Positions 1 through 62,636 of a stretch of 62,636 nt of DNA are shown one piece after another. This stretch comes from Aplysia californica (Eukaryota). Below the pieces are notes generated by a model that saw only the letters and a program-made list of their open reading frames with translations, was not told the DNA's origin and ran no database searches. The DNA lies in NCBI RefSeq assembly GCF_000002075.1, contig NW_004798308.1:57163-119798 (forward strand), given 5' to 3'. Numbering within the stretch: the first letter of the stretch is position 1; every line of letters starts with the position of its first letter. The position numbers were made by a program, and so were the translations under genes.

Positions 1-13160: not shown

Positions 13161-13562
13161 AGACACTAGAACACTCAAAATTACACTCGGCTTCCCAGGA
13201 AGCATACAGTGTAAGTTCAAAGTAAGGGCTCAAACGCTTTCAAAGTGACAAGACAAAAACAGTTTAAAAATCATGGTAGAATTCATTTGCAGCTTGAAAA
13301 CAACAGAAACAGAACCAATTTTATGTGCGTTTGCGTAATATTTCATTTCACAACAAGAGCATTAAAACAAAATTACAAAATCATAGAGAAGTAGGAAAAG
13401 ATTATTTTGTGACAGAGTCAACACAATGAATATGGTGAAAAGCAGCAACCTTTTATTTCGATCGTCATTGCTCATATTATATCTTTGAGTGATAGCACCT
13501 AAAATTACATATATAAAAACATACAGAACAAATGCACTTTTTATCCCTTTAGAGTATTTAAA

Positions 13563-13880
13563 GTGGCCTCGGTAGCCCAGTGATTAGGCTAACAGACTCA
13601 TAATCGTGAGATTGCGGGTCCAGGGGCTCGAGCCTACGCTTGGTCCGATGTTGCATCCTTGGGAATTTCTCTTTGGCTCAGTTCTTTCGGAGATGGACGT
13701 CAAACTCGGGTTTGGGGGGGGGGGTCAAGCCTCAACTCGGTCCGATGTTGTGACCTTGGAAAGGGCATTTTACACAAATTTCCTATTTGGCTCAGTTCTT
13801 TCGGAGATGGACACTAAACTCGGAGGTTCCGCCTCTTAAATAACCTTTTAATAGTGTTGATAAGGGCGTTAAACATTTAC
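13563..13880 (+). mobile_element. tRNA-derived SINE with an internal duplication
   Basis: A-box-like GGTAGCCCAGTGATTAGG, B-box-like GGCTCGAGCC and core TTGTGACCTTGGAAAGGGCATTTTAC. The segment TTTGGCTCAGTTCTTTCGGAGATGGAC occurs twice. Confidence 0.65.
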
Positions 13881-15710
13881 CATATCATTTCAGTGTATTA
13901 AATTCATCTCAAACTTGACTCAAATAAATGTAAAAACTTACGGCAAACACAAATATTTACACAGAGTCAGACTTTCACAGCGTCAACAAATCATCAGCAA
14001 AGTAAAAGTGACTAGAACGACAATGAAAGACCATTTTAAAATAATTAAGAAAAACTACTCTTTTAAGTCTATTGTTTCATAATTTGACTTTTTCGTTTTG
14101 TTATTTGTTATGTTCTTTTCTCTTTTTCCATATCAGATTGTAAAAACACATGTAATTAATATTGAAGACCAAAGGACAAATTAAAATATTTTAAAATTAA
14201 GATGGCTGCTTCAAACCAGAGACAACAGCAGATGACAAAAAAAAGCTACATGTATTTTGAATTGTATTTTGGTATCAAACATAAATTTCAGAGAAAAGGT
14301 TTGGGATAGTAAAAGTATTCAGCCCCGATACAAATTTCATTTTAGTGAGGGTGCTTCAAACCTGCCTGTCAACTCATACCCAGACAAGGTCAGGAGTAAA
14401 ATCCTAGCAAAAAGATCAACTTATTTGGTAAAATAGATTTCCCCTCAAGAAAATCAACCTGACATCTTTCGATTGTGATGATGAAGAACCAAACTAAAAA
14501 CCTTATAAACTAAAACTTATTAAGACAGCCACTCATTGTCAAAGAAAAAAGTGGCTATCTTATATAGTGCCATTACAATCATATTAGGCTAAAACAGTAC
14601 CTAGACATGGATGGCTGGTGCCTCTGTACTGTAAATAAATTATTGATATTATTGATGGTCATTATAGTCATAATGTGAAAAAAAAACCACAAGGGCGGGG
14701 GGGTGGTTTAAATGTGAATTGCTCACTAGCACAGATGATTTGTCTTAAAAACAGGTGGCCATTATAGCAGTTTCAACTGTACTTCCTTCCCACTTTATTC
14801 TTAAATTCTATCATCCCAATCATAACGGTGCCGAGACCTGAATACTTTCTGAGAATTAAGTTGAGAAAAGCTTCAGAACAATTTCCCTTTAAAACATTAG
14901 TGTAGACCAAATCCTACATTTGAACCTGCTCTTACAGCCAGCCACCTGTCCAAGACAATCAACTGTACAGATGAATACTCCCCCCCCCCCCTACTCAGAC
15001 CCTCAAAAACGTATATATATGCTTTTGACATACCATTTGGCAGCTTATGGGAGGAGTACATCAACAGTATGAGGTTATTTAAACACGAGAGAGCCTCGTA
15101 AACTCCTCAAATAAATAAAGAAGAGGAACATCTTCCTTGAATTTTGAAACTAAAGTCACGTGCACAATAATTGAGCATGGTACCAGCTGAGCTAATGGAG
15201 CAAAGATCAGAATGTTTGTAACAAAATTGAAGTCAACATCATGTTTGACAAGTGACAATGTTTCAAAATAGACCTGATATCCTCAAATAATAGCATATAT
15301 ACAGAGAAACAGAAACGAAGTGGAGTGGTCGACGAATGTCTGACATCTTATGCATCATTTTCCTGCCAAAAAAGAAAGAGACTAGAGATGATCAAACTTG
15401 TAAGAGGTGAGAAAATCAAATGTAGTGTAGTGAGCGTCACATGACACTGTGTAGTGAACATTGTAGCATTACTACAAGTCGTTCACCGGCACGTGATGCT
15501 TGCTCACGCTTCGTTTTGAGTTCATACTTAACTGCGTAGGCCATACATACATGTTCGGTTGCTTTAAGTGTTATTCACTTGCTGGTACAGTGCGCTTCAG
15601 GCTAGGCCTACGCCATGTTCGACGATAAATCTGTGTGATGTGTGTAGTTGTAGGAAAGTAACAAATGACTTCAACCTACATCACCTTTCTGGAGATCTTA
15701 CAACTTTACA

Positions 15711-15980
15711 ACATCACCAGAAGTCACTGTGTACATAGTGAACATAACCAGAAGTCACTGTGTACATAGTGAACATCACCAGAAGTCACTGTGTACATAG
15801 TGAACATAACCAGAAGTCACTGTGTACATAGTGAACATCACCAGAAGTCACTGTGTACATAGTGAACATCACCAGAAGTCACTGTGTACATAGTGAACAT
15901 CACCAGAAGTCACTGTGTACATAGTGAACATCACCAGAAGTCACTGTGTACATAGTGAACATCACCAGAAGTCGCTGTGC
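15711..15980. repeat. 31-bp minisatellite, 8 full units plus a partial unit overlapping the zinc-finger gene stop codon
   Basis: Unit ACATCACCAGAAGTCACTGTGTACATAGTGA, starting at 15711, 15742 ... 15959. Confidence 0.97.
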
Positions 15981-18900
15981 TGAGTGTTGGTGTCCCACCT
16001 GGCCGACCGAGGCTCTGCGTCGCTGTAGCCCACACAACGCTGCCCCGACACACCGGGGTACTCCTGGATGACCGTCACAGCAGGTTCTCCGCGCCGCGCC
16101 GGAACCAACACCGCGGGCTGCTGGAAGGCTTGGCTCTCCAGCGTGTGACTGCCGGGGTAGACCGGTATGACCTGCGGAGCAGTCGAGACTGGGCCAGGGG
16201 GCGGGACCGTGCGAATGGGTGGGACTGAGCCAATAGGAGGAGGGGCTAGGCCAGAAATTGGGATTGGATCAGGGGGCGGGGCTTCGTTTCTCAGAGTGCG
16301 TAAGGCCTGACAGACAGCCATGTTGGTTTCCTGAGAAGAACTCACTGGTTGCGCTGCAGAAAAACTGTTGAACCCGCCACTGATGTTGGTGCTATCGCTG
16401 CTGCTGGTGGCGGTATTGTTACCCTCAGCCGTGGTATTGTTACCCTCAGCCTCCGTCACCCGAACAGAGGCCGCAAGCTTAAGAGGAGACTGACCTCCAA
16501 CAGTTCCTTTCATCTCTCCTGACATCATCATAGCTTTTGGGTTCAGGACACCGTGTGTCCTCCTCAGATGTTTGTTCCTCCCGTAGGCAGCGGTGAACCC
16601 AGCGTGGCACACAGGACACTTGTACGGCTTGAGGCCGCTGTGTTTGAGGCTATGCTTCACTAAGAAGTAGCGCCGTTCGCAGGTGTAGCCGCACAGAGAA
16701 CACTTGTAGGGCCGAGGTCGATTTGCGTCGTGAGTCTTCATGTGAGCTGATAAAGCGGGCTGTATCCTGAAACTTTTGCCGCACTGCGAACAAACAAAAG
16801 GCTTCTCACCGCTATGTTTTCTCGTGTGGTTCAGGAACGGCTCTTTGTGGATGAAAGCCTCTTGACACGTGGGGCACTTGAAGGGAGGATCGCCGCGATG
16901 AACTTTTACATGAAGCTCCAGGGTTTTCTTTTCTTTGAAAGACTCTGAACACTCACCGCACTGGAAAGGCTTTTCAGAGCAATGCTTTCTACTGTGGTAC
17001 CTCAGCAAGCACTGGAAGCGAAACGCTTTCCCACACACCTCACAAATAAACGGTTTCTGTAAGGATGTCTCGCTGTGCCTTATCTCTTTATGGTGATCAC
17101 ATTTTTTCTGGCTGATGAACTTTGCCCCACAAATATTGCAAGGGATCCTTTGCAGTGAGTGCATAGCCTCATGCCTCACCAGCAAGTTGCTGGACTTGAA
17201 AGTTTTGCCACACACCGAGCAAACTCCGCCCGGGTCCCCGAGCATTACCACATCCAGGTGAGCACGCAGGAAGTGACGCTTCAGGTTATGAGCTTGAAGA
17301 AACGACTTGGAGCAAACTTTACAGCAAAACCTGTCCCCTTCCTTTATTTTTTCTTCCCCATCCACAAACACTTCTGTCAGATGCATCTTCAGAAAATGTC
17401 TGCCCAGGGCGTGAAGGTGCAAGAACTGTGCCGAGCAAACTTTGCAGGTGCAGGCGTTCTTCCCATGCTGCTCTTCCTCGTGCATGTCCAACTGGGACTG
17501 GTACTTGAACCTCTCCCCACACTGACCACAGGTCAAGGGAAATACACTCAAAGTCGATGCAGTCGTCTCCTCTTCATTCTCAGATAGGCCTGAATCTGAC
17601 ACAGAAATGCCATGATTGGTCTGCATGTGGGCCTTGAGAATTTTCTTGTTGGCGCACAGAGTACTGCAAAAGTCACACTTGAGCATTCTAGTTGTTCCGT
17701 TTGGGGCGGAGGATCCATTCAGAACTGTAGAACTGAAAAGCGCAGGTTGCCGTTTAGGTACGTCGCTTACTCCGAGAAGATCTGAGCGGACAGAAATCTT
17801 CACCGGATCCTTCGAATCGGTAGATGAATTGGTCACATGTACAAATTTCATATTAAATGTATTTTGCTTTTCCTTATTTTCACCGCGATTTGAAGTTGAA
17901 GGGACTGTGAAAACTTTGAGTCGACTATTATTAGAAACATTCAGCTTTTCACTGATATGAAGAAGCTTGTCAGTCTGTTCATTGCCAGGCGAACAAATTG
18001 TTTCATTCACAACGTCTTGTTCAACATTTGTAAAAGATAAACTAGCCGAGACTTGAGCTCCAGGTTTGTCCACATTAATAACGCATGTACCATTTGTATT
18101 GCTTGGGTTCTCGAGTTCTGAAGAAATCGAAGGAGGAACTGGACTGCTCAAGTCAGGATCAGGGCCATGCCCTCCCCTCATTTCTTGACCACAGTCTGAA
18201 GTTTGTTGACCTTCATCTGTAGAACTGACATTACCCTCGTCTTCCCCACTCTCACGGGCCTTTGATGAAGTTGTGACTTTTGCCCAACATGCATTGGTGG
18301 GTCCTGGCCGTGCTAAGATATTCACAAACACTCTTGGCACTGGACTAGTTAAATTACCCACTCCAGCGTCCGTAACAATAGAATCCTTTATCTTCATCTC
18401 ATTTTCTTCCATCGAGCTAACACTGACATTGTGGCCATCATCAGAGTCCGTTTCCTTCGAGTCAAAAGACTTCAGCAAAGCTTTGGCCTTGGCAGTTCTC
18501 ATTGGTGTCCGGCGACATCTCGTCATCAGCCTCTTGACTCGCTGACCCGTGGCGCAGGTGTTAATTTTTGGTCTCGACTTCTTTTCTGCCGCTGCTGAGA
18601 CAGGGCAATTACCTGCGAGTCCATTGGACGATTTGTTTGCCACAACAACTTGACCTCTGACACAACCGGCTTTACATACAGGGCTCGACTGACATACCAC
18701 ATTTAAGTCTATATTTCTTTTTTTCCTATCAACCTTACTATTCTTTTTTACAATTAGTTCTTTGAGCCTAGCGTCAATATAGGAGTCCGTCATCTCATAG
18801 AACTCACAAGATTCAGAAAGCCTCTTCAAATCTTGAGCGAATTCACAAAGGCAACCTTTACTGGCATCTGATAATGTAAAAAACTTGAATCTCTCATACA

Positions 18901-19204
18901 AAAGCATAAACTTTGGCAAACATATATTTTCTATTTCATCTAGCAAACTAGTAACAGCTGTATCTTCCTTACTGCTCAATGTCAAGAAATTTCTTATTAT
19001 GCTAATCACCTGTGAACCACCAAGAAATAGCAGGACTGACTGACGTGACGATGCAGTGTCCTGAGGTGCCTTCCTCGACTCAGGATATGTATGTGCCCAA
19101 AGCCTTTGCTTTAGCTTCAGCCACCTCTCTGTAGCTATGGAAATACAAGACTTGACAGCATCGTGCTGTGTGAGGGAGAACTCTGAAACGCTCTGTGCTG
19201 GCAT
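15962..19204 (-). CDS. C2H2 zinc-finger protein (12 fingers) with an N-terminal Ty3/gypsy Gag-like domain; single coding exon
   Basis: Uninterrupted ORF with 12 CxxC...HxxxH fingers and linkers such as HSGEKPF, HSGLKPY and HRGDPPF. Best-context ATG is acaATG at 19204; in-frame ATGs also occur at 19249 and 19285. A splice acceptor (ttttttcag|) starts the exon at 19611. Confidence 0.92.
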   Translation of the reverse strand: MPAQSVSEFSLTQHDAVKSCISIATERWLKLKQRLWAHTYPESRKAPQDTASSRQSVLLFLGGSQVISIIRNFLTLSSKEDTAVTSLLDEIENICLPKFMLLYERFKFFTLSDASKGCLCEFAQDLKRLSESCEFYEMTDSYIDARLKELIVKKNSKVDRKKRNIDLNVVCQSSPVCKAGCVRGQVVVANKSSNGLAGNCPVSAAAEKKSRPKINTCATGQRVKRLMTRCRRTPMRTAKAKALLKSFDSKETDSDDGHNVSVSSMEENEMKIKDSIVTDAGVGNLTSPVPRVFVNILARPGPTNACWAKVTTSSKARESGEDEGNVSSTDEGQQTSDCGQEMRGGHGPDPDLSSPVPPSISSELENPSNTNGTCVINVDKPGAQVSASLSFTNVEQDVVNETICSPGNEQTDKLLHISEKLNVSNNSRLKVFTVPSTSNRGENKEKQNTFNMKFVHVTNSSTDSKDPVKISVRSDLLGVSDVPKRQPALFSSTVLNGSSAPNGTTRMLKCDFCSTLCANKKILKAHMQTNHGISVSDSGLSENEEETTASTLSVFPLTCGQCGERFKYQSQLDMHEEEQHGKNACTCKVCSAQFLHLHALGRHFLKMHLTEVFVDGEEKIKEGDRFCCKVCSKSFLQAHNLKRHFLRAHLDVVMLGDPGGVCSVCGKTFKSSNLLVRHEAMHSLQRIPCNICGAKFISQKKCDHHKEIRHSETSLQKPFICEVCGKAFRFQCLLRYHSRKHCSEKPFQCGECSESFKEKKTLELHVKVHRGDPPFKCPTCQEAFIHKEPFLNHTRKHSGEKPFVCSQCGKSFRIQPALSAHMKTHDANRPRPYKCSLCGYTCERRYFLVKHSLKHSGLKPYKCPVCHAGFTAAYGRNKHLRRTHGVLNPKAMMMSGEMKGTVGGQSPLKLAASVRVTEAEGNNTTAEGNNTATSSSDSTNISGGFNSFSAAQPVSSSQETNMAVCQALRTLRNEAPPPDPIPISGLAPPPIGSVPPIRTVPPPGPVSTAPQVIPVYPGSHTLESQAFQQPAVLVPARRGEPAVTVIQEYPGVSGQRCVGYSDAEPRSARWDTNTQHSDFW

Positions 19205-20522
19205 TGTTGTTGGGAAATTCTCCAAGAGTATTAAATATATTTCAATCATGAAAATAATACCATCACTCTTTTTTGGACTGCTCATTTGATCTTTAAGCAG
19301 GGATCCCAAACGTCTGTCTTGTTAAACATTATGTCTCTCAAAGGCTGAAACTCGTGCAAATCTTGCTGGCAGTTTACATAAATATAAGTAGATCTATCTC
19401 CAATAAAAAAGCAGCCAGAGGAATTCGCTCACACAGTAATTTTTCTATACAATTCATTCCTTCGTGACATCCACATGGTTCTAATAAATCTGTCATTCTC
19501 GTTGAAGAAATACATAGAGAGAACTTTCAGACTGCTATCAGTATCTCCAAACAGGCGAACATGGGATGCCAAATGGGCAGGGGAATGAATGACTGCTTTT
19601 GGAATGGTGTCCTGAAAAAAATTGAAAAAAAGAAAGTTGAATAAAATCAAGTTGATTAATGTTTTGCACAACAAACTCTGTTTATGTCAACACAAACCTA
19701 AATATGGTGCATCGTGGTGAAATCAGAGAAACTCAACAAAATAGTGAATTCGAAGAAAATAGATCCCTCTCCTCCCCCCACTCGTCGGGCAGTTTTTTAG
19801 TCAAATCTTTGTTTTGGCTCAGACTGAACACCTTAAACTAACTTGAATAATATATGTTTACATAGGTGCTCCTTTTTGTATATATATATAAATTGGGCAA
19901 AGTCTGGCAGTAAGTCGGGATGGTGATATACGGGGGTTGCACAACAAGGTTTGATTGTATTTTTTAACTGAATAGTAGAGCAGAAAATCACCAAGTAAAC
20001 AGCTTCAACCTCCTTTGAACCTCAATCTGTGAGGCTAACACATCCTTCTAAAGTTGAAGATAAGTTTTCCCTCTTTTTCAATTTTCAGAGATTGGCAGCT
20101 GTGTACAAGTTATTCATGACTAAAAATAGTTTCCACCACAAGGCCTAGCACTTGATTTCAACAGCGACAAAAGAGTTCCCTCCACAATGGCATGCTCTGC
20201 ACGTTTCTCCTGTTGCCAGGACATATAATTTAACGTCACCAGAAAAACAGACTTCAAATTCCAGACACCAGCATAAATGCACGGAGCATGCCAATGGCTC
20301 AATTTCTTTGACGTTGAGTTAAATCCACTTTATCTTTTAGTATTAGTAGTTCTAGGTTTTATGACTACCAGTTGGGGTCACCAAAGTTCATAAAAAGTCG
20401 GTGCGCTGCAAAGTATAGGGCTCCGGAAAGTGGTATTACTGATTTTTTTTTAAGGTACTGTAGTGGGAGGGGTGGGGATGAAGGCAACACTAGATGACAA
20501 ACACTGAACTTGGGAGTTCTGA

Positions 20523-21632
20523 ACTGCCCGGTTACCCTGTGCATGACACTGAGACTACATGCCCGGTTGCCGGTTACCGTACGTAGATATTGAGGCTACA
20601 TGCCCGGTTACCATGTACATGACACTGAGACTACGTGCCCGGTTGCCGGTGACCGTACGTAATATTGAGGCTACATGCCCGGTTACCGTGTACATGACAC
20701 TGAGACTACGTGCCTGGTTGCTGGTTACCGTGTACGTAGACACTGAGGCTAGGTGCCCGATTACCGTGTACATAGACACTCCGTTAAAAAAAATTAATAA
20801 TGCCCCCATTCCGGAGCTCTACTTCGCAGCCCACAGACTTTGAATGAACTTTGGTGACCCACACCAGTACTCACAATGTGACGCGCACACACAAGTTCAC
20901 TGACTGGTCAGGATGACGAGCCCGACAAGATGCATGACTTTCTTTTTTTTTCAACAAGTGACAGCACAGGACAAATATTGATTTATTTTAATTCAGGTTA
21001 CAGTGTTGGTAGATACTGACACTACGTGCCTGGTTACCGTGTATGTAGATACTGAGACTAGGTGCCCGATTACCGTGTACGTAGATACTGAGACTAGTTA
21101 AGTGAGACTAGGTGCCCGGTTACTGTGTACGTAGATACTGAGACTAGGTGAGACTAGGTGCCCGGTTACCGTGTACGTAGATACTGACACTGGGTGAGAC
21201 TAGGTGCCCGGTTACCGTGTACGTAGATACTGAGACTAGGTGAGACTAGGTGAGACTAGGTGCCCGGTTACCGTGTACGTAGAAACTGAGACTAGGTGAG
21301 ACTAGGTGCCCGGTTACCGTGTACGTAGATACTGAGACTAGGTGAGACTAGGCGCCCGGTTACCGTGTACGTAGATACTGAGACTAGGTGAGACAAGGTG
21401 CCCGGTTACCATGTACGTAGATACTGAGACTAGGTGCCCTGTTACAGTGTTCGTAGATACTGACACTACGTGCCCGGTTACCGTGTGTTGGTTATATAGA
21501 TACTATACTGAGGAGACTAGGTGCCCGGTTACCGTGTGGTGTACGTAGATACTGAGACTAGGTGAGACTAGGTGCCCGGTTGCCGTGTATATAGACTGAG
21601 ACTATGTGCTTGATTACCGTGCACGTAGACAC
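20523..21632. repeat. 36-46 bp minisatellite in two blocks (about 20523-20780 and 20996-21632) in the zinc-finger gene 5' intron
   Basis: Unit GAGACTAGGTGCCCGGTTACCGTGTACGTAGATACT with a variable 10-bp GAGACTAGGT stutter. Confidence 0.93.
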
Positions 21633-21677
21633 TCCAAAAGTTAAAAGTGAGTCTTAAACTTTAACTAAAAAACTTAC

Positions 21678-22050
21678 TTGACACTCATTCAATTTCAAAT
21701 TTCAAAATATAAGAAGTCTTTAACTTGTTTAGAGATCTAAACGAGAGATTCAGGATCTGTAAACGCTACACTACATTGCACAAGAGAGTCTGCCCGTTTG
21801 TTTCACTGCTTTTAGGCTTTACCAAGTGAAAAATATGAATAGATCTTGAAATGTAAGATCATCTCTGTAGACAAGGCTTCGTAGACCATTATAATATTAT
21901 TTTTAACAGGTTAAAAGTAAGTGTCTCTTGTCGTGCTATATATAACTATAAGTATAGTGCTAGATTAGATCTAATTTCATAGCAATTTCCAGTCGGAGTT
22001 TTACATTCAACTGTCGTGTCCTCAAAACTAAGATCGCAAAATTTGTGTTG
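21678..22050 (-). other. Probable non-coding first exon of the zinc-finger gene
   Basis: GTAAGT donor on the minus strand at 21677-21672, next to the divergent promoter region. The 5' boundary is a guess. Confidence 0.4.
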
Positions 22051-22423
22051 CTGTTATTTCCGACGAAACAAAATTATTTTCAGTTTGGCGATCAGGTTGT
22101 ACGAAAGAAAGTCTGAGAGAATGTTATGCTCCAATTCAATATTTATAACTATTTAGAGCTGAAAATCAAAGAGAAATGACTCAAGGAGAACCCCCCCTCC
22201 CCCCATAGTACGACGATAGTGTACCTGAACCCTCCCGTCCTTATACATGTAATTGGTGTTTTGCTGATTTTATATAATACACGTATGTGGGCCAACCTGT
22301 CCTGTTATGACCCGAAGCTTTTTGGGGTCAACTAGACGTAAACAACAGAGCTGTGTTATGAAATGTGAGCCTGGGCAGTGACACGGAAATCTGGAATTAA
22401 ATTATGTAAAGAAGATTAAGAAC
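21900..22423. promoter_or_regulatory. Probable bidirectional promoter, zinc-finger gene / FAD oxidoreductase
   Basis: Divergent GTAAGT donors at 21677 (-) and 22424 (+), about 750 bp apart. Confidence 0.45.
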
Positions 22424-22703
22424 GTAAGTGTTTGTCGGTTAAGAAGTCTTCTTGACGGTTAAAAACCTTTCGTCTGGGGATTTTTTAGCTGTTGTAAGAG
22501 CAGCTTTGCTTCCACAAGCCACATTTGGTCCTGGAAATTATGTTGATGAGGTTACGCTCGCAGCAGATCACATTTTATTGACTCATGTCTTGTGAGTGGA
22601 GAGGGAGTTAAACGGGTGCTGTGGAACCATCTATGCTCGACACGTCGTTTTTTGCCTTGTATACGATTGCTCTATATGTGTAAATTCTGTGAACTCTAGG
22701 GAT

Positions 22704-25700
22704 ATGACTACCACAGACACGCAAGTTATGAAAGAAACATCGTCAGCAGGTGAAAACCATAGTACCATCATGTAAGTGTCTTGATGTGTGCGGTGACTAT
22801 CTTATTTAGATCTAGATCTAGATCTATGTCAAAAAGGGTCAAGTGTATGCAAGTAGCCTATATCAAGTGGGATCGAGATGTGCAAAGAAGGTCTCTTTGA
22901 TCTTCCACTATAGCCACTAGGACCAATTAAGAACTGTTATGAATGCTGTGATAAGATTATAAGGAACAGCAATAACACAAATAAAATTGAGTGTAGGCCT
23001 AGGCCAATGACTGCAGCTGCTTTTCTTGTGGTCTTATATAAAGTGTGGAGGTTGATGCGTTTTATGATATCACTGCATGATCAATCAAAGGCCTTTTTCT
23101 TTAATAGGATATGAGTCCAAGCTGTGATTGCTGCAGGTGAAACCTTAATTGTGAACTGTATAGGAAATGGTATAAAATTATAATGATAATAATCTAGGTT
23201 TACTGAATTCTTTTTCATGAAACAGTCACCGCAATCAGGGTATTTAATACCCTTTTTTGTTTTAGGTAGAATTATTAATTATCAAAGCAAAATGGGCTTA
23301 ATTTTTTATTATTAAATATAGCTGTGCAGTCATTTCATTTTAAGTTGGTGAGCTTCAGATGTGGTTTCTATATTGTCTGGTCTAGTTGCCAAATATTCTG
23401 TTCACAAATTTTGCGGTCTTTTCATCTTAAAGTCTATTCAGGTTTGGTTATGTAAATGCACATAGTCAAATTTTTTCGGCTCCTTTTTTTATCACAAAAT
23501 ATGAATTGAGAACTCCAATGGGTTTTTTTCTCATCAAGAATTTCATTTTTAATTTTGTTTGCATTGTCCGCTTGTAACATTTTTTTCTCAGTCTCGAATG
23601 CTACATCATCGCTTCAGGAATGAAACATATTTAATGAGCAAAAACATGTGAATGAACTAAGGTCCCCGCTGTGTGTTTTGTATAGATCTATATTTTATTT
23701 ACATTTTTTTTTTCCTCCTTTTCGTAGACAACCAGACACCCTGTCACAACATTCCAGGATCAGCGGTGGTAGTAGCTCTCCGTCTCAGGAAGGCAGCGTC
23801 CCAAGTAGCCCCAGTAGTAAAAGCAACAAAGTGGGAGACTCCAGCGTTGTGTTGGACATGCCGCCCACTGCGAGAAAACCGTTGGTGACAAAGCGCAAGC
23901 GAGTCCTTATCGTGGGTTCTGGAGCCTCGGGGACTGCTGCGGCTTACGCTTTGGGGAAACATCCGGACAAGTTTGATGTTCAAGTGTGGGAAAAGTTGTC
24001 ACTTCCTGGAGGTGTGGCTACTTCGGAACATATAGAAGGTAGGACACATCAGGAGCTGCTGTTGAATTCATTCTTGAGATGGGAAACTACAATAATATTG
24101 TTGTTAGACCAATAGTAATAGAACATTTCCCTGCTCGTCTTTTTATCTTGTCTGCCCCCCCCCCCCCACCTGCACCTCCACCCTCCCCTTGCTCTTTTAT
24201 TTTTATTGATTTTTATTGACTTTTTTAATGTGAATTTACACCCCGATCAACATAATTAGGATCATTCAGGAGGGGGGGAGGCTTTCAACCCTGCCGCTGG
24301 GGCTGAGAGGGATGCAGCAGCCCAGAAGAAAGACTAAGACACTCAAGTAAAATTTCTCACCGCTGGAGAATCAAACTCAGTTCTTCTGCATGTGCCAGTG
24401 GAGCTCCTAACCACAACACCACAGATAGTGGTCCAGACATTTAGGGAGCCAGGCTGGTTGTAAAATTTCGGGGTCTTGGGAGTTATTGGTTTTGCCTTAA
24501 AGTGTGTTCATTTATTTTGCTCTTGAGGAAAGATATATACCCGTTCATCATGAAAAGAGGTTGAGATATGATTGAAGGAAGGAGGTGGCGGTCTCCTGGT
24601 GTCAAAGGTAAAGTTATTGAGAAAAAGATTGCCAAAACTTGGTAACTGCCAAAGCGGGAGTGTCCTTGGAAACTACAAATTTACATTTTTGTGCCTTTGA
24701 TCAGTGTTTTTGAATTTAAAAATGCATACATGTTTTAACCGAACTTGAAAGAAATAAAATTTCGCTGAAAATTGCCCAACAGATGGAAAAATGTAGATTT
24801 CTTCGATTTCACTATTTTGACTTGGGTCTGATTTCACTATGATGCCACACAACATACAAAAACATTTAACTTTCACTCTAATTGTAAATGAAGTAAAGAT
24901 GTGAATTCTGAAAATATTGAAATTTGTGAATTTCATCTGATATCATATCTGTATGATATGAAGACCAGGGTTTTTAAAATTCTGTTCAGTGGGTGGTTGG
25001 CGGGTGCTCTGGTGTGGTTTGCTTCTTCTTTCGTATCAAACGTATTATATTGTCTTTATCTCTCCTTCTTCTTTTTTGTGATTGTTACTCTCTTGTAGCA
25101 CCTCTAATCTTCAGCACTTATATGACCTTATTGTGTTGCAAATGCAGTAAAACTCTTACTAAAACTAAAATTCTGTTTTGTTTGAATGTCTCAGGACCAG
25201 GTGACCTGGTTATCAACGATGGAGTCCAGGGCGGCTGTCCGACGTATCGGAACACGCTGAATCTGATGTCAGAGTTCGGCTTCTCCGGTTCCCCCGTCCA
25301 CATGATGATTTCTTTTGGAAAAGGGCCGACAGCCTGGACTAACTACACAAAAACCGATCTGATCGATCGACTGAAGGATGAAATCAAACGCTTTGGTCGC
25401 ACGTTGAAGATCATAAACAAGTTAGAATTTTTCTTCATTTTTATTCCCATCTCGAAAGTTCTCAAGTGGTTTGGCTACTCTGATGCATTCTGCTACGAGA
25501 TGGTCTTCCCTCTGACTGCGCTATTTTTCGGCACTGGGAATCAAACACCAAATGTATCGGCAGCAATTGTGGCGAGAGTGTTCCTCGATGATGACCTACG
25601 GCTTTTCGATTACGACCCTGAGTGTCTTTTGAGCCAAACTCCTGAGATGTTCGCATTTCCTAAACTGAGAGACATGTATCAAACAATTATGCGCAAAATG

Positions 25701-26519
25701 GAAACCCAATATCACGCAAACAGAGCTGTTGCGTCGGTCATCAGAAGGAATGGTAAAGTCCACGTTGTCGATGATGCTGACAATGAAGAGGTCTTTGATG
25801 AAATCATCTTTGCCTGTGACGCTGAAACAGTCCTCCGAGTTTTAAAGCAACCGTCGTATCTGGAGAAAAAAGCTCTTGGTAATGTTAGGTATTACAATGA
25901 TGTCACACTCACCCATGAAGATGATGAGTACATGGAAAAACATTACGAACTCCACAAAGACGTTGATCAGTACTTCATCCGTACTGACCCCAACGACAGG
26001 TCGAAGCTTGAAATGTCCTTCAATCTTTCAAACTATCAGCCCCACTTGAAAGACACGGGACGGAATATATACCAAACCATCTTTTTGGATGACAAGATCA
26101 AGGACATTTGGACCATCGATGAAATCGACAAGAGCAAAGTGAGATTCACGCGGTGGTGGAGACAGTTCTCCCACACCTGGAAACATTTTGCGTTCACCGT
26201 GCCCTTGTGGCGCTACGTGCAGGGCACCAAACACACGTGGTACTGCGGGTCCTACACGCTCATCAACACCCATGAAATCGGAATAATCTCGGGTTTTGCT
26301 GCTGCGTGCAGGCTCGGAGCTTCCTACCCGTTCATTGAGGACAAACTCGCTCGCGAGCAGTTTGAGCAGTATCTACTCATGATCCACGGCAAACCACGAC
26401 GGTACGGATGCAACGGAGCTACATTCCTCTCTATTCTCTTCGCTCCTCTCATGTTCATCTTTGTGGGGCTGGCTCTTTTTGTTCAGTTTATCATGAGGTG
26501 TTGCGGGAAAGATGTTTAG
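22704..26519 (+). CDS. FAD/NAD(P)-binding oxidoreductase (flavin amine-oxidase-like / COG2907-like) with a C-terminal transmembrane anchor; exons 22704-22771, 23728-24038, 25195-26519
   Basis: Rossmann motif RVLIVGSGASGTAAAYAL...VWEK...PGG, then INDGVQGG, FDEIIFAC, WYCGSYT..NTHE.GIISG. Hydrophobic tail ATFLSILFAPLMFIFVGLALFVQFIMRCC. Phases join in frame (AT|A, G|GA). A likely non-coding upstream exon ends at 22423 (GTAAGT). Confidence 0.88.
24989..25170 (+). mobile_element. Retroposon copy just upstream of the oxidoreductase last-exon acceptor
   Basis: Same family as 12632-12808. It explains the spurious N-terminus of ORF 24993..26519. Confidence 0.8.
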
Positions 26520-26709
26520 AATTCTATTTTATCATTAGAACGGTAGCTAAAAAAGAGTTCATTCCACCAAGCCTTCCCCACCAATAACAGATCAACAAGT
26601 TTGTACATTGTATGATATTATATTGCAAGCTTTCGTTGTCACTTGTGCGTTTCATTTTATTAGCTCTTCATTTAATTTATTCAAATTTATGGTACAGCTT
26701 ATATATAGA

Positions 26710-26889
26710 CAGTAAAACCATGGTATAACAAAAAACATACTTCTTTCAGACCAAGGTCTTGAAAGTCTTAGCCGAGGTGTGTGTTGGTCATAAAGAGTAA
26801 AAATACAAGATGGGACGCAGGCTTCAGAAAGTGATCGTTACGGCTGATAGTATATTTTAAGGTGCATACGTTATACCAAGGCTTTACTG
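26710..26889. mobile_element. Tigger/pogo-type MITE downstream of the oxidoreductase stop
   Basis: CAGTAAAACCATGGTATAAC...GTTATACCAAGGCTTTACTG|TA imperfect TIRs. Confidence 0.7.
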
Positions 26890-28139
26890 TACATTTATGT
26901 GCACTATGCAATTGTCAAGAAGGCACTAAATGGCCAGACCAATTTGATATTGATGTCGGTACGCAGTGTCTTCTTACATGCTTGGAGATCAGCATATTTA
27001 TTTTTAAAACTTTTTTATATATATAGTACTTTCATTTTTATCATGAATTTTTGCAAGAGTTATGTTTTCATCAATATCTCAGGGATTTCCTACTTGTAAA
27101 GGAACTAATCATTTTTTCTTGCTTTTTGTGAATTAATTCTCATGAAGGAAGTGGTGAAATAGTTGACTTTTTTGTAAAATGGAAAGTTCATGACTTATAA
27201 TGTGTGTATGTGTATATATTTTATACACACATGCGCACACACACAAACACTCACACACACGCACGCACACGCACACACTCACACATGTACACACATCCAG
27301 AGTAGTACATTACCCCTTCAGTTTTCTGAACATCATTTAATTAGCACTGAAGGGCTTGCAAACTGTATTAAACTATTTTTGTCTTTATTGTATTAAATTT
27401 ATGAAATAATTTCTCGTTCTCTTTTTCAGTCTTTCTGATCCACTTTTCTCAATTAGCTTCTGTGTCTCTACCCTCTTTTTTCTCTCTGTTTCTGTCTCTG
27501 AAAATACCCTTCACTGTTCCGTACTCAAAGGTTCGCAACTGCAAGAATCTAATGTACACTTCGCATTTTAATGTCATCAGAATTTTGTTATTATCATTCG
27601 GGCTCCAAGCGTTTAGGTGTACAAAATTTTGAGTCAGCTCCTTTATTATATTATGATACCTTTCTATACCTGTATTTCTTTAAAATATATGTATATATAT
27701 ATATAAATATATTAATGTATATATAGGTACCGTTTATGTAATTCCATCATATAGTCTATTTTAATTTCTAATTTCTTGGAAACCAATGTACCTCGTAATA
27801 GATGTTTTCATCTGAAGAATATTATTGTTGGGTGTGCAATTGATAACCCAAAGTTCTCCGATGAAAAGCAATAAGAATGTCTTCATACATACATTTTCTT
27901 GAGGTTAAAGGAATGCTGGTTTCCTTGCAAATGTTTTATAATGCTCAGTGCTCTGTGATAATAACTGAAGAACATTAACATTATGCACCAACATCCTGCA
28001 TTTCGCTCCTTTTTTGCTTTTATTATCTAATTACACTGGCTGCTGGCTTTGAAAATAGGTTTTTCAATGTGTTCTGGGGTAATTTTATCGATATAAATCT
28101 GAAGACATTGTCATTTTGTATATATGATATGGGAGAAAG

Positions 28140-28360
28140 CAGAAACAAGACAAGGCGAGACAAAATTAGAAACTCAATAATCCGAAAAATGGTGGGCACA
28201 AATGATGTCTTGCGTCACATCAAACACCAAAGAATCTAATGGTTCGGACATCTCCTACGATTACCAACACACAATCCAGCACAACGTGCCTACATAAAAA
28301 AATTGGATGGCAACAAGGCATGAGGGCGACCGAGAAAGACCTGGATAGATGGAGTCAGGG
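28140..28360 (+). mobile_element. RTE-clade LINE C-terminal fragment
   Basis: TRRDKIRNSIIRKMVG...QRI*WFGHLLR...GRPRKTWID, with stops. Confidence 0.75.
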
Positions 28361-28489
28361 AAACATTAACCATCCAGGGGAGATGTAATATAACTCCATT
28401 TTTAGTTGTATGCAAGACCAGTCAACACTATTAACCGAACCAATAGAACCAAGACTACCTCTGCTGCGACACCATGACTTTTTTTCCTT

Positions 28490-28940
28490 TTTATCGACAA
28501 GAACTTATCAGTATATATAAGCCAGGGAGAAACCTAAGATCATCGAACGATAACACCCTACTACTACTTGTGACACCTGTAAAATCATACAAATCATATG
28601 GAGAGAGATCTTTCTCATATCTTGGTCCATTTATGTGGAACAGATTACCCATGAAACTAAGACTAATAAAAACTCTAGATAGCTTCAAAAGCCACCTTAA
28701 ACATGTTCTGTTCCTACAGGCCTATCCTTCATAAGCTTTTAACGTTATTTTTCTTAATAGTTGTTTTGTTCCTATGTCTGGATGAAAATAGTCTGTGTGT
28801 GTGTGTGGGTGTGTGTGTGTGTGTGTGTTCATTAATATATACTGCATGAGAAGAAAGAAAGGAGTAAGAAAGGTTTTTTTGAAAAATGGGTATTCCAATG
28901 TAAAGCTCATTGAGCTACTTTTTTGGAAATGCGCTATATA
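28490..28940 (+). mobile_element. L2-clade LINE 3' end
   Basis: YKPGRNLRSS...YGERSFSYLGPFMWNRLP...LDSFKSHLKHVLF, followed by tail TGTAAAGCTCATTGAG...GCGCTATATAAAT..(TTA)n. Confidence 0.85.
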
Positions 28941-29569
28941 AATATATATTATTATTATTATGACTTAAACTCTTGTCCATGACTCTCATTAGATTACACC
29001 CTGTAAAATTGACCTTAGCTGGTACTTCTGTCAAGCCTGATTCTGTAGTCAAAACCTGGCTAGATGGCCGTCTGTATAAGAAAACCACCTGTGCAGACTG
29101 CCAATTTCCATTTTTCACCCTTGTGTTTTTTATAAGGACAGGTCAGTTCAAGAAACGTGTGTGCCACATTTTTCTAATACCGGTATCGACTTTTTTGCTT
29201 TTCGCTGGCTGCAGATTTTTCTCTAACATATCTTTTTCGATGTGAGGATCGGACTATAAATAAGTTATTTACAGTATAGCGCGATCCTCATATTAAAGAT
29301 ATAGACTGGCAAGGAAAGATCTTGGCCACGAGAAAGCTAAAAAAATCAATTTTAAGAAAAAGTGGCATACGGTTTCCTGAAAAGGACTGGCAAAATATCA
29401 TTAATGATGGCACTTCCTCAAACGATAACCTGTCCAATGTGGCTGTCATGGCCACTATAATATTTGACATTTTATTAACCAGTAGTTAAAAAAAACCTGT
29501 CTTAGATGGCCATGCATTTGTCTTTTTACGTTGTCATTTATGAGGACTGAGAACAAACTTCAGGACCTG

Positions 29570-30005
29570 AAATGATGTGGTGAAATCAGGCGCTCATCAA
29601 TTTTTGGGTATGGAGTAATTGGTACCATTATAATAAAGCGTGTGCATTTGTCTTGTTTACGATACAAAAATTACCAATCTGTCCTGAATAGGAGTCGATA
29701 TATTTGCAATTGAAGGAGGTGGGGGTCGCCTGATTTCAGAGGTAAAATTAGCGAGAAATGGCCGCCAAAATCTGGTGTCTTAAATAGCTTGAGAGACCTT
29801 GGAAACAAATAATTTACTTTTTTTAAAAGCCTTTTATCAACTTCTGTCCTTGAAATATTCACAGAAATGGGATTTTCGCTAATAAAAAGTGTTGAACCAA
29901 AAAACAAAAATTGAGAAAAAAGAAGCAAAATCGGCAGGAAAATGCAGATTTTCTGATTTCATTATTTTGACGAGCGCCTCATTTCACCACATTGCCTCAG
30001 ATATA
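29570..30005. mobile_element. ~420-bp MITE family (TIR ...GTGGTGAAATCAGGCGCTCRTCAA)
   Basis: Inverted termini. Other copies at about 3752-4165, 7210-7545 (partial), 44825-45263, 60725-61134 and 880-990 (partial). Confidence 0.75.
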
Positions 30006-30702
30006 CATGTTTTGCTATGTTCATGCTGTATTGTATTTCTTTGCAGCCAACATGTCTTGCCAGCATGAGGGATCTGGTTATGTTTGAAATGATCAATGAA
30101 TTCAATGCGTCTTTTTGGACATTTGATTCTTAAAATTTAAAAAACCCAAAAAAACTCAAAACTTACTGAATTTACAGTAAGGGATGATTACAAATGTAGA
30201 GTTATTACTTATACTACCTCTCAGAATCCAGTTTTTGCGATGAATTGTTTCGTATTAATGTGTATGTAAAGTACCGTACATATATATTAAAAGTTAAAAC
30301 ACAATCAACATCTGTCTTGACTCTTTTGTAAAAATAGTAACAAAGAACTAGAAGAAAATTATAAACCCCCATCCTTTTGTGTTGAAACCATGTATAAAGT
30401 GAAATGATAAGGCAAGGAGATAGTTTTAGTTTTAGTAGAGGTTTTATGGCACTAGCAACTGCATAAGGTCATATGAGCGCCGCACCAAGGGGTGGATGTC
30501 AACAGAGAAGTCTTTACAGGGAATTACACTTGCTCCGTTCACCTCTCTAGCTTTAACAGCACAAAGTCTGGTGTCACTGTCTCAAAAATGAGCAATTTGT
30601 CGGCTTGGTTACTGTTTACTCTGTTTTTGTTTTAGTAAGAGTTTTACAGCGTTCACAGCTGCATAAGGTCATATGAGTACGTTGGTTATTGTAAATCATT
30701 AA

Positions 30703-30826
30703 ATTAAATACTGCCCTTAAAGCGCATAGACAGGATCACTAAAATTTAATGAATTATTGGTTACTGTAAATCCTTACATTTTAGTGATCCTGTGTATACG
30801 CTTTAACTTAAAGGGCAGTATTTAAT
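30703..30826. repeat. Long hairpin / inverted repeat
   Basis: ATTAAATACTGCCCTT..AAAGCG..CAGGATCACTAAAAT versus ATTTTAGTGATCCTG..CGCTTT..AAGGGCAGTATTTAAT. Confidence 0.75.
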
Positions 30827-31089
30827 ATAGGGCCCAAATAAAGAAACTTCAGCGGATCAAGATGTTTTAAAAAATATATATATTTGTTTAGTTGCTGACC
30901 TACAGGAGTGCCTTTCAAAGTTCCGTGCGCATTGGTCAATTAATAAATGAGCTAGAATTTTTTTAATGCAGTCAGATGAAAGTGAACAAATGGTGTAGTG
31001 TAGGCCAAAGAACACTCCCAGCTTTGTTTTTTCCTGGCATAGGTGGTAGGTGTTTTTAAGCCCTCATTGACACGATTTATATCATTTAG

Positions 31090-31503
31090 TTAACATTTTA
31101 CGGTCACTAGGCACAAAATTGCGCCGGTGACAATTATCCATTCCGGTCACCTGGCGTAGTTCTGTGCCAGGCCCGAAAAGTCTGTTGCAGTGGCTCTCCT
31201 GGCTGGGTGACCAGATGGGGTATTTTGTACTGCTGGCTGGGTGACTACAAAGTGTTAACCCTAACCATACGTCGTGTTTTACTATCGTATCCATACGACG
31301 TGGGGAGCTTTGTGACACCACTTTCCAAAGAGGAAATTTACTCGTTAATCCGATCAGTACGCTTAGCATAGCAGTCAGTCAAAAATGATTTTTTGAGAAA
31401 TACTGAAAGTTTCAAAGAGATCTTCGTACTAGAAGTATTCTAAAATGTGGAGAATACAACCCCGGGGGTACAAAATGACATCAGGGCGTACGGGTAGGGT
31501 TAA
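31090..31503. mobile_element. Two abutting TTAA-type MITEs sharing one TTAA (31255-31258)
   Basis: A ~160-bp element (free copy at about 52965-53132) is followed directly by the CCCTATCC MITE. The pair is repeated at about 32590-33003. Confidence 0.75.
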
Positions 31504-33713
31504 ATTGTGCAGTTTATTATTCTTTGGTTTGCTCCGTTGTTCCTCCCACAAACTTTTGACCTTTTGTATTATAAATACCATCTGTGTGAGGGTAATCTTC
31601 AATGACCCCAACAGGAGGGATAAGGCTTCTTCCGCCAGGAGATCGAACTGTTTCCTTAGATGTCTATAAGGCTAGGTATCCAAGTAATAGGCTTCCCCTG
31701 CTAAGTTCAGTCTGGGAGTGAATCCTCAACTGCAATTTAACTATTTTAGGGTTAAAACCAATACACTTACTTAAGTTGTGCCCAGTGGTTCCATATCTGT
31801 CCCCGTGGTTTATGCACCCTGCATAATTTAGCAAAATTTGATCATTTTTTGCATAATTTCTTATTTTCCAGTATCATTCTTTGTTAAAATTAACAGAATC
31901 GCATAATTTTACATTTTTGGGCTCAGTTTGCATAATTTCAGAATTTTTTTCAGAGATAGACTTTAAACTCGCTGGTTCCACCTCTAAAATAACTTAACAT
32001 TATTGCAACAGGCATTTTTAAAAAACACCCAGATATTCAGAAGTTCATGTCCATTTATTACTTTCAAGCTAAAAACAAATCATAGAAAACATCATGCAAT
32101 ATAACACTGGACATTCATATTTAATATTTAAATTTCAAATTCCTTTGCATGTTATCCTCTCCATAAATCACACCATTCGTATCCAACACATCATCATCCT
32201 CATCCATCCATTCATTCATTCATCACAGGGAAGAGTTCTGTGTNNNNNNNNNNNNNNNNNNNNNNNNNNNNNNNNNNNNNNNNNNNNNNNNNNNNNNNNN
32301 NNNNNNNNNNNNNNNNNNNNNNNNNNNNNNNNNNNNNNNNNNNACCTACCAGTGGCGCCCTCCAACCTCCCTCTCTGTGGAAGTAGAAGACAGTACAACT
32401 TCAAATCTTGGGTATGCGGTTTAACTTTAATATAGGGCCCAATAAAGAAACCACCGGATTTTAATGCAGTCAGATGAAAGTGAACAAATTATGGTATAGT
32501 GTACGCCAAAGAACACTCCCAGCTTTGTTTTTTCCTGGCTTAGGTGGTAGGTGTATCTAAGCCCTCATTGACACGATTTATATCATTTAGTTAACATTTT
32601 GCCGTCACTAGGCACAAAAATGCGCCAGTGACAATTGTCCATTCCGGTCACCTGGCGCAGTTCTGTGCCGGGCCCGAAAAGTCTGTAGAAGAGGCTCTCC
32701 TGGCTGGGTGACCAAATGGGGTATTTTGTACAGCCGGGTGGGTGACTACAAAGTGTTACCCCTATCCGTACGTCGTGTTTTACTATTGTATCCATACGAC
32801 GTGGGGAACTCTGTGCCACCACTTTCCAAAGAGAAAATTTACTCGTTAATCCGATCAGTACGCTTTGCATAGCAGTCTGTCAAAATGATTTTTTGAGAAA
32901 TACTGAAAGTTTCAAAGAGATCTTCGTACTAGAAGTATTCTAAAACATGAAGAATACAACCCCGGGGGTACAAAATGACATCAGGGCGTACGGATAGAGT
33001 TAAATTGCGCATTTTATTATTCTTTTATTTGCTCTGTTGTTCCTCCCACAAACTGGAGATATAACTTTTGACCTTCTTTATTATATAAATATCATCTGTG
33101 TGAGGGTGATCTTCAACGACCCCAACAGGAGGGATAAGGATTCTTCCGCCAGAAGATCGACTGTTTCCTTGGATGTCTACACGGCTAGGTATCCAAGTAA
33201 TGTGCTTCCCCTGTTAAGTTCAGTCAGGGAATGAATCCTCAACAGAAATTTAACTATTTTAGAGTTAAAGTTAAAACCAATACATTCACTTTTGACTTTG
33301 TGCTCAGTGGTTCCAAATCATCTGTTAGTGCTGATCTAACCAATGAACACATTGATCAAACCGAAAGTGCTGGGTCTGAAATTGTGTCCTTAGGAAAGGC
33401 AATTTACACGAATTTTCCCATTTGGCTGAATCCTTTCAGAGACAGACTTTAAACTCGCTGGTCCCACCTCTAAAATAACTTTACATTATTGCAACGGGCA
33501 CTAAACTTTAAAAAAAAAAACACCCAGATATTCAGAAGTTCATGTTCATTTATTACTTTCAAGCTAAAAACAAATCATAGAAAACATCATGCAATAACAC
33601 TGGACATTCATATTTAATATTTAAATTCCGAATTCCTTTGCAAGTTTGATCCTCTCCACAAATCACACCATTCGAATCCAACACATCATCATCCTCATCC
33701 ATTCATTCATTCA

Positions 33714-36700
33714 TCACAGGGAAGAGTTCTGTGTCTTCCCCTTTGACCTCTGTGAGTCGACCATGGCCCGTAGCGAGAGTTCTACTTTGTCCTTGTTCTT
33801 GCAGTCAGTGGATAAATATGTCTGGGGATGGAAAGAAAGGGTGAGTAGATCAAGAAAAGACAAATCCTTGCAATAAAATATATAAGAAAGAGAAGGCGAC
33901 AGAAAGTAGTAGTACAAACAGTCAAAACAAAAAAAGAAAACACTTTGTGAAGTGAGACAAAGGAAAAAATGCCAAAGGCAGAGAATAAAAGTTTAAGCGA
34001 TAGTCATTGTTTTAGTAAGAGTTTTACAGCACTTGCAACACAATAAGGTCATACAAGTGCCGAAGATTAGAGGTGTTACAAGAGAGTAACAAACACAAAA
34101 AAGAAGGAAGGGAGATAGAGACAATAGATTTTTTTTTAGGAAAGAAGGAGCAGAGCACCCACCAACTACCCACAGATCAAGAAAAGACAAATCCTTGCAA
34201 TAAAAGATAAAAGAAAGAGGAGCCGACAGAAAGTAGTAGTACAAACAGTCAAAACAAAAAAAAGGAAAACACTTTGTGAAGTGAGTCAAAGGGAAAAAAA
34301 GCCAAAGGCAGAGAATTAAAGTTTCAATCTTTGTCAGGGGATTACAGCGCATGCAACACAAACAAGTCATATAATATAAAAGGACTGAAGAAAAGAGAGT
34401 AACAAACAATGAAAAGGAGGAGAGATAAGGACAACAGATGTTTGACAGAAAAGTTCAACAATAAAACAAACTTCCTAACGGGCGATGCCCAAAAAAACGA
34501 TTAAAAAAAAGAAGGAAAAAACAACTAAAATAAAGGAGAAACGGCATCCCTGTGTTTAGCCAGGAACAGCTGTTTAATTTGCTAGAATTCCAGAAGTGAT
34601 CAGATGAAAGAGTTGAGTTACTGTACTAATCTGTGAGCACTATCAGAGGTCAAACAACTCACCTTTATGACTGCGACATCATCGTCTTGCTGAGGTAGTT
34701 CCGAGATGGCGGCTGCGCATGAGCTGTTTGGGTGCACGTCGGCAAACAGGACCACCACGTCTCTGGCATCCTGAGCCCTGAGAGGTGAGTCAATAAATTA
34801 AACAATTATAACAACAGATAATAACGGAGGTAACATTTGTTTATAGAGCACAAATTCCCACTCAACAGAAGGCTCTCTATATTCTTTGCAAGCTATATCA
34901 ATTAAATCAAAGCAAATGAACCCATTTCGATAGTTCTTCATCTTATTAAAGAATTCCCGATAAAATAGACCTGTTTTGACAATTGCTGATTTAATTACCA
35001 ATTCAGTGAAGTATGTATGTCATTTTTAAATTGATCGTACCAAAAGAGGGCTCCGTCATAATGAGGACCCCCCTGTTAACTGTGTTCAGTTCATGCAGAC
35101 TCCACCATAGTTGTTTCCAACGTCTGTGGTGTAGCGGTTAGGCTCTTCGTTGTTAGGCACGTAGGTAGGACTAGGAGACTCAAGTTTGATTCCTGAGTGG
35201 GGGGGGATTTTAAATCGAGTGTCCGTCTTTCTGCTGGTATGTTGAATTCCTCTTTCTCAGTGATTGTCCATCATAGCTTCTTCACACACACACACACAAC
35301 AGAGTGAGTGCTCCAGTCTTCATGACTCCATCACAGGACACAGACCCAGGACTGCCCACCTTCCAGCGTATGTTTTAGTAATCAACAAATTAAAAACCTA
35401 GTAATCTGACTATAAAAGTCTTAACTCTTTAAACCCTGAGTTTTTTCTACGGCCACCTAAGTCTGGTGCGCTATGTCTCATTAAAACCCCAGAAGCTTGC
35501 CTCCAACTTCTAAATTGCAGAAACAAAGGCTTAGTCATTACTTTAAAACTTGGATCTGGGTTCCGAAAAACAAGAAGAAACTATCACTAAATTAAACGAA
35601 ACAGTTGTCACTAGTATCAGACGCTCCCAGCATCCGATGGGGTTTAAAGAGTTAATATGGCCATGGATAGTCTTCTTCCCTGGAGGTAAAATGGTGAAAT
35701 GGCTTAGGTTTACACAAAGACGAATGGCATTGGGTTGTAGTAGCCCAATATTTTTTTTTTTTAATATTGGAATCAGGTGTATTACGATCGCATTTTTGCA
35801 AAAAAAATTTTAAATTGTAACAATTCCACCAAATTCATAATGGTGGGCAGCCCTGCAGAACAGACCCTACCCATGGGAGCAAAAAAAAGGAAAAATCCTT
35901 CAACAACACAGAAGTTTCAGGAAAAGAACATTGGTTATCAAATTTTTACTTTTATCCGAACAATTACTGAAACTCGCTTTTTTTTTTTACTTATCCGAAA
36001 AATCTGCATCACTGGTTCCACAGTATCTGATCACTCTGACTCGATCCCTCTGTTTCTTACGACCAACTCTTTGTGCTCATTATAAAATGATTAAAATATC
36101 TTCCTCTCAGTTACTATGACTGGTTCGTTCACTCAAACCCTTGGAGGGCCTGGCCACATACTTGTCTCTGTCGAGCATGTCCACCAGCAGGCCGTCAATC
36201 GACGAGTGCCACGCCAGGTAAAAGGCCAGCGGGCCAAAGTGGCGCGTCGACCTCAAATGCTCGTAGTCTCCACACTGATCTACTGCATTGTACACACGGT
36301 GAGTGGTCTGAAAAAAACCAAACTACATTGTACATATATATCTAGCGTGTACATTACAAACACGAACATAACAAACAAATTTTCAAGTCCCGAATTTTTT
36401 CTTATACAATGCTGTAGTCTCCTCCTCAATGCACGCCATACACAGGCACACTCCTCTCAAATGCACACTTTCTTCATATAACAGACTTTTAGCTTAATAG
36501 TTTCCTTGTACAAACACACAGTCCCTCCCCTCTAAACCCCAACTTCAATCGTCAAAACACGCAGACATTTCAGCCAACTTGACAGAGAGAAATTTTTGCA
36601 ACAACCCTAGATAGCGTGCATCATGATAACAGAGACAAGTCTAGACAACAATAACGTCAGAAATGTTTAGCAGAGGTCTCTAAAATTGACCTACGGGCCT

Positions 36701-37302
36701 CCTTCTCATTATTATTCCCAAATCCTGCTTTGAAAGGTTCACAATTTTTCTTCAACATCAGAAAGTTCGTGAGAAGCAATACTAGAAAACAGAGACTAAG
36801 TAAATCCCGGACGCAAAAACGTACCTTCCAACTCGAACCTTAAAAAATGAGTTAAGTACGTTTTTCACAAACTGGTTGGTAGCTACGCAATCTCTCATTT
36901 TTCAGATTACCTTCACTGAGGCTCGAAAGAGCATTTATAAAAATATGTGAAACAGGCAGACAAAATGAGTTACTTCTCGGATTCAAAACCTCATGGAAAT
37001 AAATACAATACACTTATAGGTGAAGTTTTTAAAATTTATAAGCATGAAATAATAAAAGGCATGTTATAGTTAAAGAATATGGCATCAATAGGAAATGTAC
37101 AAAGTTGACCCCAGTGTCAATTTTTGGCCAATATCTCCGTTTGTGGATTGCAAGAAGTAACTCATGTTGTCAGCACACATCACATAAACTTTTTGGATCA
37201 AAACAACGCCTCACTCACCCTGATGAAGTCTGGATCGTCTGGCTCGAACTGACAACAGGCTCTGTCTAAGACGTACTGGTATCTCTTCTCCGAGATCATG
37301 CG
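33714..37302 (-). CDS. MRPS22: Second copy of MRPS22 exons 5-8 (37302-37219, 36307-36162, 34777-34663, 33821-33714); unmerged haplotype or partial tandem duplicate
   Basis: Same exon lengths, intact splice sites and mostly synonymous differences relative to the copy at 37683-41002. The two copies are separated by a 100-N gap at 37492-37591. Confidence 0.8.
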
Positions 37303-37682
37303 CTGGAGACAGAGTCAAACACATACCACACATCAAAACATCTGTTTATGTCATCAGAACATTGTTTATATCATCAGAACATCTCTGATATAATTAATTC
37401 CTGCATGTGGTTTAAGAGATGCATCTTATGTGACACACCACATCAAAATGCTACTTCATCAGAACATTTGTCACATAATTCCAGCATGTGTNNNNNNNNN
37501 NNNNNNNNNNNNNNNNNNNNNNNNNNNNNNNNNNNNNNNNNNNNNNNNNNNNNNNNNNNNNNNNNNNNNNNNNNNNNNNNNNNNNNNNNNNATTTCAAAT
37601 TCCTTTGCATGTTATCCTCTCCATAAATCACACCATTCGTATCCAACACATCATCATCCTCATCCATCCATTCATTCATTCA

Positions 37683-40600
37683 TCACAGGGAAGAGTTCTG
37701 TGTCTTCCCCTTTGACCTCTGTGAGTCGACCATGGCCCGTAGCGAGAGTTCCACTTTGTCCTTGTTCTTGCAGTCAGTAGCCAAATATGTCTGGGGATGG
37801 AAAGAAAGTGTGAGTAGATCAAGAAAAGACATATCCTTGCGATAAAAGATCAAAGAAAGAGGATCAGACGGAAAGTAGTAGTACAAACGGTAAAAAAAAA
37901 GAAAACTTTTTGTGAAGTGAGTCAAAGGAAAAAATGCCAAAGGCAGAGAATAAAAGTTTAAGTGTTAGATCTAGTTATTGTTTTAGTAAGAGTTTTACGG
38001 CACTTGCAACACAATAAGGTCATACAAGTGCCGAAGACTAGAGGCATTACAAGAGAGTAACAAACACAAAAAAGAACGAAGGGAGATAGAGACGATAGAT
38101 TTTTTTATAGGAAAGAAGGAGCAAACCACACCAGAGCACACCCACCAACAATCCACAGATCAAGAAAAGACAAATCCTTGCAATAAAAGATAAAAGAAAG
38201 AGAGTAACATACAATGAAAAGGAGGAGAGATAAGAACAACAGATGTGTGACAGAAAAGTTCAACAATAAAACAAAGTTTCAAACGGACGATGCCCAAACC
38301 CCCCCCCCCAAAAAAAAAAGGGGGAAAAACCTAAAATAAAGGAGAAACGGCATCCCTGTGTTTAGCCAGGAACAGCTGTTTAATTTCCTAGAATTCCAGC
38401 AATGATCAGATGAAAGAGTTGAGTTACTGTACTAATCTGTGAGCACTACCAGAGGTCAAACAACTCACCTTTATCACTGCAACATCATCGTCTTGCTGAG
38501 GTAGTTCCGAGATGGCAGCTGCGCATGAGCTGTCTGGGTGCACGTCTGCAAACAGGACCACCAAGTCTCTGGCATCCTGCGCTCTGAGAGGTGGGCAATA
38601 AATTAAACAGTTATAACAACAGATAATAACGGAGATAACATTTGCATATAGAGCACAAATTCCCACTCAACAGAAGGCTCTCTATGTGCTTTGCGAGCTA
38701 TATTAATTAAATAAAAACAAATGAACCCATTTTAACAGTTCTTCATCTTATTAAAGAACTCTCGATAAAAGAGACCTGTTTCGGCAATTGCTGATTTAAT
38801 GATCAATTCAGTGACGCATATATTTCATTTCTAAATTCATCATACTAAAAGAGTGCGCCGTCATAATGAGGACCCCCCTGTTAACTGTGTTCAGTTCATG
38901 CAGACTCCACCAGAGTCGTTCCCAACGGTTAGGCTCTTCTTAATCTTTGTTAGGCACGTGGGGGGGGATTGTTATCAAGTGTCTGTCTTTCTGCTGGTAT
39001 GTTGTATTCCTCTTTCTCAGCAACTGTTCATCATAGCTTCTTCACACACACACAACAGAGCGAGTGGTACAGTCTTCACGACTCCATCACAGGCCACAGA
39101 CCCAGGACTGCCGACCTACCAGCGTATGTTTTAGTGATCAACAAATTAAAAACCTAGTAATCTGACTTTAAAATTCTTAACTCTTTAAACCCTGAGTTTT
39201 TTCCACCATTTCCCTGAGTTTTTTCTACAGTCACCTAAACCTGATGCACTATGTCTCATTATATATAATCCCAAAAGCTTGCCTCCAACTTCTAAATTGC
39301 AGAAACAAAGGCTTAGTCATTACTTTAATACTTGGATCGGGAATAGTTCCGAAAAACAAGAAGAAACTATCACTATATTAAACGAAACAGTTGTCACTAG
39401 TGTCAGTAAAATGGTGAAATGGTATAGGTTTACACAAAGACGGATGGCAGTGGATTTTTAAAAATATTGGAATCAGGTGTATTACGATCGCATTTTTGTA
39501 AAATTTAATAAAAATCGTAACAATTCTGCCAAATTCATAATGGTGGGCAGCCCTGCAGAACAGACAATACCCATGTGGGCAAAAAAGAGGAAAATCCTTC
39601 AACAACACAGAAGTTTCAGGAAAAGAATATTAGTTATCAAATTTTTACTTTTATCTGAACAATTACTAAAATTCGCAATTTTTTTTACTTATCCGGAAAA
39701 TCTGCATCTCTGGTTCCACAGTATCTGATCACTCTGACTCAGATTCCTCTGTTTATTACGACCATCTCTTTGTGCTCATTATAAAATAATTAAAATATCT
39801 TCCTCTCAGTTACTATGACTAGTTGGTTGACTCAAACCCTAGGAGCGCCTGGCCACATACTTGTCTCTGTCGAGCATGTCCACCAGCAGGCCGTCAATCG
39901 ACGAGTGCCACGCCAGGTAAAAGGCCAGCGGGCCAAAGTGGCGCGTCGACCTCAAATGCTCGTAGTCTCCACACTGATCTACAGCATTGTACACACGGTG
40001 AGTGGTCTGAAAAAAAAAAAAACTACATTGTACATATATATCTAGCGTGTACATTACAAACACGAACATAACAAACAAATTTTCAAGTCCCGAATTTTTT
40101 CTTATACAATGCTGTAGTCTCCTCCTCAATGCACGCCATACACAGGCACACTCCTCTCAAATGCACACTTTCTTCATATAACAGACTTTTAGCTTAATAG
40201 TTTCCTTGTACAAACGCACAGTCCCTCCCCTCTAAACCCCAACTTCAATCGTCAAAACACGCAGACATTTCAGCCAACTTGACAGAGAGAAATTTTTGCA
40301 ACAACCCTAGATAGCGTGCATCATGATAACAGAGACAAGTCTAGACAACAATAACGTCAGAAATGTTTAGCAGAGGTCTCTAAAATTGACCTACGGGCCT
40401 CCTTCTCATTATTATTCACAAATCCTGCTTTGAAAGGTTCACAATTTTTCTTCAACATCAGAAAGTTCGTGAGAAGCAATACTAGAAAACAGAGACTAAG
40501 TAAATCCCGGACGCAAAAACGTACCTTCCAACTCGAACCTTAAAAAATGAGTTAAGTACGTTTTTCACAAACTGGTTGGTAGCTACGCAATCTCTCATTT

Positions 40601-43600
40601 TTCAGATTACCTTCACTGAGGCTCGAAAGAGCATTTATAATAATATGTGAAACAGGCAGACAAAATGAGTTACTTCTCGGATTCAAAACCTCATGGAAAT
40701 AAATACAATACACTTATAGGTGAAGTTTTTAAAATTTATAAGCATGAAATAATAAAAGGCATGTTATAGTTAAAGAATATGGCATCAATAGGAAATGTAC
40801 AAAGTTGACCCCAGTGTCGATTTTTGGCCAATATCTCCGTTTGTGGATTGCAAGAAGTAACTCATGTTGTCAGCACACATCACATAAACTTTTTGGATCA
40901 AAACAACGCCTCACTCACCCTGATGAAGTCTGGATCGTCTGGCTCGAACTGACAACAGGCTCTGTCTAAGACGTACTGGTATCTCTTCTCCGAGATCATG
41001 CGCTGGAGACAGAGTCAAACACATACCACACATCAAAACATCTGTTTATGTCATCAGAACATTGTTTATATCATCAGAACATCTCTGATATAATTAATTC
41101 CTGCATGTGGTTTAAGAGATGCATCTTATGTGACACACCACATCAAAATGCTACTTCATCAGAACATTTGTCACATAATTCCAGCATGTGGTATGAAAGA
41201 TGCACCTGATGTGACATGTATTATTATGAGCTTGCTGTAGACAGAGTCAAACACATACCACATCAAAATGCTACTTCATCAGTAAAATCTGTGATATAAT
41301 TTATTCCTGCATGTGGTTTGAAAGATGTACCTAATGCGACATGTATTATTATGAGCTTGCTGTAGACAGAGTCAAACACATACCACATCAAAATGCTACG
41401 TCATCAGAACATCTGTGATATAATTCCTGCATGTGGTTTAAGAGATGCATCTTATGTGACACACCACATCAAAATGCTACTTCATCAGTAAAATCTGTGA
41501 TATAATTTATTCCTGCATGTGGTTTGAAAGATGTACCTAATGCGACATATATTATTATGAGCTTGCTGTAGACAGAGTCAAACACATTCCACATCAAAAT
41601 GCTAATTCATCAGAACATGTTATACAATTCCTGGCATGTGGTTTGAGAGATGCACCCGATGTGACATGTATTATTATGAACTTGCTGTAGACAGAGTCAA
41701 ACACATACCACATCAAAATGCTACTTCATCAGTAAAATCTGTGATATAATTTATTCCTGCATGTGGTTTGAAAGATGTACCTAATGCGACATGTATTATT
41801 ATGAGCTTGCTGTAAACAGAGTCAAACACATACCACATCAAAATGCTACTTCATCAGTAAAATCTGTGATATAATTTTTTCCTGCATGCGGTTTGAAAGA
41901 TGCACCTAATGCGACATGTATTATTATGAGCTTGCTGTAGACAGAGTCAAACACATACCACATCAAAATGCTACTTCATCAGTAAAATCACTGATATAAT
42001 TTATTCCTGCATGTGGTTTGAGAGATGCACCTAATGCGACATGTATTATTATGAGCTTGCTGTAGACAGAGTCAAACACATACCACATCAAAATGCTACT
42101 TCATCAGTAAAATCACTGATATAATTTATTCCTGCATGTGGTTTGAGAGATGCACCTAATGCGACATGTATTATTATGAGCTTGCTGTAGACAGAGTCAA
42201 ACACATACCACATCAAAATGCTACTTCATCAGTAAAATCTGTGATATAATTTATTCCTGCATGTGGTTTGAGAGATGCATCTTATGTGACATACCACATC
42301 AAAATGGTACTCTTCTCTGGGAAAAATCTGTGATATAATTCCTGCATGTAATTTGAAAGATGCATCTAATGTGACATGATGTTGTATTATTGTCAGCTTT
42401 ATTTTTCTCACCACATTGAACTAAAATTAGCACAAATTTTCATTAAAGAGAAAAAACTGTTTCGTTTTTTAAACCAAAGTACCTAAATTACATATTTTTT
42501 CTTATCTGTTTTTTTTCAACATTTAGAATATGAATTTCTACCAAATATTTCTTGAGGTCATGCAACCGATATCACAGACTGAGAAACCGCAATTTTATTT
42601 TATTTTCCTAAATTTCGAAATTTTGGGCTCACTACAATTTAAAAGCTGGCTAACAATACACTTTTCAGAAGAAAAAACAACTTTTTATGGAATTATACTA
42701 AAGGTCTATTTTTACCATATCAACAGGAATTAAAAAGAAAACGATAGCATGAAGCCATAGCCTGTATTATTCAGGCAGTCATTGTAAGTGAAATGAGTAT
42801 CAACGCTAAAAAGCTAGACGCTCATAAAAGTGTATGTCGTCTCAAGTGCTATAAAACTCTCTAAACGACAGGAACCTGCTACAGAAAACTTACAAGAGAA
42901 GCTATTTTTAAAGCTCACCTCTAGGTTTGCCTCTTCAAACATGCTGGGTTTCACCACGTGCCTTCCTTCGCGAGGGTTGTATATCTGGTTCATCCGCTCC
43001 TTCACATCCCAGGGAGCCACTCTCAAGGTCCCGTCCACCTCTCGTATCACAACTGATCGCTTCTGAAGTTTGTGAAAAATGTACGATAAGGTATTATTGT
43101 TACACAAACTAAAATTCTCATCTTGAATCTCTGAACATGCACCCCCATCCCCTCTATTTGCCTCCCTTGTTAAAACTTTGCTCTACATCAACATGAAAGT
43201 CAGATAATAAAATTTGACTGTAAGTGACTTGAAAATAGTCACTCTTTCAGGTTGTCACTCATACACAAAAGTCATAAAACTTTTCATTAGCCTGAAATAT
43301 TCTCATAACTAAAATTATACATCCCGTGCAACGCAACACAGCGCGGAGCGCACCTTCACAGTATGTACAGCATATGTATATATCGTCACCCCAGAACTAT
43401 ATTGTCAAAAGTGTAATTACTAATAATAAATAAATAGCATTTGAATAGCGCATATCCCCACTCGAAAGCAAGCTCTATGCGCTTTACACGATATTACCCC
43501 AGCAGACCATAGAACACTCAGAAACATTCTCAGCTTCCCGGGAAGCATACAGTGCAAGCAGCTGGTTAAGCGCTCAAACACTAACAAACTGACAAGATCT

Positions 43601-46600
43601 TTCACTGTCTATAGCTGGGTACCCATTCTCACCTGGGTGAAGTGGGGAAAATTCGAGTAAAGTGCCTTTTCCAAGGACACAACGTCGAGCCCGCAGCTCG
43701 AACCCCCAAACCCACAACCTCACGAATACAATTACAAGTCCGATAGCTTAACTACTAGACTACCGACGCCACAAAATTAGCTACAGAGTGCACTTTGGAC
43801 AAAATAATTCTGAGGCGACGATATCACCAGTGCAGCGAATAGGTTTAGTAGTTATAAAGTAAACTGCCTTGTGTTTAAACCTTCATCCATGAATAGGCTA
43901 TGTGTTCATCAGTAGATCTTGCAAACAAGCTAAAAAAATCTTTATTCTACAACAAAATTAACTTTTTCAGCTGGGGGGGGGGGGGGGGGGGGGGAATGAA
44001 CAGTCTTATCCTCATTGATGCAGTGCTCCTCAGTAAGAAGATGTACTAGAAGACATTAGGCACAACAGATATTTTGACACAATCACAAACTCTCATCACT
44101 GATACTGATATCAACATACCCTATCTTTGACACCAAAAGATATGTCTACAAAGACATAATTGCTCTTGTCAAAGCCAGCCAGCTCAGGATCAACAGACAG
44201 GGGGGTCAAGTGAGGTCGACGTGGCTTCATGTACGGGGGCATCTGTAATCTGTGCTGTAGCCTCTCTTTCGCTGAGCTAAGTTCCTGGATACCAGGAAGA
44301 GAGAAAGAGAGAGAGACAGTCAACTTTGAGCAGACAAGTACAGTGAAATCAACTAATATCTAACTTGTCTATTTTTCCACAAAATGGTACAAATTATAAT
44401 CCTCTTTTTACCCCCATTCTGGAAATGGTTGTAAAAACCTTGCCTACAACAAACCTTAAAGTCTGGTCTCTGAGGCCTCGAATCATTCACATATTCCACA
44501 GTTCAGAATGCTATGCTTGTTGGAATTTTGAAGGGTTTCTTTACACCCAACATTTATTTTCCATCTTGAACAGCCAAGGCAATGCTCGAAAAGTAAGTGC
44601 TGGTACTACACGACACGTAAACCAAAGCAAAATGTTAACACATATATTACACGTCATGTGTCCTTCTTCAATTATTGCACAGTGGGAATATTCTTCACCA
44701 GCCAAAAAGCAAAGAGACAAAAAGAACAAGACAATGATCTTGTTTTATTCCTTTCTCAAGTCATTTCCCCTTTTGTCTTATGCAGAGTCAAATTTTGTAA
44801 CTCTGTACTCCCCTTATATCATGATATGTGAGGCAATGTGGTGAAATCAGGTGCTCATCAAAATAATGAAACGGAAGAAACAGGCATTTTTCAGTCAGCT
44901 GAGCAATTTGTATCGAATTTTTTTTTTTGGCTCAACGCCTTTTATGTTCATAGAAAAACACATTTCCATGTGAATGTTACTGAAAAACGTTGATTAAAAG
45001 CACAAGATATGTAATTGTCAAGTTTTCAAGGACTTTCAAGCTATTGATGAAGCTACCAAACTTTGGCGGCTATTTTCTCGGTAATTTTACCACTGAAACC
45101 TAGTGACCACACCCCCTTCAATCGCAAATATAGAGACTTCTATTTGAGATAGATAGGTATTTTTTTCATTGAAAGCAATGCAAATGAATAAGTATTCAGA
45201 TGATATCAATAATTCCACATGCTCAAAAATTGACGAGTGCCTGATTCCACCGCGTCATAACATAGATGAAAATTTCAAAATTCTTTAATTCATGATAACT
45301 AAATCAGAAACAATTGTAGAAGAGACAGCAGGGTGTACAGTGAAAGATAAATCCTTGTAGGCCGTTCTCCTGAACTGATTGAAAACCCTACGTATCTTCT
45401 GGCTCAAAATTCTCCCAGCTTAATCTCTATTATAAAGAATAATTTTGAAAGTTGAACTTCATACAAGACAAAATAAGACATGAAATAGTTACAATTGGAG
45501 AATATTGTAACAACAGGCAAGTTTGAAGGAAAGAGAGGCAGAGGCAGACAGAGGGAAAAGATACTGGACAAGATGACAACATGGCTAGGAGCAGCAAGAA
45601 CAACAGACACCATTGCTGCAATGTAAGACAGAGTGAAGTGGAGGTCCATGATCGCCCACGCCAGTCGGCAAGGCACCGGATGATGATGATGATAGTTACA
45701 TTTGACTCTGCACAAGACAAGAAAGGAAATGACATGCGAAACGAATCAAAAAAAGATCATTATTTTCTCATTCATTCCCTTTGTCTCTCTTTGCTTTTCG
45801 ATGGGCGAATAATTCTCCAGCTGCACATCAAACAACATTTTTTTAAACTATCATTTATAAATTTATAAATAAATACACCAAAGTAAGATGCGGCTTACGG
45901 CATTGAGTTGCTCATCAGTCATCAATTTGTATATCGGTCGCTGTAACGGTTTCTTCTGGGGCCCAGCGACCTTCATGAGGTCAAAGCCTGTGATTCTGGT
46001 CAGTAGTTCTTGCACTCTCGGCTGGACGAACACAGGAAACGGGTCCCTCTCTTCATTTTCAGGAGCAGCACTCACAGCATCGCTGGCGCTGTTATCTGTT
46101 TCAAAGCAACACAGGAAAAAGTGTTCAACATGAGAAGAAATTTTATTTGGAGGAAACTGTCTGAGGCGGCCAGCCAGCCATTGTCGAGGGGAAAAGTGGT
46201 TGTCTTAGGCAGGTGGAAGTCTTCAACAGTGTCCATTACAATAAAGATAGAGACAGAGACAGATAGNNNNNNNNNNNNNNNNNNNNNNNNNNNNNNNNNN
46301 NNNNNNNNNNNNNNNNNNNNNNNNNNNNNNNNNNNNNNNNNNNNNNNNNNNNNNNNNNNNNNNNNNNNNNNNNNNNNNNNNNNNNNNNNNNNNNNNNNNN
46401 NNNNNNNNNNNNNNNGACACCAACAGACAGACAGACAGACAGAGATAGACAGAGAGGGGGATAAGTGGGAAGTGATTGTTTGTACAGGTGACTGTTTTAG
46501 ATGGGTGTCCGATAAAGCAGATTTGACTGTAGAGAGAGAGAGAAAGAGATGGGGGGGAGGAGGGGAGGGGGACACAAGAGAGAAGGGGCAAGTGAAATAA

Positions 46601-47949
46601 TCATTGAGCCATTAGCCACTGGCTTCCACTTTAAACCTGACCCTGATATCAACTAATCACTCAGTAGTCTACTGCTACTCTATTTGAAATTTTGACTAAA
46701 ATCCCCTCTTATTAAAAGGATGGGGCTTTTTATCATTTTCCTCATAAATTCTCACAATGACAATGTACAATGAACAATCTAAGTTGTAAATTGTAGAGAC
46801 TTTTGATCACTAAAATTAAAGAGTAAAATCCCTTGAAAAGTGAATAATATTAAAATTATATTAGTTGGTATTATTTTATTTTCACTGTATCTACTGTCTA
46901 ACACTCAAGTGTTGTATACTTTACTTGTTCATTTTTATCCGTTTTACACTAGGGATGGGCAGGTACCGGTACCCAGTACCAGAACTCCCGGTCCTACCGA
47001 AGGAGGTGTAAGTACCGGCACCAGGCCTCCAGTACCGGCTCTGGGAAGGAGCCGACACCAACGGTTAGTACGGGCTCTGGGAAGGAGCCGACACCTAGAT
47101 GCTCAGAGAGTAAGAACGTATAGGCCGACACCAACGGTTTTTTAACCTAGCCAAGGGAAGTGTGCTGTGTGTATGCATCTCCAGTGTAGTCTAAGCCTTG
47201 GCCTAGCAGCTGTGACGTCAGATGCACACAACGCAGCTGGTGACCTTGATACATGACTTCAGATTCAAAATTGACAATGAAAAACGAAGTTTGCTTGAAT
47301 TTGAACATTGCATCAAATCAGGATCCACGTGAGCCACTTTGTATAAATTGATACCTTGATTCCGAAAATGAAATCAGTTTTTAGCGACAATAATAATTTT
47401 AAAAATTGTGCATGCAGAGTCTTATCCCGCACGGCGGCAAACTTCAAAGGTATTTTGCGTCACAGTTCGCCTCTCCAATTCTAACGTGCGTGTGCGGGAA
47501 AGAGGGGGGTGGGGAGGTTTGCGGGCGGTGCTGATCTTTTGGTGTGAGACGCAAGACGCGAAGTCTGTGACGTCACCTACTGGTGTCACTCCTTGTACTG
47601 GTGCCGGTGCCGGTACTGGCGGTTCTCGGCACCCAGTACCGAGAAAGTGTCGACACTGGGTTTCGCCGGTACCGCCCAACACTATTTTACACATATAAGA
47701 CTGAGCCCTGAGCTTACACACTTACTTACTTACTTACTCAACTGGCCTTGCCTTATTTTTACTTTAAGATTTTCTCATCTGTCTAGCTTAGGCTTAATTA
47801 AAACAAGAAAGTGCCTATCACGTTTCATACCCACCTTGGGAGGAACTGGACAAAAACCTAAGCTGTCTATAACCTGCTGTTTGCTTTTGAAATAACAAAC
47901 GACATGCTGAGCTCAAAGAGCTACATCTGAAGGTTGTGGAGGCTGCCAT
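37683..47949 (-). CDS. MRPS22: Mitochondrial small-subunit ribosomal protein S22; exons 47949-47835, 46095-45899, 44284-44120, 43062-42919, 41002-40919, 40006-39861, 38583-38469, 37790-37683
   Basis: Ser/Arg-rich mitochondrial presequence (MAASTTFRCSS...). Motifs VQELLTRITGFDL, YKLMTDEQL, LQMPP, YVFVDIS, VIREVDGTLR.A.W...RMNQIY, YVLDRACCQFEPDDPDFIR, LRSTRHFGPLAFYLAW. All junctions are GT-AG and in phase. Confidence 0.93.
41003..42390. repeat. 125-bp tandem repeat in MRPS22 intron 4
   Basis: CTGTARACAGAGTCAAACAC recurs at 41235, 41360, 41566, 41685, 41810, 41935, 42060 and 42185. Confidence 0.95.
43420..43772 (-). mobile_element. Full-length tRNA-derived SINE with an L2-like tail
   Basis: Head GGTAGTCTAGTAGTTAAGC...GGTTCGAGC; core GTGTCCTTGGAAAAGGCACTTTAC...CACCCAGGTGAGAATGGGTACC...GCACTGTATGCTTCCCGGGAAG; tail GTAAAGCGCATAGAG...GCGCTATTCAAAT..(TTA). 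Fragments at about 1330-1530, 5826-5880 and 13170-13215. Confidence 0.8.
45495..45692 (+). mobile_element. RTE-like LINE 3' end with a (TGA)n tail
   Basis: LENIVTTGKFEGKRGRGRQREK...DRVKWRSMIAHA, followed by (TGA)n. Confidence 0.75.
46950..47684. mobile_element. Non-autonomous hAT element (735 bp) in MRPS22 intron 1
   Basis: Perfect 8-bp TSD TTTTACAC at 46942-46949 and 47685-47692. Termini TAGGGATGGGC / GCCCAACACTA with subterminal GTACCGG repeats. Confidence 0.9.
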
Positions 47950-48386
47950 CTTGTTTATTAAGATTCAATAAACATTTCGCCTTTGTTGATTTAAACGAAA
48001 GAAAACTTCTACGTCTATGAGAACTCAGGGGCCTTTACTCTGTACACACAGCAACGTTGATAGCAACCACCGCATACCCGACGAACACATACGCGTTAGG
48101 GATATAGATCCTTTGTAAACAGACGCAAGAAAATTCAAGATATATATTTTATTAACTGAAGCACGAAAGTATACTACTTTTATTACCAGCAATTTGATTG
48201 CATGTCAAGGAAAAACAAACTGTTGTCTACGTTCAGCTCCTTATCAAACGACATCTTTATCAACTTTGTATTCGTCCACCTGAACACAAACAAGGTGTGC
48301 GTGAAAATCTCAACACGGCGGAACAGGACCAATATATTTTATTTCTTGAGTATTTGATACCCAGTTTTTAGGGAACGTGATTGAAA
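47940..48386. promoter_or_regulatory. Bidirectional promoter, MRPS22 / CFAP107
   Basis: Divergent ATGs separated by only 437 bp. YY1-like CAAGATGGCAGCC overlaps the MRPS22 ATG. RFX half-site-like GTTGATAGCAAC at 48056-48067. Confidence 0.6.
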
Positions 48387-51300
48387 ATGCAGAGGCACAT
48401 TACAGACAGGGTGGATTTCTCTAAGTTTGGAGTTCCTAGCTGGAGGATAGAACAGAGATATGCGCCTGGAGTTTTGATTGGCAACTGGTCAGAGGAGCGA
48501 CTGGCGGTTAGTTATCTTAGTAGGCCTAGTTATCTCTATACTATACTAGATTTCTAGATCATAGATTATAATATTACAGACCTGATGTATGAATTACGTT
48601 TTGAATTGTGTATCTTCTAGCCATCCACCAAGTCCCAATTCTATTTTGGCTATTCTTTCGTCTCCGTCACTCCCAAAAATGTGGATGTCACTGTTATGTG
48701 TTGTGTGATTAGTGTAAAAATTGAGATAAAATTATTATTTATAACGAGAATATTAAATAAGACTTAAATTAATGACAAAAGACATCAGTCATGATCAGTG
48801 GAGTGTACCCCTTCACCTCACTCTTTCCTTTTCACTTTGGAGGTGTCCAAGTAGATAATTATCTACACCTAGTTTTCTCATATAATAATTATATATATAT
48901 GAAAATGCTTTTATTCTCGTTGGAAAGACGTACGGTTCTTCTGTGGATTTCAAGAGTCACAACTCAGTTCTTATCTATTGGTTTCCCTTGTTCATTCTAT
49001 GATAGAATTTAATGTTTCTTTGATGATGTACTGACTCACGAGGGAGGTTAATTACAGCTAGAGTGTTGGTGATGTTTAAAAATAGTAAATGATATCAAAT
49101 AGGCCTTTATATAGGTTACGCCTGTCTGAGGGATGTGCAATTTTTTTAATGCAATTGAAAACTAGAACAGGCTTCAGCTTCTTAGTGAATTTTGAGACCA
49201 ATTATTGTCACCCTGATTTAGTAAAGTATTAATTTTTATTAAGGAACTAAATATGAAACAGATGGTCACAATTATGTGTAAGTGGGGAAAATATGACTGA
49301 ATGGGTGAGACTGTCCGACACTTTGACTATACTTCAGAGGAATTAATTGATTGAACCAACATAGGATGTCATCGATCTTGCAATTGACCTACTGGGCAGA
49401 GCTCACATGCTTAAGCAAAAAGTATGTGTAAGTGCATATAGTGGTGTACTTCATTTTGTCGTCTGCTAGTCTACGCATTCCCCTCGCCCTTCACCCCAAC
49501 CCCTCCTTCTGATAAAAATGGCCTCACGTTATCAGTTACAGCATTACTTTGCCTGTTTTGGTTGCTTGTATGAACTATCGAGGAACCGATGTGCTAGAAA
49601 ATCTGGGGTGCTATTTTAAATAAATATAAGGAGGATGCAAAGGGTGCCCTCTCCTTTCCTCCTCGTCCTCACACCCCCAAGTGTCTTTCATTGAACTTTG
49701 TAACAGAAAAGTTCATGTGTAAATCGGACCTTGAAGGGGACCTCTTCTTAGCATACACTAAGTATGATAAAGCAGCTTAGAAAAGTTTATTAGCCATAGC
49801 TAAACCTGTTCTTAAACAGATTTCTAGGCTTAATACCACAGTCGGATTTGTCGACATATATGGCCACCCATTGTCAACGCAAGGTGGAATATCTTTGAAG
49901 TGGCTGCTTGTACAGGTGATTGTCTTGGACAGGTGGCTGTTAGATCAGGTTCGACTATTAGAAAAGGTTCTTAGATGGGCAAAATAATTAAGAAAAAATA
50001 TTTTTCAGAATAAAGATAGGCTCGTAGACAGCGCCTGCTTTTTATGCGGAGTATCTGCATTTCATCTCATCTCATCTTTCATGCTTTCATATCTTAACTC
50101 CTGCAATCCTCTCTTTGGAAACCTTCCATCTAAAATGATAAACAGATAACAGGGACTTCAGAATCAAGTTGCTGTTGAAAATGTAATAAGAAACCTTGTT
50201 TGCCTTGCGTGCTTGTTGTGTGCCTTTCATTGTAGCAAGCTATTTCTCTTTCTGTTTCAGTTTCCAAAAGGCAAATATCAGCATAACTCTACAAATCGAG
50301 TCGACTTCAAAAACTATGGCTCGGTTGAGCCAGACGTATTGTTGCGTCGCAAAGCAAAGCTCGGCAGTGAGGGCATCCCCGCGGACATGCTGTTTCGCCA
50401 CCATGGCCGTGCTTATGACAACATGATGATCACTTTGTACGATGAAAACTATAACGGCAGATGGAAGGAGAGGGACATGCCCCATCTGCGGTCCTGGGAT
50501 GGCCAAAAATTGGGCTGGCTCCCTGAAAGAACTGATCATCCCCTCAGAGGTATGCTGCTTTATGGTGATGTAAATCCTGAACTCATTCAGTGCTGAGAGT
50601 GATTCCATTCATATTTCGTATACATTTAATTGGGTATATTCAGAAAAAGCCTTCAAACAAAAACTGCTGAACCAGTCTTTATGTATGGCTTTTTTAAATT
50701 CCAACAATGGAAATTCAGCATTTACAGTTGTAAGGTCTAGGGAAACTTTTTGTCAAGCTAAGAGAGTAAAATTAAAAATAGCACAGATTTTATAGTTTTG
50801 AAGGAAATATAGTGGTCAAATAAACTAGGCTCATGCTCAGTTCATTAAAAAATACGTCTGATTTTTTGTTCAGATAGTAATTGTGTTAATTCTACCAAGG
50901 TTTTTTTAAGAACTGTTGGAACTCTGTTTAGTTGAACTGAGTTTGACCTCGTGAGAAAAAAATGTGTCAGTTCACGGTTGAGTTTGTCACTGTATTTGAA
51001 ATTGAAAGATCACTCTGCCATACTTTAAAAGGATTTTTTCCTCAAGACCTATTTAGTTTTAAAATTACGTAACAGTGTTTGTAATTTATGTAAGTTGTAC
51101 ATTCTCAAGTGAGATTGCATCCTAGTTTCATTCAGTGGCTTTGATCATATATGCTGGATTGATTTTACTTTCAGAGCAATACGTTCCTTTTCCACTACAA
51201 CTGGATCTGTATTCTTGATTTCGTAACTCATCACAGAACAAGACAAAATTTTCTCCTGATCATCAGTCAAGCCTTACTTTTCCGACATTTGATACTGACT

Positions 51301-51700
51301 GCAATATTGGCATTTTGGAAGCCCCCCCTTTCAACATTGTCAGATTATCACACAGATGAAAGTAATAAACGCGTATTCCTTTACATTGAATGACTTTCTG
51401 TTGTTTCTATTTCCGTCTGTAGGGCCCCCCACCAACTTTGGACTGAAGGAACACGTTGAAGCCCAGCAGTTGGCCAGACAGCAAGAGATGAACCGCCCGG
51501 ACTTTGAGTCCACTTACTCAGGCTCCTACAAGGATCAGCCTCTGGACTCGATGCGCTTCACAAGATATGCCACCCCGAAACATCTGTCCACCACCCTGCT
51601 GCCGTCCAACAAGTCGAACAATGACCTTCACCTTCGTGGCAAGCCCAATTTGAGACTGCCGGAGATTATGCCTGCGGAGCTTACACAAATTTCTGTGTAG
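48387..51700 (+). CDS. CFAP107: Cilia- and flagella-associated protein 107 (C1orf158) homolog, a microtubule inner protein; exons 48387-48506, 50261-50549, 51423-51700
   Basis: PSWRIEQRYAPGVLIGNWSEER, HHG...ITLYDENYN, LRSWDGQKLGWLPERTDHPLRGPPTNFGL and STYSGSY match the recalled C1orf158 pattern (PSW.IE.KY...VL.GNW.EER; LR.W.GQKL.WLPE..D.PL..PPTNYGL). Phases 0 and 1 are consistent. Confidence 0.9.
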
Positions 51701-53277
51701 AAATAAATGTGTGTGCCTTAAATCATACAGGTTGGAACACCTGCTATTGCTCATACTGAATGAAGTTTTTTGCAGCCATATATGGTGATGTAGATGAAGC
51801 GGAGCTTGGGGTTTGAAAGAACAGTAGTTTTTGGCGGAAAGTTTCTTACAACATAAGATATATAGGCTCGCACATTCACAGCAGAGACATGGAAGCAAAA
51901 ATGAATTTGTTTAGAAATCAAAAGGTTGGATTTTAACCTCGTAACCCCATGTCTTGAATCTATGTAGATGTAAAAGGGAATACTTTTACTCGTAGTGGTG
52001 GAGTTTCAAAAAACAAAAGTGGTCTCTTAAACTGCTAACATAAGGAGAGGCCCATAAAGGAAAATTTGTTCAAAAAGTGAAAAACGTATGATCATTCTTT
52101 AAAATGTTTACAAGTCGAAAGCAATGTTTATCTGATCCTAGAACTATTTTGCCCTTCATGGAAGAACAGTTTATCTCGTGTATTATGGTTTGTGATGTCG
52201 AGATTTGTTTGATTATTTTACTGGTCTGTGGTTCAATTGTTCCAATATCATAACTGAAATAATCTGTGATATCTCTGTACAGATTTTATGTGTCCGTATT
52301 GTGTAATATTTTTCATTGAAGAGAATGTTTGCCATTAGTCTCTCTTCTTTCATTTGAATCTCTTTCAGTTAGTTAATGTCTAGAGGCGTCGTTTTGTTGT
52401 TTTCTTCAGAATCATCAAAGGAGACTTTAAAAGAATTTCACTGGATATATTGCAATTCTTCTGACTCTGATTCTAAATTCATTCGGTACGTATAGGCGGT
52501 TTGGACAATCTTTTTTTTTGTTTTGTTTTTTTGTTGTTGTTTTTTTTTATCACGTATGAATTAAGGTAATGCATCTAGGGAAAAGCTTAAGCAATCTGTA
52601 GTTGATGCCTGAAGTGACCTTCATGGTCAATAGTCTGGAGAGTAGATTTTCTTCCTGTTTCATTGTGTTACAAATCTTTTGAAACTCTGACTTACTTTTA
52701 AGATTTGTTTTGTACAGAGTTATAATAAAAGGTTTCTGAGACTAATCCATAATATACGTGTTCATGTTTGTACAAATAAACGGTTTCCAGTATTACCTAC
52801 GATGCTTTTGCCAGTTGAAATGTTGTGTTCTTTTCCTTATAAACTTCACAGGAAATGAATTGATAGTTTGACACTTCATCGCCAACAGGCTTTAGTCTGT
52901 GTCTGACCAACTCTACTGAATTTGAAGACCGAGCAAATGGGTGGAGAGTCTTTTAGTAAAACTTTTACTCTTTGCAGTCACACAGCCAGCAGTACAAAAT
53001 ACCCGATCTGGTCACCCAGCCAGGAGAGCGACTGCAACGGACTTCTCGGGCCTGGCACTGAACTGCGCCAGGTGACAGGAATGGATAATTTTCACCGGTG
53101 CATTATTGCGCCAAATGACCACAAAGTGTTAAAGTTATAAACACTCACCAAAGTAACCCAAGTTCAGAATGCCTCCTGGGTCATCCCCATTCCCTAGTCC
53201 AGCATGATACCATTTGAGCCAACAAAATTGTTCTTATAGGCTTTAATTTGTGTCTTTGCTCAACTTCACACCACCAG

Positions 53278-53420
53278 CGTCTGTGGTAGGACCTATAGTG
53301 TTTGGCACTTCTCTGTTGCACACAGGAGTCTCGAGTTCGATTCCCAAATGAGGAGAAATTTTTATAGAGTATAGGTCTTTTGAAGGAATGTTGTACTTGA
53401 AACCCTCTCAGCACAGGTTG
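53278..53420 (+). mobile_element. tRNA-derived SINE head (second family)
   Basis: GTCTGTGGT...GAGTTCGATTCCC...GAGAAATTTTTA. Related pieces at about 24350-24430(-) and 35122-35215(+). Confidence 0.55.
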
Positions 53421-53692
53421 GCCTTTACAAGCAGGGTCAGAAGCCCGTCTCCTTTATGATCTAAATTTTGTCAATTGCGGTGTAAAAAAACACCCACTTT
53501 TATTTGTAATATTTTCTTTTAATTGAAATAACCTCATAATACTCATATCTTCTGCCTCAAGTAAGAATTAAATGAAACTCAAACTCAAAAACGAAAGCCT
53601 GTAATTCCTATGAAACAATTTAATGTTATGTTCATTCTGAATTTTTCCTTTCTTCCCTTCACTTGAGTTGTTGGGAACAGACTTTGTCGTCA

Positions 53693-56600
53693 TCAATCAT
53701 GGCAGTTCTTGATCCCACCGCTGACCGCCCTGAAGAGAAAAAAATTAAAATAAGAGCAAAGTACATGTAAATGTATCATGTTTTTTAGTTTTAGTAAGAG
53801 TTTTACGGCACTTGCAACACAATAAAGTCATATAAGTGCCGAAGATTAGAAGTGTTACTGGAGAGTAACAAACACAAAAAAAAAGAAGGAGGGGAGAGAG
53901 AGAGAAGATAGATTTTGTTAGTATAGGAAAGAAGGAGCAAACTACACCAGAGCACCCGCCAACTACCCAGCAGGAATAAGCTCCTAACAGTGGATTTCAA
54001 TTAAGTTTTGCTCAATCCATATCTTTACAAAGAAAATGTAAGGGGGCTCTCAATCTCACGGCCACCTCACATTCAATCAATAGGTAGGCCTACTGGGTTC
54101 GAAACCTGATGACAGAAAAGAGCTATTCTGTCCCCTCGGTTTTATGCACACACAAAAATTCTGAAATTATGCAAACTGAGCCCAAAAATGTGAAATTATG
54201 CGATTCTGTTAATTTTAATAAAGAATGATAAAGGAAAATAATCCCAGAAATTGTGCAAAAAAATGATCAAATTTTGCTAAATTATGCGGGGTGCATAAAA
54301 CCCCGGGGACAGGCTATTAGTATTACTGTGACAGTTAACTGTTCTTTGATACATGTAGTCACGTGCGGCCTTCTTTGCAACCTCATGGGGGTTTTTTGTT
54401 TTTTTTGGGGGGGGCTTTTTATTTATTTTTTAAAAAGTGAATTTGGGTGTTCAGGTGTTTTTACGACCGATCATCGTCACAATGTAAATCATTTAGGAGA
54501 CAGGCTTTCGACCCTGCCTTCTATCATGCAGGGCCAACCGGGACTGAGAGGGATACAATACATACACATGTATCCCAGCAGTCGATCAAAATTCTCTCTC
54601 CGAGTAACTCAGGGATCGAACCAGAGTCACCTGACCTGGGAACAGCAGAGAGTGCCTATCGCTTCACAACGACATATTTGTACGTTCTGTGCCGTGTACC
54701 AAGCACATCCGTCGCAGGTTGGGGTTTTTTTTTTTATTCTTTTTTTTTTTGGGGGGGGAGGGGGTGTTGTACCTGGCTCTTCTCCTTTTTTGTTGTTGTT
54801 GTTGCTGTTGTTGTTGTTTGTTACTCTCTTTTAATACGTCTATATTCGACACTTAATGACCTTATTGAGTTGCAACTGCCATAAATCTCTTACTCAACTT
54901 ACTTAGGCCTACTTGAAATTACTACATATTACACCATCTGGCGTCTAGGGCAGCAACATCAACAAAGGATCTTCATCTCTGTCTGTTTTGGGCCATCTTG
55001 GTCAACGTCCCCCACGAATGGTTCCAAGACTTCATTTCAGACTCTACTGTGCGTCTCCAGGTCACCTTGGGTCTGCCCCTCTTGCGATGTCCATCGGGGG
55101 TCCAGAGGAGTGCAGTCTTTACTATAGAATCTTGTTCTCTTCTCAGAACATGCCCAATCCATCTCCATCTTCTCCCTGTTATTATGGTGGTCATGTCCTC
55201 TTGCCTGTATTTCCGGAAAAGATCTCTTACTTAAACTAAACTAATATTATAACATCGTTTCTGTGGGGATGCAGTTCCTATTCAGACCGTATTATAATAT
55301 AAGTCCAGACAGGCAAAATGAAAGCTTCGCCTGCATCCTCAACAATCTAAATCACACTAGTCAAATTCCAGGCCTGTACATAGGCTGCAGCATTCTGACC
55401 TGTTGAGCAATTCTATTCCGGCCCGCGAAAGAGTCACATTATGTATGTAGTCCATTCTGAGAATCTCCACAATACAAGTACATGTACAAAACCTTACCTG
55501 TGTTCCACAGAATTCTAGAATCCTGTGCTATGTTCCGAACTCCAAATATAATTAATATTAACGAATTTGTTGCCGAGAAAAAAAGTACATTGTGTACAAC
55601 TGGCTGTAGTTGTGGCTTAATTTGTAACTATTTTATTTAACTTCCGCAATTCAAATCAGAGGTTGATTGTTTTGTTTTATTTTGTTGGGGTTTGTTTGGT
55701 GGGGTTGTTTTTGTTTTTTGTTGGGGGTTTTTTTTGGGGGGGGGTTTGTAAAGTGAAGTTGTCCACTTTTGAATGAGTGGTTATTCAATTCAGCCCACAA
55801 CCTTAAATGTTAATGTCTTTTGAGCTGAGTTTGACCATCTGAAAGACTGAGTTTGATACATAGATCTATACCTGTCCCCGCTGTTTTATGCAAAAGAAAT
55901 TCTGAAATTATGCAAACTGAGCCCAGAAATGTGAAATTATGCGATTCTGTTAATTTTAACAAAGAATGATAAAAAAAAATAATCAGAAATTATGCCCAAA
56001 AAATGATCAAATTTTGCTAAATGATGCGGGGTGCATGAAACCCCGGGGACAGATCTACCTCTGGTCCAAATTGTGTTGATTTGTACGTGTATAATTACAA
56101 GCTTGTTAAACACCGACTATCATTCTACCAACAAAAAAACCAAAAAAAACGAATCCGTTGACGGCGTTCACTCACCGTGCGCACTGTTGTTGACAGATGT
56201 CGTCTGTTATCTGTTCCTCTGTGTCCAGGGCCATGATGAAGAGGGCGTCGCAAAGATTCACACACTCTGACTCGGTCATACCGGGGTGAAGATCCGACAA
56301 AGCGAGTACCTCATTGCACACAGTGTGGCCTGGGTGGGCAAAGGTAGAACATTCCATATTTAACTCTTTAAAGAACGTACATATATAGTATAAAAGACAC
56401 AAAATTCGCTACTCAAAAATTACAAAGCTCGACTATCTGTTTAGTACCTAGTTTTGAGAAATTATGAAGTTAAAAATTGTTAGTTTCATGACATGTCGAG
56501 CTTTTCCGAATGCAGTTCTTTGAATATCTTGATAACGATTCCGAATAATCTTCCGATTTTGATGGAGTAAGTAGAACATTAAAATTATGGTTTCTGACTT

Positions 56601-57490
56601 CATGGTCTTAGTACCGGTACACGTAACTCAAAACGGCCAGAAATGCCAGATATAGAACACCAAATGGCAGGTTGCAAAATAAAAGCGTTCTATGGTCAGA
56701 ACCATTAGAAAAAGATAACTGAGGTTCTTTGGCCACACATACAGATCTAATGGATTAGAGAAACTGCTGCCGTCTGGAAAGATGGGGGGGGGAGGGGAGA
56801 AGAGCAGAGGAAGACAAAGAGCAACATACACAGAGGGCGTGGACAACGTTGTAACGAATAATACAGTGAGAGAAACTGAGCAGATCAAAAAGACTGATCG
56901 TGATCGTCTATGTCTGCTCCAGACCTGACGCCTGAAGAAGAAGGAGATTCCTATGGAGTCTGGGGTGCTATATTTATACTCCTCCCTTCCCAAATCCTCA
57001 CCACCACCCCCCCCCCCCCCCCCCCCCTTCCCAGAAAATTGCCATCTAACCGAGGGTTGCAGCCTTGCATGCTTCCTCGCAAGAAAGAGGCAGAGATTAT
57101 TGAAGCCGGGGCATTTGAGCTCCCACAATAAAACTTGTAAGATGGCGGTCCTGGAATGGAATGCTGGAGAACTCCGCCCTTCCATTGTGGATGTACAGCA
57201 CCTAGAGAAGAGGCCACACCCCACCTCACCCCACACCACACAGAAAACCTAGATATGATATAATCTTTAATTACAGTCGTATGGTGTAGGCCAAAACTGT
57301 TGTGTGCAGTCCAAAAACACCCCATTGAAATTCATGTAAGATAAGAACAAGAATGTTGATACTACGGTGTAATGCGTTTCTTGAACATGAACCAAACGAT
57401 CTTTGCATGAACTCACTCACCAATATTCAAGGCGTCCGCAACTCCAAGACACATCGTGACGAAAAGCACACACTTGAAGTTGAAGAGCAT
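53693..57490 (-). CDS. Small secreted cysteine-rich protein, 86 aa; exons 57490-57421, 56329-56176, 53729-53693
   Basis: Spliced product MLFNFKCVLFVTMCLGVADA/LNIGHTVCNEVLALSDLHPGMTESECVNLCDALFIMALDTEEQITDDICQQQCARAVSGGIKNCHD*. Signal peptide ends in A-D-A and the mature part has 6 Cys. Both donors are GTGAGT and both acceptors are CAG, in phase. Confidence 0.78.
54128..54312. mobile_element. ~185-bp MITE (TIR CTGTCCCC..GGTTTTATGCA)
   Basis: Inverted termini. Copies at about 55872-56052 and truncated at 31797-31950. Confidence 0.8.
54945..55225 (-). mobile_element. RTE-clade LINE C-terminal fragment
   Basis: RRWRWIGHVLRR...ALLWTPDGHRKRGRPKVTWRRTVESE...AQNR. Confidence 0.88.
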
Positions 57491-57855
57491 AATTCTTTCT
57501 GTTCTCTTTTCCGAATCTGGATTCCTCTCCTTTTGATGTTTGTCACTGTTCCGGATGAATAACCAACAACTGCAAGAGTAGGCTCGTTTGTTACATGTAT
57601 CTTAACTGGGTTATTTTCCTAAGTGCACCCCTGACAACTGAAACACGGTATTAAAATAATATTGTTACAAGCGGACTCATTCAGTGCACTTCTTCACACA
57701 GAACAACGTCACAGCCGCAGTATTTTCCCGAACAGGAGTGATGCCACTACATTGTAGACCTTGATGAAGCATTAACCTCTTCACTGCTGCCGTGAAGACG
57801 TGTTGATTCACTTGTAATTTCCCAAACTGGTTCTCTGGCACCATTTTTCTTCTGG

Positions 57856-57870
57856 TTTATAGGGCGGGGA
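57856..57870 (-). promoter_or_regulatory. GC box plus TATA box upstream of the secreted-protein gene
   Basis: The minus strand reads TCCCCGCCCTATAAA, about 370 bp upstream of the ATG at 57490. Confidence 0.45.
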
Positions 57871-57919
57871 CGTTCTGAAAATACCATGTATCTGTTACTT
57901 TTGGTGGGGGGGGTTTTAA

Positions 57920-58168
57920 CGTTATCCGTACGCCCTGGGGTCATTTCTTACCCCGGTGTTGTATTCTTCACATTTTAGAATCCAAAAATGTACTTCTAGT
58001 GCTAAGATCTCTTTGAAATTGTCAGTATTTATCAAAAAATCATTTTGACAGATTGCTATGCAAAGCGTAAGGGTCGGATTAACGAGTAAATTTCCTCTTT
58101 GGAAAGTGGTGGCAAAGAGTTCCCCACGTCGTATAGATACGATAGAAAAACACGACGTACGGATAGGG
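57920..58168 (-). mobile_element. piggyBac-type TTAA MITE copy
   Basis: Reverse copy of 5430-5671, TTAA-flanked. Confidence 0.8.
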
Positions 58169-61100
58169 TTAATTGAGGATGGGGCTGAGGGCGTGTCCCT
58201 TTTTCGGGTGCCATGTTAGTGATTTGATTTTATTCGTGTATCAGACAATCATTGATATCGAAAATGTGAATGAGTAGGTGCCATAATACTTCGGGGCATT
58301 AGAATGACATAGGAATGGATCAGTAAGAAAATATTATTATAAATAACAATGACTGGGTCTATTTATTAATCTTTGATTATTCTAATGTATTAGTGTGTTT
58401 TATCTAACTTTTGTAGCTATTAATTCTANNNNNNNNNNNNNNNNNNNNNNNNNNNNNNNNNNNNNNNNNNNNNNNNNNNNNNNNNNNNNNNNNNNNNNNN
58501 NNNNNNNNNNNNNNNNNNNNNNNNNNNNNNNNNNNNNNNNNNNNNNNNNNNNNNNNNNNNNNNNNNNNNNNNNNNNNNNNNNNNNNNNNNNNNNNNNNNN
58601 NNNNNNNNNNNNNNNNNNNNNNNNNNNNNNNNNNNNNNNNNNNNNNNNNNNNNNNNNNNNNNNNNNNNNNNNNNNNNNNNNNNNNNNNNNNNNNNNNNNN
58701 NNNNNNNNNNNNNNNNNNNNNNNNNNNNNNNNNNNNNNNNNNNNNNNNNNNNNNNNNNNNNNNNNNNNNNNNNNNNNNNNNNNNNNNNNNNNNNNNNNNN
58801 NNNNNNNNNNNNNNNNNNNNNNNNNNNNNNNNNNNNNNNNNNNNNNNNNNNNNNNNNNNNNNNNNNNNNNNNNNNNNNNNNNNNNNNNNNNNNNNNNNNN
58901 NNNNNNNNNNNNNNNNNNNNNNNNNNNNNNNNNNNNNNNNNNNNNNNNNNNNNNNNNNNNNNNNNNNNNNNNNNNNNNNNNNNNNNNNNNNNNNNNNNNN
59001 NNNNNNNNNNNNNNNNNNNNNNNNNNNNNNNNNNNNNNNNNNNNNNNNNNNNNNNNNNNNNNNNNNNNNNNNNNNNNNNNNNNNNNNNNNNNNNNNNNNN
59101 NNNNNNNNNNNNNNNNNNNNNNNNNNNNNNNNNNNNNNNNNNNNNNNNNNNNNNNNNNNNNNNNNNNNNNNNNNNNNNNNNNNNNNNNNNNNNNNNNNNN
59201 NNNNNNNNNNNNNNNNNNNNNNNNNNNNNNNNNNNNNNNNNNNNNNNNNNNNNNNNNNNNNNNNNNNNNNNNNNNNNNNNNNNNNNNNNNNNNNNNGTAG
59301 AGCAGATAGAATAATATATATTTGGTTTCTGACCTAATATTGTGGTCTTAAACTAGGTAAAACTCAAAAGTAGTCAAAAATGTTAAATAGAACTTTGTAA
59401 TTGTGGTTTATAGCGACCACGAGCTGCTGCCGTCAGCCATTACACGACGAATAGGTCTCGTGCACGATCCTTACCATTGTGGTTTCACGATCACTTCTTG
59501 CCGAGACACGCCATATGAGAGGGCTGTGGCCAAAGAGGTTATATAATACTATAGAGCTCGCAGCAGTGACGTCACACGTGTCAGACATGGGGGCTTTCTT
59601 ACCCTCATCAGCATAGCCGGCGTGTCCCCATATCTATACATAAACAATCTGAGCCCCCACCCCGCTCTCCACGAGCTCTAGTATTTTAAAGACCACCCTG
59701 CAATCATATCAAAATTCAGTGCAAGCTTGTACATTTCCTCCGTAAACCGCCGAGACGCCTCCACGTGAGTCTCGAAAAATACTCACCCGTCAGATGTACT
59801 GCGCATGTCTTACCCTTGAGGTTCAGAGTCCCAGAGTGGGCACACGCAGCCCCCGTTCGTTTACGTGGGGGACATCACTGCCACGAACTCTAGCACTATA
59901 TAACCTTTTTGGTCTCATGCATGATCCCAACGACTGTGGTTTCACCGAAGATTCTCTACTACACGATCCCAGCGACTGTAGTTTCACCAAAGATTCTCTA
60001 CTACACGATCTTGGTTTCACGAACACTCAAGACACTCCAGAGGGCGTGGCCTATCTTTTAACCCTTTGGTATCCGGCAGTGCTACAATATGACTTTCCAA
60101 AACATGTGGGTAGTTGGTGGTTGCTCTGGCGTGGTCTGCTCTCTCTTTCCTATCAAACATCTATACCGTCCATTCCTCTTCTCTTTCCGTTCATTCTCTT
60201 CTCTTTCTGTACATTGTTTGTTACTCTCTCAAGTAGCACATCTTTAGTTTTACTAAGAGATTTACCACATTTGCAACACAAGTAAGGTCATATAAGTGCT
60301 AAAGACTAGGGGTCTCACACGAGAGTCACATGTATGGAGATAGGAGCTCCAGACAGGACAGTCTGAGGAGGGGGACAACTTAAATTTCCACACAAGAGAA
60401 ACAAGCAATAACATTTTATTCTTGAAAAAAAAAAATCACAAACAAGAATCATTTTATTAAAATTTATTCATATAAATAATATATTTGTTCATTTTATACA
60501 AGCATGCAATAGGATTACCAAAAATTTTTTTAAAGGATCAACAAAGTAAGAGGAATATTATTAATATTGTAACACTATATTGAATATAACGGTAATAAAT
60601 ACACTGCTCTGTTCAATAAAGTCATAGCAATGGCTATTGTGGGTGATTGTTCAGGCGTAATTTCTCATTGATATAATAATATATAGCTAATACGCTTACA
60701 ACTACAGTTATAGTTATAAAAATATATGTGTCGCGGTGCGGTGAGATCAGGCACTCGTCAAAATCATGAAATAGAAGAATCCTAAATTTTTCACCTCGTT
60801 GGACAATTTTACTCTAAATTCTTTTGATGCATGGCTTTTTTTAAATTGAAAAACATTGATTAAAGGCACAAAAAAATGTAAATTTACAGTTTCCAAGGAC
60901 TCTCAAGCTCTGGAAGTCTTCAAACTTTGGCGGCCAGTTTCTTTCAAATTTCATTTCTGAAACCAGGTGACCCCCAACCTCCATCAATCCGAAACTATAG
61001 ACTTCTTCTATTAAAGATAGATGGATAATTTTCTCATCAAAAGCAAGACAAATAAACAAGCTTTAAGATGATACCAATAACTCCAAATGCCCAAAAACTG

Positions 61101-61927
61101 ATGAGCGCCTGATTCCACCGCGTCATGACACATATGGGTCACAACCCGAACAGTAGGCTACGTCTTACGAGATTCTTTTGGTACACCTAAACTATGGCAA
61201 GATGGCAGTTGAATGGGACAATGGAATTGCTAGTATTTACAAACTTCTTTGAAAACTTATATTATATTGGCAGACTAAAAAGGTAAAACTTTATACCAGT
61301 TAACAAGAATAGCTAGCCATAAAAGCTAGCTATGTGTTTGAGTTGACTTTCGTAAGTGCCCTGCCATGCCTGTGGTGAGTGTGANNNNNNNNNNNNNNNN
61401 NNNNNNNNNNNNNNNNNNNNNNNNNNNNNNNNNNNNNNNNNNNNNNNNNNNNNNNNNNNNNNNNNNNNNNNNNNNNNNNNNNNNNNNNNNNNNNNNNNNN
61501 NNNNNNNNNNNNNNNNNNNNNNNNNNNNNNNNNNNNNNNNNNNNNNNNNNNNNGGTGTGAGTGTGAGTCTGTGTCTGTGTCTGTGTCTGTGCGTGTGCAA
61601 GTGAGTTTATGACCACAGCAACTGCAAGTGTAAGTACAAGTAGAAGTAATAACAACAATATTTGGTCCATGTATTAAGACATAGACGGACGGATTTTGTT
61701 CATTTTTAAGAGAAGTGCATCAACACTATAAGAATTACAATTAAGTGCTTGGAGAAAGGAAAAGAAGAAAGAGAAGAGAGAGAAAAGTATCAGAAAAAGG
61801 TTAAAGGGGCAAAAAAAGACCTACCAGGTGACTCCTCCACCCACCAGGTTATACAGATATGCAAAATCTTAGATTCATTAATACCACAAGTTGTTTTTTT
61901 CCCAACTCTGCATCATCATTTCTTAAA

Positions 61928-62167
61928 CCCTATCCGTACACCCTGGGGTCATTTTGTACTCTCGGGGTTGTATTCTTCACATTTTAGAATACTTCTAATA
62001 CAAAGATCTCTTTGAAACTTTCAGTATTTTCAAAAATTCATTTTAACAGACTGCTATGCAAAGCGTACGGATCGGATTAACGAGTAAATTTCCTCTTTGG
62101 AAAGTGGTGGCACAGAGTTCCCCACGTCGTATGGATACAATAGTAAAACAAGACGTACGGATAGGGC
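61928..62167 (-). mobile_element. piggyBac-type TTAA MITE copy
   Basis: CCCTATCCGTAC...GTACGGATAGGG. Confidence 0.8.
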
Positions 62168-62636
62168 TAAAAGATGAAAGTTCTCTTTGACTCATGTAAT
62201 AAGCAGAAAAGAGAAAGAAACATATTACTCAAAAGTTCAGATGCTCATTGAAAAGTGAGATCTTTAGGGTCCATGTCATTTCACAGATAATGACGAAAAA
62301 AATGTCATTTCCACTACCCCTTTACACTGCTTTTAAGAAAAATTCTCTAAAACGCACTTGGAAAAATTGTCACAAAAAATTTGAATTGTCCACTTATGCT
62401 ATATTTAGATTTATCCATCACCTAGTCTTTTCGCTCAAAAGCCCATGTTGAGAATAACAGAAGTCATACATGCATGCCTTTATAAATTCAAAATCAAAAC
62501 CGAAACAATCAGCAAGCAGATTAGTTCTCTGAGTAAATAAGCACAGAAAATATCTCTTCAATCCAACTCATGTTCACTTCAAACAAAAACAAAATCTTCA
62601 GGATAAAGGCGAGCACAGCAATAGTTAGTTCTTCAC

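Follow-up and report, generated by a model that had tools for sequence, protein, structure and literature searches.

A probable retrotransposon-derived capsid domain at the N-terminus of a C2H2 zinc-finger gene family in Aplysia californica and other gastropods

The stretch of 62,636 nucleotides from Aplysia californica analysed here (the window) contains, on its minus strand, what is in all probability a host C2H2 zinc-finger gene with an N-terminus taken from a Gag capsid. It is a member of a gastropod family whose origin was likely a single ancient capture, with the capsid domain likely acting as a pairing module in these proteins. An earlier note on this DNA had pointed to a capsid-like block in frame with 12 C2H2 fingers, and both indeed lie in one stop-to-stop frame of 1119 amino acids (15962-19321, minus strand). 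The note had placed the block at 18749..19147, which gives its location correctly, but the true span is slightly wider, at about 18689-19186. We regard it as almost certain that this block is homologous to the capsid of Ty3/gypsy Gag and was domesticated in a host zinc-finger gene.

The features of the gene and its surroundings are collected in Table 1. Of the in-frame ATGs at 19204, 19249 and 19285, the first was chosen as the start on two grounds, the alignment with the starts of the paralogs and the presence of R in place of M at 19248 in sequencing run X7. The single coding exon with a preceding splice acceptor, as described earlier, was found again: the acceptor is predicted 407 nt upstream of this ATG, and candidate acceptors lie 7-407 nt ahead of the start in all 11 capsid-zinc-finger (capsid-ZNF) genes of A. 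californica. Two divergent predicted donors, 21677 on the minus strand and 22424 on the plus strand, lead us to propose that the gene may have a promoter region near 21700-22400 in common with its amine-oxidase-like neighbour. Gypsy pol genes and LTRs are absent nearby, in agreement with the first reading, as a tblastn search with five polyproteins from the same genome gave no protease, RT or integrase match near the gene and no LTR-like direct repeat was found in 8000-30000 of the window. The gene itself is devoid of a CCHC knuckle and RNase H.

Table 1. Positions in the window of the capsid-ZNF gene, its parts and its neighbour
Feature	Position	Strand	Remarks
Capsid-ZNF coding sequence	15962..19204	-	1080 aa, single exon, counted from likely start ATG 19204
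Gag capsid N-terminal lobe	18899..19186	-	Helical; motifs W, CLP, YERF
Gag capsid C-terminal lobe, worn	18683..18898	-	From alignment and structure model
Low-complexity linker, ~335 aa	17678..18682	-	27% identity with paralog L022
12 C2H2 zinc fingers	16553..17677	-	
Pro/Ser/Thr-rich C-terminal tail	15962..16552	-	End falls within a 31-nt tandem repeat (15710-15979)
Predicted splice acceptor of coding exon	19611..19630	-	Polypyrimidine tract and CAG, from sequence only; exon would start at 19611
Predicted splice donor GTAAGT, upstream non-coding exon	21672..21678	-	From sequence only
Divergent neighbour, FAD-dependent amine-oxidase-like gene	22420..26519	+	Predicted donor 22424; coding exons about 23730-24040 and 25195-26519

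The Gag origin proposed earlier was borne out by profile comparisons. Scored with an HMM of 40 true Gag sequences, the block reaches 69.1 bits, against 7.8 bits for the best of 2000 shuffles (1980 reported) and -1.5 for the reversed sequence. When the profile of the whole family is compared with the Gag profile, the two match with a probability of 99.8% (E 3e-29) over 169 columns that span both capsid lobes, at 22% identity. The best matches in the Atlas are Retrotrans_gag clusters, both for the domain of the gene under study (0.94) and for that of its paralog L023 (0.96). No Pfam family, Gag families included, matches the domain at E<=1, no PDB sequence matches the domain or its profile, and profile A4 matched only finger and knuckle parts in these searches. 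Even the Gag of the intact A. californica element L060 goes unrecognised by Pfam, and domesticated Gags of this lineage are missed by surveys that rely on it.

A search of the A. californica genome with the domain returned 20 non-self matches, namely six in frames with 8-16 fingers, 13 Gag copies and one decayed piece. Some of these Gag copies are in the same frame as a CCHC knuckle, protease and RT. In the related intact elements L060 and L061 the Gag frame also holds protease, RT, RNase H and integrase, with the order RT-RNase H-integrase; in Gmr1 elements the integrase is placed ahead of RT. P0011 and P0034 carry the NCBI name K02A2.6-like. These matches uphold a donor of the K02A2.6/Mag type, Mag being what we take to be the clade name of the nearest Gag elements. 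Two Gag pieces considered as family members (L055 and L110) are ordinary broken elements instead.

At the level of structure the comparison with capsids gives a mixed picture. The domain is modelled as all-helical (pLDDT 80.7). With the first model, the top 44 rows in VIA, which were Foldseek's own picks, were all capsids (best Z 6.3, best non-capsid 3.5), and residues 103-174 of the model could be matched with CA-CTD over 66 residues at Z up to 6.3 and rmsd 2.9. In a wide VIA search, the PNMA2 capsid ranked second (Z 5.2, rmsd 6.9, 109 residues), tied with unrelated helical proteins. None of three Foldseek searches against PDB and BFVD had a match at E<=0.001 (E>1). SCAN, Ty3 and Arc structures were absent among the fold matches listed, by which nothing is excluded.

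The suspicion that the gene is part of a wider Gag-ZNF family proved right. In A. californica there are 11 capsid-ZNF genes, eight with two lobes and three with the N-terminal lobe only, so that the N-terminal lobe is the part common to all; four of the 11 came from further searches beyond the first search of this genome, and five lie on one contig. The domain is found in none of the 37 other multi-finger frames of the genome. A further 16 proteins from other species or sources combine the domain with fingers, and every named holder is a euthyneuran gastropod (Lymnaea, Physella, Biomphalaria, Candidula, Bradybaena, Elysia and Plakobranchus), the relatives spanning at least ten other named snail and slug species. 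The lineages of L023, L024 and L026 occur in several gastropod orders. Orthologs of L023, the best-kept member, are 48-67% identical in the domain and 60-71% in the fingers, compared with 20-25% in the linker; in the orthologs of L024 and L026 the domain is merely 32-34% identical, against 17-30% in the linkers. Orthologs in at least two host families, a criterion of Wang and Han 2021 for co-opted gag genes, were found for the family but not for the gene under study. As to their further criterion, purifying selection (dN/dS < 1), dS between paralogs is saturated, and the domain is much better conserved than the linker in L023 orthologs.

In a tree of 20 capsid-ZNF domains and 35 Gags, the two groups are split with support 100/99, a single change being found in all 200 bootstrap trees. 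A branch of length 0.8 separates the capsid-ZNF domains from all sampled Gags, which had been picked with the family profile. This support applies to a tree without the long-branch members L025, L040, L050, L051 and L054, and drops to 74 when they are included. The trees also left aside L062, five proteins that are near-duplicates or have split domains (P0003, P0006, P0026, P0030 and P0046) and roughly half of the 60 Gags that remained after dereplication. We infer that a single capture would have preceded the split between sea hare, sacoglossans and pulmonates.

Among known systems, the SCAN-ZNF genes (Crtg7, Wang and Han 2021) come closest in that they, too, carry an N-terminal domain of gypsy Gag capsid origin on tandem C2H2 arrays and have grown by duplication, partly in clusters. 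As described in PMC8321522 and PMC4592553, SCAN is a C-terminal lobe alone, of Gmr1-like source, in tetrapods. In contrast, the gastropod family keeps both lobes or the N-terminal lobe alone, its nearest Gags are K02A2.6-like single-frame elements rather than Gmr1-like ones, and its named holders are gastropods. The domain is not a SCAN, having no Pfam match at E<=1 and, as a family profile in hhalign against nine SCAN-bearing proteins, a probability of 0.02% (E 0.99). Together with the presence of both lobes in the Gag alignment, this agrees with the independence from SCAN argued in the earlier note. With about 11 genes in A. californica and relatives in sea slugs, land snails and pond snails, these gastropods likely built a family of capsid-ZNF regulators separately from vertebrate SCAN.

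Other comparisons are less close. Arc, dArc, PNMA and PEG10/RTL likewise have a full or N-lobe-only capsid in a single coding exon, and PNMA2 and PEG10 are weak fold matches to the domain, but they have no tandem C2H2 arrays and belong to other lineages and hosts. Half capsids of the LDOC1 type (PMC11011659) resemble L051, L054 and L062. The Gag of Mag/K02A2.6-like Ty3/gypsy elements has a colinear capsid domain; the gastropod family differs from it by the lack of CCHC knuckle, protease, RT, RNase H, integrase and LTR, by the family-specific motif CLP.F.L.YER and by the long separating branch. The KRAB, ZAD, BTB and FiNZ families share the layout of a lineage-specific N-terminal module, a linker and a finger array, although to our knowledge none of these modules is capsid-derived, and none has a Pfam match in the gene under study.

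With this in mind, we lean slightly towards a role of the capsid domain in self- or cross-pairing, by analogy with SCAN in vertebrates, which forms domain-swapped homo- or heterodimers. According to this model the fingers would bind DNA and the capsid lobes would oligomerise, so that several finger arrays would act together or paralogs would form mixed complexes. It may even be that the whole capsid still assembles, the roughly 11 paralogs entering mixed capsid-like rings or lattices by which several finger arrays would be brought together on chromatin or the Gag of active gypsy elements would be trapped, but this we consider unlikely.

A possible, if rather doubtful, alternative is that the domain no longer self-associates and was re-tooled as a KRAB-like effector on which a co-repressor or co-activator of the host docks. 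The fast divergence of the domain, both from Gag and between paralogs, the loss of the C-terminal lobe in three members and an insertion behind the N-terminal lobe in three sacoglossan proteins would all fit such a change, but no partner is known and the best-kept members keep the full two-lobe pattern. Docking and pairing are compatible with each other.

It is also improbable, we believe, that within a genuine family the capsid domain of this particular copy is a decaying leftover, on a fingers-only gene or an incipient pseudogene. This copy is among the more worn members: its C-terminal lobe has lost the Q..GE positions that Gags and the paralog L022 keep, and ends in ~30 basic, poorly alignable residues; the lobe is encoded by an A-rich stretch. 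Three paralogs have lost the whole lobe. The end branch (1.3) is, along with those of L024 and L026, the longest of the kept two-lobe members. No one-to-one ortholog outside the A. californica genome was found by word-index, relative or finger-array searches; the word index returned only the domain itself, and the finger-array search, swamped by unrelated ZNFs, gave no ortholog among the best 120 of 473. In run X7, one contig (depth 40) has a 1-base deletion at 18743, inside the A-rich stretch, that would end the frame just past the domain, but the deletion is not present in the five RNA reads over this site. On the other hand, the frame is open for 1119 codons and the W, CLP, YERF and CEF motifs are retained. 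In comparison with the closest relative, L022, the domain (35% identity) is better kept than the linker, with 47% in the fingers, and synonymous sites are saturated (pS 0.82, pN 0.45). Between run X7 and the reference, nine of 12 coding differences are synonymous (two of three within the domain) and three change an amino acid, a pN/pS of about 0.10 that rests on these 12 sites among the differences listed (34 further rows lie outside this list). In three RNA runs a few poly(A) reads cover the domain on the minus strand, with a mean depth of 0.4-1.9 in 18716-19059, and none the finger region; no RNA run was among the matches listed in a sequencing-run search. In our preferred reading, too, the C-terminal lobe of this gene is likely partly decayed, so that pairing here, if any, would depend chiefly on the N-terminal lobe.

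Fv1 is an example of a protein that binds retroviral Gag shells. One may speculate that the domain similarly acts as an anti-retrotransposon decoy, binding the Gag shells of active gypsy elements and bringing the fingers to their DNA. In favour of this, two lobes are retained in eight of the 11 members, intact related elements are present in the genome, and the same idea was put forward for SCAN in PMC4592553. Nevertheless, we hold it very unlikely, given the long branch between the capsid-ZNF domains and the sampled Gags, the absence of the domain from the large, recently expanded finger clusters, and the DNA-contact signatures of the fingers, which in the orthologs of L023 and L024 are nearly fixed across distant snails (nine of the last 11 identical between L023 and Candidula P0005). 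Such conservation argues against a fast arms race with transposable elements and fits stable host targets; of the "TE-recognising ZNF family" of the earlier note, the family therefore stands, while TE recognition is weakly contradicted. The gene under study, L022 and the sacoglossan relatives, on the other hand, have only the last finger signature in common, as a rapid turnover of the KRAB-ZNF or FiNZ type would predict. The empty Pfam and PDB sequence searches might finally suggest a chance match, or a recent gypsy insertion that happens to be in frame and upstream of otherwise ordinary fingers. We give practically no weight to either, in view of the shuffle control, 11 paralogs of like order, orthologs in other snail orders and the absence of LTR and pol remains; the family and its orthologs rule them out.

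No description of a gastropod capsid-ZNF family was found in the literature searched; a survey covering three of these gastropods missed it. The fusion of a retrotransposon capsid with tandem zinc fingers was so far known in animals only from tetrapod SCAN. If whole-capsid assembly is true, the animals that chiefly serve as models for memory and for the transmission of schistosomes would possess a counterpart of SCAN made from the full capsid. For snail genes annotated merely as "zinc finger protein", the finding provides a named N-terminal domain, and the gastropod family offers a natural comparison for what a capsid gives to a DNA-binding protein. Such a fusion, arising independently for a second time with the capsid of a different Gag lineage, whole or as the other lobe, would mark a repeatable route to new transcription-factor families.

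The N-terminal block of the window gene, the capsid-ZNF gene on the minus strand, is a Gag capsid domain, as the earlier note had suspected from its resemblance to Ty3/gypsy capsids. Pfam and PDB sequence searches left the block unrecognised. In its own genome the domain had 21 matches, 20 of them non-self: 13 are gypsy Gag copies, some with the CCHC knuckle, protease and RT next in frame, six lie in long frames bearing 8-16 C2H2 fingers, and one is a decayed piece. The domain scored 69.1 bits on an HMM from 40 Gag sequences; 2000 shuffles (1980 reported) reached at most 7.8 bits, and the domain read in reverse scored -1.5. A profile of 10 finger-linked domains matched the Gag profile over 169 columns covering both capsid lobes (probability 99.8%, E 3e-29); the Gags of comparison were chosen with the family's own sequences, and this test is therefore not blind. 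Independently, a language-model atlas assigned Retrotrans_gag clusters to the window domain (0.94, 144 shared features) and to that of its paralog L023 (0.96, 172). Two of the Gag set, L060 and L061, are complete polyproteins, in which Pfam identifies protease, RT, RNase H and integrase, and two database neighbours are named K02A2.6-like. Uninterrupted Gag-Pol frames of 1300 aa occur in the gypsy copies L060, L061, L068, L069 and L071; Pfam matched no Gag family in the L060 Gag-Pol.

The predicted structure adds little to this case. The domain models are all-helical (pLDDT 69.5 and 80.7), and capsids fill the top 44 rows when Foldseek's own 138 picks are re-aligned (best capsid row Z 6.3, rmsd 2.9 over 66 C-lobe residues, against Z 3.5 for the highest row that is not a capsid), but Foldseek itself returned no match under E 0.001. 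In an unbiased fold search the PNMA2 capsid came second (Z 5.2, rmsd 6.9, 109 residues), tied with unrelated helical proteins, its alignment being the longest among the top rows.

The window gene is a host gene and not a retrotransposon. Five polyproteins of the same genome match, by their Gag part only, the window as well as 20 loci that are family members or neighbours, and no LTR-like repeat was found in window 8000-30000, in agreement with the absence of protease, RT, integrase and LTRs first noticed. The adjoining genes are cellular by Pfam. The gene reads, in order, helical capsid block, linker of ~335 residues, 12 C2H2 fingers and Pro/Ser-rich tail. Translation likely starts at the ATG at 19204, because paralogs begin at the matching position and the in-frame upstream ATG at 19249 is altered in X7, a sequencing run that behaves like DNA. 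A candidate strong splice acceptor, predicted from sequence, lies 407 nt upstream of this start, in line with the acceptor that the earlier note placed before the one-exon coding sequence.

Querying with the domains of eight paralogs, together with walking along contig C89, brought the number of capsid-ZNF genes in the genome to 11, eight with two lobes and three with the N-lobe only, so that ten further Gag-ZNF fusions of the kind anticipated accompany the window gene. All 11 have a candidate splice acceptor 7-407 nt 5' of the start. Five of them form the C89 cluster, likely the ancestral cluster of the family. None of 37 control frames with at least five fingers carries the capsid domain (control set of 40 loci, 39 selected by finger score). 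The NCBI names of the proteins that match L040, L022 and L050 describe them as zinc-finger proteins of Aplysia californica. In L062 the fingers run on into a second exon, and there is a long Gln/His-rich tail. A large cluster at G000:C282:624000-821000 holds at least 12 multi-finger frames that are closely related and lack the capsid domain; it makes a stronger candidate for a ZNF expansion of recent origin and rapid evolution.

Features of the window and members of the capsid-ZNF family
Feature	Position	Strand	Remarks
Single open frame	window 15962-19321	-	1119 codons
12 C2H2 fingers	window 16553-17677	-	Pfam
31-nt tandem repeat	window 15710-15979		overlaps stop codon of window gene
36/46-nt minisatellite	window 20511-21630		inside predicted intron; high-copy in genome by read depth
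FAD-dependent amine-oxidase-like gene	window 23624-26519	+	weak Pfam match, E 0.03; large coding exon, almost intron-free
RPE65/carotenoid oxygenase-like exon	window 2759-3061	+	Pfam
MRPS22 exon	window 45863-46204	-	Pfam
CFAP107 exon	window 50150-51700	+	Pfam
Two-lobe members			window gene, L022, L023, L024, L025, L026, L040, L050
N-lobe-only member L054	L054:2942-5980		E 3e-16 on profile lacking L054, L051, L062
N-lobe-only member L051	L051:3708-6191		E 1e-7, same profile
N-lobe-only member L062	L062:3143-4696		E 1e-5, same profile
Five-gene cluster (L025, L024, L023, L050, L051)	G000:C89:1542000-1631000	mixed	~90 kb

A family-profile search of proteins gave 10,513 matches at E<=0.001, of which the best 150 were examined, plus six from another search. 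At least three C2H2 matches were present in 21 of the 154 examined proteins: 16 are true relatives, four come from the same genome as the window, and one is a Gag-Pol whose matches are spurious. Four more relatives are partial or finger-less. The named holders (Lymnaea, Physella, two Biomphalaria, Candidula, Bradybaena, three Elysia, Plakobranchus) are all euthyneurans, among which the split is more than 200 million years old; the range may be wider, given that the best 150 of 10,513 matches were examined. Four L023 ortholog pairs share 48-67% identity in the domain, 20-25% in the linker and 60-71% in the fingers; domain identity in L024 and L026 pairs is only 32-34%. In a maximum-likelihood tree a 100/99 branch parts 20 family domains from 35 Gags, a split kept with support 74 when five long-branch members are added. 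This fits one capture, in an unrooted tree where fast evolution could group members artificially. In the sacoglossan L023 orthologs P0026, P0030 and P0046 the domain match falls into two parts with the break after profile position 105, so that an insertion probably separates the lobes. P0021 (819 aa), with an L022-type capsid domain and then a long tail without C2H2 match, may be a member that lacks fingers, or else an incomplete assembly.

The window gene groups with L022, L024-type and sacoglossan proteins in one starred group of the tree, its nearest relative being the paralog L022 (35% in the domain, 27% in the linker, 47% in the fingers), and no one-to-one ortholog was found among the matches examined in domain, family-profile and finger-array searches. 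Its C-lobe is worn, with substitutions at the Q..GE positions, the major homology region, and a poorly alignable final 30 residues. Among the listed differences between X7 and the reference in its CDS, beside 34 further rows, nine are synonymous and three amino-acid-changing (pN/pS ~0.10). One X7 contig has a 1-base deletion at 18743, in an A-rich stretch at the domain's end, after which the frame would stop; it may be either an allele or an artefact, and is absent from the five poly(A) reads covering the site. Three poly(A) RNA runs gave very few reads, on the minus strand over the domain (depth 0.4-1.9) and none over the fingers; since reads pile beside A-rich stretches, an internally primed 3'-tag library is suggested. 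These domain-only reads therefore hint at transcription but stop short of showing a single domain-and-finger mRNA, the check set by the earlier note.

The layout resembles that of SCAN-ZNF proteins, tetrapod C2H2 proteins with a capsid-derived N-terminal domain, but the family has both lobes, another donor and other hosts, and neither Pfam nor the family profile against SCAN proteins gave a SCAN match. Membership in SCAN-ZNF was thus rejected, and the proposed independence from vertebrate SCAN stands. The available text of Wang and Han 2021 (PMC8321522) gives 14 deep gag co-options, none molluscan, from Pfam models, with Aplysia californica, Elysia chlorotica and Biomphalaria glabrata in its proteome table. 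Pfam models miss the capsid domain of the window gene. Gag, capsid and SCAN do not occur in the accessible portion of Wells et al. 2023 (PMC10547256). Henriques et al. 2024 (PMC11011659), as far as accessible, deals with vertebrates and reports half capsids made of the N-lobe alone. In the full-text literature within reach, a body outside which subscription journals and bioRxiv supplements fall, no description of the family was found.

The observation is confirmed and its origin reading, a gypsy Gag capsid on a host zinc-finger gene, is largely right; the function is proposed by analogy. SCAN domains multimerise (PMC4592553, in the part available). With this and the ancestry in mind, the fingers would most likely bind DNA, and the capsid domain would let each protein pair both with copies of itself and with its paralogs. 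Because every member keeps the N-lobe and several have lost or eroded the C-lobe, the N-lobe probably carries the working surface, an arrangement opposite to that of SCAN. A TE-recognising family is doubtful: finger signatures are almost fixed across orders in the L023 and L024 lineages (nine of the last 11 are identical between L023 and its Candidula ortholog P0005), which favours an explanation by stable host targets rather than by an arms race with TEs. In the window gene's own subfamily, however, a TE role may apply, because its finger signatures turn over faster.
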